A stretch of DNA of 30,873 bases from assembly GCA_001917535.1 (NCBI GenBank), contig MNEF01000095.1, positions 1-30,873 of the forward strand, given 5' to 3'. A model generated the notes under the pieces. It was not told the origin of the DNA. It worked only from the letters and a program-made list of their open reading frames with translations, and did no database searches. Shown here one piece after another: positions 1 to 30,873 of the stretch (positions are counted from its first letter, which is position 1; the number at the start of each line of letters is the position of its first letter). This stretch comes from Candidatus Rokubacteria bacterium 13_1_40CM_69_27. GTDB taxonomy: Bacteria; Methylomirabilota; Methylomirabilia; Rokubacteriales; CSP1-6. The position numbers were made by a program, and so were the translations under genes.

Positions 1-222
1 GACTTCAAGGCAGTGCTGAACCCCAACTCGCTGGAGGTGCTGCGCGGCTGCAAGCTGGAGCTGTCACTGAAAGGCGCCGCGCCCGAGTCCCGCTTCCAGT
101 TCGAGCGCCAGGGCTATTTCTGCGCGGACTCGAAGGATTCCGCGCCCGGGCGGTTGGTCTTCAACCGGACGGTGGGGCTGCGAGATACGTGGGCGAAGAT
201 CGAGAGGGGAGGAACAAGTTAG
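1..222 (+). CDS. glnS: Glutaminyl-tRNA synthetase, C-terminal end (5' part lies outside the window)
   Basis: Frame-1 translation ends ...[36 protein letters not shown]. This matches the conserved C-terminal anticodon-binding tail of class-I GlnRS (FER.GYF..D.DS...LVFNRTV.L.D.W). Stop TAG at 220-222. Flanking GC is high. Confidence 0.7.
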
Positions 223-345
223 CCCCTCTCCATGCTCTGTCAGGAAGAAAGATCTTTGCTCACCATCCGTCGAAGGCGTGATCGCAGACACGTGAGGTGC
301 GGCAGGTGAGTATGCTAGGCACCAGCGGAGTGAGCAAGGTAGCGG

Positions 346-373
346 TTGACTAAACCGGAGCATTCGTCATACT
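346..373 (+). promoter_or_regulatory. Candidate sigma70-type promoter (TTGACT-N16-CATACT) about 10 nt upstream of the ATG at 383, implying a leaderless or very short-leader transcript
   Basis: TTGACT at 346-351 and CATACT at 368-373 with a 16-nt spacer. No Shine-Dalgarno lies between the -10 and ATG 383. The region sits in a lower-GC intergenic stretch. Confidence 0.3.
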
Positions 374-382
374 AGTCTCGAG

Positions 383-688
383 ATGAAGCGACGCCACCTC
401 CCAGCCTCCAGCGCTGGAGGCCAGCCAATCCTCTCGCAATCGATCCGTATCGGGAACGAGACATTCAGCGCCCATTTAGGCATCATCGGGCGGATCGAAA
501 CCGCAGGCTTCGGCATCATCGTCGACAGCAAAAAACGAGAATTTCCGTTCACGTTCGACAAGATTTTCCGCTATCGCGGCCAGACCGCCGCAAGCCTCGG
601 TTTCGCCGTCGGGCATGAAGTGATTTTTGCGGTGCAGGGAAGTAGCATCATCACCGTCTTGCCATCGTCGACGTCGTCAGAGCCCTAG
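383..688 (+). CDS. Small protein with a cold-shock-domain-like (CSD/OB-fold) core and a ~30-aa N-terminal extension; first gene of the low-GC cassette
   Basis: Residues ~33-95, 'GIIGRIETAGFGIIVDSKKREFPFTFDKIF..GQTAASLGFAVGHEVIFAVQGSSIITV', align with the CspA pattern G.VKWFN..KGFGFI...G..DVFVHFSAI...G...L.EGQ.V.F....G.KG..A..V. Stop TAG 686-688 lies 3 nt before the next start, indicating translational coupling. Confidence 0.5.
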   Translation: MKRRHLPASSAGGQPILSQSIRIGNETFSAHLGIIGRIETAGFGIIVDSKKREFPFTFDKIFRYRGQTAASLGFAVGHEVIFAVQGSSIITVLPSSTSSEP

Positions 689-691
689 TCC

Positions 692-1351
692 GTGGCATCG
701 GCGCCCCAGTTGACCCTCGACCCGAGGAGGGTCGAGGGGGTGCGGGGTGTATTCCATCCGAGACACACGCTTCCACCACGTGTTCGAGAGTTTGGATACG
801 TTCCGGATCTGAACCAGCTTCGCCCAGGCGATCTTGTTCTTTTTTCGGCAGTCAAACCCCGCCGTCGTTCGCGCGCCATTGTTCGCAGTCAACGGGACGC
901 GGGCCATCATGAGGCAGACGCGCGATGGCATCACGCGGCGGTCTATGTCGGCGACTCCGAAATCTGTGAAGCCGTCGTTTGGCGTGGAGTCCATCTTGCG
1001 TCTCTCTACGATTCTGTGGAAACGCACCTTCTGCGGTTTCGGCGGGATCCCCGACTAACGGACCACGACAGCTGGCGTGTGGCAGTCAACGCATTGCGGT
1101 TTCTTCGCCGACGCTACGGCCTGGCAGCGCTATTTCGGATATGGCAGCAGACCAGACTGGGATTCTGGCGGCCCGACATTCGTCACAAGAAGCTGCGGGC
1201 CCGGATCTGCTCGGAACTCTACGCTGATGCTTACACGCTGACAACAGGCCGGATGCTGATGAGAGGCACACTCAATATATTGACACCCGCAGAACTAAGT
1301 GTGACCGCAGCACTTGCGGACATCCAGGTTGATTGGCTCCAGATCGCCTAA
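692..1351 (+). CDS. Hypothetical protein; candidate circularly permuted NlpC/P60 papain-fold enzyme (LRAT / YiiX-YaeF-like: His motif before Cys motif)
   Basis: The order 'LRPGDLVLFS' ... 'WHHAAVYVGD' ... 'ICSELYADAY' matches the permuted NlpC/P60 families (GDLI.F ... H.GIY.G ... C-S/E-x-F/L-V). Candidate catalytic His80/81 and Cys173 (tgc 1208-1210). GTG start at 692; an alternative GTG near 740 is preceded by GGAGGG. GC is lower than the flanks. Confidence 0.45.
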   Translation: MASAPQLTLDPRRVEGVRGVFHPRHTLPPRVREFGYVPDLNQLRPGDLVLFSAVKPRRRSRAIVRSQRDAGHHEADARWHHAAVYVGDSEICEAVVWRGVHLASLYDSVETHLLRFRRDPRLTDHDSWRVAVNALRFLRRRYGLAALFRIWQQTRLGFWRPDIRHKKLRARICSELYADAYTLTTGRMLMRGTLNILTPAELSVTAALADIQVDWLQIA

Positions 1352-1383
1352 GTAAGGGTGAGCCAGATGAGGGGAGGCTCGAG

Positions 1384-2316
1384 ATGGAAAGCGCCACCGC
1401 AAGTCAGATCCTGGACGACCACGTCTTCTTAGTGGGACGTCCACCTCTAGACGAATACCTGGGCTTTGTCACGGCTCAGACTGCAGATGCTGACGCTGTG
1501 GACATTGGCGTTCTTGCGAGCGACTGGCGAGCTGCCAACGATCATGTTAGAGAACTCGAACGCGTTGAGCAAGGCTGTGCCGATGCGCCAAGCATTGGAC
1601 CGGTAGGGAAAAACCTGAGCGCGCTGGTCGAGCAAGTTCACAGTGATCCGTTATTTCAGCGCTCGTTCGGGATCGTACCGACCGATATTGGTGTGGTCGA
1701 ACTGGATAAGGTGGTTGTCTATCAAAAGTTCATCAATTTGGCGTACGTGAGACAAATTCAACAAAAGCTTGGCCCTAATCCAACGGAAGAGGCTGTTTTT
1801 CGCCTGTGCTTACCGTTTGACCATCCCCAGCCCACGGTCAACTTCGGGCGTATTGCCAACAACGCGTATATGTTCATGTCGCCATCGACGGATCTGCGCT
1901 TTCTTGAGCCGGTATTGCTGCAGTTCGATAGGATTATTGGGCACCGGCCGCAGGGGCCAGTCGCGGGTGTCATTGCTCTACTGGTAGGATTCGGTTCGAA
2001 CTTTCTGAATCTTATTCACGTGGATAATCGCTTAGTGATGAACAATGGTAGCCATCGTGCGTATGCTCTTCGCGACATGGGCATTACACATGTTCCGTGC
2101 GCAATTCAGCGAGTATCGAGACGCGAGGAACTCCGTGTTGTCGGGAGCAGTGACTTGCAGAATAATCCCGACAACTACCTCAAGAATGCGCGGCCGCCAT
2201 TGTTGCGTGACTACTTTGATCCCGCACTTCAAAAGATCTTCAAAGTTCCTCGGAGGGTCCGCCAGGTAAAGATTGCCTTTGGTGTCGAGCAGCTCGATGT
2301 GCCGGCCAGCAGTTGA
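1384..2316 (+). CDS. Hypothetical protein with a C-terminal ParB/Srx-fold (ParB-like nuclease) domain; N-terminal ~200 aa unassigned
   Basis: ATG 1384 is preceded by GGGGAGG (1371-1377). The track's TTG 1333 is less likely. The motif 'NRLVMNNGSHRAYALRDMGITHVPCAI' fits the ParB/sulfiredoxin signature hydrophobic-x-DG-x-HR-x-x-A-x4-G-x3-[IV]P (His at 2053-2055). This is the lowest-GC gene in the window, about 40-48%. Confidence 0.5.
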   Translation: MESATASQILDDHVFLVGRPPLDEYLGFVTAQTADADAVDIGVLASDWRAANDHVRELERVEQGCADAPSIGPVGKNLSALVEQVHSDPLFQRSFGIVPTDIGVVELDKVVVYQKFINLAYVRQIQQKLGPNPTEEAVFRLCLPFDHPQPTVNFGRIANNAYMFMSPSTDLRFLEPVLLQFDRIIGHRPQGPVAGVIALLVGFGSNFLNLIHVDNRLVMNNGSHRAYALRDMGITHVPCAIQRVSRREELRVVGSSDLQNNPDNYLKNARPPLLRDYFDPALQKIFKVPRRVRQVKIAFGVEQLDVPASS

Positions 2317-2319
2317 CGT

Positions 2320-2440
2320 AATGTGTGAGCACCATCGCGTTCAGTCGCAAGGCCGGACGACCTTGAGAAGAAGTTACGACGCCGAGTTCAAAGTGGTCTT
2401 CGCCAGCGTCGACGCCGCCCGTGCGATCGGTTTTCGTCCG
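2320..2440 (+). pseudogene. Remnant of the 3' end of an ORF6N/ORF6C-family gene, a decayed paralog of the intact gene at 3712-4272
   Basis: Nucleotides 2350-2435 ('cttgagaagaagttacgacgccgagttcaaagtggtcttcg...gcgatcggttttcg') are about 85% identical to 4125-4235 of the intact gene ('ctcgagaaaaagtacgacgcccagttcaaagttgtcttcg...gcgatcggctttcg'). The encoded ..YDAEFKVVF...RAIGFRPP corresponds to ..YDAQFKVVF...RAIGFRAR, with a frameshift and an internal deletion. There is no start codon and no N-terminal domain. Confidence 0.45.
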
Positions 2441-2549
2441 CCGTCCCAATCGCGGGGGCGGGGATCAGCCGGGCGAAGGGGTAGAATCTTGCCGGCCCAC
2501 GGTGGGGCTGCGAGTAGCCGTTGCCCGGCCCCCAAGGGTAAGAGGCACC

Positions 2550-3620
2550 ATGAAGATCCATAACATCCAGGCCCGCCCCGTCGTCGCCCCGCTCGATCCG
2601 CCCGTGCGCACCGCGTCGGGGCACGTGACCCAGGCGCCGCTGCTGCTCATCGACCTCACGACCGACGAAGGCGTGGCCGGGCGCTCCTACCTCTTCGGCT
2701 ACCACGCGTTCACGCTGGCACCGTTGCGCGAGCTGGTGCTGGCGCTCGCCGAGATCATCAAGGGCGACCAGGTCGCGCCCATCGAGCTCGACAAGAAGAT
2801 GCGGGCGCGCATGACGCTGTTCGGCACGCGCGGGCTGCAGGGCCTGGCCATCGCGGGGATCGACATGGCGGCCTGGGACGCGCTCGCCGTCTGCGCCGGC
2901 GTCCCGCTCGCAGAGTTGCTAGGGGGCCGTCCTCGCCCCATCCCCGCCTACAACAGCCTGGGGATGATCCCGCCCGGCGAGGCCGCCGACGCGGCGGCCA
3001 AGACGGCGGCCGCGGGCTTCAAGGCGCTGAAGGTGAAGATCGGCTGGCCGACGCTCGCCGAAGATCTCGCCGTGGTGCGCGCGGCGCGCAAGCACCTCGG
3101 CGACGGCGCGCTCATGGTCGACTTCAACCAGTCGCTGGCGATTCCGGAGGCGATCCGCCGCGGCCGCGTGCTCGACGGCGAGGGGGTGAGCTGGATCGAG
3201 GAGCCCGTGCGCGCCGACGACTATCGCGGTGCCGCCGAGATCGCCGCGCAGGTGGCCACGCCCATCCAGATCGGCGAGAACTTCAACGGCGTGTACGAGA
3301 TGGAGCTGGCGCTCTCGCTCAAGGCCTGCGACCTCGTCATGCCCGATCCGCAGCAGATCGGCGGCGTGACCGGCTGGCTGCGGGCGGCGGCGCTGGCGCA
3401 GACGGCGGGCGTGCCGTGCTCGAGCCACATCTTCATCGAGGTGAGCGCTCATCTGTTAACGGTCACGCCGACCTGCCACTACATCGAGTACCTCGACGTG
3501 GCTGCGCCAGTCCTTGCTGAACCTCTCCGCCCGGTGGACGGCATGATCCAGGCCCCCGCGCGCCCGGGCATCGGGCTTCAGTGGAACGAGGAGACGGTCA
3601 AGCGCTACCGCGTGGGTTGA
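2550..3620 (+). CDS. Enolase-superfamily enzyme, mandelate racemase / muconate lactonizing enzyme family
   Basis: ATG 2550 follows the RBS AAGAGG. The product carries an MR/MLE N-terminal capping domain and a barrel domain with metal-ligand spacing: KVKIG, the D..Q (LMVDFNQS), EEP and D..Q/E motifs. It is 356 aa. Confidence 0.85.
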   Translation: MKIHNIQARPVVAPLDPPVRTASGHVTQAPLLLIDLTTDEGVAGRSYLFGYHAFTLAPLRELVLALAEIIKGDQVAPIELDKKMRARMTLFGTRGLQGLAIAGIDMAAWDALAVCAGVPLAELLGGRPRPIPAYNSLGMIPPGEAADAAAKTAAAGFKALKVKIGWPTLAEDLAVVRAARKHLGDGALMVDFNQSLAIPEAIRRGRVLDGEGVSWIEEPVRADDYRGAAEIAAQVATPIQIGENFNGVYEMELALSLKACDLVMPDPQQIGGVTGWLRAAALAQTAGVPCSSHIFIEVSAHLLTVTPTCHYIEYLDVAAPVLAEPLRPVDGMIQAPARPGIGLQWNEETVKRYRVG

Positions 3621-3622
3621 CG

Positions 3623-3649
3623 TTTAAGGTCGCAAACTGCGACCTTAAA
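3623..3649. repeat. Perfect palindrome TTTAAGGTCGCA-AAC-TGCGACCTTAAA (12-bp arms) 2 nt after the enolase stop
   Basis: Read directly from the sequence. It shares the core AGGTCGCA-N3-TGCGACCT with the palindrome at 4270-4292. No T-tract follows. Confidence 0.6.
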
Positions 3650-3711
3650 CACGGGTGTATCGAAAGCTGGCCATTCCTTCGGGCTGAGCGTCCCAGCTAC
3701 GATGGCGCTCG

Positions 3712-4272
3712 ATGGCGAAGCAGAGCGCCATTGTTCCAGCGGACCGGATCGAGCGGGCGATCGTCTTCATCCGTGGCCATAAGGTCATGCTGGATTTCGA
3801 TCTCGCAGCACTGTACGCAGTGCCGACCAGAGTGCTTGTGCAGGCGGTCAAGCGCAATGTGGCTCGATTTCCCTCCGATTTCATGTTCCGGCTGACTGCC
3901 GAGGAGGCAGAACGTTTGAGATCACAAATTGTGATCTCAAAGATCGGCCGCGGCGGACGCCGCTATGCACCCTACGCGTTTACCGAGCAGGGCGTCGCGA
4001 TGCTGTCCAGCGTCCTCAGAAGCCACCGAGCCATTCAAGTCAACGTGGCAATAATGCGGACGTTCGTACGGCTTCGGGCGATGCTTGCGTCACACGATGA
4101 CCTCGCCCGCAAGCTGGACGCGCTCGAGAAAAAGTACGACGCCCAGTTCAAAGTTGTCTTCGACGCGATCCGACATCTCATGGCTCCGCCAACTGCCGGC
4201 CGCCGCGCGATCGGCTTTCGCGCGCGCGCCGGCGGCGAGAACTTCAGTCGCCTGCGACCTCGTCGAATTTGA
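3712..4272 (+). CDS. ORF6N/ORF6C-domain protein (KilA-N-related putative DNA-binding regulator or anti-repressor typical of phage and mobile elements)
   Basis: The N-terminus '[76 protein letters not shown]' is the ORF6N signature. The C-terminal '[17 protein letters not shown]' is the ORF6C signature. Confidence 0.8.
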
Positions 4273-4292
4273 GGTCGCAATTTGCGACCTCA
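4270..4292. repeat. Palindrome TGAGGTCGCA-ATT-TGCGACCTCA overlapping the stop codon of the ORF6N gene
   Basis: Ten-bp perfect arms with the same AGGTCGCA/TGCGACCT core as 3623-3649. Confidence 0.6.
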
Positions 4293-4324
4293 CGTTGGAA
4301 GCGCGCCTCAGTCGCGTGGCGGCG

Positions 4325-4679
4325 CTAAACGATGCGGGAGCCTTCGCGCGTCTGCTGGCAGCCAAGACACGTCTCCGCGTCGGGCAGCGCGGCGAGCCGC
4401 AGATGCGCGATCTCCCCTCCGCACTCCTCGCAGAGGCCGTATTCGCCGCGCTCGACGCGCGCCAGCGCCGCCCGCAGTCGGCGTGCCCGATCGACCAGGC
4501 GCCTGGCGGCCAGATGTCCGAGTTCGCGCTGCTCCACCGCTTGGGCGCTGTCGAACAGATCGGTCGGGTTCTCGCTACTGAGGCTGGGGAAATCGCCGTG
4601 TTGAACGTCGAGGAGTCGCAGTTGTGTGAGCGTCATGGCGAGGTCGCTGCGAAGCTTGCGGGCGATCGGGTGCGTCATG
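4325..4679 (-). CDS. TraR/DksA-family C4 zinc-finger protein
   Basis: The C-terminal 'YGLCEECGGEIAHLRLAALPDAETCLGCQ' has the CxxC-x17-CxxC arrangement. It follows a coiled-coil-like segment typical of DksA/TraR. Start chosen at the internal ATG (MTHPIARKL...). The upstream part of the track ORF is Cys/Arg-rich and likely not coding. Confidence 0.65.
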
Positions 4680-4951
4680 CGGTGCCCTCCCCAATCCGAA
4701 GCAGCTTGGTCCCCGCCGCACCGTATGAGGTGACGCCGCGCACAGTCAATCGCTCCGTTGGCCGCATCAACTGCGCCCTCGCGCGACCCGGCCATGCGAT
4801 CGCAGCGCCGACACCGGGATTTTTCCCACGCGGTCCCCCGAACGCACGGCAGGCCGGTCGATTTCCGCGGCACCGCTGCTCAGCGCCGATCAGGCCGTGA
4901 GATTTTCGCGTTGTGGACAGCAGTGGATATGTGAATCGGCGGCCGCGGAGG

Positions 4952-5809
4952 CTACTTGAGGAAGCTGCCCCTCCGGTACTCCTCTACCGCCTGAGCGATC
5001 TCCTCGCGCGTGTTCATGACGAAGGGGCCGTAGCGGGCGATGGGCTCCCGGAGGGGGCGCGCGGCCAACAGCAAGAAGCGCGCGGCCGAGTCGCCGGTCG
5101 CCGCCGTCAATCGATCGCCGTCGCTCAGCGCGGCCAGTTGCCCGGCGGTGATCTCCTGGGCGCCGCCGTCCGAACCCGGGCCGAGCGAGACGCGACCCTC
5201 GTAGACGTAGGCGAACGCGTTGTGCCCGGCCTCCAACCCCGGAGAAACGCGGGAGCGCGGGGCCATCCGCACATCCAGATACAAAGGCTGGGTGGCGATG
5301 CCCTCCACCGGGCCGCGCGCACCACCGGCCTCGCCGGCGATCACCCGCGCCTGCACGCCGTCGGCCAGCGCCACCTCGGGGATCTTCGCGGGCGGGATGT
5401 CCTGGTAGCGCGGCGCCGTCATCTTGTCGCGCGCGGGCAGGTTCACCCAGAGCTGGAAGCCCCACATGAGGCCGTCCTTCTGCCGCGGCATCTCGGAGTG
5501 GATGATGCCGCGCCCGGCCGTCATCCACTGCACGCTGCCGGCGACCAGCTCGCCCTGGTTGCCCACGTGATCCTGGTGGCGCATGGAGCCGGCCAGCATG
5601 TAGGTGACGGTCTCGAAGCCGCGGTGGGGATGGTCGGGGAAGCCGGCCAGGTAGTCGTCGGGCCGGTCCGACTTGAACTCGTCGAGGAGGAGGAACGGGT
5701 CGAGCTGCTCCAGCGCCGGCGTGCCGATGACGCGGGTGAGGCGGACGCCAGCGCCGTCGGACGTCGGCTGGCCGGTGATCACTTTGGCAACGCGCCGCTC
5801 GCTCATCAT
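4952..5809 (-). CDS. Pirin-family bicupin protein (quercetin 2,3-dioxygenase-like)
   Basis: Pirin N- and C-terminal cupin signatures: GFPDHPHRGFETVTYML, GRGIIHSE and QLWVNLP. Start at ATGATG (5809/5806), which follows GGGGG. Confidence 0.85.
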   Translation of the reverse strand: MMSERRVAKVITGQPTSDGAGVRLTRVIGTPALEQLDPFLLLDEFKSDRPDDYLAGFPDHPHRGFETVTYMLAGSMRHQDHVGNQGELVAGSVQWMTAGRGIIHSEMPRQKDGLMWGFQLWVNLPARDKMTAPRYQDIPPAKIPEVALADGVQARVIAGEAGGARGPVEGIATQPLYLDVRMAPRSRVSPGLEAGHNAFAYVYEGRVSLGPGSDGGAQEITAGQLAALSDGDRLTAATGDSAARFLLLAARPLREPIARYGPFVMNTREEIAQAVEEYRRGSFLK

Positions 5810-5826
5810 CGCCCCCACTTCTCTGC

Positions 5827-6393
5827 TCACTTGCTCAGGCGTCGAGTCCAGACCACGAGGGCCGCCAGGAGCTCTCGCACCAGCTTCCGCGACGTTTCGT
5901 CTTTCAGGTTGCCCTGATCGTCGAAGCGCTGCGCCGCGTTGCCGATCATGACCTCGGGCTTATTGACAGGATACATGTCGAGGTAGACGAACGTCTGGCG
6001 GAGATGGTACTGGGCCCTGGCCGTCCCGGTGGCTCCTGGCGAGGCGCCCATGATGGCGACGGGCTTGCCGGCCCAGGCGCTGTCCCCGAACGGCCGCGAG
6101 GCCCAGTCGATGGCGTTCTTGAGCACCCCGGGGACAGAGTAGTTGTACTCGGGCGTCGCGATGAGGATAGCGTCAGCCTCGCGGATGCGGGCTTTGAGCT
6201 CGACGACCCGCGGCGGGGGCTGCCGATCCTCGTCCTGGTTGAACGGTGGGATCCCGTCGAGCTCGAAGATTTCGAGCGTCGCCCCGTCCGGAAGCAGCTC
6301 CTGCGCCGCCCGCAACGCCGCCTTGTTGTAGGAGGCCTTGCGAAGGCTCCCCGGTATTCCGAGAATCCGGACCGGCCCGGCCGTGTCGCCCAT
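5827..6393 (-). CDS. NADPH-dependent FMN reductase (flavodoxin-like fold)
   Basis: ILGIPGSLRKASYNKA..., ATPEYNYSVPGVLKNAIDW and GKPVAIMGAS are the NADPH-dependent FMN reductase family hallmarks. Confidence 0.85.
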   Translation of the reverse strand: MGDTAGPVRILGIPGSLRKASYNKAALRAAQELLPDGATLEIFELDGIPPFNQDEDRQPPPRVVELKARIREADAILIATPEYNYSVPGVLKNAIDWASRPFGDSAWAGKPVAIMGASPGATGTARAQYHLRQTFVYLDMYPVNKPEVMIGNAAQRFDDQGNLKDETSRKLVRELLAALVVWTRRLSK

Positions 6394-6501
6394 CCCTGAA
6401 CCCTCCTGACGCTGTCTCAGCGACTTGCTTCTACATGAAGGATGCCGGGGTGACTGCGGACGATTCTGAACCCCGATGCCCTCCGGGATGATGCCGCACG
6501 G

Positions 6502-7077
6502 CTACGGCAGGAGGTCGGCGACGGCGACGCAGGCCGCGGGGCGCGCCAGGGGAAACTCCCCCGCGTCTGGCTCCAGGACCCGAACGGAGCTATAGCGCCA
6601 GCCGAACGGTGCCGCGGCGTCGCGGATCGGCGCTCGATGGACCTCGAGAGCCCGATCGACGAGGTTGACGATCCAATAGTCCGGCACGCCGGCGCGGGCG
6701 TAGAGGCTGCCCTTCACGTTCCGGTCGAATGTCAGGCTCGACTCCGCGACCTCCACGACGAGCGCCGGCCGCGAGGGATGGGCCTCGCGGTAGTCGCGCC
6801 AACGGCCGGGTACCACGGCGAGGTCGGGCTCTGGCTCGGATTCGTTATCGAGGGCGACAGGGGCGCCGACGCGGACGACCCAGTGGGGGCCGAAAGCGTC
6901 CCTCAAGGCCTCCTCGGTGAGGCCGACGGCGGTTTCGTGTGGGCTCCCCTTCGGCTCGGCGACGATCAGCTCGCCGGCGATCAGCTCGATCGGCTCGTCC
7001 TCGTGGAGGACGCCGAGCTCCACGAGCCGGTCGTACTCCTGCCTCGTCCAACGTCGCGTGCGCGCTGGCGTAGCCAT
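6502..7077 (-). CDS. Uma2-family (DUF820) putative restriction-endonuclease-fold protein
   Basis: W.RQEYDRLVELGVL..DEPIELIAGELIV..P.G..H, PDLAVVP, ALVVEV.S.S....D...K...YARAGVPDYWIVNL. The start is uncertain: ATG 7077 or TTG 7113. Confidence 0.7.
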   Translation of the reverse strand: MATPARTRRWTRQEYDRLVELGVLHEDEPIELIAGELIVAEPKGSPHETAVGLTEEALRDAFGPHWVVRVGAPVALDNESEPEPDLAVVPGRWRDYREAHPSRPALVVEVAESSLTFDRNVKGSLYARAGVPDYWIVNLVDRALEVHRAPIRDAAAPFGWRYSSVRVLEPDAGEFPLARPAACVAVADLLP

Positions 7078-7151
7078 CGATCGGATCGTAACGACCGGCT
7101 CGTCCCGCGTCAACGTCCCCTAGCGGAGACGCCGGTCGGCGCCTCGGGCGA

Positions 7152-7808
7152 TCAGGGCGGCGTTGAGGCGCGCTCCCTCACGACGACCAGCGTGCCTGCC
7201 GCCTGGTCATGCCATCCCCGGCGTTCGGGGTGGATCATCACCCAGGCGGCCATGAGTCCGAGCTCGCCTGCGTAGAGGACCCAGGGCAGGAGCTCGAGCC
7301 ACCAGCGAGCCCTGCGGCCGGCCTCCTCCCACTGGCGATCGGCCAGCGCCGCCTCGACCGGGACCGTGAGCTGACCAGCCGGGATCTCCAGGCTCGGTTT
7401 CCGCGCCGCGTGGCGCGCTTCCCAGGATGTCGCGGCGACGACGGACACGAGCAGGGGCAGGGCCAGCGGAACCAGGAATCCCATCAGATACCGGGTCAGC
7501 GCCCGGCTGATGGTCGGCGCCATTCCATCGCGCCCCACGACGGCGAGCCCTACCAGCCGCTGCCCCCATGTTCCGCCGCGCGTGACTCCGCCGACCAGGT
7601 AGGCGGCCGTGACCACCAGAACGGCGGCGACGAACACGCCCACCATCCCCAGTCCCCAGCCTGCCCAGTCCCAGCGACTGCCCAGCGCGGCGGCCGCGAA
7701 CATCGCCGCCGGCATCCAGACGATGGCCGTCAGTGCGAGGAGCCCGCCGAGGATCAGGAGATCCAGCAGGAACGAAAGCACCCGCCGGAACAGGTTGGCG
7801 TGGATCAT
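7152..7808 (-). CDS. RDD-family integral membrane protein
   Basis: Multiple predicted transmembrane segments plus the RDD hallmarks (R..LD.LI near the N-terminus, GQRLVGL, and a C-terminal RRGWHDQAAGTLVV). Likely co-transcribed with the upstream SDR gene. Confidence 0.65.
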   Translation of the reverse strand: MIHANLFRRVLSFLLDLLILGGLLALTAIVWMPAAMFAAAALGSRWDWAGWGLGMVGVFVAAVLVVTAAYLVGGVTRGGTWGQRLVGLAVVGRDGMAPTISRALTRYLMGFLVPLALPLLVSVVAATSWEARHAARKPSLEIPAGQLTVPVEAALADRQWEEAGRRARWWLELLPWVLYAGELGLMAAWVMIHPERRGWHDQAAGTLVVVRERASTPP

Positions 7809-7824
7809 CGCCGCCAACGTCACC

Positions 7825-8592
7825 CTACACCATGAGGCGGCCACCATTGACTGAGATCGTCTGGCCCGTGAGGTAGCCGGCCTCGGGGGAGGCGAGGAAG
7901 AGGACCCAGCCGACCATGTCCGACACCTCGGCGATGCGGCCGATCAACGTGCCCTTGCCGATCATGTCGCGCTGCTCCTGGCTGCGGACGGCGACGACGC
8001 GCTCGGTGGCCGTGGTACCGGGCGCGATGGCGTTGGCGGTGACGCCGTGCTTGCCCAGCTCGAAGGCCAGCACGCGGGTGAGGGAGTGGACACCCGCCTT
8101 GGCGGCCGCGTAGGGCGGGGAAGAGGGCTGGAGCACGCTGACGCCCGCCATCGAACCGATGTTGACGATGCGCCCGCTCCGCTGGCGCTTGAAGGCGGGG
8201 ATGGCGGCTCTCGTACAGAGGAAGATGCTCTTGAGGTTGAGGTCGACCACCTTGTCCCACTCCTCCTCGGGGGTCTCCTCGACCGAGAGCTGCTTCCAGA
8301 AACCGCCGGCGCTGTTGACGAGAATGTCGAGCCGCTCCGCCTCCGCGAGGATCCGATCGAACGCCGTCGTCACCCGCCCGGCCTCCGTCACGTCGCACGC
8401 GACGAACGACGCATTGCCTCCCCGCTTCCGGATGTCCCGGGCCACCGTCTCGCCGCCCGCCTCGTCCAGGTCCAGCACGTAGACGCGGGCGCCGGCCTCC
8501 GCGAACGCCTCGGCCGAGCCCTTGCCGATGCCCCGCGCCGCGCCGGTGACGAGGGCCACCTGGCCCGAGAAGTCGAACGTGGTCGTTCCCAT
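7825..8592 (-). CDS. SDR-family short-chain dehydrogenase/reductase
   Basis: TGAARGIGKG is the Rossmann TGxxxGxG motif. NSAGG and the Y-x3-K segment (YAAAKAGV) are also present. Confidence 0.85.
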   Translation of the reverse strand: MGTTTFDFSGQVALVTGAARGIGKGSAEAFAEAGARVYVLDLDEAGGETVARDIRKRGGNASFVACDVTEAGRVTTAFDRILAEAERLDILVNSAGGFWKQLSVEETPEEEWDKVVDLNLKSIFLCTRAAIPAFKRQRSGRIVNIGSMAGVSVLQPSSPPYAAAKAGVHSLTRVLAFELGKHGVTANAIAPGTTATERVVAVRSQEQRDMIGKGTLIGRIAEVSDMVGWVLFLASPEAGYLTGQTISVNGGRLMV

Positions 8593-8876
8593 GGTGCGTT
8601 GCCGATCATACCTCGGCGTCCGCAAAACCTCGACACCGGTCGACGCGAGGATGCTGGGCACGGGCGCCGAGCCGGCTCGGCGCCCGTGTGTGTCCTACTT
8701 CACGTCGGAGCAGGAAAAGGCGACGCGGGAATGCTCGATTCCCTGGGCGGGGCCGGATCCGCTCGCAGTCAGGGTGAGAGGGCGGGGGCGGCGAGCTGCG
8801 GCCGTGGCGAATTTTCGACGGGGTTTGACACCCCGCGCGCCGTCGGTGACGGACGTGGTCCTTCCGATGCGCCTCC

Positions 8877-9464
8877 TTACTTGCAATCGCGCATGCAGCG
8901 CACGGCGCTGGTGTCCGGGCGGTCGTCGGGGATGAAGCCGTCGCGGTTCGGCATCTGGACCTTGGGCAGCGAGCTCTGGTCCATCACGGCGTCGGCGGGA
9001 ACGAGCCCGTTCAGATGCAGGATGTAGGCCGCGACGGCGTAGACCTCGTCCGCCGTCATCGTGAGCGGGCGGTCCATCGGCATCGCGCGGCGGACGTAGT
9101 CGAAGAGGATCGGGGCATACGGGTACATGCTGCCCGGCGTGAGGACTCGCGCGTTCGTCTTGAAGGAGCCGATGCCGCCGACCATCGTGCCGTACATGCT
9201 CCCGCCCTTGGCCTCCGGCCCGTGGCAGGCGACGCACTTCGCCTCGTACACGGCCTTGCCCTGGGCGACCGTGCCCCGGCCGGGCGGGAGCCCGAGGCCG
9301 TCGGGCGTGCGGACGTCGATGTTCCAGGCCGCCAGGTCGGCCTCGCTGATCGGCTGTCCGAAGCCGACGCGCGGGCGCTCGGGCAGGCGCGACGCTGTCG
9401 GGGCCGCGCAGGCCGCCACGATCAGCGCGACCGCCACCGCGAGGACGAGCTCACGCGATCGCAT
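8877..9464 (-). CDS. sorB: Mono-heme cytochrome c, SorB-like partner of sulfite dehydrogenase
   Basis: Signal peptide followed by a single CVACHG heme-binding motif. Overlaps the 3' end of the SorA gene by 14 nt, indicating an operon. Confidence 0.65.
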   Translation of the reverse strand: MRSRELVLAVAVALIVAACAAPTASRLPERPRVGFGQPISEADLAAWNIDVRTPDGLGLPPGRGTVAQGKAVYEAKCVACHGPEAKGGSMYGTMVGGIGSFKTNARVLTPGSMYPYAPILFDYVRRAMPMDRPLTMTADEVYAVAAYILHLNGLVPADAVMDQSSLPKVQMPNRDGFIPDDRPDTSAVRCMRDCK

Positions 9465-10713
9465 TGCGCACCTCCCCGCTGGCGCTCACCGACCACGGGA
9501 AGATCCCGTTGTGGTGCTGGACGAACCCCGCGATGGCCCGCGCCTTCATGATGTCCGGCACCGTCGGCTGCACGTAGCCGGTCGAGTCCACGGCGCGGCT
9601 CTGGATGACCGCCGGCCGGCCATCCCAGCTCCAGCGGTGGCGGAAGCGCGTGAGGCACTTGTCGATCACCGGCTCCTCGAGCGTCGCCGGCTGCCAGTTC
9701 TTCCCGCCGTCCACCGACACGTCGACGGCGGTGATCCGACCCCGCCCCGACCAGGCGAATCCCTGGATCTCGTGCAGGCCCGGGCGCTCGAGCTTCATGC
9801 CGCCCGAAGGGCGGGTGATGACCGACTTGCACTCCATGAGGAAGCTGAACTGTCGCCACTTGCCGTCCGGCATCGGGTCGGTGTACCGGGCGGTCTCGCT
9901 CCGGAAGTGCCAGGGCTGGTCGCCCACCTTGATGCGCCGGAGCCACTTCACCGACACGTTCCCTTCCCAGCCGGGGATGAAGACGCGCAGCGGATACCCT
10001 TGCTCCGGCCGCAGCATCTCGCCGTTCTGGGCGTACACCAGCAGCGCGTCGTCCATCACCTTGTCGAGCGGGATCGAGCGCGTGTGGTTCGAGCCGTCGG
10101 CGCCCTCGAACAGCACCCACGTGGCTCCGGGCCCGAGGCCGGCCTCGTCGAGCAGCCAGGAGACCGGGAGGCCGGTCCACTGCGCGCACGAGAGCAGGCC
10201 GTGCGTCTGCTGCACGGTGGTCGAGGCCGCCTTCGTCCAGTCCGCCAGCGTGTTGCCGGAGCACTCCAGGAAGTGGAACTTCGACACCGAGGGGTACCGC
10301 ATGAGATCGCTCATGCTGAACACCAGCGGCTGCTTCACCAGGCCGTGGATCACGAGCTTGTGCATCGCGGGATCGATGTCGGGGATGCCGGCGTGATGCC
10401 GCTCGAAGATCAGGCCGGTGGGCGTCACGATCCCGTGCTGGTGCTGGAGCGGCGTCATGCTCCAGTCCGACCAGTTCTGGCGGTTGACGAACACGTCGGT
10501 GCGGCGGCGGACGACGTGGCTCTCGAACTTCGAAGGCGTTCCGTAGGCCGTCGCCGGGATCGGGCGGCCCGGCTGCTGCGCCGTGGGCGGGATTGGGAGC
10601 GGCTCGGCGCCGGCGCGGCCGCCGACGCCGGCGCCGGCCAGCGCCGTGCCGGCGATCACCGCGCTCTTGCCAAGAAAGCTCCGCCGGCTGTGCTTGGTGT
10701 CGTTTCCCATCAT
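9451..10713 (-). CDS. sorA: Sulfite dehydrogenase / sulfite oxidase-family molybdopterin subunit with Tat signal
   Basis: ATGATG at 10713/10710 follows GGAGGGG. The Tat motif SRRSFLGKS is present. Moco-binding core: HFLECSGN, GLLSCAQWTGLP. A C-terminal dimerisation domain is present. Only the C-terminal 421 codons of the 1550-aa track ORF are genuine. Confidence 0.85.
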   Translation of the reverse strand: MMGNDTKHSRRSFLGKSAVIAGTALAGAGVGGRAGAEPLPIPPTAQQPGRPIPATAYGTPSKFESHVVRRRTDVFVNRQNWSDWSMTPLQHQHGIVTPTGLIFERHHAGIPDIDPAMHKLVIHGLVKQPLVFSMSDLMRYPSVSKFHFLECSGNTLADWTKAASTTVQQTHGLLSCAQWTGLPVSWLLDEAGLGPGATWVLFEGADGSNHTRSIPLDKVMDDALLVYAQNGEMLRPEQGYPLRVFIPGWEGNVSVKWLRRIKVGDQPWHFRSETARYTDPMPDGKWRQFSFLMECKSVITRPSGGMKLERPGLHEIQGFAWSGRGRITAVDVSVDGGKNWQPATLEEPVIDKCLTRFRHRWSWDGRPAVIQSRAVDSTGYVQPTVPDIMKARAIAGFVQHHNGIFPWSVSASGEVRNAIA

Positions 10714-10827
10714 CCCCTCCTTCACGCCGTCACGATGGCGCCGGATTATACACCGCGCTGGAAATGCTGCGGCAAACCGGCTATCCTCACGGCCCATTCG
10801 GTGGCATCGAGCCAGGAGGGATAGTCG

Positions 10828-11955
10828 ATGAAGAGATCGTGGGTGACGATCGTGCTGCTGGCGGGCCTCGTCGCGGCGGGCCCCGGCCGGGCGCTCTCCC
10901 AGGAGGTCATCAAGATCGGCGCGTTCGGCCCGATGACGGGCGGCGCGGCGGGCAGCGGCCAGAGCATGCGCGAAGGCATCGATCTGGTGATGGACGAGGT
11001 CAACGCCAGCGGCGGCCTCCTGGGGCGCAAGATCCAGGTCCTCTACGGCGACGATGCCGGCAAGCCCGAGCAGGCGGTGAGCATCGTCAAGCGCTTCACC
11101 ACGGCGGACCAGGTGACGCTGATCATCGGCGGCATCAGCAGCCCCACCAGCATGGCGGCCTCCCAGGTGACCGGTGAAGAGAAGGTGCCGCAGATCATGG
11201 TGGCCAGCACGGCGGCCCGCATCACGCTGCAGGGCAACCCGTGGATCTTCCGCTCGGCCGTGCCCGACGTGAAGCTCACCGCCGACCTGGCCGATTTCAT
11301 CGCCGAGAAGTTTCCCAAGATCAAGCGCATGGCCGCCATCTACGTGAACGACGACTTCGGCCGCGGTGGCGTCACCGGGTTCACGGAGGCCGCCAAGAAG
11401 CACGGGATCCAGATCGTCGTGGAGGAGAAGTACGTCCGGGGCGACGTGGACTACACGGCGCAGATCACCAAGATCCGCGCCGCCAACGCCGACGCCATCC
11501 TCGACTGGTCGCGTTACCACGAAGGGGCCCTGATCGCCAAGGGGCTGAAGCAGGCGGGCGTGACGATTCCGGTGTTCGGGGCCGACGGCAACGCCCATCC
11601 CAAGTACATCGAGCTGGGCGGGGACGCCGTGGACGGTAACTACTATGCGACACACTTCAGCCCCGCCACCAGCAGCCACCTGCCGGTGGCCCGCAAGCTC
11701 GTGGAGAAGATGCGCGCCAAGTACGGCAAGGATCCCGACTACACGCACTCGGAGGCGTACGACGCGGCGCTGGTCGTGGTCGACGCCGTCAAGCGGGCCG
11801 GGAGCCTGGACCGGGAGAAGATCCGAGCGGCCATGGCCGCGACCGACCTGGAAGGCAGCCGCGGCCGCATCCGGTTCGACAAGAACGGGGACCCGACCTT
11901 CGTCACCCACGTGGTCAAGGTCGTGAACGGCAAGGAGACCGACGCCCGCAAGTAG
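10828..11955 (+). CDS. Liv-type (branched-chain amino-acid family) ABC-transporter periplasmic substrate-binding protein
   Basis: Signal peptide. Type-I PBP fold motifs: IKIGAFGPMTG, GGLLGRKI.V.Y.DD, QVTLIIGGISS. RBS GGAGGG. Confidence 0.85.
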   Translation: MKRSWVTIVLLAGLVAAGPGRALSQEVIKIGAFGPMTGGAAGSGQSMREGIDLVMDEVNASGGLLGRKIQVLYGDDAGKPEQAVSIVKRFTTADQVTLIIGGISSPTSMAASQVTGEEKVPQIMVASTAARITLQGNPWIFRSAVPDVKLTADLADFIAEKFPKIKRMAAIYVNDDFGRGGVTGFTEAAKKHGIQIVVEEKYVRGDVDYTAQITKIRAANADAILDWSRYHEGALIAKGLKQAGVTIPVFGADGNAHPKYIELGGDAVDGNYYATHFSPATSSHLPVARKLVEKMRAKYGKDPDYTHSEAYDAALVVVDAVKRAGSLDREKIRAAMAATDLEGSRGRIRFDKNGDPTFVTHVVKVVNGKETDARK

Positions 11956-11973
11956 CGCGAGAGGAGAGCTCAC

Positions 11974-13221
11974 GTGCCCAGAGTCGACATTTCCGTGCCC
12001 GATATCCCGAAGCCGCTGGCCAACTACACGCCGGCCGCCCGAGCCGGCCATCTGATCTTCGCCGCCGGCCAGCTGGCCAGCGACTTCAAGCAGGGCGTGG
12101 CCCCCGAGGCCCGCCTCGATCCCGCCTTCCCGTACTACGGCTCCGCGATCAAGAAGCAGACGCGCTACATCCTGGAAAACCTCGCCCAGACGTTCAAGGC
12201 CGCCGGCACCTCGCTGGACCACGTGGTGAAGGCGCAGGTGTTCCACACGGATCTGATGAACTTCGGCGCCTTCGACGAGGTGTGGAAGGAGTTCTTCCCC
12301 ACGCCGCCGCCGCGCACGACCATCGGCACGACGGGGCTCCTGGTTCCCGGCTGCCTCGTGGAGATCGACCTGATCGCGACCGTCCCCAACGCGCCCGGCC
12401 GCGTCGTCAAGTCGGACGGCCCGCGGCCCCTGGCCGCCTACTCGGAGGCCGTCGCGGTGGGCGACCTGGTCTTCGCGGCCGGTCAGCTCGCCAGCGACTT
12501 CAAGACCGGCGTGCCCCGCGAGGCCCGCGTGGATCCGGCGTTTCCCTTCTACGGCTCGGACATCAAGCGCCAGACGCGCTACGTGCTGGAGAACCTGGTC
12601 AGGACCCTCAAGGCGGCCGGCACCTCGGTGGAGCACGTCGTGAAGGCGCAGGCGTTCCACACGAACCTGGAAAACTTCTACGGTTTCGACGAGGTGTGGC
12701 GCGAGTTCTTCCCCACGCCGCCGCCGCGCACCACCGTGGGGACCACCGGCCTGCTGGTGAAGGACACGCTGGTCGAGATCGACGTGATCGCCGCGTTGCC
12801 CTCGGCCCGGACGCAGCAGATCGCCGTCGCCGACATCCCGAAGCCGCTGGCGCACTACACGCCGGCCACGCGGGTGGGGGACCTGGTGTTCGCGGCGGGC
12901 CAGATCGCCAGCGACTACACGACCGGCGTGCCGCCCCCGGCGCGCGTGGATGCGGCGTTCCCCTTCTACGGCTCGGACATCAAGCGCCAGACGCGGTACG
13001 TCCTCGAGAACCTCGCCCGGACCTTCAAGGCGGCCGGCACCTCGCTGGACCACGTGGTGAAGGCGCAGGTGTTTCACACGGATCTCAAAAACTTCGGCGG
13101 CTTCGACGAGGTGTGGAAGGAGTTCTTTTCCACGCCGCCGCCGCGCACCACCGTGGGCACCACAGGCCTGCTGGTGCCCGGATGCCTGGTGGAGATCGAT
13201 CTCATCGCGGCCATGCCGTAG
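11974..13221 (+). CDS. Triple tandem RidA/YjgF/YER057c (Rid-family) domain fusion protein
   Basis: Three ~138-aa units, each with ...PKPLA.YTPA...G.L.FAAGQ.ASD...VVKAQ.FHT.L.NF..FDEVW.EFF.TPPPRTT.GTTGLLV...VEID.IA. Units 1 and 3 are about 90% identical at the nucleotide level. GTG start after GAGGAGAG. Confidence 0.85.
   Translation: MPRVDISVPDIPKPLANYTPAARAGHLIFAAGQLASDFKQGVAPEARLDPAFPYYGSAIKKQTRYILENLAQTFKAAGTSLDHVVKAQVFHTDLMNFGAFDEVWKEFFPTPPPRTTIGTTGLLVPGCLVEIDLIATVPNAPGRVVKSDGPRPLAAYSEAVAVGDLVFAAGQLASDFKTGVPREARVDPAFPFYGSDIKRQTRYVLENLVRTLKAAGTSVEHVVKAQAFHTNLENFYGFDEVWREFFPTPPPRTTVGTTGLLVKDTLVEIDVIAALPSARTQQIAVADIPKPLAHYTPATRVGDLVFAAGQIASDYTTGVPPPARVDAAFPFYGSDIKRQTRYVLENLARTFKAAGTSLDHVVKAQVFHTDLKNFGGFDEVWKEFFSTPPPRTTVGTTGLLVPGCLVEIDLIAAMP
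12002..13221 (+). repeat. Three direct tandem repeats of ~417 nt (unit starts ~12002, ~12418, ~12835) within the RidA gene
   Basis: atcccgaagccgctggc(c/g)(a/c)actacacgccggcc recurs at 12002 and 12835. ggcacctcgctggaccacgtggtgaaggcgcaggtgtt(c/t)cacacggatct recurs in units 1 and 3. Confidence 0.8.
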
Positions 13222-13224
13222 CCG

Positions 13225-14094
13225 ATGATCCTCGATCCGCTCATCGGCGGCATCGCCATGGGCTGCATCTACAGCCTCATCGCCCTCGGCTACAACATGC
13301 TGATCCGGGCGATGAACCTGCTGCACTTCGCCCAGGGCGAGGTGATGATGGTGGGCGCGCTCGCCGGCGTCACGCTGGTGAGCGTGCTCCACATCCCCTA
13401 CCTGGCCGCCATCCCGCTCATCATGGCGCTCTGCGCCGCCCTGTCGCTCGGCCTCGACACCTTCGCGTACCGGCCGGTCCGGCGCCGGAACGTGCCCGTC
13501 ATCAACCTCATCATCGCCACGCTCGGCGTCTCGATCCTTCTCTCCAACGCCGCCATCCTGATCTGGGGCGCCGAGCCGATCCGCTATCCGCGCATCTATG
13601 GTTCGGATGCGCTGCTGCTCGGACCGGTCCGCATCCCGCCGCAGTTCCTGGCCCCGCTGGTCGTCGGCGGGCTCCTCATGGTGGGGCTGCAGATCTTCTT
13701 CGCCCGCAGCCTCACCGGCGTCGCCATGCGGGCCGCCGCCCAGGATCCAGAAGCGGCGCGGCTCATGGGCATCGACATCGACCGGATGATCCGGTACACC
13801 TTCGCCATCAGCGGCGCGATGGGCGGCGCCGCCGGCGCGCTGCTCGGCCCCATCATCTTCGCCAGCTTCAACATGGGCGAGGTCATCGGGATCAAGGCCT
13901 TCGTCGCCGCCACGCTGGGCGGTCTGGGCAGCATGCCGGGCGCCATGGTGGGGGGCATTCTCTTCGGCGTCATCGAGACCTTCGGCGCGCTCTTCATCTC
14001 CTCCGGCTACAAGGACGCGCTCGGCTACGCGGTCATGATCGCCATCCTGCTGGTGGCTCCCTCCGGCCTCTTCGGCCGCCGCGCGCGGGCCTGA
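13225..14094 (+). CDS. Branched-chain amino-acid ABC-transporter permease (LivH-like)
   Basis: Polytopic membrane protein with the LivH/BPD_transp_2 pattern. ATG sits 4 nt after the RidA stop. Confidence 0.85.
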   Translation: MILDPLIGGIAMGCIYSLIALGYNMLIRAMNLLHFAQGEVMMVGALAGVTLVSVLHIPYLAAIPLIMALCAALSLGLDTFAYRPVRRRNVPVINLIIATLGVSILLSNAAILIWGAEPIRYPRIYGSDALLLGPVRIPPQFLAPLVVGGLLMVGLQIFFARSLTGVAMRAAAQDPEAARLMGIDIDRMIRYTFAISGAMGGAAGALLGPIIFASFNMGEVIGIKAFVAATLGGLGSMPGAMVGGILFGVIETFGALFISSGYKDALGYAVMIAILLVAPSGLFGRRARA

Positions 14095-14101
14095 GGCCGG
14101 C

Positions 14102-15073
14102 ATGGGCGGCCTCGCGCGCGGGCGCCGCCCCCTTCTTGTGCTCGCCCTGGTCGTCCTCCTCCTCGCGATTCCCTGGCTGCTGCCCCAGCGTTATTTCCTG
14201 CGCGTGGTCGACCTCGGGCTCGTCTATGCGGTGCTGGCCCTCGGGCTGCAGCTGCTGGTCGGATCGGCGGGCCAGCTCTCCCTGGGGCACGCCGCCTTCT
14301 ACGGCACCGGGGCCTACACCTCCGCGATCCTGGCCAGGAAGCTGGGCGTGCCGGTGGAGGCGGCCTTCCTGGCGGGCGCCGTGGTCGCGGCCCTGCTGGC
14401 GCTGACGCTGGTGCCGGTCCTCCGGCTGCGGGGCAACGAGCTCGCCGTCGCCACCCTCGGCTTCGGCGTCATCGTCCACGCCGTGATCCTCAACGAGGAG
14501 TGGCTGACCGAGGGGCCGTTCGGGATGATGAAGATCCCGCCCTTTCGCCTCGGCCTGCTGGTCTTCGACACCGAGTTCCGCTTCTACTACCTCGGCCTGG
14601 CGGTGACTGCCGCGACGTATCTGGCCTTTCGCCGCCTGACCCGCTCACGCTTCGGACGGGCTCTGGAGGCCATCCGCCAGAGCGAAGAGGCGGCGGTGAC
14701 CTCCGGCATCAACCCCGTGCGGTACAAGAGCAAGGTCTTCGTGATCGCCGCCTTCACGGCGGGGCTGGCGGGAGGACTCTTCGCGCATCTGAACCGCTAC
14801 CTCAACCCCAACGACTTCACGCTGACCGAGTCGATCAACATCCTGGTCATGGTCGTGGTGGGCGGACTGCGCAGCCTCGAAGGAGCCATCGTCGGCGCCA
14901 TGATCATCATCTTCGCGTCGGAGTATCTGAGAGCCTTCAAGGAGTACCGCCTGATCCTGTTCGGGGCGCTGCTGGTGGTCTTCATGGCGCTGGGCGCCGA
15001 GGGGCTGCGCGGCTTGCCGGCGAAGCTGGCGGCGGCGGCGCGGCGGCCGGCGCCGGAGCCGAGCGATGGGTGA
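14102..15073 (+). CDS. Branched-chain amino-acid ABC-transporter permease (LivM-like)
   Basis: Polytopic membrane protein. LGHAAFYGTGAYT is the LivM signature. Confidence 0.85.
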   Translation: MGGLARGRRPLLVLALVVLLLAIPWLLPQRYFLRVVDLGLVYAVLALGLQLLVGSAGQLSLGHAAFYGTGAYTSAILARKLGVPVEAAFLAGAVVAALLALTLVPVLRLRGNELAVATLGFGVIVHAVILNEEWLTEGPFGMMKIPPFRLGLLVFDTEFRFYYLGLAVTAATYLAFRRLTRSRFGRALEAIRQSEEAAVTSGINPVRYKSKVFVIAAFTAGLAGGLFAHLNRYLNPNDFTLTESINILVMVVVGGLRSLEGAIVGAMIIIFASEYLRAFKEYRLILFGALLVVFMALGAEGLRGLPAKLAAAARRPAPEPSDG

Positions 15074-15848
15074 CGAACCCGTCCTGCTCGCGCAAGGCGT
15101 CACCAAGCGCTTCGGCGGCCTGGCCGCGCTGGACGCCATCAGCCTCGCCATCGCACCGGGCGAGGTGCGCGGTCTGATCGGCCCTAACGGAGCGGGCAAG
15201 ACGACGCTGGTCAATGTGCTCAGCGGCGTGCTGCGGCCGACGGCAGGATCCATCCGCTTCGCCGGCCACGAGGTCGCCGGCAGCGCCCCCCACCGGATCG
15301 CCCGGCTCGGCGTCCGCCGGACGTTTCAGACGCTCCGCCTCTTCCCCGAGATGAGCGTGGTCGAGAACGTGGCGGTGGGCTACCACGCCCACACCCGCGC
15401 GGAGGCGTGGGATGCGCTGCTGGGGACGCGGCGAGCCGCCCGCGAGGAGAACGAGACGCTCACGCGAGCGCGCGAGGCTCTGGCGTTCGTGGGCCTGCAG
15501 GCAGGCCCGGATCTGCCCGCGCGGGCCCTGGCCTACGGCCAGCAGCGCCTTCTGGAGATCGCCCGCGCGCTCGTGGCCGGGCCGAAGCTGATGCTGCTGG
15601 ACGAGCCGGCGGCCGGCATGAACCCGGCCGAGTGCGACCATCTGCTCGGCCTCATCCGCCGGCTGCACCGCCAGAACATCACGCTCCTGGTCATCGAGCA
15701 CCGCATGGACCTCATCATGGAGGCCTGCGACCGCATCACGGTGCTCAACTACGGCCAGAACCTCGCCGAGGGGACTCCGGGCGAGATCCAGGCGAACCCC
15801 GCGGTCGTCGAGGCCTATCTGGGGACGTACGCGCGTGCTGGAGCTTGA
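15066..15848 (+). CDS. ABC-transporter ATP-binding protein (LivG-like)
   Basis: Walker A GPNGAGKTT, Q-loop, signature-like segment and LLDEPAAG Walker B. Confidence 0.85.
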   Translation: MGDEPVLLAQGVTKRFGGLAALDAISLAIAPGEVRGLIGPNGAGKTTLVNVLSGVLRPTAGSIRFAGHEVAGSAPHRIARLGVRRTFQTLRLFPEMSVVENVAVGYHAHTRAEAWDALLGTRRAAREENETLTRAREALAFVGLQAGPDLPARALAYGQQRLLEIARALVAGPKLMLLDEPAAGMNPAECDHLLGLIRRLHRQNITLLVIEHRMDLIMEACDRITVLNYGQNLAEGTPGEIQANPAVVEAYLGTYARAGA

Positions 15849-16554
15849 CAGCGTCGACGTCGCCTACGGTTCCATCCAGGCGCTGCGAAGCGTCTCTCTG
15901 CGGGTGAGCGCGGGGGAGCTGGTGACCCTCATCGGGGCGAACGGCGCCGGCAAGACGACGACGATCCGGTCGATCTCCGGGCTGCTCCGCCCGACCGCCG
16001 GGTCCATTCGCTTCGAAGGCCATCCCATCCACAGGGTGCCGCCCGAGGCCATCGTGGCCCGCGGGATCGTCCAGGTCCCCGAGGGCCGGCGCATCTTTCC
16101 CGAGCTGACCGTGGAAGAAAATCTCCGGGTGGGCGCCTATCTCGTGCGGGACCGGGCGCGGGTCGCCCAGGGCTTCGAGCGCGTCTACACCCTCTTTCCC
16201 CGCCTGCGCGAGCGGCGCCGTCAGCTCGGCAGCACGCTCAGCGGCGGTGAGCAGCAGATGCTCGCGGTCGGCCGGGCCCTGATGGCCGGCCCGCGGCTGC
16301 TCCTCCTGGACGAGCCGTCCCTGGGCCTCGCGCCGCTCCTCGTGGAAGAGGTGGCCCGCGTCGTGACGGAGCTGAAGCGGAGCGGGATCACCATTCTCCT
16401 GGTTGAGCAGAACGCGCGCCTGGCCCTCACGCTGGCCGACCGGGGGTACGTGCTCGAGACCGGCCGCATCGTCCTGTCCGACACCAGCGACCGGCTCCTC
16501 GCGAATCCCGAGGTCCAGCGGAGCTACCTGGGAAGCTCGCGGGCCGGCCGCTGA
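15835..16554 (+). CDS. ABC-transporter ATP-binding protein (LivF-like)
   Basis: Walker A GANGAGKTT, signature LSGGEQQM and Walker B LLLLDEPS. Confidence 0.85.
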   Translation: MLELDSVDVAYGSIQALRSVSLRVSAGELVTLIGANGAGKTTTIRSISGLLRPTAGSIRFEGHPIHRVPPEAIVARGIVQVPEGRRIFPELTVEENLRVGAYLVRDRARVAQGFERVYTLFPRLRERRRQLGSTLSGGEQQMLAVGRALMAGPRLLLLDEPSLGLAPLLVEEVARVVTELKRSGITILLVEQNARLALTLADRGYVLETGRIVLSDTSDRLLANPEVQRSYLGSSRAGR

Positions 16555-16599
16555 GACGCGTACGAGCTGTGGCTGGCCTGACCCGCGCTAGCAGACTCG

Positions 16600-16620
16600 G
16601 AGGGGGGCTTCGCCCCCCTT
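16600..16620 (+). terminator. GC-rich hairpin (GGGGGGC-TTC-GCCCCCC) 45 nt after the livF stop; candidate terminator
   Basis: Perfect 7-bp stem plus a flanking A:T pair. No U-tract follows, as is common in high-GC genomes. Confidence 0.35.
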
Positions 16621-16649
16621 CCGAAACCTCCTCCCCCCCGGGATAGGTT

Positions 16650-16668
16650 GCGCCGGCAAAGCCGGCGC
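16650..16668. terminator. Second hairpin (GCGCCGGC-AAA-GCCGGCGC) between convergent livF and methyltransferase genes
   Basis: Perfect 8-bp stem with a 3-nt loop. Confidence 0.3.
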
Positions 16669-16727
16669 TCGAACCGTGGCGGGTTCGGCGAGTGTGTCGG
16701 CGAGTCTGGCCGATCGCCGACCGACCG

Positions 16728-17507
16728 CTACCGGCGTCCGAGCAGGATCGCCCAGGCGTGGAGGAAGCGCAGCTCGCCGTCGCGCCGGAACGGGCGCATG
16801 CCGGTCGGCGGGCCGCCGGCGAGCTCGGCGGTGAGTGCCTCCACGATCGTCCGGCGCGCGTCGGGCGGCGCGTGGGTCATCTCGAGCCAGCGCTCGACGA
16901 TGGCCTCGACATCTCGCGTGAGCGTCTGCGAGATCGTCAGCCCGGCGGCCTCGAGCGTTGCCGTCAGCTCGGCGAGCGTGAGCGCGCGCATGTGGGAGGG
17001 ATCGCGCCGCCGCTCGACCTCGTTGTAGCGCGCGGCCAGCGCGGGGTCGTCGGGCGAGACGAGGTCGATGACGGCCACGACGCCGCCCGGCCGGGCGACT
17101 CGGGCCATCTCGCCGACGGCCCCCCGCGGGTCGAGCATGTGGTGGAGCGAGAAGCGCGTGGCTACGAGGTCGAAGGTAGCGTCGCCACAGGGCAGGCGCT
17201 CGGCGGCGCCCTCCGCGAAGGCGACATTGGTGAGCCCGGCCTCGCCCGCCAGGCGCCGGCCCTCCGCCAGCATCGCGGGGGTGAGGTCCACTGCCGTCAC
17301 TCGCCGCACGCGGGGCGCCAGCGCGCGGGCGAGGTGGCCGGTGCCGGTGGCGACGTCGAGGACCTGCCAGTGCGGCGCGGGGGCGAGCACGTCGACCATC
17401 CAGCGCAGGTAGTCCTCGTTCGAGAGCGTGAGCCCGGCCTCGGCGAAATGACGAGCCTGCTTGCCGAACTCGCGACGCACGGTCTCCTGGTGCCGGGCCG
17501 CGTCCAT
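16728..17507 (-). CDS. Class I SAM-dependent methyltransferase (Methyltransf_11/25-like)
   Basis: Motif I VLDVATGTGHLA and motif post-I VTAVDLTP. ARPGGVVAV is also present. Confidence 0.8.
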   Translation of the reverse strand: MDAARHQETVRREFGKQARHFAEAGLTLSNEDYLRWMVDVLAPAPHWQVLDVATGTGHLARALAPRVRRVTAVDLTPAMLAEGRRLAGEAGLTNVAFAEGAAERLPCGDATFDLVATRFSLHHMLDPRGAVGEMARVARPGGVVAVIDLVSPDDPALAARYNEVERRRDPSHMRALTLAELTATLEAAGLTISQTLTRDVEAIVERWLEMTHAPPDARRTIVEALTAELAGGPPTGMRPFRRDGELRFLHAWAILLGRR

Positions 17508-17629
17508 CTCAGCTCATTCAGTCGGAGGAGGCCGTAACGTCCGCCCCCTCAAGGAAGAGCGCATATGATCGCGTGACCTCATCGATCGTCGCGCCAGGAA
17601 AGCAGTGTGGTCCGGGAGCCACACGCTTG

Positions 17630-17675
17630 GTTCCTGTTCGTTCATCGCAGAGCTCTGCGCGACAACATCAGGAAC
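17630..17675. promoter_or_regulatory. Nested inverted repeat (GTTCCTG ... GCAGAGCTCTGC ... CAGGAAC) in the 395-nt region upstream of the methyltransferase gene; candidate operator
   Basis: The 12-bp perfect palindrome GCAGAGCTCTGC at 17647-17658 is flanked by 7-bp inverted arms at 17630-17636 and 17669-17675. Confidence 0.25.
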
Positions 17676-17856
17676 GTCTAACAGCACATCGTCGTCGGCC
17701 AACACCGTCGGGGAGGCGCAGCGCCGTAGCCTCTGATGGACGTGTGACACTCCGTCCTCAGGAGGCGAGGGGGGAGCGAAAACGCGACCGAGCGGCCCGA
17801 TGAGTCGCCGGCCGGCTGACGAGATCCGCTCCGAAGCGCAGCCCGAGCCTTCCACC

Positions 17857-17896
17857 TACGACGCGCCGGGCCAACCCCGGCCAAGTCGGCGCGTCG
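17857..17896 (-). terminator. Hairpin ACGACGCGCCG-(18-nt loop)-CGGCGCGTCGT immediately 3' of the haloperoxidase-like gene
   Basis: Eleven-bp perfect stem located 7 nt downstream of the stop on the minus strand. Confidence 0.35.
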
Positions 17897-17902
17897 TTGC
17901 CG

Positions 17903-19126
17903 TCAACGCGTCGGCTTGAACGCGTTGTCGATCAGATAAGTAGCGATCTTCTTCCCCATGTCATAGCCGACGTCCAGCGAATTTCTGAAGTGAACGCCGC
18001 CCCACACGCGCACATTTCTCTGCTCCGCGTCCATCTCCGCGATGCTGTCGAACTGCCGCGTCAGCTTCGGGTCCGTGATATCGGTCGCCGTGAAGCGGAT
18101 GGCCGGCTTGGGCCCAAACACCGATTCCAGGACTGTGACCACTACCCCGGCGCTGATCGCCGCCTGCGACGGGTATTCCGGATGCATCGGTGTCGCGTTC
18201 AACGGGGTCCAGCTGGGATCGCGTTCGGTGGCGTCGTTGCCGTCCATGTCGCCGTTGCGGATCGCGGTGACCGGCCGCCAGAAGTTATAGGTGAATTTGG
18301 CATCCCAGTCGCTGATGAAGGAGTTCGCGCTGCCCATGTTCAGTAGCGCGAACAGGCGCGCATTCTCGGCCAGGGCGAGTCCCTTCGCCGCCGAGAGCTG
18401 GCGCGCCACCGCTTGCCACGCCGGACCGAAATTGGCTGTGCCCCAGAACTTCACCGCCTCGGTCTGCGCGGGTGTACGTGCGGTGCTCTTGGCGCCGCCC
18501 AGGTTCTTGGTCTCGTTGTAGTCGCGGGCGTAGAGCGGGCTGGACAATTGCGGTGGCGGACCGGGCCGGAACTGGTCGGCGCTCTTCAGCACCCATGGTT
18601 TCGCTCGGGCGTACTCCTCGAACGAGGGCGGCGTCGTCGGCACCCAGACACCGGGGCGGGTGAACGGCCGGTACGTGTCGGCGACGTCGGTACCGTCGGC
18701 CGAGCGATCAGCCAGGACCGCAGCGGCGACCTGCTCACCCAGCGCGACGCCTTCGCTCTTCGCCGCACCGTCGGGGATGGCCTTGACCGATGCCGCGTAC
18801 GCCCGATCGATCATGGACTTCTGGCTGGGATAGAGCTGGACCAGGATTTGCCGCGCCGCCGCGGCGGCGGCGGCCTCGGCCGACGCCCCGGGCACGGCGG
18901 GAATCGTCATGATGTAGCGCGTGTACCGGCCTTGCACCGAATTGATCGCGTCGGACATCGCGACATGCACCATGGCCAAGGTGCGCGCCCGAGGATTGAC
19001 CCCCGTCTTCGCAGCCGTGACGACCTCCATCGCGGTCTGGTTCCAGTCGATGACGGTATCCGCGCGCGCGGTGCACGTGGCCAAGGCCATGAGAATGCCA
19101 ATCGCCGTGGCGGCAGAGTGTTTCAT
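17903..19126 (-). CDS. Secreted vanadium-dependent haloperoxidase / PAP2-superfamily (acid-phosphatase-like) protein
   Basis: Signal peptide. PAP2/V-haloperoxidase active-site motifs WRPVTAIR..., HPEYPSQAA and GGVHFRNS. Confidence 0.7.
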   Translation of the reverse strand: MKHSAATAIGILMALATCTARADTVIDWNQTAMEVVTAAKTGVNPRARTLAMVHVAMSDAINSVQGRYTRYIMTIPAVPGASAEAAAAAAARQILVQLYPSQKSMIDRAYAASVKAIPDGAAKSEGVALGEQVAAAVLADRSADGTDVADTYRPFTRPGVWVPTTPPSFEEYARAKPWVLKSADQFRPGPPPQLSSPLYARDYNETKNLGGAKSTARTPAQTEAVKFWGTANFGPAWQAVARQLSAAKGLALAENARLFALLNMGSANSFISDWDAKFTYNFWRPVTAIRNGDMDGNDATERDPSWTPLNATPMHPEYPSQAAISAGVVVTVLESVFGPKPAIRFTATDITDPKLTRQFDSIAEMDAEQRNVRVWGGVHFRNSLDVGYDMGKKIATYLIDNAFKPTR

Positions 19127-19162
19127 GACGCCCCCCTGTTGCGTGAAATCAGGGCCTGTGAC

Positions 19163-20839
19163 CTAATCCAGCGGCTCCAGCTTGATGATGGAGGCGCCGT
19201 GGTTGCTGCCCACCCAGAACGTGACCGGCGTCGTCGAGTTGTCCACGAACACTCTCCTGATGTTCGTCGACCTGGGCAGGAGATATTCGGTCCACTGGCC
19301 GGTCTTGGGATCGAGCCGGAGGATGCGGTCGCTGACCATCGACCCGGTCCAGGCTTCGCCGTTCTTGTCCACGGCGACATCGTAGGGGGCCGACCACGCC
19401 GTCGGCGCCACCCACTCCTGGAAGCGCTCGGCCCGGGTGTCGAACATCGCGATCCGGTTCCCCCGGTACTCCGCGAACCAGAGGCGGTCCTGGGCGTCCA
19501 TCATCCCGCGGCGTGGCGCCGAGCGGGGCGTCGGCGTCGGATAGAGGGTGATCGTCCCGGTCTTGGCATCGATCCGTCCGATGTGCTCGTTGGCGAACTC
19601 GGTGAAGTACACGTTGTTCTGGGAGTCGGCGATGACATCGTAGATGTTGTGCGTCTTGGTCGAGCCCTTGAACGGCTCGAAGGTCTCGAACTTGCCGGAC
19701 GCGAGGTCCAGGCGGTGCACGGCGGCGATCCCGTTGTTCTGCGTCCAGAGCTTGCCGTCCACTGCGTAGTGCAGCGGGCTCGTCATGTTGATCTGGGTGT
19801 TGTCCTTGTTCAGTTCCGGGGGCAGGCTCCAGATCTGGAATTTCTCGGTCTTCCGGTCGAACTTGGCGACAGCCCCCTGGTACATCAGGCCGAGCCACAG
19901 GCTGCCCTCTCGGTCGGGTCGCAGAGACAGCATACCGGTCGGCCAGCCCCGCTTGAGCTCGGGTACCGGGTATTCCGTGACCCTGGCCGTTTTCGGATCG
20001 AGCCTTCCGATCGTCTGTTCCCCGAAGTTGCCGTACCAGGCCATCCCGTCCGAATCCACGATCACGTCATGCGGCTCGATCGTCGGCCGCGGCAGGTCGT
20101 ACTCCGTGACCACGACGCGCGTGGCCCGGCCCTGGGGGCGGGGGAGCGTCTTGAGTGGGAACTCCCACGTGGACGACGAGCTCAAATTGATAGCGCTCAG
20201 GAATTCGGCCTGCTGCCGCTGGGCCTGCTGCCGCTCCTCGCCGCGCTGCTCGAGCGCGCGCTCGGCCAGACGTCGCTGGGGGTGCAAAGGCGTGCTCTGG
20301 TTGGCATAGGTGGCCATGCGTTGGAGGATCTGCATGAATCCGGTCGCATCGTACGAAGACCGTACGACACGCTCCAGGGTGTGACAGCCCAGGCAGTTCA
20401 GCAGCGAGGTCTTCTGCTGATCGGTCCCGGGAACGCTGGCGATCCATTCCGCATTCGTGAGCTGGAAGGCGAGATTTTGCGTCTTGCGGAGCTTGAGATC
20501 GGCGGTGGCCGTGTTTTGCGGGGTGATGTCCGCCGCGGCCCGGCCGTTCAGCTCGTAGCCCACCGCCCGGATCCGGAGGGAGTACTGGCCCGGTTCCAAT
20601 TTCGCCCGGGGGAAACGATACCGGCCTTGCTGATCGCTGACCACGGTGACCGTGAGCGTGGAGCCGGCTTTCTTGGCGCCGACCAGCACCCCCTCCATGG
20701 GGCCTTCCTCCGCGGAGGTGACCTGCCCGGTCAGCGCGTCGGAGGTCTGGGCGTCGGCCGGGAGGGCGTTGGGGCCCGGGTGAAAGAGGATGACGGCCAG
20801 GCTGGCGGCGACCATGAGCAAGAAGGGTCTCGTTCGCAT
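19163..20839 (-). CDS. Secreted multidomain protein: carboxypeptidase-regulatory-like beta-sandwich, single c-type heme motif (CLGCH), streptogramin-lyase (Vgb)-like beta-propeller
   Basis: ATG 20839 follows GGAGGAAG. Signal peptide MRTRPFLLMVAASLAVIL. 'SLRIRAVGYE' sandwich. CLGCHT. Repeated 'D..G..WF.E...N.I.R.D' blades. Confidence 0.65.
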   Translation of the reverse strand: MRTRPFLLMVAASLAVILFHPGPNALPADAQTSDALTGQVTSAEEGPMEGVLVGAKKAGSTLTVTVVSDQQGRYRFPRAKLEPGQYSLRIRAVGYELNGRAAADITPQNTATADLKLRKTQNLAFQLTNAEWIASVPGTDQQKTSLLNCLGCHTLERVVRSSYDATGFMQILQRMATYANQSTPLHPQRRLAERALEQRGEERQQAQRQQAEFLSAINLSSSSTWEFPLKTLPRPQGRATRVVVTEYDLPRPTIEPHDVIVDSDGMAWYGNFGEQTIGRLDPKTARVTEYPVPELKRGWPTGMLSLRPDREGSLWLGLMYQGAVAKFDRKTEKFQIWSLPPELNKDNTQINMTSPLHYAVDGKLWTQNNGIAAVHRLDLASGKFETFEPFKGSTKTHNIYDVIADSQNNVYFTEFANEHIGRIDAKTGTITLYPTPTPRSAPRRGMMDAQDRLWFAEYRGNRIAMFDTRAERFQEWVAPTAWSAPYDVAVDKNGEAWTGSMVSDRILRLDPKTGQWTEYLLPRSTNIRRVFVDNSTTPVTFWVGSNHGASIIKLEPLD

Positions 20840-20979
20840 CGGTAGCTTCCTCCCGTTTCTGATTGGGCCGATCGCGCTGCCGTGGATCATAGCCCTTTTT
20901 GGCCGGGAGCGGGTGGCTTGACACCGGGCAGGCCGATCCGTACCGTGCGGGCATCCGGGCGGTGGCACAAGGAGGAACT

Positions 20980-22569
20980 ATGAAGCGTGTCATGTCGATA
21001 CTTGCCGTGTCGGCCCTCGTGGTGGCCTGCGCGACGACGACGCAGCGCAGCCAGGATCTGGTGAGCCGGGCCGTCCAGGCGATAGGGGGCGCGGACGCCC
21101 TGACCGCCGTCAAGACGGCGACGGTGAAAGGGACGGTCCGCCAGTGGGAGCCCGAGCAGTCGATCGTCGCCGGCGGTGAGATGCGTCTGGCCAACGACTC
21201 GACGTTCGAGATGGTCACCGACCGCGGCGCCCAGGCCACTCGCATCGACTGGGTGCGCAACTACGTCTATCCCGCGACCCGCACGTACACGTTCAGCGAG
21301 ATCGTCACGCCGGACGCGGGCTACGTCGCCGGCATCGACGCCACCGCGCGCAACAAGCAAAGTCTCGAATCCCACCCGCCGGCCCACGCGATGTCGGGGC
21401 TACGGCTGGCCGCCACCCAGCGCGAGCTACGCCGCAACCCGAACCCGCTGCTGCGCGAGATGTTCCAGAATCCCGACCGCGTGTCGGCCGCCGAGGACGT
21501 GACGGTCGGTGGCGTGGCTTACCCGGCCGTCACCTACCGTGCGGGTGACCAGACGTTCACGGTCCTGTTCGATCGGCAGACGGGGCTGCCCGCCCGCATC
21601 CGCACGCTCGACTACGACAATGTCTGGGGCGACGTGACCTACGACCTCGTGCTGTCCGACTGGCAGATGATGGACGGGCGCCGTGTCGCCACCAGCCGGA
21701 AGTACGAGCTGAATGGCCGCCCCGTCGCTGAGATCAAGATCACCGACGTCAAGATCAATGTGCCGGTCTCCGCCGAGCGCCTCACGATTCCGGCTGCATT
21801 GAAGGCCTCGGCGCCGAAGCCCGCGACCGGCGCCGTGCCGTATCAGTGGGTGATCCGGCGCCAGTTCATCGGCACCTACCTGGACTCCGAGAACCCGAGC
21901 TATGACGCGCGGGCGACGTCGGGGCTCAGGCTCGTGGAGGTGGGGCCGGGTATCCAGCACGTCGTCGGCGGTACGCACAACGCCCTGATCGTCGAGATGA
22001 GCGACCACCTGATCGTGTTCGACGCGCCGGTCTCCGACTGGCAGTCGAACTGGACGCTCAACGCCGCCCGCCAGCAGTTCGGCGCCAAGCCGGTGAAGTA
22101 TCTCGTCCTCACCCACCACCACATGGACCACACGGGTGGTCTCCGGGCCTACGCCGCCCAGGGCGCCACCATCGTCGTGGGCAAGGGCAACGGCGAGCAC
22201 TTCCGTCGCGTGCTGGCGACGCCGGCCCGGCGGAATCCCGACCTGCCGGCGCGCGATCTGAGCGGGACGCCGATCGTCGAAGTGGCTGACAAGCAGGTGC
22301 TGACCGACGGCCGGCGCGAGGTCGGCGTGTACCTCATCGAGAACCCGCACTCGACCGGCCTGGTGATCGGCTACGTGCCCGATGCCCGGCTGGGCTTCGT
22401 CACCGACCTCTGGAGCCCTGGCCGCGACCCGCTCCCGCCCAAGCTCACGCCGCCGCTGGCCGCGGTCGTCGCCGGGGTGAAGAAGGCCGGCATCACTCCG
22501 CTCAAGTTCGCGGGCGGCCACGGGTCGACCGCTGACTACCCAGCGCTCGCGGAACTCGAAGGGAAATAG
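20980..22569 (+). CDS. Lipoprotein-type MBL-fold metallo-hydrolase
   Basis: ATG 20980 follows GGAGGA. Lipobox-like LVVAC. HxHxDH motif LTHHHMDHTGG, with downstream His/Asp ligands. Confidence 0.8.
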   Translation: MKRVMSILAVSALVVACATTTQRSQDLVSRAVQAIGGADALTAVKTATVKGTVRQWEPEQSIVAGGEMRLANDSTFEMVTDRGAQATRIDWVRNYVYPATRTYTFSEIVTPDAGYVAGIDATARNKQSLESHPPAHAMSGLRLAATQRELRRNPNPLLREMFQNPDRVSAAEDVTVGGVAYPAVTYRAGDQTFTVLFDRQTGLPARIRTLDYDNVWGDVTYDLVLSDWQMMDGRRVATSRKYELNGRPVAEIKITDVKINVPVSAERLTIPAALKASAPKPATGAVPYQWVIRRQFIGTYLDSENPSYDARATSGLRLVEVGPGIQHVVGGTHNALIVEMSDHLIVFDAPVSDWQSNWTLNAARQQFGAKPVKYLVLTHHHMDHTGGLRAYAAQGATIVVGKGNGEHFRRVLATPARRNPDLPARDLSGTPIVEVADKQVLTDGRREVGVYLIENPHSTGLVIGYVPDARLGFVTDLWSPGRDPLPPKLTPPLAAVVAGVKKAGITPLKFAGGHGSTADYPALAELEGK

Positions 22570-22571
22570 TG

Positions 22572-22800
22572 AAGGCCAAGGAGATCCTGCTGGCGGCGAC
22601 GGCGTTGGCCGTGTTGTCGTGGACGGGGCCGCCGGTCGCCGCCCAGCAGACCTACGAGGCCATTGGATCGTCATGGGACTCCACGAGAATCTGGACGAGG
22701 CGATGAAGATCGCCGTGCGCGAGACGCTCGATTTCATCACCCAGCGCTACCCGCATCTGACGCGGCAGGAGGCCTATTCGTGTCGCGCTGAAGACGACGC
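22572..22800 (+). pseudogene. Decayed gene remnant: signal-peptide-like N-terminus fused out of frame to the C-terminal helix of an acetamidase/formamidase (FmdA/AmdA) family protein
   Basis: GTG 22572 encodes KAKEILLAATALAVLSWTGPPVAAQQ... A frame switch then gives 'LHENLDEAMKIAVRETLDFITQRYPHLTRQEAYS', which matches the formamidase C-terminal consensus (L.EA...AVR..ID.L.....L...EAY.L.S). It has no catalytic core and is less than 80 codons in total. Confidence 0.35.
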
Positions 22801-22808
22801 GCGCGTTC

Positions 22809-23294
22809 CTACGGTTTGCGCAGCGAGGTCTCCAGCAGCTCCAGCGCGGCCCTGGCGAACGCCCACATGTTCTTTTCGCGATCGCCGTGCCGCGTCTGCA
22901 GCGTGATGGACCGCTCGACCGGTCCCGCCACCGCGATGCACGCGTGGCCGGGCGCGTCGCCGTAGCGGTTGCCGGTCGGCCCGCTGGCGCCCGTCTCGGC
23001 CAGTCCCCACGTCGCGCTCAGGCGCTCGCGGATCGTTTGCGCCTTCAGGAGCGCGTAGGCCTCGGTACTGGGCCGGATGCCCGTCAGCGACGCATCCCGC
23101 AGTTGCAGCAGCGCGCGCCGCGCCGCCTGCGTGTAGATCACCCCACCGCCCAGGAAGTAGGCGGAGGCGCCGGGCACCGCCAGCAGCGCCGCCGAGATCA
23201 ATCCACCCGCCGACGATTCCGCGACGGCGATCGTCTCCTTCCGCTCCTTCAGCAAGGCCCCCAGCGAGGCGGCCATCCTCGTCAGTTCGCTCAT
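22809..23294 (-). CDS. CinA-family protein (C-terminal PncC-like nicotinamide-nucleotide amidohydrolase domain)
   Basis: LTRMAASLGALLKERKETIAVAESSAGGLISAALLAVPGASAYFLGGGVIYTQ is the canonical CinA_C signature. Confidence 0.8.
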   Translation of the reverse strand: MSELTRMAASLGALLKERKETIAVAESSAGGLISAALLAVPGASAYFLGGGVIYTQAARRALLQLRDASLTGIRPSTEAYALLKAQTIRERLSATWGLAETGASGPTGNRYGDAPGHACIAVAGPVERSITLQTRHGDREKNMWAFARAALELLETSLRKP

Positions 23295-23414
23295 GGTTTC
23301 ACTCCCGGCACCGACATTTTCGATGTGAAGGCGAACCGTCTCCCGGCGCGATCAGTCGCTGGAGATTCGACCAGGGCGGCCGAAGAAGACGAGCTGGGGC
23401 AGGACGACTGGAGC

Positions 23415-24392
23415 TCACCGGGTGAGACCGAGCAGCTCCGCAGCCGTTCCTCCCAGCATCCTGGCCGTCGTTTCCTTGGGGAGGGGCAGGTTGCGGATCT
23501 CCTCGATGTACTTCCGGATGTCCCGGGCTCCCTTTCCCGTGTCGGTGGTCGCTCCCGTGAAGTCCTGAGGATAGTCCGTCGCGAACACCAGCCGCTCGGG
23601 CTTGATGCCCGTGAGCGCACAGCGGAGCGCGTTGGGCCCGCCTTCGAATCCGCTCATATCGAAGTAGAGCAGGTCGAAGTACTCGTCGAACGACCGTTTC
23701 AGGTGGGTGCCGAACCGGTAGGCCTTGGCCGCGAGCCGCTCCTTGATGGCGGCGATGCCCCCGCCGAAGTGCGCGATGACCATCTTGAGGTCCGGGAAGC
23801 GGTCGAGCACGCCCGCCGCGATGAGTCGCGATACGGCCAGGACCAGGTCGAGCTCGCGCCCCACGATACGCGACAGGTCGTACTCCTTGATCCACTCGTA
23901 CCCCCGGGGAGGCATGGAGGGGTGGACGAAGATCGGGATACGCAGCTCGACCGCGCGCGCGTAAAAGTCCCAGAGGTCCGGCGAATCGAGCGGCACGCCG
24001 TTCACCTGGGACGTGATGGTCACCCCGCGCAGCCCCAACTCGGTGATGGCCCGATCGAGCTCGGCCGGCGCCCCCCGCCTATCGATCAGGAGGGGGAGGT
24101 GGGCCAGCCCGACAAACCGGTCCGGATACCGGCGCTGGAGCGCCGCGAACGTGTCGTTGATGAGCCGACAGTCCTCGAGCGGCGCGTCCCAGCCGATGAC
24201 GCAGGAGAGGATGGCCAGGTCCAACCCGGCCTCCTCCATGTCGCGGAGCTGCTCCTCGGGGTCGTAGAGCTTCCCGTGGAGCGTGACCTTCTTCATTCCC
24301 CCTTCGGGCACATCGTGGCGCGTTCCTCTGGCGCCGCGCCGCTCCGCCAGCTCCCGCGGGACAAAATGATGCTGGAAGTCCAGGACACGCAT
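23415..24392 (-). CDS. Amidohydrolase-2 family (ACMSD-like) metal-dependent hydrolase/decarboxylase
   Basis: N-terminal 'DFQHHFVP' His pair. Other TIM-barrel ligands (IFVHP, VIAHFGG, FATDYP). RBS GAGGAG. Confidence 0.85.
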   Translation of the reverse strand: MRVLDFQHHFVPRELAERRGARGTRHDVPEGGMKKVTLHGKLYDPEEQLRDMEEAGLDLAILSCVIGWDAPLEDCRLINDTFAALQRRYPDRFVGLAHLPLLIDRRGAPAELDRAITELGLRGVTITSQVNGVPLDSPDLWDFYARAVELRIPIFVHPSMPPRGYEWIKEYDLSRIVGRELDLVLAVSRLIAAGVLDRFPDLKMVIAHFGGGIAAIKERLAAKAYRFGTHLKRSFDEYFDLLYFDMSGFEGGPNALRCALTGIKPERLVFATDYPQDFTGATTDTGKGARDIRKYIEEIRNLPLPKETTARMLGGTAAELLGLTR

Positions 24393-24441
24393 CGTGCTCT
24401 CCTCGATGCTGCTGCTAGCGAATTTTTCTTTTCCCCCGTTG

Positions 24442-24906
24442 TCACGTCAGCCGCATCGCCCTGATACACCGCCGAGGACGCCGCGCCGTGAGGATCTGCA
24501 TGCCGCGGTACACGCCGGAGACCTTGTCGAGCAGCCCGATCCGGTGACCTTTGAGGTCGGCGAGCTTCTGGTAGGGCGAGTCGCGCCAGACCACGACGAA
24601 GGTATGCATGACGGGCTGGCCCTTGAGGTTGACGTCGGCTGCGGTGACAACGGGGAAGATCCCGGCGTCGACCTGCTTGAGGAGCACCGCCTTCTCGGCG
24701 GCGGGGTCGGGAAGCATGAAGTCGACCCGGACGTCGTGCTTCTTGTCGAGCTCGAGACGCCGGACCACCTGCGTGACGAGCCTCGCGCTCCCGACGGCCG
24801 ACGCGAACGTCACCGCCGCGGGCTGGGCCACCGCGCGGCGCAGACCGGGCGATCCCCACACCGCGGCGCCGCCGACCGTCGTGGCGAGGAATCGCCGTCG
24901 ATTCAA
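24442..24906 (-). pseudogene. Truncated Tat-signal NMT1/SsuA/TauA-like ABC substrate-binding protein (about half-length)
   Basis: TTG start overlaps the cupin stop (gaTTGAat). Tat motif NRRRFLATTVGG. SBP lobe-1 sequence runs to ...GVYRGMQIL, then junk (TARRPRRCIRAMRLT*). An A-rich scar (gggggaaaagaaaaatt) lies before the next gene. Confidence 0.45.
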
Positions 24907-25880
24907 TCCGCGGGCTCCATCCGATAGAGCCGCAGCAGCTTGAGCAGCGGCACGTCCTGCGCGCTGAAGAGCACCGCCGGCTCGGATCCCAGGTTGAGGT
25001 GGGCGTGCCGCGCCCGCGGGGGCACCACGAAGAAGTCGCCGGGGCCCCACTCGAAGGTCTGCTCGTCGACCGTCGTCGCACCCTGACCCCGCACGACGCG
25101 ATAGACGGCGCAGCTCGTCTCCCGGTGGGCCCGGGTCCGTACGCCCGGGCGGAGGAGCTGGAGGTAGCAGGCGACGGTGGGGCGGAGCGAGCCGCCGGTC
25201 ACCGGGTCGAGGTACTCGAGGAGGACGTCGTCGAAGGGATCAGCTTCCTGCTCGGCGCGGCGGAGCAGGGCCGCATAGGTCTCGCTCCAGGGAAAGAAGA
25301 TGTCACGGCCGGGATTGCGGAGCGTCGGCTGCTGATCGTCGGGGTAGGGCTCGAAGGTCAGATTCTCGAGGAAGCGCACCACCTGCCAGTCGAGCACGTC
25401 CATCCAGAAGACGGGCGCGTTCCCCTCGTTGCCGTGGTCGTGCCACGCCATCCCGGGCGTGACGACCAGGTCGCCGGGCTTCATGGCGCACTTCTGGCCG
25501 TCCACGGTGGTGTACGCGCCCTCGCCGTGGAGCATGAAACGGATCGCCGTCGGCGAGTGCCGGTGGGCGGGCGCCACCTCGCCGGGCAACAGGTACTGTA
25601 CCGCGAGGACGAGACTGTGGGCGGCGGTCCGCTCGGGGACACCGGGGTTGTGGAGCCGGAGGACCCGGCGCTCGGCGCCGCGGTGAGGGCTGAGGAATTC
25701 GGCGCTTTCGCGGAGCAGCGGCTCGACGTCACGCCAGCGCCAGAGCCGGGGCTGGGTGGCGGTCGGCTTGGGCGGGATGAGCGGTCCCGGCCGGGACCAC
25801 GGGGCGTCGAGCCCCGCCGCCCGCAGCCGCGCACAGTATGCCTCGAGTTCCTCGACCGTTCGCGCCGTCTGGACCGTCAT
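24903..25880 (-). CDS. Bicupin dioxygenase, gentisate 1,2-dioxygenase-like
   Basis: Two cupin domains carry His-rich metal motifs (APAHRHSPTAIRFMLHG...H.H; a second cupin has H.H...). The size and bicupin layout match the gentisate/1-hydroxy-2-naphthoate dioxygenase family. Confidence 0.75.
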   Translation of the reverse strand: MTVQTARTVEELEAYCARLRAAGLDAPWSRPGPLIPPKPTATQPRLWRWRDVEPLLRESAEFLSPHRGAERRVLRLHNPGVPERTAAHSLVLAVQYLLPGEVAPAHRHSPTAIRFMLHGEGAYTTVDGQKCAMKPGDLVVTPGMAWHDHGNEGNAPVFWMDVLDWQVVRFLENLTFEPYPDDQQPTLRNPGRDIFFPWSETYAALLRRAEQEADPFDDVLLEYLDPVTGGSLRPTVACYLQLLRPGVRTRAHRETSCAVYRVVRGQGATTVDEQTFEWGPGDFFVVPPRARHAHLNLGSEPAVLFSAQDVPLLKLLRLYRMEPAD

Positions 25881-25905
25881 GTTCGTACTCCTTGTTGCCC
25901 CGATG

Positions 25906-26100
25906 CTAACGTCGGGCCACCTTGTCCGCCAGGCTCCAGTCCACGTAGGGCGCCAGGTCCGGGACCGGCCCCTTGACGTCCCCCAGGGCGATCATGTTCT
26001 CGAGGACCTTGCGCAAGCCTGCGGGCGACAGGCGCAGATCTCGCGGATGCGTCTTGAGCTCCTCCACCCACAAGGCCAGCGCGAGGCAGCGGATCATGGC
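25906..26100 (-). CDS. Small hypothetical protein (64 aa) translationally coupled to the upstream SBP-like gene
   Basis: Start/stop overlap gccATGAtcc. The open frame runs to the next gene start. No recognisable domain. Confidence 0.3.
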   Translation of the reverse strand, partial: AMIRCLALALWVEELKTHPRDLRLSPAGLRKVLENMIALGDVKGPVPDLAPYVDWSLADKVARR

Positions 26101-27011
26101 TCTTCCTTCAGCGTCGCGGCGGCCTGGCGGACGTACCCGATGTCGACGAGATCCTCGTAGCGGTGGCGACGCTTGATGAAGCCGCCGTCGAGCAGGATCT
26201 GCTGGAGGTACTCGAAGCCCGGCCGCCGGAGGAGCGGGTCGGTGGCCCACGTGCCCTGGCCGAGGTAGCGCTCCACCGCCCGGCGCCGCAGCTCGGCCGG
26301 GATGTCGGCGAAGTCCGGCGCGATGAGGTCGGCGATCGCGGCGGCGTCGTGGCCGGCCATCCAGCGCTGCGCCCGGAAGACCGCGCGGGTGAAGTGGAGC
26401 AGCAGTTCGGGCTCGCGCTGCAGCCGGTCGGGCGTCGTCATGTAGGACGAGAACGGCACGGGCCCGGTCGCCTCGCCCATCGAGGTCACGAGGTGGGCGC
26501 CGCTCGACAACAGCTCGTCGGTGGTGGGCTGGCCGGCCTCCAGGAACTCGCCCCGCCCGGCCCGGAAGGCGGCCACCGCGGCGGCGCCGTGCAAATCGCG
26601 GACGAAGGTGACGTGGGCGGGATCGAGACCGTGGCGACGCAGCACGGTCAGCATGCACTGCCAGGGCGTGGGCGCGCCGGCGAACGAGATCACCGTGCGG
26701 CCCATCAGATCGCGCCACGTGAAGTCGGGGCGGGGCGTGCGGCTCAGGAGGAAGAAGCCGTTCCGGCTGTTCATCTCGGCGAAGTGGGGAAAGAGGCGGC
26801 CGCCCCGGTCGGCCACGTCGAGGCTCCGCATGAGCCCGCCCAGGCTGATCTGGGCCGTGCCCTCGACGAGGGCACGGAGCGTGTTGGTGCTGCCGTCCGC
26901 GATCACGGCCTGCACCTCCAGCCCCTCGGCCGCGAAGTGGCCGCCGTGGAGCGCGACGTACTGCGGGGCGTAGAAGAGCGTCCGGAAGGGCTGCGCGACC
27001 GTGACTCTCAT
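26094..27011 (-). CDS. NMT1/THI5-like (SsuA/TauA-family) substrate-binding-fold protein without signal peptide
   Basis: Type-II PBP fold. Resembles the truncated paralog at 24442-24906 in the 'VVW...P...LADLKG..I' region. Confidence 0.65.
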   Translation of the reverse strand: MRVTVAQPFRTLFYAPQYVALHGGHFAAEGLEVQAVIADGSTNTLRALVEGTAQISLGGLMRSLDVADRGGRLFPHFAEMNSRNGFFLLSRTPRPDFTWRDLMGRTVISFAGAPTPWQCMLTVLRRHGLDPAHVTFVRDLHGAAAVAAFRAGRGEFLEAGQPTTDELLSSGAHLVTSMGEATGPVPFSSYMTTPDRLQREPELLLHFTRAVFRAQRWMAGHDAAAIADLIAPDFADIPAELRRRAVERYLGQGTWATDPLLRRPGFEYLQQILLDGGFIKRRHRYEDLVDIGYVRQAAATLKEEP

Positions 27012-27038
27012 GGCGCCCGAGTATAGATCAGCCGCGGG

Positions 27039-27959
27039 CTACTGCAGGCCGTACATCACTTTGCCGGCGACCGGCAGCTGGGCGGTCAAGATCTCGCCGT
27101 TCAGCGAATCGGTGATGTAGAGAGTCTTACGATCCGGGCTGCCGAACGCGATGTTGGTCAGCAGGCGGTGCCCGTCGGCGTGCACGAGGTGGGTCGGCAG
27201 GCAGTTCGCGTCGAAGCGCCAGACGCCCACGCCGAGGTGACAGACGACCAGACCGTCCTCCGCGTCCGCCTCGATGCCGTCGGGGCCCGCGTGGCCGCCG
27301 GAAAGCTGGATCGCGACGCCGGTCTTGGACGGCTGCCCATCCGCCATCAGCGGCAGGCGCCAGATCTGCTGGGAGCGCGTCACCGCCACGTAGACCTGGT
27401 TGTTCTTCGTGTTGAGCGTGATGCCGTTGGGGCTCGGCACGTTGGTCGCGAGCTTGTCCAGCCCTCCGGTGGCGCGCCGCCGGAACACGCGTCCGCTGGG
27501 ATCGGTGATGCCGGTCTGCCCCTGGTCGGTGAAGTAGAGATCGCCGTTGGCCGCGAAGTGCAGGTCATTCAACCCCTTGAAGCCCTCGCTGTAGGCGGTC
27601 TCCAGCAGCGGCTCCACCTTTCCGCTCCCGGCATCCAGGACCATCAAGCCCCGCCGGTAATCGGCGATGAAGATGCGGCCGTCCCTGTGGAGCTTCAACC
27701 CGTTGGGCCAGCCGTCGTACTGGGTCACCAGCTCCCACTCGCCCCTGGTCGTGATCCGGAACACGCGCCCGAACGGGATGTCCACGAAGTAGAGATTGCC
27801 TGCCCGGTCGAAGGAGGGCCCCTCGAGGAAGCTGTCCACTTCCGCGCCCTGACGGTTGTGATCCGACCACGTGGTACGGCCCTTGGTGCGGAACTTCTGG
27901 GGCATCGACATGAAGCTCTGGGCCTTGATCAGCTCGGGCTGCTTGAACGGGTTGAGCAT
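27039..27959 (-). CDS. SMP-30/gluconolactonase/LRE-like (SGL) six-bladed beta-propeller lactonase
   Basis: Repeated blade motifs: EGP.FDR.GNLYFVD, PNGL, NDL.F...GDLYFTD, PNGI, GPDGI.D..G. Confidence 0.8.
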   Translation of the reverse strand: MLNPFKQPELIKAQSFMSMPQKFRTKGRTTWSDHNRQGAEVDSFLEGPSFDRAGNLYFVDIPFGRVFRITTRGEWELVTQYDGWPNGLKLHRDGRIFIADYRRGLMVLDAGSGKVEPLLETAYSEGFKGLNDLHFAANGDLYFTDQGQTGITDPSGRVFRRRATGGLDKLATNVPSPNGITLNTKNNQVYVAVTRSQQIWRLPLMADGQPSKTGVAIQLSGGHAGPDGIEADAEDGLVVCHLGVGVWRFDANCLPTHLVHADGHRLLTNIAFGSPDRKTLYITDSLNGEILTAQLPVAGKVMYGLQ

Positions 27960-27998
27960 GGTTGAGGGAGTCTAACATTACTACGACCGCCGACACGC

Positions 27999-29423
27999 TC
28001 AGCCGAGCAAGCTCTCCTGCAGCGCCATACCGGTGAACGGGTCGACGAGCTCCCGGCCGGCCCGCTTGAAGGGGAACCAGGTGAGCGTCGTGGCCGCCAC
28101 GGATAGCTTCACGTCCGGCTTCGGCCGCGGCAGGCCGGCCGCCGTGAAATGGGCGAGGAGGGCCGCATCCTCGGCGTCGTAGAAGCAGCCGCGGACCTGG
28201 GGCCGGGTGCCCGTCCACCGGTCATACGTGCGGGGCTTCCCCGACAGGCGCACGGTGAGGTCAGCCAGCGCCTTGAGGCGGCGGTAGCGGAAGGCGGGCA
28301 CGTAGTAGCGGGAGGGGCTGTGGCCGGGCGCGGTGTCGAGCAGCCAGAAGGGGAGATAGACGGCGGCGACGTTCTGGCTCCCGTCCTTGACGTCAGCGAT
28401 CTCGTGGGGCATCTCGGTCATGTCGGTTCCGCGAATCTGCCAGACCCTCTCGCACGAGTCGCAGAAGAAGATGATGTCGTCAGGGTTCACAGGCAGGTCC
28501 CAACCGCAGTTCGGGCAGACGAGCGGCCGGAAGCCGACCGTTGGCTGGTTCCCGGCAGGTGCACTATCGAGCACCCTGTAGAGTGAGAGTGAGGCTTGGG
28601 ACTGGACGACGCTCTCCGCCACGCCGTCCACGATCGTGAGCCAGCTCTGCCCGCGCTGCTGGAGCTCGACGACCCAGAACGGGAAGTAGATCACGGACAG
28701 GATGCGGCCGAGCACTTGCCGGTACACGACGTGTTCGACGTCGCCCACCTGGAGCCCCCGCCCCGTGGCCGCCTCCACGTCGATGCCAACCTCGACGGCC
28801 GTGCCGAGGGGTGCGAGCGCGCCCGGGCGAAGGAGTCGGACGCGGAGGACCTGGGCGCGAACTCCCAGCGAGTAGACATCGAGGCCGGGGAGGTCGCGCG
28901 CCAGGAAACTCTTCTCGACGTAGCGGTCGACGAACTGAACCTGCGCCTCCAGGGCTCCACTCTTCACCTGCTGCGCCAGCGCGCGGATGACGGGTTCGGG
29001 CGCTTGCCTTCGCCAGGTGGCAGCCCTGAGGACGGCACGTACGGCATCGCTGACCTGGCGACCAAAGGCGAGGCCGGCGAGATCGGCTCCGCGAGCGTCG
29101 TCGGTGCCGGAGAACCCATCCGAATCGTCCGCGGGCTTCTGGGGTACGTCCTGCCACTGGAAGTCATGACCCCTCAGCCGGTAGAAGGGGAGGAAGTAGA
29201 GGTGAGCGCGGACAACGCGCGCCGCGAGCTGCCCTGCCCTCGCGACTGTGCCGGCCACGCCCGCTGTCACCTTCGGCGCCACGAAATAGCTCAGGACCTG
29301 CTTGCGACCGGTCACGAGCAGGTTCGAGCGGCAGTTCAGGCAGCGGACGGCGTTGGCGCCCTCGGAGAAGTCGAGGGGCGCGCTGCAGTTGGGACACTCG
29401 GTGGAGACAACGACCTCGCTCAC
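27999..29423 (-). CDS. Hypothetical 474-aa protein with two C4 zinc ribbons and a four-times repeated aromatic-Y-x-P-F-aromatic motif (two homologous halves)
   Basis: GTG start at complement 29421-29423 follows GGAGAG. The longer track ORF overlaps the upstream SPFH gene by 150 nt. ZnR1: CPNC-x17-CLNC (N-terminus). ZnR2: CPNC-x14-CDSC (middle). Motifs: YFLPFY, YFPFW, YLPFW, WFPFK. Confidence 0.55.
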   Translation of the reverse strand: MSEVVVSTECPNCSAPLDFSEGANAVRCLNCRSNLLVTGRKQVLSYFVAPKVTAGVAGTVARAGQLAARVVRAHLYFLPFYRLRGHDFQWQDVPQKPADDSDGFSGTDDARGADLAGLAFGRQVSDAVRAVLRAATWRRQAPEPVIRALAQQVKSGALEAQVQFVDRYVEKSFLARDLPGLDVYSLGVRAQVLRVRLLRPGALAPLGTAVEVGIDVEAATGRGLQVGDVEHVVYRQVLGRILSVIYFPFWVVELQQRGQSWLTIVDGVAESVVQSQASLSLYRVLDSAPAGNQPTVGFRPLVCPNCGWDLPVNPDDIIFFCDSCERVWQIRGTDMTEMPHEIADVKDGSQNVAAVYLPFWLLDTAPGHSPSRYYVPAFRYRRLKALADLTVRLSGKPRTYDRWTGTRPQVRGCFYDAEDAALLAHFTAAGLPRPKPDVKLSVAATTLTWFPFKRAGRELVDPFTGMALQESLLG

Positions 29424-29464
29424 CCTGGTGCTCTCCGGCGCCGGTCCGAGAGGATGGCTTCGTG

Positions 29465-30529
29465 CTAGCTCGAAGCGACCGCCTGGCCGCAGGACGAGCA
29501 GAAGCGCGCGTCCCCCGGAAGATCGGCCTGGCACCGCGAGCATTTTCTGGCCACGCCGAGCTGACGCCCGCAGCGCGGGCAGAACCGGCTGTCGCTCGCG
29601 ACCTGAGCCTGGCAACCCTGGCAGGTCACCGTCGCAGGCTGGGCGGCGGTGTCGGGGGCGGTCGGCCCGGTAGCGAGACTCTTCCCGAGCGTTCCCGGCA
29701 GTGCCATACCGAGCCCGGCGCCAACCCCCACGCCCATCCCAGCCGCCGCGCCGCTGGCGAGCGCACCACCGCTGGTAGCCGCGTCGCCCAGCGCTTTCGC
29801 GGCCTTGAACTTGAGGAACTGGTCCAGGTTCCCGACGGCGGCCATGCCGGAGCGCTCGTCGATCATCCGCTGGACCTCCTCGGGCGGGGTGATGCGGTTG
29901 ATGTAGAAGTCCACGAGCTCCATGCCGTACTTCCGGAAATCTTCGGCGAGCCGCGTCTTCACGGCCACAGCCATTTCGTCGTAGCTCTTGGGCAGTTCGA
30001 TCAGGCTCTGCACCGTCTCACCCAGGAAGTCGTTGAGGCGCGCCACGATCACCTCGCGCAGGTAGTCCTCGAGGTGATCGGTGGTGTACGAGCCCTGGGT
30101 GCCGACGAGGCTGTTGATGAAGAGCGCCGGCTTGGCGAGCCGCATGGTGAAGGTCCCGAAGGCGCGCAGCCGGATCATCCCGAAATAATTGTCCTTGAAG
30201 GCCACCGGATCCTTGGTCCCCCAGCGCATGTTGGTGAAGACCTTGAGGTTGGCGAAGTAGACCTCGGCGCGGAACGGGCTCTGGAACCCGTAGGGCAGGG
30301 ACAGGAGCCGCGTCAGGAGCGGCAGGTTCTGGGTGGAGAGCGTGTGGCGGCCGGGCCCGAGGACGTCGAGCCCCTTGCCGTCCCGGAAGAACATGGCGGC
30401 CTGATTCTCGCGCACCACGAGCTGGGCGCCCAACTTGATATCGGCCGAGCCCTGCCTGGGGTAGCGGTGAACGATCTCGGTGCCGAACTCGTCGAACCAC
30501 TCGATGATTTCCATCAGGATCGGTGCCAT
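29465..30529 (-). CDS. SPFH/Band-7 family protein (Band_7_1-type, often mis-annotated 'virion core protein') with C-terminal double zinc ribbon
   Basis: The N-terminus '[25 protein letters not shown]...[33 protein letters not shown]' is typical of the PF13421-type SPFH family. A Gly/Ala-rich linker follows. Then CQGC-x9-CPRC-x8-CSRC-x10-CSSC. Confidence 0.8.
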
Positions 30530-30538
30530 GGCTCCGTC

Positions 30539-30873
30539 CTATTCCGCCGTGAGGATCTGCCGGCGCTTGTCGAACGTCCGTTCGAAATCGTCCAGCGCTG
30601 CCTCCATCTCGTCCCCGGCCCGCTTGACGGCGCTCGGATCCTGATGGGACTGGCGAACGGCTGCGGCCTTGGCTTTTACCGCCGTCAGTGTCTCGAAGAG
30701 CCCCACGTCGAAGGCGTAGAGCTGCTCGAGGGTCTTCATGTCGACCTTGTGGAGGTCGAACAGCCCCCGGTAGCCTCGACCGGCGTACTCGACCGTCCGC
30801 CCGAGCTTCTCGAGCTTGCCGGCAAGCCGATCGAGCAGCGGCAGTTGCGAAAGGTCTCGGGCGTCGGTGAGCC
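30539..30873 (-). CDS. Predicted alpha-helical protein, 5'-truncated by the window edge; first visible gene of the SPFH operon
   Basis: The open frame continues to the window end with no stop. The helical composition (…LEKLGRTVEY…KTLEQLYAFDVGLFETLTAVKAKAAAVRQ…) is a PspA- or TelA-like partner only by context, not by recognisable motif. Confidence 0.45.
   Translation of the reverse strand, partial: LTDARDLSQLPLLDRLAGKLEKLGRTVEYAGRGYRGLFDLHKVDMKTLEQLYAFDVGLFETLTAVKAKAAAVRQSHQDPSAVKRAGDEMEAALDDFERTFDKRRQILTAE

Follow-up and report, generated by a model that had tools for sequence, protein, structure and literature searches.

Organization of the locus

We analysed 30,873 nucleotides of a soil Rokubacteria (Methylomirabilota) genome, referred to here as the window. 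Between glnS and a gene for an MR/MLE-type enzyme lies a block of about 2.3 kb, which carries a single operon encoding three soluble proteins, g1, g2 and g3. The block and its surroundings contain the following features.

1–222, plus strand: 3' end of glnS, the host gene of the left flank; aligns to the glnS 3' ends of two relatives (loci L142 and L143) and lies outside the insertion
169–184, plus strand: left copy of a direct repeat, 16 nt and perfect (ACGGTGGGGCTGCGAG; repeat family D19), within the glnS codons for TVGLR
223–2541, no strand: inserted low-GC block, delimited by empty sites in close relatives, blastn breakpoints and GC content
346–373, plus strand: candidate sigma-70-like promoter (TTGACT-16-CATACT) from a consensus scan, whose end lies 9 nt ahead of the g1 ATG, so that the transcript would have a very short leader or none
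383–688, plus strand: g1, a 101-aa small protein of cold-shock/OB fold with a Ser/Thr-rich C-terminal tail (LPSSTSSEP)
692–1351, plus strand: g2, a 219-aa permuted papain-fold enzyme (YaeF/YiiX, Peptidase_C92-like) with invariant His81, Glu93 and Cys173-Ser174
1371–1377, plus strand: Shine-Dalgarno-like GGGGAGG, read from the sequence, 6 nt before the g3 ATG at 1384
1384–2316, plus strand: g3, 310 aa, with a ParB/Srx-fold domain at the C terminus (loop N221-G-S-H224-R225-A), preceded by an N-terminal region without a match to any known fold
2357–2445 (approximate), plus strand: 3' end of an ORF6N-type gene (...YDAEFKVVF...RAIGFRP), a remnant inside the block, seen in repeats D3 and D7
2499–2514, plus strand: right-hand copy of the direct repeat (16 nt), located at the right junction; TAGCC follows, as at the glnS stop (220–224)
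2550–3620, plus strand: MR/MLE-type enzyme (mandelate racemase/muconate-lactonizing; MR_MLE_N and MR_MLE_C domains), the host gene of the right flank

The three plus-strand reading frames, the g1–g2 junction and the ribosome-binding site of g3 are present as the original prediction described them. The junction reads TAG(686–688)-N3-GTG(692), and this start of g2 is supported because residues 1–16 align with homologues. Downstream, g2 and g3 are 32 nt apart in the window with no terminator between them. Reading of the sequence revealed no Shine-Dalgarno sequence before the g1 ATG at 383. The leaderless promoter that had been proposed could be located, but it is weak evidence because the region contains three promoter-like sites against an expectation of 1.0 ± 1.0.

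The block is a horizontally acquired cassette

The region from about 223 to 2541 is a horizontally acquired 2.3-kb cassette between glnS and the MR/MLE gene. Its status as an insertion is established because two close relatives have an empty site and homology breaks at its edges, with blastn alignments of the relatives to the window ending at about 208 and restarting at about 2542. In L143 the MR/MLE gene begins 57 bp after glnS, and in L142 the spacer between the two genes is 379 bp; neither contains the block. The glnS products of both relatives bear tRNA-synt_1c domains, and their MR/MLE proteins are 92–94% identical to that of the window. Together with the GC deviation and the junction repeat, these empty sites bear out the earlier view of horizontal acquisition. 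The block is also, as proposed, a compact single operon.

The GC content of the block is 0.568, compared with 0.686 in the remaining window, and GC3 values of 0.72, 0.60 and 0.57 for g1, g2 and g3 compare with 0.84–0.96 for host genes (0.85 for glnS). The low-GC block is thus real, but the 40–58% originally given for it covers the troughs and not the entire block, because GC in 100-nt segments ranges from 0.41 to 0.68. The insertion had also been taken to end at 2325. GC does recover around the ORF6N remnant, but the block includes this remnant and reaches about 2541. The remnant matches an intact ORF6N gene at 3712–4272 (PF10543, 3.5e-32) in repeats D3 (2375–2402 versus 4135–4162, 93%) and D7 (2419–2441 versus 4203–4225, 83%). 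Apart from g1, g2, g3 and the remnant, 223–2541 contains nothing further, and no integrase or transposase of its own. The block is enclosed by the 16-nt direct repeat pair; no repeat of that length arose when the two junction neighbourhoods were Markov-shuffled 20,000 times (P < 5e-5).

The neighbours of the cassette in the window are glnS, the MR/MLE enzyme, the ORF6N gene and a pirin gene; the window contains no defence island. Homologues of the MR/MLE protein that are 92–99% identical occur in Rokubacteria/Methylomirabilota contigs. Among relatives, the glnS–MR/MLE spacer and the spacer downstream of MR/MLE are variable hot spots.

Folds and conserved residues of the three proteins

All three folds proposed at the outset (cold-shock/OB, permuted papain and ParB/Srx) were confirmed, as was the absence of a described system, with PADLOC (PADLOC-DB v2) returning no family at E ≤ 1 for any of the proteins. 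The residues singled out earlier, Cys173 of g2 and the codon at 2053–2055, which encodes His224 in the NGSHR loop of g3, proved to be invariant or nearly so.

g1 is a five-stranded OB-type β-barrel with the topology of the cold-shock domain (CSD). The window protein has no Pfam match at E ≤ 1. Profile matches of its family are insignificant: the CSD profile matches 1 of 52 members (E 0.043), CspC is reached at E 0.39 when PDB sequences are searched with the family profile, and MazE profile matches are likewise insignificant. The family consensus contains G-(F/L)-G-(I/F)-I and Y-P-F-T-F, which, judged by eye, seem to correspond in position to the aromatic, nucleic-acid-binding motifs RNP1 (K/R-G-F-G-F-I) and RNP2 (V-F-V-H-F); F56 is invariant and F58 nearly so. 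From its fold, g1 would be expected to bind nucleic acid. Ser/Thr-rich tails are present on g1 from the window, from loci L101 and L139 and from their relatives, and absent from g1 of locus L072.

We identified 103 homologues of g2. The order of catalytic residues is circularly permuted, with His before Cys, and W79, H81, E93, R115, R117, R118, Y142, C173 and S174 are invariant in 31 sequences. PF05708 is matched by 20 of these 31 family members at E < 0.01 (best 1.4e-6), and NLPC_P60 by five. The window protein itself falls below all curated Pfam and NCBIfam cut-offs, matching NF008552 weakly (2.6e-4, 20 bits against a cut-off of 279) and NLPC_P60 at 14 bits (curated cut-off 23). Judged by these matches, g2 is a distant relative of Peptidase_C92, not a member by threshold. 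It contains no hydrophobic segment.

g3, a distant protein of the ParB/Srx fold, conserves an N-G-x-H-R-A phosphate-loop motif. Its C-terminal domain has the ParB/Srx core fold, and sulfiredoxin and two free-serine kinases are among its structural neighbours; Foldseek gave no significant match, and neither the protein nor a 32-member profile matched Pfam, NCBIfam, PHROG or PDB sequences. In the family loop, N221, G222, S223 and R225 do not vary, and conservation of H224 is at least 90%; the motif of the plasmid homologues is N-G-(Y/H)-H-R-A. This is a Gly-x-His/Arg-Arg phosphate-binding loop, from which nucleotide binding is predicted. The window protein is not truncated and retains every residue that is invariant in the family, and no helix–turn–helix (HTH), nuclease domain or nuclease motif was identified in it.

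g1 and g2 form a widespread coupled pair

A search of 596 Gb of genomes yielded 49 g2 loci, 46 of which have a g1-like reading frame with g2. This frame is nearly always directly upstream on the same strand (L041 is the exception); the projected gap has a median of 5.5 nt, and overlaps of 22–28 nt are numerous. No third neighbour recurs across the g2 loci, where the flanks are diverse housekeeping genes, and g3 was found within 8 kb of g2 in none of the 49. The closest relatives of the pair adjoin an integrase or an IS3 element, and a Methylomicrobium copy adjoins an integrase and restriction/RloB genes; matches of neighbours to defence genes are limited to scattered restriction, Mad and Bil hits. 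The distribution is patchy (Acidobacteriota, Proteobacteria, Cyanobacteria and Methylomirabilota), and several copies are frameshifted or truncated. Thus, g1 and g2 constitute a self-contained, translationally coupled module that is widespread across many phyla.

The g3 family is associated with secreted-peptide genes

The g3 family comprises at least 1,689 sequence clusters and is without annotation. An M50–HlyD fusion is encoded directly upstream of g3 in 13 of the 29 loci with enough flank, and in nine loci g3 is preceded by a small reading frame that joins an LE(E/Q)RIAP leader to a repetitive S/T/G/N core and occurs nowhere in 664 kb of control DNA. In all four plasmid loci a GG-leader peptide (MR(D/E)L..EL..V.GAG) with a Ser/Lys-rich core is followed by g3, HlyD and a peptidase-ABC transporter. 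A gene for a kinase-like 'ATP-binding protein' comes next in two of them (Paracoccus and Rhodobacter), with a response regulator after it in Rhodobacter. We found no parA/parS, dnd/ssp or HNH/DUF1524 partners of g3; its partners are leader peptides with exporters, or g1–g2. These contexts argue against a nuclease role, which had been assigned to g3 from its fold alone. Some loci also place g3 near a PDC-M30/M41-like pair, CapH/CapP-type regulators, a retron RT-Toprim or HamB, and such candidate or known defence genes leave room for a defence role that g3 may have.

Precursor and peptidase/exporter genes, the hallmarks of a RiPP or bacteriocin cluster, occur in the loci of relatives only. Neither a GG-leader nor an LE(E/Q)RIAP-leader reading frame is present in the window, and there is no trace of an M50–HlyD homologue, HlyD, an ABC exporter or a peptide gene. 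Because leader and exporter are lacking here, any peptide logic for the window g3 is borrowed from relatives that are 36–60% identical.

The trio joins two evolutionary modules

All three genes recur together elsewhere, so the original prediction is not refuted by a lack of co-occurrence in other genomes. At L139 they have the same order as in the window (69% identity for g3 and 60% for g2) between different flanks; at L101/L099 the arrangement is divergent, and at L072 the order is g3–g1–g2. Including the window, the trio thus comprises four diverged lineages in three gene orders, within one g1–g2 subclade. One g2 subclade holds the window, L139, L101 and P0122, and g3 adjoins g2 in every member of the window's subclade that has visible context. 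Seen from g3, the pair is present in only four of about 85 independent loci examined, and these four represent three lineages besides that of the window. The trio loci carry g3 genes that are scattered through the family and not mutual closest relatives, a pattern equally compatible with repeated co-location in shared hot spots and with functional partnership. The L101 locus also has a dCTP-deaminase-like gene and a gene for a SEC-C-motif protein nearby. The idea of a three-gene system is therefore only partly right: the trio does recur, but it is not a general unit and is made up of two evolutionary modules.

Working model and alternatives

We favour, at a probability of roughly 45%, a mobile accessory or conflict cassette in which g2 is the effector, g1 its partner and g3 a nucleotide-dependent modifier. 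g2 would act catalytically as a cytoplasmic cysteine hydrolase or acyltransferase. g1 would be its stoichiometric partner, either neutralizing g2 in the manner of an upstream-encoded antitoxin or targeting it through binding of single-stranded nucleic acid. Instead of cutting DNA, g3 might draw on a nucleotide in modifying a peptide segment rich in Ser/Thr, and within the trio the Ser/Thr-rich tail of g1 would be its most plausible substrate. The whole unit would then be a toxin–antitoxin-like or defence-like mobile cassette and not a housekeeping operon. A bolder proposal, which we consider distinctly improbable, is that an undescribed class of ribosomal peptide systems has the g3 family as its hallmark, a nucleotide-dependent enzyme of ParB/Srx fold that modifies repetitive Ser/Thr-rich cores, the trio being an intracellular, exporter-less version with the g1 tail as substrate and g2 in place of the M50/C39 peptidase. 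This proposal arises because g3 adjoins GG- and LE(E/Q)RIAP-leader peptides, a peptidase and an HlyD exporter. If true, it would make the trio a protein-modification switch acting on a nucleic-acid-binding protein, carried in a mobile cassette.

The same locus could instead encode a three-component anti-phage (abortive-infection) system, with g3 as ParB/Srx-type nuclease or DNA-modification sensor, g2 as hydrolase effector and g1 as nucleic-acid-binding adaptor. The confirmed folds, the foreign, compact and mobile nature of the cassette, the recurrence of the trio in three gene orders, the dCTP-deaminase-like and SEC-C-motif genes at L101 and the defence genes near g3 elsewhere (PDC-M30/M41-like pair, CapH/CapP, retron RT-Toprim, HamB) would suit such a system, and DndB, SspE, Menshen and BREX-related systems employ ParB/Srx domains. 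However, PADLOC matched none of the three proteins at E ≤ 1, the window is no defence island, and g3 has no identified nuclease motif or DNA-binding HTH. The dominant conserved contexts of g3 are secreted-peptide operons, whereas g1–g2 flanks are mainly housekeeping genes with scattered defence matches. Searches of sequenced phages recovered neither g2 nor g3 and thus gave no hint of counter-defence traffic. We therefore regard this role as unlikely.

It is similarly doubtful that the trio is accidental, with a toxin–antitoxin-like g1–g2 and g3 being unrelated cargo that share hot spots or mobile elements. Separate origins would account for the absence of g3 from all 49 g2 genome loci, the pair's presence at just four of about 85 g3 loci, the varying gene order and orientation, the scatter of trio g3 genes and the variability of both spacers around MR/MLE. 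Yet four loci were observed where about 5e-5 chance neighbours are expected in 0.55 Mb of g3 loci, the g2 family being rare (49 loci in 596 Gb). In addition, g3 is adjacent wherever the context of a member of the window's g2 subclade is visible, the window and L139 retain the collinear operon in different genomic flanks at 60–69% protein identity, and the 32-nt gap between g2 and g3 in the window contains no terminator. The ties of the g3 family to leader peptides and exporters, the ORF6N remnant and the lack of an integrase despite the flanking repeat might also suggest that g3 was orphaned by the decay of a peptide (RiPP/bacteriocin-like) export cluster and that the block is what erosion has left of a larger mobile element. 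This is very unlikely, in that g3 is full length with its invariant residues intact, the same exporter-less operon is conserved at L139, and the window retains no remains of HlyD, M50, an ABC exporter or a gene for a peptide.

The analysis brings two uncharacterized protein families into view, the g1–g2 pair and the g3 family. Should the pair prove to be a toxin–antitoxin or defence module, both its effector chemistry and its type of partner protein would be new. DNA partition proteins, sulfiredoxin and serine kinases are the known settings of the ParB/Srx fold, and the large unannotated g3 family beside Ser/Thr-rich leader peptides would extend it into peptide natural-product or signalling biology, with the linked leader peptides as concrete candidate substrates. 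For annotation, the label 'ParB-like nuclease' is not transferable to the g3 family by fold alone.

Comparison with known systems

g2 shares with YaeF/YiiX (Peptidase_C92, PF05708) and LRAT-type permuted NlpC/P60 enzymes the His-then-Cys order, a polar third residue 12 positions past the His (His81 and Glu93) and a conserved CSxLY helix that starts at Cys173. Its family differs in a conserved N-terminal segment of its own, the invariant Arg115/117/118 patch and an obligate CSD-like partner; no such partner is known for YaeF/YiiX. Within the ParB/Srx superfamily (sulfiredoxin, SerK, SbnI, ParB/KorB/Noc CTPases and DndB/DUF262/SspE), g3 stands apart in having no significant sequence or Foldseek match, a unique N-terminal region of about 190 residues, no identified HTH or nuclease domain, and genomic partners other than partition sites, dnd/ssp genes or restriction modules. 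The plasmid g3 loci resemble double-glycine-leader bacteriocin or peptide-pheromone loci, which comprise a precursor, HlyD, a C39-peptidase ABC exporter and often a kinase and response regulator: in all four of them the g3 homologue lies between the leader-peptide gene and HlyD with the peptidase-domain ABC transporter. Our literature searches found no ParB/Srx-like gene described as a component of such loci, and the window has none of these partners.

Like small integrative islands at the 3' ends of conserved genes, the block is missing from close relatives, deviates in composition and has a flanking direct repeat that copies a portion of the target's 3' end. It differs in having no integrase, excisionase or transposase in its 2.3 kb. 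Under a simple attL/attR arrangement the native glnS tail would also be expected, displaced, after the right repeat, and it is missing there. Compared with type II toxin–antitoxin systems, the 219-aa g2 exceeds most classical toxins, the window adds a third gene, and our literature search found no described family in which a permuted papain-fold enzyme has a cold-shock-fold protein as its partner. The pair is nevertheless built in the same way, with two coupled genes (median gap of about 5 nt, or overlap) and a small β-barrel partner ahead of the enzyme. This tight coupling of enzyme and small partner is kept in 46 of 49 loci, and the patchy spread, the insertion into housekeeping gaps or beside integrases and IS elements, and the frequent decay are also shared with type II systems.

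The inserted block

The cassette is foreign and mobile. It lies between glnS and an MR/MLE gene in a block whose GC content is 0.568 (223–2541), against 0.686 in the remaining window, with a 100-nt minimum of 0.41; third-position GC is 0.72 in g1, 0.60 in g2 and 0.57 in g3, and ranges from 0.84 to 0.96 in the 27 host-like ORFs of the window. Homologues of the window MR/MLE protein are 92–99% identical in Rokubacteria/Methylomirabilota assemblies. Through those of 92–94% identity, two of which sit on long contigs (L143 and L142), we reached the empty site: glnS and the MR/MLE gene are separated by 57 bp in L143 and by 379 bp of unrelated spacer in L142. Blastn of both contigs against the window loses homology at about 208 and regains it at about 2542, and the inserted block therefore spans approximately 223–2541. 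The original prediction of a foreign insertion is thus upheld by empty sites in two relatives, but its right end must be moved from 2325 to about 2541, which makes it 216 bp longer. The insertion is shared by L005, a strain variant with 98.95% identity over 3.6 kb, and three further short contigs are 100% identical pieces of it.

Features of the inserted block and its flanks
1–222, 3' end of glnS, opening the window
383–688, plus strand, g1, cold-shock/OB-fold small protein, 101 aa
692–1351, plus strand, g2, permuted papain-fold enzyme, 219 aa
1384–2316, plus strand, g3, ParB/Srx-fold protein, 310 aa
about 2357–2445, remnant of the 3' end of an ORF6N-type gene, within the inserted block
2550–3620, MR/MLE gene, right flank of the insertion
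3712–4272, intact ORF6N gene

A perfect 16-nt direct repeat, ACGGTGGGGCTGCGAG, occurs within glnS (169–184, codons TVGLR) and at the right junction (2499–2514). When the two 300-nt junction neighbourhoods were shuffled 20,000 times under a first-order Markov model, no 16-nt word was ever shared, and the longest shared word was 15 nt. Simple attL/attR integration at this repeat was rejected: it would place the native glnS tail after the right copy, where it is missing. No integrase is encoded in the block (approximately 223–2541). The ORF6N remnant matches the intact gene in two stretches, of 28 nt (93%) and 23 nt (83%).

A 23-nt palindromic unit, TTTAAGGTCGCAAACTGCGACCT, is present in three copies of 74–100% identity (3623–3645, 3915–3937 and 4268–4290): one ahead of the intact ORF6N gene, one within it and one directly after it. 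These copies resemble operators or REP-type elements and might indicate that the ORF6N gene is a small mobile unit. L005, which is 98.95% identical to window 1–3616, diverges immediately past the MR/MLE stop codon; its positions 3723–4516 hold a HicB-like 71-aa gene and then a second copy, 205 nt long and 93.7% identical, of the 3' end of the MR/MLE gene (window 3416–3620). The 3' side of the MR/MLE gene is a second insertion hot spot, at which the 3' end of the target gene is duplicated. L142 has three Uma2-family endonuclease genes within 15 kb (3838–4362, 10343–10918 and 14329–14904), and Uma2-related sequence at about 6502–7113 of the window (minus strand) is 66–81% identical to them by blastn. 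These Rokubacteria genomes seem rich in small selfish cassettes.

Organization and products of the operon

The genes g1, g2 and g3 form one operon, and all three products are soluble. Both gene junctions are as originally described: the g1 stop codon TAG (686–688) is followed by three bases and the g2 start codon GTG at 692, and GGGGAGG (1371–1377) sits 6 nt ahead of the g3 ATG at 1384. The GTG start is supported by the alignment of g2 residues 1–16 with homologues, including a conserved LDPR at residues 8–11. No intrinsic terminator was predicted inside the inserted block. A sigma-70-like sequence (TTGACT, 16-nt spacer, CATACT; 346–373) ends 9 nt before the g1 ATG with no Shine–Dalgarno sequence between them, a placement that fits a leaderless or nearly leaderless g1 transcript. 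Because the promoter scan returned three sigma-70-like sites in the region against 1.0 ± 1.0 expected, this candidate is only a hint.

Direct profile searches of the three proteins against Pfam, NCBIfam, PHROGs and PADLOC gave nothing above curated thresholds, and the family profiles had no match among PDB sequences. The claim that the trio matches no described system holds, as the PADLOC search returned no match for any cassette protein. The three folds originally proposed were nevertheless borne out, as were the proposed catalytic residues: Cys173 of g2 is invariant, and the codon at 2053–2055 is His224 of g3. The g2 family comprises 103 homologue clusters, with invariant residues that include W79, H81, E93, R115, R117, R118, Y142, C173 and S174. 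Its catalytic order is His, a polar residue 12 positions on, and then the Cys that opens a CSxLYADAY helix, which is the permuted papain arrangement of YaeF/YiiX and LRAT. Among 31 family members, profile matches were to Peptidase_C92 in 20 (best E 1.4e-6) and to NLPC_P60 in five; the window g2 itself had a single match, NF008552 (E 2.6e-4). g2 keeps a complete predicted Cys/His/polar catalytic set and g3 a putative ParB/Srx nucleotide loop. The g2 sequence has no hydrophobic segment and the protein is therefore cytoplasmic.

A mobile g1–g2 pair

Relatives of g2 occur at 49 loci among 185,579 species genomes. A g1-like ORF is found with g2 in 46 of the 49. Except in L041 it nearly always lies directly upstream in the same orientation, with a projected median of 5.5 nt from g1 stop to g2 start and overlaps of 22 or 28 nt in many pairs. 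Otherwise the pairs are surrounded by unrelated housekeeping genes, among them those for RecA, tRNA synthetases, ArgJ and acetolactate synthase. There is no recurrent third gene around the pairs, and defence-type matches near them are scattered. In the closest relatives with visible context an integrase fragment or IS3 element adjoins the pair. In Methylomicrobium lacus it is flanked by an integrase on one side and restriction/RloB-type genes on the other, in Methylibium it is carried by a conjugative megaplasmid, and several copies are frameshifted or truncated. The coupling of the genes, their diverse flanks, the integrase, IS and plasmid settings and the decayed copies therefore identify g1–g2 as a self-contained mobile two-gene cassette. 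Apparent g1–g2 fusions in two loci (L026 and L029, long stop-free ORFs) were rejected as frame artefacts of GC-rich DNA. Eight acidobacterial loci have a second g1-like gene, divergently transcribed just upstream of the pair.

Second g1-like genes in acidobacterial loci (all minus strand)
L013, 7268–7630
L017, 5370–5723
L022, 464–784
L023, 7281–7601
L025, 2802–3152
L028, 7349–7711
L044, 7354–7629
L050, 3656–3976

Recurrence of the trio

Four g3 loci contain g1–g2. L139 is collinear with the window (g1–g2–g3; 69% identity in g3 and 60% in g2), with different flanks and no glnS; L101 and L099 represent one lineage, in which g2 and g1 are divergent from g3; and L072 has the order g3–g1–g2 on a single strand. 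The trio of the original prediction thus recurs, but the arrangement is rare: no g3 relative lies within 8 kb of g2 at any of the 49 genomic loci. Window g2 and its counterparts from L139, L101 and P0122 (a cluster of homologues) share 54–60% identity with one another and at most about 50% with all others, L072 g2 being a more distant relative of this subclade. In every subclade member with visible surroundings, g3 is adjacent. At 49 g2 loci per 596 Gb, about 5e-5 chance neighbours are expected in 0.55 Mb of g3 loci; the association in four loci therefore greatly exceeds chance. At the trio loci, however, the g3 genes do not have one another as nearest relatives; recruitment may have occurred repeatedly, or the two modules may prefer the same hot spots.

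The public gene call at L139 519–926 (minus strand, 135 aa) is spurious and masks the plus-strand g1 and g2, an example of a trio hidden by existing annotation. A TTGACA...TAATAAT sequence upstream of L139 g1 failed the spacing rule of the promoter scan and was not used as evidence.

Peptides and exporters around g3 relatives

The commonest neighbour of g3 in the 80 metagenome loci surveyed is a protein of about 825 aa, encoded directly upstream on the same strand. It matches Peptidase_M50 weakly, contains an HExxH motif and membrane segments, and has an HlyD barrel-sandwich domain at its C terminus. Of the 29 g3 loci whose upstream sequence extends to 2.6 kb or more, 13 encode this M50–HlyD protein. 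At its N terminus, a domain of the PqqD-like peptide-recognition type is plausible by eye but had no Pfam support, and we do not claim it. In nine loci the M50–HlyD gene is preceded by a small ORF that encodes the leader ...LE(I/F)ERLE(E/Q)RIAP... and then a repetitive Ser/Thr/Gly/Asn/Ala/Gln core, as in ATQATH or GSKSGASAS repeats. In 664 kb of control DNA from g2 loci this leader motif does not occur. Leader ORF, M50–HlyD and g3 may together constitute an undescribed, RiPP-like type of peptide cluster.

Small ORFs with the LE(E/Q)RIAP-type leader
L065, 5028–5312
L074, 1344–1730
L076, 1579–1896
L077, 2835–3188
L079, 1692–2045
L080, 1490–1804
L095, 43–330
L126, 2850–3059
L136, 4554–4745

Four g3 homologues of 36–41% identity lie on alphaproteobacterial plasmids, all in the order small peptide, g3, HlyD, peptidase-domain ABC transporter; pMNOD02 of Methylobacterium nodulans is one such plasmid. 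A kinase-like 'ATP-binding protein' gene comes next in two of the four (Paracoccus and Rhodobacter), followed in Rhodobacter by a response regulator. The peptide has a double-glycine-type leader, MR(D/E)L..E(L/W)..V.GAG, and a Ser/Lys/Arg/Asn-rich core; one of these ORFs is unannotated. We found no publication describing a ParB/Srx-like component in double-glycine bacteriocin or pheromone loci.

ORFs with the double-glycine-type leader, upstream of g3
L144, 1334–1516
L144, 3516–3698
L145, 4665–4817
L147, 5683–5838
L148, 5742–5885

Other g3 relatives directly follow a GMT-wHTH and DUF5131 pair (L001 187–1910, L002 405–1190 and L059 160–1880). In L059 this pair corresponds to PADLOC candidates PDC-M30A/B and PDC-M41B, a candidate system of which g3 may in some genomes be an unrecognized third gene. 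Further relatives accompany CapH/CapP-like HTH/M78 regulator pairs. A 222-aa protein upstream of g3 in L003 was rejected as a g2 homologue.

A working model and its alternatives

In the model that we favour, at a probability of about 0.45, g2 would be the effector, a cytoplasmic cysteine hydrolase or acyltransferase. The g1 protein, produced in fixed proportion from the coupled upstream gene, would either neutralize it in the manner of a type II antitoxin or direct it by binding single-stranded nucleic acid. For g3, the most economical reading is that it would use a nucleotide to modify Ser/Thr-rich peptide segments, given its conserved Ser/Thr-rich peptide and peptidase/exporter neighbours in two independent architectures and structural neighbours that include sulfiredoxin and two serine kinases. 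Sulfiredoxin is an ATP-dependent phosphotransferase with a protein as its substrate. A peptide gene of its own is missing from the trio. In the window, L101, L139 and their closest relatives, g1 ends in a Ser/Thr-rich tail (LPSSTSSEP, TSSSVATADTGS and others) and is thus a candidate substrate of g3; this step is weak because L072 g1 has no such tail.

The nuclease-based defence system originally envisaged would draw on the PADLOC candidate pairs beside some g3 relatives, but the window has no defence-island setting; tblastn against phage genomes gave no g2 or g3 match, and IMG/VR yielded two contigs with g3 and none with g2. We consider this reading unlikely. Mere co-location of two unrelated modules, g1–g2 and g3, would suit the independence of the g1–g2 pair and is hard to reconcile with the beyond-chance association, which leaves it similarly improbable. 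That g3 is the orphan of a decayed peptide cluster would agree with the link of its family to leader peptides and exporters. Against it stand the absence of an M50–HlyD homologue from the window and the collinear trio of L139, and we regard it as very improbable.

Comparison with known systems

We found no literature description of a g1–g2 papain-type pair, the g3 family or its leader-peptide and M50–HlyD partners. The recurrent trio, and chiefly the unannotated ParB/Srx family with its links to Ser/Thr-rich leader peptides, would interest specialists and can be tested directly. In architecture and mobility the cassette is like toxin–antitoxin or small defence modules, and it belongs to no described system. 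Each protein resembles a known family yet stands apart from it: g1 has the cold-shock fold but misses the CSD profile; g2 has the catalytic layout of the permuted papain families but stays below their thresholds; and g3 has the ParB/Srx fold and loop but no profile match and neither a nuclease nor an HTH domain, nor is it accompanied by the partner genes of ParB, DndB, DUF262 or SspE. The peptide clusters in which g3 relatives lie are similar to bacteriocin or pheromone loci of the double-glycine type. As a small mobile accessory operon at an intergenic hot spot, the element is of a familiar kind; its gene combination and both protein families are undescribed.

What the first reader, a model, noticed from the sequence alone, without database searches (positions are those of the whole stretch)
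1384..2316. ParB/Srx-fold domain at the C-terminus of a 310-aa protein of unknown N-terminal function
The segment VMNNGSHRAYALRDMGITHVPCAI reproduces the core motif of the ParB N-terminal/sulfiredoxin fold (…DG.HR..A…G…[IV]P), which binds NTPs/DNA and often has nuclease or NTPase activity. The ~200-aa N-terminal region has no motif I recognise. The gene is the most AT-rich in the window, so it is clearly foreign.
Basis: partly seen in the sequence, partly recalled or inferred. Interest (0 to 1): 0.6.

Follow-up and report, generated by a model that had tools for sequence, protein, structure and literature searches.

The report
Unannotated ParB/sulfiredoxin-fold protein in inserted islet
The gene encodes a member of a large, unnamed protein family built around a nucleotide-binding ParB/sulfiredoxin fold; it arrived in this soil bacterium on a 2.3-kb insertion, and its sister subfamily is wired to a peptide-processing and export machine, which hints at a new peptide-modifying enzyme.

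Summary

The gene is foreign. GC is 0.53 against 0.68 for the window. It lies in a ~2.3-kb block (209-2541) inserted between glnS and a mandelate-racemase-like gene. That block is absent from two related Rokubacteria contigs and is bracketed by a perfect 16-bp direct repeat.

There is no HTH, ParA motif or Srx cysteine, so it is neither a partition ParB nor a sulfiredoxin. Nuclease or DNA-binding activity is unsupported.

The family splits into two subfamilies. One is always translationally coupled to a RiPP-type HExxH protease-HlyD fusion, next to Gly/Ser/Lys/His-rich precursor peptides. The other is an orphan subfamily, and the window copy belongs to it. Here it sits with a small OB-like protein and a permuted papain-like hydrolase.

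The best guess is an NTP-dependent enzyme or switch acting on peptides or proteins. The chemistry is inferred, not shown.

The parts
1384..2316 (+). CDS of the 310-aa ParB/Srx-fold family protein (orphan subfamily)
   Evidence: ORF list. 1,689 full-length homologues. 1,554 50%-identity clusters at E<=1e-3. Model pLDDT 93.6.
1370..1377 (+). Shine-Dalgarno-like AGGGGAGG, 6 nt before the ATG at 1384
   Evidence: Read directly from the sequence. Homologue alignments start at this Met.
1840..2163 (+). ParB/Srx (ParB-CTPase) fold core, about residues 153-260
2047..2058 (+). P motif GxxR = G222-S223-H224-R225 (His-Arg at 2053-2058)
   Evidence: G, H and R are invariant in 85/85 homologues; S is S/T/H/Y. 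It aligns with GCHR of human Srx. GxxR is the P motif of the fold (PMC12704722).
1879..1899 (+). Box-I-like motif S166-P-S168-T-D170-L-R172
   Evidence: S168, D170 and R172 are invariant in 85/85. Its equivalence to ParB Box I or the Srx 'IRP' motif is inferred from position, not tested.
692..1351 (+). Upstream co-oriented gene: permuted papain-like (NlpC/P60, C92/YaeF/YycO-like) hydrolase, 219 aa (gene callers start it at 740, 203 aa)
   Evidence: NCBIfam YaeF E 2.6e-4. Homologues carry PF05708 and the names NlpC/YycO. Conserved His (WHHAAxYxG) then Cys (ICSxLYxDA). It lies next to orphan family members in 3 independent arrangements.
383..688 (+). First gene of the block: small (101 aa) basic protein, cold-shock/OB-like by eye only
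   Evidence: It is always paired with the 219-aa gene, including in Gloeobacter violaceus and Methylomicrobium lacus. No Pfam hit.
346..373 (+). Promoter-like site (TTGACT-16-CATACT) ahead of the three-gene block
   Evidence: Consensus scan only. Intergenic gaps of 3 and 32 nt suggest one operon.
209..2541 (.). Low-GC inserted block between glnS and the MR/MLE gene
   Evidence: Homology to related contigs L172 and L173 stops at 208 and resumes at 2542-2556. In those contigs glnS and MR/MLE are adjacent, 57 or 379 nt apart. GC is 0.53-0.59 against 0.70 in the flanks.
169..184 (+). Left copy of the perfect 16-bp direct repeat ACGGTGGGGCTGCGAG (inside the glnS 3' end)
   Evidence: 2 matches in the window, 0.01 expected from shuffles.
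2499..2514 (+). Right copy of the 16-bp direct repeat, 36 nt before the MR/MLE start codon

Best explanation
The gene encodes a cytoplasmic member of a large, unannotated family in which a ParB/Srx (ParB-CTPase) fold at residues ~153-260 is wrapped by family-specific N- and C-terminal segments. SHOWN: the fold; an intact, invariant phosphate-binding P motif (G222-x-H224-R225) plus about 20 other invariant polar residues (S168, D170, R172, N206, R216, N221, E249, R270, D276, Y277); the absence of the ParB HTH and dimerisation parts and of the Srx cysteine; and horizontal arrival on a 2.3-kb insertion. INFERRED: like the HTH-less members of the fold (Srx, SerK, SbnI), it binds an NTP with H224/R225 at the triphosphate and works as an enzyme or NTP-gated switch on a non-DNA substrate, most likely a peptide or protein. 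The reason is that the sister subfamily is always encoded directly downstream of a fusion of a RiPP-type HExxH intramembrane protease with a HlyD adaptor. The two genes often overlap, and Gly/Ser/Lys/His-rich precursor peptides lie upstream. My preferred chemistry is phosphoryl (or nucleotidyl) transfer to Ser/Thr hydroxyls. The window copy belongs to the orphan subfamily and lacks that partner. Here it is co-transcribed with a small OB-like protein and a permuted papain-like hydrolase. Its substrate is therefore unknown and may be encoded elsewhere.
For: Fold. Motif register against Srx. Invariance across more than 10 phyla. The GxxR P motif and ATP-using HTH-less members (SerK, SbnI, Srx) are described in PMC12704722. 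Not a clamp ParB: no [LFI]G[KR]G[LFI] motif, no Pfam HTH or ParBc hit, and no parA among neighbours. Peptide link: 82 of 163 family loci have the ~820-aa partner directly upstream on the same strand, often overlapping by 3-81 nt. The partner matches daptide_HExxH at E 1e-62 to 1e-71, YydH/LiaK, and HlyD, and matches PqqD weakly. HExxH is present in 57/60 partners, and leader-motif precursors in 30/51 loci with enough upstream sequence. Subfamily split: nearest-neighbour labels agree in 137/138 cases (tree). Insertion.
Against: No biochemical data exist for any member. NTP binding is inferred from fold and motif only. The 2025 survey shows that nucleotide specificity, and even binding, cannot be predicted from sequence (PMC12704722, section 9 heading). 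Sequence profiles do not connect the family to ParB/Srx. The peptide link comes from the sister subfamily. The window's orphan subfamily has no precursor-like ORF with the leader motif (0/56) and no recurrent neighbour apart from a facultative two-gene cassette. In the partnered loci the protein could equally be a non-catalytic partner of the protease/exporter. Ser223, the position of the Srx catalytic Cys, is not invariant.
Confidence: 0.55

Rival explanations
1. It is an NTP-gated, non-catalytic switch or chaperone subunit. In the partnered subfamily it would regulate or energise the HExxH-protease/HlyD export fusion, which has no ABC/RND/MFS energy component nearby. The orphan copy would act in trans on a partner encoded elsewhere, or on the adjacent papain-like hydrolase.
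For: Tight translational coupling with the fusion: overlaps of 3-81 nt, always the same strand and order. No recurrent ABC transporter in those loci. ParB-fold proteins are classic NTP switches (PMC12704722). In both contexts the neighbour is a protease or hydrolase.
Against: About 26 invariant, mostly polar or charged positions look more like an active site than a binding switch. Orphans are common (56 of 138 classifiable) and have variable neighbours. No dimerisation or clamp elements are evident.
Confidence: 0.2
2. It is a ParB-like nuclease or DNA-directed NTPase, for example a stand-alone defence or mobile-element gene acting on DNA.
Against: No HTH, HNH or other DNA-binding or nuclease partner domain. 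pI 6.1, family median 6.4. Defence families are not enriched among 82 orphan neighbours, at most 3 hits. The family is almost absent from viral contigs, 2 loci. The sister subfamily sits in peptide, not DNA, operons.
Confidence: 0.12
3. It is a sulfiredoxin-type repair enzyme or a free-serine kinase (SerK/SbnI orthologue) of primary metabolism.
Against: The Srx catalytic Cys is Ser here, and S/T/H/Y across the family. There is no peroxiredoxin, cysteine-biosynthesis or siderophore context. An extra ~200 residues are absent from Srx. Distribution is patchy and horizontally transferred.
Confidence: 0.05

Closest known systems
Sulfiredoxin (Srx; PDB 1yzs, 6ky4, 3cyi)
   Different: The catalytic Cys is replaced by Ser/Thr/His/Tyr. 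The protein is three times longer, with family-specific N- and C-terminal segments. It is bacterial, horizontally mobile, and has no peroxiredoxin context.
Free serine kinases SerK (PDB 5x0b) and SbnI (PDB 5ujd)
   Different: No detectable sequence similarity. Different extra domains. Here the context is peptide-processing or orphan, not cysteine or siderophore biosynthesis.
ParB-CTPase family proper (ParB/Noc/KorB/PadC; Pfam PF02195)
   Different: Fails PF02195 at E<=1, so it lies outside the 2025 PF02195-based survey of the fold. It has GSHR instead of GERR, and lacks an HTH, a C-terminal dimerisation domain, the ParA-binding motif and a parA neighbour.
Daptide / YydH-LiaK type RiPP maturation systems (context of the sister subfamily only)
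   Same: The partner of the sister subfamily matches the daptide HExxH intramembrane metalloprotease (E 1e-62 to 1e-71) and the YydH/LiaK epipeptide protease. It is preceded by short genes with a conserved leader and hypervariable core.
   Different: Scores are below the NCBIfam equivalog cut-off (210-240 against 300 bits). The protease is fused to a HlyD adaptor. No daptide or epipeptide tailoring enzymes or ABC transporter are present. The universal extra gene is the ParB/Srx-fold protein. None of this is present in the window.

Membership tests
ParB/Srx (ParB-CTPase) fold superfamily | Three-dimensional similarity of the core to solved members | tested here: met
ParB/Srx (ParB-CTPase) fold superfamily | GxxR phosphate-binding P motif (Box II) at the start of the helix after the central strand | tested here: met
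   G222-S-H-R225. G, H and R are invariant in 85/85. It is in register with GCHR of Srx. The motif definition comes from PMC12704722.
ParB/Srx (ParB-CTPase) fold superfamily | Recognition by sequence profiles of the superfamily (PF02195 ParBc, PF08857, DUF262) | tested here: not met
   No Pfam hit at E<=1. A profile against PDB sequences gives no ParB/Srx hit. hhalign against Srx gives E 0.14.
ParB/Srx (ParB-CTPase) fold superfamily | Binding of a nucleoside triphosphate | not testable with these tools
   Needs DRaCALA/ITC with H224A/R225A controls.
Canonical partition ParB / CTP-dependent DNA clamp (TIGR00180) | HTH DNA-binding domain and C-terminal dimerisation domain after the N-terminal fold | tested here: not met
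   No Pfam or NCBIfam hit of any kind. Only ~50 residues, with two beta strands, follow the fold.
Canonical partition ParB / CTP-dependent DNA clamp (TIGR00180) | N-terminal ParA-binding motif [LFI]G[KR]G[LFI] and an adjacent parA | tested here: not met
   The regex is absent. Neighbours in the window and in 24 orphan loci include no ParA family.
Sulfiredoxin | Catalytic cysteine in F-G-G-C-H-R | tested here: not met
   The position is Ser223 here. Across the family it is Ser 76, Thr 6, His 2, Tyr 1 of 85.
Free serine kinase (SerK/SbnI) | Orthology and metabolic context (cysteine or staphyloferrin B biosynthesis genes) | tested here: not met
Partnered (RiPP-like) subfamily of this same family | An ~820-aa HExxH protease-HlyD fusion directly upstream on the same strand, with leader-motif precursor gene(s) | tested here: not met
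   tblastn with five partner proteins finds nothing in the 30.9-kb window. The leader regex is absent from the window and from 56/56 orphan loci. The window protein clusters with orphans.
Anti-phage defence systems (PADLOC) | Match to a known or candidate defence protein model, or enriched defence neighbourhood | tested here: not met
   No PADLOC hit for the protein or its two operon partners. Orphan neighbours give at most 3/82 for any model.

The most novel reading that the evidence does not exclude
The family is a new class of NTP-dependent peptide-modifying enzymes built on the ParB/Srx fold, for example a peptidyl-serine kinase or nucleotidyl-transferase. With its HExxH-protease/HlyD partner and Gly/Ser/Lys/His-rich precursors, it would define an undescribed RiPP class widespread in soil Acidobacteria, Verrucomicrobia, Gemmatimonadetes and Rokubacteria. 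The window's orphan copy would be a free-standing, horizontally mobile version that modifies a protein or peptide in trans, possibly together with the adjacent papain-like hydrolase.
Probability: 0.2. Interest if true: 0.8.

Novelty: new variant of a known kind. Interest (0 to 1): 0.55.

Why it matters
The ParB/Srx fold has recently been recognised as a versatile NTP module, but surveys start from PF02195 and cannot see this family. It has over 1,500 50%-identity clusters across more than 10 phyla, so it is a sizeable blind spot. Half of the family is hard-wired to a peptide leader-protease/export fusion and Ser-rich precursor peptides. This makes a concrete, testable prediction: ParB/Srx-fold enzymes act on ribosomal peptides. 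No paper in the searchable library mentions such a role. For this window specifically, it documents a clean small insertion, with empty sites and a direct repeat, that carries the gene.

Tried and rejected
(1) Pfam, NCBIfam, PADLOC and PHROGs scans of the protein gave nothing meaningful.

(2) phmmer and a family profile against PDB sequences gave no ParB/Srx hit.

(4) Foldseek against AFDB50 was unavailable.

(6) Rosetta-stone fusions: ten longer family members were scanned. Only one carries Pfam domains (GT25 + methyltransferase), which is not informative.

(7) Phage origin: only 2 loci in 2.9 M viral contigs.

(8) Defence-island hypothesis for orphans: no enrichment.

(9) No tRNA gene in the window to serve as an integration site.

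(10) Comparison with the strain variant L001 for synonymous against non-synonymous changes: the islet is identical, so it is uninformative.

(11) An exact-protein look-up of the window's MR/MLE protein found nothing. This was solved through homologues.

(12) Literature searches for RiPP + ParB-like, and for RiPP + M50 + HlyD + PqqD, found nothing relevant.

Full report
THE GENE. Window 1384-2316 (+) is an intact 310-codon ORF. It has an ATG start, and AGGGGAGG lies six nt upstream. The alternative TTG start at 1333 is not used by homologues, whose alignments begin at this Met. The His-Arg codons are at 2053-2058, exactly as stated.

SEQUENCE-LEVEL ANNOTATION FAILS. Pfam (E<=1), NCBIfam, PADLOC and PHROGs give nothing relevant. 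The same holds for phmmer and a family profile against all PDB sequences. Yet the protein has 1,689 full-length homologues in the 90%-clustered database, all unnamed and without Pfam domains. It also has 1,554 50%-identity clusters at E<=1e-3, of which 368 reach E<=1e-30.

A 44-sequence alignment has 53% mean column identity and 26 invariant columns. In 85 loci from more than 10 phyla the following are invariant: S168, D170, R172, G202, N206, R216, N221, G222, H224, R225, G233, P238, R270, P271, D276 and Y277. These loci are all MAGs, mostly from soil. They include Acidobacteria, Verrucomicrobia, Gemmatimonadetes, Rokubacteria, Nitrospirae, Eisenbacteria, Deinococcales and Bacteroidia, plus one Thermoplasmata bin.

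- Osa and Spo0J

Foldseek finds nothing significant (best E 0.055), but about 35 top hits are nearly all from the same superfamily. hhalign of the family profile against human Srx aligns residues 207-240 with Srx 83-116. This puts GSHR on GCHR, at an insignificant E of 0.14.

G222-S-H-R225 is thus the GxxR 'P motif' (Box II) that defines the nucleotide pocket of this fold (PMC12704722). From secondary structure and motifs I place the core at about residues 153-260. S166-P-S-x-D-x-R172 sits where Box I would be; that placement is an inference.

WHAT IT IS NOT.
- It is not a partition or clamp ParB. It has no HTH or dimerisation domain, no [LFI]G[KR]G[LFI] ParA-binding motif and no parA neighbour.
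- It is not a sulfiredoxin. The catalytic Cys position is Ser here, and S/T/H/Y across the family.
- It is not a SerK/SbnI orthologue. There is no sequence match and no metabolic context.
- The nuclease/DNA idea has no positive support. There is no nuclease or DNA-binding domain. The pI is 6.1, with a family median of 6.4. Defence families are not enriched around orphan members. The family is nearly absent from viral contigs.

GENOMIC CONTEXT OF THE FAMILY. I collected 171 loci and clustered neighbouring ORFs.

In 82 of 163 usable loci, the gene directly upstream on the same strand encodes an ~820-aa fusion. It often overlaps the family gene by 3-81 nt. The N-terminal half of the fusion matches the daptide HExxH intramembrane metalloprotease (NF041824, E 1e-62 to 1e-71, below the equivalog cut-off) and the YydH/LiaK epipeptide protease. 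It also matches PqqD (RRE-like) weakly. The C-terminal half is a HlyD-type periplasmic adaptor. HExxH is present in 57 of 60 partners.

Upstream of the fusion, 30 of 51 loci with enough sequence carry one or two short ORFs. These have a conserved leader, M[KR]HLNLELE[KR]LEQRIAPG, and a hypervariable low-complexity core: Gly 27%, Ser 25%, Lys 12%, His 8%. An example core is SGSKSHSSKSKSSKSKSSKSHSSKS. Accessory genes include a FemAB-like transferase (18 loci), an unannotated ~220-aa protein (11 loci) and a TolC-like OEP (5 loci).

This has the anatomy of a RiPP cluster, and the ParB/Srx-fold protein is the only universal candidate tailoring or regulatory component. I found no paper describing it. 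The 2025 PNAS survey of the fold used PF02195 as its query, and this family does not match PF02195.

TWO SUBFAMILIES. Partner status is phylogenetically clean. In an NJ tree all partnered loci form one clade and the loci lacking the partner fall outside it; the one exception is L087, counted as partnered on its downstream genes although its upstream flank is cut. Nearest-neighbour labels agree in 137 of 138 cases. The window protein is an orphan, grouping with L005 and L008.

Orphans keep all invariant residues and differ from partnered members at only five consensus positions. The chemistry is therefore probably shared, but the substrate need not be.

Orphan neighbourhoods are heterogeneous, with no Pfam family in more than 3 of 82 neighbours. 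None of 56 orphan loci has the leader motif. Two orphan loci (L081, L086) do have Gly/Ser/Lys-rich ORFs nearby.

The only recurrent orphan neighbour is the pair found in this window. It occurs in three independent arrangements:
- window: 101 > 219 > target
- L015/L130/L132: the pair is divergent from the target
- L105: target > 101 > 219

The 219-aa protein is a permuted papain-like (NlpC/P60, C92/YaeF/YycO-like) hydrolase, with conserved His then Cys. The 101-aa protein is small and basic, and looks OB/cold-shock-like by eye only. The pair also exists on its own. In Gloeobacter violaceus it is Gll2269 with an upstream small gene. In Methylomicrobium lacus it lies beside an integrase and restriction genes. 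The association is therefore facultative.

THE GENE IS AN INSERTION. The GC of the gene is 0.529 (GC3 0.56), against 0.677 for the window and GC3 0.85-0.95 for typical neighbours. The low-GC block spans about 223-2400 and includes the two upstream ORFs.

The flanking genes are the 3' end of glnS (13-222) and a mandelate-racemase/muconate-lactonising-type gene (2550-3620). Its best named homologues are from Candidatus Rokubacteria/Methylomirabilota.

In two related contigs, whose MR/MLE proteins are 94% and 92% identical, glnS and MR/MLE are adjacent, 379 and 57 nt apart. Nucleotide homology to the window stops at 208 and resumes at 2542-2556.

A perfect 16-bp direct repeat, ACGGTGGGGCTGCGAG, lies at 169-184 inside glnS and at 2499-2514. 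It brackets the block, and 0.01 matches are expected by chance. No integrase or transposase is inside the block.

Orphan family genes in general sit a median 3.7 GC points below their flanks. The window shows the most extreme deficit, -0.156. A promoter-like site at 346-373 and gaps of 3 and 32 nt suggest that the three genes form one operon.

MECHANISM, WITH STEPS MARKED. Shown:
- the fold
- an intact and invariant P motif
- many invariant polar residues
- the lack of DNA-clamp and Srx features
- horizontal insertion
- obligate coupling of the sister subfamily to a peptide protease/exporter and to Ser-rich precursors

Inferred:
- the protein binds an NTP through H224/R225
- it acts on a peptide or protein rather than DNA
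- the most parsimonious chemistry is phosphoryl or nucleotidyl transfer to hydroxyls, by analogy with the HTH-less ATP-using members Srx, SerK and SbnI

The main rival is a non-catalytic NTP switch that controls the protease/exporter or, here, the papain-like hydrolase. A nuclease role is less likely.

VERDICT. 'Foreign' is right and now rests on empty-site evidence. 'Nuclease/DNA' is unsupported. The family is a new, unannotated variant within the ParB/Srx superfamily. Its link to RiPP-like operons is the most interesting lead, but that link is not present in this window.

Noticed in passing
L010:2971-6933, L035:621-4497, L059:5003-8924, L066, L070, L072 and about 75 more loci (not in the window): An apparently undescribed RiPP-like gene cluster. 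It has one or two precursor genes with the leader M[KR]HLNLELE[KR]LEQRIAPG and hypervariable Gly/Ser/Lys/His-rich cores. Next comes an ~820-aa fusion (weak PqqD-like match, HExxH intramembrane protease, HlyD adaptor), then the ParB/Srx-fold gene. Some loci add a FemAB-like transferase, a ~220-aa unannotated protein or a TolC-like OEP. One core weakly hits the His-Xaa-Ser repeat model HxsA4.
   Followed up: partly
window 383-1351; L015:443-1409; L105:1247-2204; L176:4744-5657 (Gloeobacter violaceus); L177:4767-5660 (Methylomicrobium lacus): A two-gene cassette made of a small basic OB/cold-shock-like protein and a permuted papain-like C92/YycO-like hydrolase. It occurs with or without the ParB/Srx gene. 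In M. lacus it lies next to a phage integrase and restriction/RloB/AAA_21 genes; in Gloeobacter it lies next to SNF2/SWIM genes. It may be a mobile toxin-antitoxin-like or defence module.
   Followed up: partly
window 169-184 and 2499-2514: A perfect 16-bp direct repeat brackets the 2.3-kb low-GC block. The left copy is native glnS coding sequence, which looks like an att-type duplication, yet there is no integrase in the block. The last residues of GlnRS differ from relatives (IERGGTS* against IEKAG*).
   Followed up: partly
window 3600-4300: A second low-GC patch (0.58-0.59) carries an ORF6N-domain gene (3712-4272) that matches the PADLOC candidate system PDC-S05 (E 2e-55). The strain variant L001 is 99% identical up to window position 3616 and then diverges, so this patch is also strain-variable.
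   Followed up: partly
window 2550-3620 and whole window: The host is most likely a soil Candidatus Rokubacteria (Methylomirabilota) bacterium. The MR/MLE protein is 87% identical to proteins named from Rokubacteria MAGs. The rest of the window holds ordinary metabolic genes: molybdopterin oxidoreductase, branched-chain amino-acid permease, metallo-beta-lactamase fold, NMT1.
   Followed up: partly
L081:~7400-7600 (-) and L086:9211-9675 (-): Two orphan-subfamily loci have nearby ORFs with Gly/Ser/Lys/Asn-rich low-complexity regions. The L081 ORF has a double-glycine type leader (MKLGNLNLQELSQNQMLEVSGG) and is divergent from the family gene. This hints that some orphans also sit next to Gly/Ser-rich peptides.
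   Followed up: no
P0237, P0146, P0231 (family members from the representative search): Rare longer architectures. P0237 has a glycosyltransferase-25 and a methyltransferase domain N-terminal to the family module. P0146 has an N-terminal zinc-ribbon-like CxxC...CxxC. P0231 is a divergent member with NGYHR instead of NGSHR. It was not checked whether these are real fusions or gene-calling artefacts.
   Followed up: no
L005:187-1910 and L092: The window protein's closest orphan relatives with long flanks (63% identity) lie directly downstream of a DUF5131 (phage Gp37/Gp68-like) gene and a protein with a weak GMT-wHTH hit. This is another mobile-element-like context.
   Followed up: no

Follow-up and report, generated by a model that had tools for sequence, protein, structure and literature searches.

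A conserved operon encoding a helical protein, a YdjI/SamI-type SPFH protein and a duplicated zinc-ribbon protein in Methylomirabilota and other bacteria

One end of the analyzed stretch of DNA (30,873 nucleotides, referred to below as the window), originating from an uncultured soil bacterium (Methylomirabilota), contains three co-directional genes, designated g1, g2 and g3, all located on the minus strand. Their positions, together with those of the features identified within them, are presented in Table 1. The close spacing noted in a preliminary description of this DNA was confirmed for the 41-nt gap between g2 and g3, while the gap between g1 and g2, given there as 10 nt, proved to be 9 nt long. 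No terminator-like hairpin was found in the g2-g3 spacer when the equivalent stretch of contig L001 was scanned for terminators.

Table 1. Features of the g1-g2-g3 gene block (positions are those of the window).
Feature	Position	Strand	Description
g1	30539..30873	(-)	heads the operon; truncated by the window end, which leaves the 3' two-thirds; all-helical protein, 164 aa when complete
g1-g2 spacer	30530..30538	(-)	9 nt, gacggagcc; carries the Shine-Dalgarno sequence of g2
g2	29465..30529	(-)	354-aa SPFH protein, Band_7_1 / YdjI(SamI) type
SPFH (Band_7_1) domain of g2	29840..30472	(-)	aa 20-230, Pfam
Gly-zipper-like hydrophobic motif of g2	29687..29749	(-)	aa ~261-281
C-terminal zinc ribbons of g2 (two)	29489..29623	(-)	Cys 303/306/317/320 and 330/333/344/347
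g2-g3 spacer	29424..29464	(-)	41 nt; GGAGAG Shine-Dalgarno sequence
g3	27999..29423	(-)	474-aa soluble protein; twice a zinc ribbon followed by helix-plus-antiparallel-sheet modules
First zinc ribbon of g3	29331..29396	(-)	Cys 10, 13, 28, 31
Variable insert of g3	28947..29120	(-)	aa ~102-159, low confidence
Second zinc ribbon of g3	28452..28517	(-)	Cys 303, 306, 321, 324; RPLxCPNCGWDLP

The part of g1 lying within the window comprises 110 codons and the stop codon, and full-length copies (164 aa) were found in the near-identical contigs L001, L002, L003 and L005 (L001:9497-9991). Extending the contig showed that the block begins with g1, upstream of which a promoter-like element lies in a 408-nt intergenic region; the truncated gene did not prove to belong to an unrelated operon, an outcome that would have spoken against the initial proposal. 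In the case of g3, a mechanically predicted start at TTG 29615, overlapping g2, was rejected in favor of GTG 29423, since the latter is preceded by the GGAGAG Shine-Dalgarno sequence and gives an N-terminus matching that of 33 homologs. The three ORFs are considered to be genes rather than chance reading frames, because g3 has many homologs (more than 432 in a word-indexed search, and 1255 clusters at E≤1e-3 in a profile search) and because the gene order is kept in dozens of genomes. A fourth co-directional gene (SMP-30/gluconolactonase-like; 27039-27959) lies 39 nt after g3 with no terminator-like site between them; it is not conserved alongside g1-g2-g3 in other loci.

The g2 protein matched the Pfam Band_7_1 model (PF13421) over profile positions 1-210 of 211 (E = 1.5e-68; 231 bits, with a cut-off of 24), compared to 64 bits for the general Band_7 model. 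Weak similarity to the NCBIfam model of HflK was also recorded (E = 0.041). Eight cysteines arranged in four CxxC pairs constitute two zinc ribbons (Pfam DZR, E = 6.3e-10, and Zn_Ribbon_1, E = 6.1e-11, at aa 300-350), as originally proposed for this SPFH/Band-7 protein. Examination of 58 g2 homologs revealed two ribbons in 19 and three in 38 of them, with none detected in the remaining one; among the sequences shown, all those of the Methylomirabilota type have two, and all those from other phyla three. The Gly-zipper-like motif (G[MVL]G[VLI]G[VLA]GAG[LM]G[MV]M[LIM]PGM[LI]) is kept in g2 homologs from all the phyla sampled. Its Kyte-Doolittle maximum for 19 residues is 1.33 in the window, which falls under the usual transmembrane threshold of 1.6, and 1.15-1.74 (median 1.42) across the 58 homologs. 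No transmembrane segment was predicted in g1, g2 or g3. With values of up to 1.74 in homologs, the motif could enter the membrane, and it may serve as a putative segment for membrane insertion or as an oligomer plug, although the C-termini of SPFH cages face away from the membrane.

The description of g3 as a duplicated zinc-ribbon protein was also upheld: its two ribbons (CxxC...CxxC; aa 10-31 and 303-324) have cysteines that are invariant in 34 aligned homologs. The region of aa 102-159 is modeled with a pLDDT below 50 and coincides with large indels in the homolog alignment, being short or absent in some sequences. The Kyte-Doolittle 19-mer maximum of the protein (1.38) lies inside a β-strand (VIYFPFWVVEL), and no hydrophobic segment was found. 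In the source annotations, homologs of g3 are named “DNA-directed RNA polymerase subunit RPC12/RpoP”, “LSD1 zinc finger” or “RNA-binding Zn-ribbon protein”, and its PDB sequence matches, all of them weak (E>0.2), were to ribbon-bearing components of RNA polymerase and the ribosome.

The g1 family comprises at least 212 proteins, every one labelled hypothetical. The AlphaFold2 model of g1 (pLDDT 79) contains four long helices, and the protein is predicted to be a four-helix bundle. A relationship of this helical partner to PspA/IM30 or TelA, suggested earlier, was not borne out: there was no match to PF04012 (PspA_IM30), Snf7 or TelA in Pfam at E≤1, the hhalign probability was 0.2% for E. coli PspA and 0.15% for B. 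subtilis PspA, no PspA or Vipp1 chain was retrieved from the PDB at E≤10, and the model lacks the ESCRT-III fold (a long α1-α2 hairpin plus α3-5). A PspA-like identity was thus rejected by both sequence and fold, and g1 could not be linked to any component of the Psp systems. The sole Pfam match of g1 at E≤1 was a chance one, to Cep57 (E = 0.31). NCBIfam NF047596 (LIMLP_15305) was weakly matched by 19 of 20 g1 family members (best E = 2e-13) over most of the model length, e.g. profile positions 37-173 of 175 for member P0121, whose score of 44 bits is far below the equivalog cut-off of 210. Judging from these matches, g1 is at best a distant relative of this Leptospira family, for which neither a function nor a gene context has been described.

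The three genes had been proposed to form one unit, a proposal to be abandoned if they were not syntenic elsewhere. Comparative analysis of 61 genome loci, representing Methylomirabilota, Nitrospirota, Binatia, Acidobacteriota and delta/Desulfobacterota, revealed that g2 immediately precedes g3 in 56 of them, and that the g2 homologs adjoining g3 homologs are 57-80% identical to g2 of the window; g3 occurs without g2 in the other five loci (e.g. L071). Directly upstream of g2, g1 was identified in 33 of 53 loci (approximately 60%). It is missing in the other 20, among them each of the four delta loci and four of the six from Binatia, and is therefore not essential to the core. Where present, in four phyla, g1 is always co-directional with g2 and immediately 5' of it, with 9-68 nt (median 16; 33 loci) separating the last aligned g1 position from the start of g2. 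Identities to the g2 and g3 of the window co-vary across loci (r = 0.91), the divergence of g1 tracks that of g3 (r = 0.91), and identity to the window drops as taxonomic distance grows. All-against-all clustering of the flanking ORFs revealed no other conserved neighbor, as no further gene was present in more than 21 loci. These genes are a real operon, kept across several phyla.

In Methylomirabilota-type loci, the promoter-like element upstream of g1, located just past the window end, is of the σ54 type. Across 79 loci, 20 instances of TGGCA-N6-TTGCA were counted, of which 18 are placed 48-78 nt upstream of g1. The σ54 consensus (TGGCAC-N5-TTGCA, with GG at -24 and GC at -12) is matched at 10 of 11 positions in 15 loci and at 9 of 11 in a further three, whereas only 8 of 3000 background windows scored 10/11. 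Both TGGC and TTGCA are invariant in 17 aligned intergenic sequences, which have a mean column identity of 51%. In 14 of 18 loci, the -24 element is preceded at 85-101 nt by a palindrome, GTGTCAG-N4-CTGACAC (background 0.11 per kb), whose place is taken by GACA-N3-TGTC in the subclade of the window; to judge by its sequence, the palindrome is suited to be a putative upstream activator site for an enhancer-binding protein. Such a protein (GAFTGA-containing, AAA+) is encoded neither in the window nor within 8 kb in Methylomirabilota-type loci. The σ54-type element is restricted to these loci, which are related to each other. The conserved promoter-like element and the palindrome imply inducible control.

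The locus had been likened to PspA-associated modules containing Band-7 and zinc-ribbon proteins, and this resemblance was substantiated by comparison with the pspA-ydjGHI (pspA-samGHI) operon of B. subtilis. BLASTP analysis showed that g2 is a full-length homolog of YdjI/SamI (25% identity over 322 aligned positions; E = 3e-34), collinear from end to end. Both are Band_7_1 proteins with the same order of SPFH domain, Gly/Met-rich linker and C-terminal zinc ribbon, and neither has a predicted transmembrane helix; however, YdjI has one ribbon instead of the two or three found in the g2 family, and g2 carries a conserved Gly-zipper-like motif that is much more hydrophobic. The initial statement that none of the three proteins has a known function was too strong, as the g2 family includes the experimentally studied YdjI/SamI.

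The apparent relationship of g3 to YdjG/SamG is confined to part of the protein. Using an enlarged alignment (Neff 6) and a YdjG sequence checked as exact, hhalign aligned aa 8-84 of g3 with aa 54-144 of YdjG (92.5%; E = 5e-7; 74 columns), a segment comprising a ribbon, the next strand, a helix and a Y-x-P-F-W strand. Past aa 84, no significant similarity was observed at the sequence level. The first ribbon of g3 aligns with both YdjG ribbons, and the second with the first ribbon of YdjG (hhalign 91-94%). The globular domain of YdjG has been described as YpeB-related, with an NTF2-like fold (PMC11237479), and the g3 modules resemble the YpeB/PepSY/NTF2-like fold in that description. The two proteins have in common TFIIB-like ribbons and strands of the recurrent Y-x-P-F-W type, and may also share a globular part of YpeB/NTF2-like fold. 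They differ in that YdjG carries two tandem N-terminal ribbons and a C-terminal transmembrane segment, whereas g3 is split into ribbon-module-ribbon-module and has no such segment.

In both operons, an SPFH gene and a ribbon-protein gene are headed by a gene for an all-helical protein; just as a zinc-ribbon Band_7_1 SPFH gene lies beside g3, ydjG and ydjI share one operon in B. subtilis. In the latter, YdjI recruits PspA and is itself recruited by YdjG and YdjH (PMC8581546). The gene order is different (helical-SPFH-ribbon compared to pspA-ribbon-TPM-SPFH), the Bacillus operon is σW-dependent and not preceded by a σ54-type promoter as in Methylomirabilota, and g1-g2-g3 lacks both PspA (PF04012) and the TPM-domain protein YdjH. 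Since neither the window nor the surroundings of the 72 loci (up to 8 kb) contain a PspA or TPM/YdjH homolog, the link with the Psp response is one of homology of two components only.

The likeness to the E. coli pspABCDE/PspF system, the textbook σ54/PspF-dependent envelope-stress operon, concerns regulatory logic alone, i.e. the -24/-12 promoter and the upstream palindrome. The E. coli operon lacks an SPFH protein, and no homologs of PspA, PspB, PspC or PspF were detected in the window or its flanks. In other operons (stomatin/QmcA-NfeD, FloT-NfeD2, HflK/C-FtsH) an SPFH scaffold gene likewise adjoins a gene for a dedicated partner, which the scaffold, oligomerizing at the membrane, organizes; however, g2 has no N-terminal membrane anchor, and g3 is a soluble ribbon/PepSY-like protein, not an NfeD-type OB-fold membrane protein or a protease. 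A protein combining SPFH, coiled-coil and zinc-ribbon parts is also encoded in the archaeal “Meth_adaptin” ESCRT neighborhoods (Makarova et al. 2024, PMC10936438). Compared by description, these resemble g1-g2-g3 in that an SPFH protein ending in a fused zinc ribbon is encoded beside adaptor-like proteins with zinc ribbons, but they additionally encode ESCRT-III/Vps4 and adaptin-appendage proteins, none of which is present at g1-g2-g3.

The module is a stripped-down relative of the known YdjI/YdjG membrane-stress module and not a new kind of system. On balance, we think it somewhat probable that g1-g2-g3 is a conserved operon for a variant of the YdjI/YdjG (SamI/SamG)-type SPFH module that lacks PspA and predicted transmembrane segments.

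It is rather unlikely that g2 instead behaves as in the HflK/C-FtsH or stomatin-NfeD pairs, regulating a protease or channel of the membrane whose gene lies elsewhere, with g3 and g1 acting as assembly chaperones and with no Psp-type link. The general behavior of SPFH families (HflK/C-FtsH, QmcA-YbbJ, StlP) is in line with such a role, as are the weak HflK similarity and the absence of PspA from the neighborhood. What argues against it is the far better score of g2 with Band_7_1, the YdjI family, than with the general Band_7 model, the YdjG-like rather than NfeD-like character of its partner, and the lack of any conserved protease, NfeD or channel gene adjoining the module. This alternative shares a scaffold and adaptor mechanism with the YdjI/YdjG-type explanation, from which it differs mainly in the client.

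The annotations and weak PDB matches of g3 would fit a cytoplasmic regulatory or nucleic-acid-binding module, in which TFIIB/RpoP-like ribbons on both g3 and g2 would contact DNA or RNA, g3 being a transcription or translation factor that g2 anchors and sequesters. Yet these annotations depend on the ribbons alone, approximately 25 residues each, every PDB match has E>0.2, and zinc ribbons are general-purpose knuckles able to bind proteins, nucleic acids or membranes. Moreover, neither an HTH nor any other DNA-binding domain was detected, and the bulk of g3 consists of modules resembling PepSY/NTF2-like folds, which typically bind proteins or ligands. We therefore consider such a function improbable, even though the YdjG ribbon has been suggested to be possibly regulatory (Popp et al.) and SamGH of B. 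subtilis acts as a signaling unit restrained by SamI (bioRxiv 10.64898/2026.02.06.704340).

It also seems quite improbable that the g2-g3 pair alone is the functional unit and g1 an unrelated small gene, adjacent by chance in some lineages. The loci without g1 and its lack of detectable relationship to Psp components speak for this possibility; the constant position, orientation and spacing of g1 in four phyla, its divergence in step with g3, and the placement of the conserved promoter-like element of Methylomirabilota-type loci upstream of g1 and not g2 all speak against it. Finally, anti-phage defense or the phage sensing proposed earlier, with SPFH and zinc-ribbon proteins that would sense infection-induced changes in membranes or nucleic acids and trigger an abortive response, is very unlikely, as PADLOC-DB 2.0 gave no match for g1 and g2 and a single sub-threshold one for g3 (HEC-08, E = 0.0084, no significant stretch, confined to the first ribbon, aa 3-34), 2.9 million viral contigs contained no relatives of the module, PHROGs matches were confined to ribbons save for a weak one in the SPFH region of g2 (E = 0.00067), the module is not accompanied by a gene for a nuclease, protease, NTPase or another effector, nor by conserved defense genes, and the drop in identity with taxonomic distance, together with the co-variation of g2 and g3, looks like vertical housekeeping inheritance and not defense-island turnover.

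According to the YdjI/YdjG-type explanation, g2 would be a scaffold which, like other SPFH proteins, oligomerizes beneath the cytoplasmic membrane, in this case without a predicted transmembrane helix. Its dedicated partner would be g3, a counterpart of YdjG with ribbons and duplicated YpeB/PepSY/NTF2-like modules but no membrane anchor, which may dock on g2 and link it to clients. A lineage-specific accessory, effector or regulator function is conceivable for g1, which occupies the operon position of pspA in B. subtilis though unrelated to PspA. In Methylomirabilota, the operon would remain silent until an enhancer-binding protein, encoded elsewhere, activates the σ54-type promoter, by a logic similar to that of E. 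coli psp. From homology and σ54-type regulation, we infer a role in membrane or envelope stress; the three proteins would interact physically and associate with the membrane, responding to a stress signal as their presumed physiological role.

A more specific version, which we put forward as doubtful, is that the module provides self-contained membrane maintenance without PspA/ESCRT-III. In such a system, g2 would anchor itself to, or seal, the membrane by its Gly-zipper motif instead of relying on transmembrane partners, its two or three ribbons would dock the g3 adaptor, g1 would replace PspA as the membrane-acting effector, and a dedicated σ54 activator would control the operon. If this is true, the dyad of a Band_7_1 protein and a ribbon/NTF2-like protein would be an ancient core, to which PspA and TPM (in Firmicutes) or g1 (in Methylomirabilota and Nitrospirota) were added independently.

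The three genes of the module, g1 (helical protein), g2 (SPFH protein of the Band_7_1 branch) and g3 (zinc-ribbon protein), are listed in the table below. Near-identical metagenome contigs (L001, L002, L003 and L005), whose g2 protein is exactly that of the window, showed that complete g1 encodes 164 aa and has a 408-nt non-coding stretch ahead of it. The stop codon of g1 and the start codon of g2 are separated by 9 nt (not 10 nt, as given in the preliminary description), while 41 nt lie between the g2 stop and the g3 start, with a ribosome-binding site (GGAGAG) ahead of the GTG of g3. This GTG, rather than the upstream TTG of the mechanical ORF, fits the N-termini of 33 aligned homologues, and a protein identical to g3 is on record (P0001). 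Domain searches and structural models bore out the earlier view of the products as a helical protein, an SPFH protein with a double ribbon and a duplicated ribbon protein. No transmembrane helix was predicted in any of them (maximum 19-residue hydropathy of 1.09, 1.33 and 1.38 for g1, g2 and g3, respectively). Neither a sigma-70 promoter nor an intrinsic terminator was found in L001:8900-13700, and tRNA and Rfam scans of the window were empty.

Features of the module and its surroundings (L-numbers denote loci from other genomes; other coordinates refer to the window)
Feature	Position	Strand	Remarks
Three-gene region	27999-30873	minus	co-directional
g1	30539-30873	minus	runs past window end
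g2	29465-30529	minus	354 aa
Gly-zipper-like motif of g2	29687-29749 (aa ~261-281)	minus	GxGxGxGAGxGMMxPGML in homologues
g3	starts at GTG 29423	minus	474 aa
Catabolic-looking cluster	24903-27959; also L002:3089-7630	minus	directly downstream of g3; SMP-30/gluconolactonase-like, NMT1-type binding protein, 63-aa ORF, cupin (Cupin_2), phosphonate-bd-like, Amidohydro_2
BaxI_1 (Bax-inhibitor-1-like) membrane protein	L001:8340-9089	that of g1	separated from g1 by 408 nt; seen in the lineage of the window
Sigma-54-type -24/-12 element	L001:9450-9465		~210 nt past window end 30873; TGGCAA-N5-TTGCA
Loci with the element	L001, L003, L005, L007, L009-L011, L013, L014, L017, L018, L020, L021, L023, L024, L050, L051, L070		
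Palindrome (examples)	L007:6234-6250, L010:2489-2505, L070:5358-5374		

The window has a GC content of ~0.69, which together with the best hits assigns it to Methylomirabilota (Rokubacteria); its first 2000 nt (1-2000) have a lower value (0.55-0.60, compared to 0.64-0.73 elsewhere) and may be foreign or otherwise atypical DNA. The SMP-30/gluconolactonase-like gene is the fourth co-directional gene, 39 nt past g3 with no terminator-like site between them. It is not conserved beside the module and was rejected as a member, and the catabolic-looking cluster as a whole is likewise not conserved with the module. The BaxI_1 gene was also rejected, since it adjoins the module in none of the 72 other loci.

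The g2 protein matches the Pfam Band_7_1 family (PF13421) with 231 bits over the whole model, and its residues 300-350 match double-zinc-ribbon models, with eight cysteines arranged as four CxxC pairs. Two ribbons, as in the window, are the Methylomirabilota type (19 of 58 homologues), and 38 of the 58 carry three. The “low-complexity” linker of g2 was found to be a strongly conserved hydrophobic motif, G[MVL]G[VLI]G[VLA]GAG[LM]G[MV]M[LIM]PGM[LI], with a hydropathy of 1.15-1.74 (median 1.42), which is kept in homologues from every phylum sampled. Since the module contains no membrane-spanning partner, this Gly-zipper-like motif is the leading candidate for a segment that touches the membrane; another possibility is that it plugs the centre of an SPFH cage. 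Searches by sequence found no solved structure for g2 or g3.

The closest point of comparison is the pspA-ydjGHI locus of Bacillus subtilis. Its product YdjI (SamI), a soluble SPFH protein of the Band_7_1 family, has a low-complexity linker and carries a zinc finger at the C-terminus; it is recruited by the membrane proteins YdjG and YdjH (SamG and SamH) and itself recruits PspA (PMC8581546). SamI has also been described as restraining SamGH signalling (bioRxiv 10.64898/2026.02.06.704340). The YdjI and B. subtilis PspA sequences used for comparison were the genuine genes from this locus (L079), and the YdjG sequence was verified as exact. The alignment of g2 with YdjI extends from end to end (25% identity, E 3e-34), with the parts in the same order. 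The linker of YdjI is rich in Met and Asn and far less hydrophobic than the g2 motif.

Pfam analysis of g3 and 34 family members revealed no domain beyond sub-threshold ribbon matches. The protein contains two CxxC...CxxC ribbons with invariant cysteines, four copies of the strand motif [YW]-x-P-F-[WYK], the motifs PAFRYRRLK and GCFYD-EDA, and a disordered, variable insert (aa 102-159). In the AlphaFold2 model (pLDDT 79, pTM 0.75) each ribbon is followed by modules in which a helix packs against a long antiparallel sheet. It is mainly this repeated ribbon-plus-module layout of the model that hints at an internal duplication, the sequence support being weak (56% probability). Foldseek comparison of the model with the PDB gave no match at E<=0.001. 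Profile searches placed 1255 clusters (50% identity) in the family at E<=1e-3 and 161 at E<=1e-30. In some distant relatives of 560-618 aa (P0508, P0511 and P0528), the g3-like body is preceded by a GYF_2 domain at the N-terminus and by additional zinc ribbons.

When a 34-sequence profile of g3 was compared with YdjG using hhalign, the ribbons alone were aligned (85-91% probability). With a 131-sequence alignment (Neff 6), aa 8-84 of g3 matched aa 54-144 of YdjG (92.5%, E 5e-7), a stretch comprising the ribbon, the next strand, a helix and the Y-x-P-F-W strand; beyond it the sequence signal was weak, and the halves of g3 run separately also scored weakly. We take g3 and YdjG to share their building blocks, but g3 is not a strict member of the YdjG family, because its ribbons are split over two repeats (those of YdjG are in tandem), it lacks the transmembrane segment of YdjG, and the full-length alignment is not significant.

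The model of g1 (pLDDT 79) contains four long helices C-terminal to a conserved N-terminal motif, LERLVRxVPGxxGYQDRExxRxTDK. The preliminary description had likened the gene set to PspA-associated modules with a helical PspA-like protein; g1 itself is not PspA-like. It gave hhalign probabilities below 1% with E. coli PspA (sequence verified) and B. subtilis PspA, and its profile search of PDB sequences, PspA and Vipp1 included, returned nothing below E 0.5. A relationship to YdjH/TPM proteins was likewise rejected (hhalign probability below 1% with YdjH), and there was no Pfam match. The sole family-level signal came from NCBIfam LIMLP_15305, to which 19 of 20 members showed distant similarity (44 bits for family member P0121, with a cut-off of 210), and the literature found on LIMLP_15305 consisted of one table entry without functional information.

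The distribution of the module was examined using one genome per species, which yielded 72 loci with g3 relatives in Methylomirabilota, Nitrospirota (Nitrospira, Manganitrophaceae, Thermodesulfovibrionales, Sulfobium and Dissulfurispiraceae), Binatia, Acidobacteriota/Thermoanaerobaculia and delta/Desulfobacterota MAGs. Of the 61 loci with room for it, 56 have a g2 homologue (57-80% identity) directly upstream of g3, and a g1 homologue (41-70% identity) lies directly upstream of g2 in 33 of 53 (Methylomirabilota 13/13, Nitrospirota 11/20, Binatia 2/6, Acidobacteriota 2/3, delta 0/4). In loci without a detected g1 the genes at that place are unrelated, and a few genomes have g3 without g2 (e.g. 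L071). Percent identities of g2 and g3 to those of the window co-vary between loci (r = 0.91), as does the divergence of g1 and g3 (r = 0.91). All-against-all clustering of flanking ORFs revealed no further gene conserved across phyla and no membrane-protein partner, and no homologue of PspA or TPM/YdjH was detected in the window or, for all 72 loci, at a distance of up to 8 kb. The operon proposed earlier is thus real: its synteny is retained in other genomes, and on the extended contig g1 is complete and preceded by non-coding DNA, not part of an unrelated operon. As all three products are predicted to be soluble and the pair occurs in at least five phyla, the results point to the SPFH protein and its YdjG-like partner (g2-g3) as the conserved core, with g1 as a frequent first gene.

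Six MAGs labelled Dormiibacterota, Acidoferrum, Verrucomicrobiia, Deferrimicrobiaceae, Limnocylindria and the archaeon Nitrosotalea (L009, L012, L017, L020, L021, L024) encode a g3 54-56% identical to that of the window. All except L012 have the upstream sequence present, with a Methylomirabilota-type sigma-54 promoter. These loci are most likely mis-binned Methylomirabilota contigs.

Inspection of the upstream region revealed a sigma-54-type element that, in L001, agrees with the sigma-54 consensus TGGCAC-N5-TTGCA at 10 of 11 specified positions and begins 48 nt ahead of the start codon of g1. Fifteen Methylomirabilota-type loci match at 10/11 and three at 9/11, with the element lying 48-78 nt upstream of g1; among 3000 random windows, only 8 reached 10/11. 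The exact sequence TGGCA-N6-TTGCA occurs 20 times across 79 loci, 18 of them at this site. The element is invariant within an intergenic alignment of 51% mean identity. In 14 of the 18 Methylomirabilota-type loci a perfect palindrome, GTGTCAG-N4-CTGACAC, precedes the element by 85-101 nt (background frequency 0.11 per kb); in the window subclade a GACA-N3-TGTC variant takes its place (L001 ~9345-9356, GACAATGTGTCA). The palindrome is probably where an enhancer-binding protein binds; no GAFTGA-type activator gene was found within 8 kb of the operon. Given the predicted sigma-54 promoter and activator site, expression would be tightly controlled and dependent on a signal, a logic also followed by the classical E. 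coli psp operon.

Among the other phyla the element was found in a single Binatia locus (L030:5118-5983), ahead of an additional ORF (up to 306 aa, listed from GTG at 5063) that lies directly upstream of g1-g2-g3. The hydrophobic stretches of this ORF resemble membrane segments, and it may encode a lineage-specific membrane partner. In the larger Methylomirabilota clade the ~50-nt leader, which runs from the sigma-54 element to the start of g1 (L007, L010, L013, L020, L023 and others; columns ~155-195 of intergenic alignment A4), harbours an inverted repeat that is GC-rich and conserved (consensus CTGGnCCGGGCnCG-CCCGG) and could form a 5′-UTR hairpin. L001, whose leader is short, lacks the repeat.

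Beside the observed domain content, homologies, synteny and promoter conservation, we infer the following interactions, localisation and signal for the module. The g2 protein would oligomerise into an SPFH scaffold on the inner face of the membrane, g3 would be its dedicated adaptor, equivalent to YdjG, and g1 a lineage-specific accessory protein; an unlinked sigma-54 activator would turn the operon on upon a stress signal. It is also possible that g2, as an SPFH protein, regulates a protease or channel whose gene is unlinked, which is compatible with the scaffold model but gains no support from gene context. The annotations of g3 homologues would make the module a nucleic-acid-binding regulator, and these derive solely from the ribbons. 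That g1 is an unrelated neighbour of g2-g3 is at odds with its constant position, with the co-variation between g1 and g3 and with the placement of the conserved promoter-like element upstream of g1. The phage-sensing or defence role suggested in the preliminary description found no support and is unlikely, given that PADLOC returned a single sub-threshold, ribbon-only match (g3; none for g1 and g2), PHROGs matches were confined to ribbons bar one weak match to the SPFH region of g2, a scan of viral contigs revealed no relatives, no effector gene is linked and the divergence pattern looks vertical.

Associations of Band-7 and zinc-ribbon proteins with PspA are known from comparative studies and have been tested in B. 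subtilis (PMC8581546; bioRxiv 10.64898/2026.02.06.704340). Within the incomplete coverage of our literature searches, which leaves room for an earlier description, we found no account of the three-gene form lacking PspA, TPM and transmembrane proteins, of the g1 and g3 families, of the Gly-zipper motif of g2 or of the sigma-54 control.

SPFH proteins occur in all domains of life and their mechanisms are poorly understood. To our knowledge, studies of the Band_7_1 branch have been confined to YdjI/SamI, which is bound up with PspA and two membrane proteins. The operon strips this system to an SPFH protein and a YdjG-like partner, joined in ~60% of loci by a small helical protein, and thus offers a simpler, minimal system for in vitro reconstitution. 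Its experimental handles are the conserved Gly-zipper motif of g2, the invariant ribbon cysteines, the g3 motifs PAFRYRRLK and GCFYD-EDA, and the sigma-54 promoter with its palindrome. The g1 and g3 genes represent two families lacking Pfam coverage beyond zinc-ribbon matches, which are now given a name and which sit in environmentally important uncultured lineages (Methylomirabilota, Nitrospirota). While not startling, the finding should be useful to SPFH and Psp specialists, because it provides a minimal reconstitutable system and argues for an ancient dyad of an SPFH protein and a YdjG-like partner.
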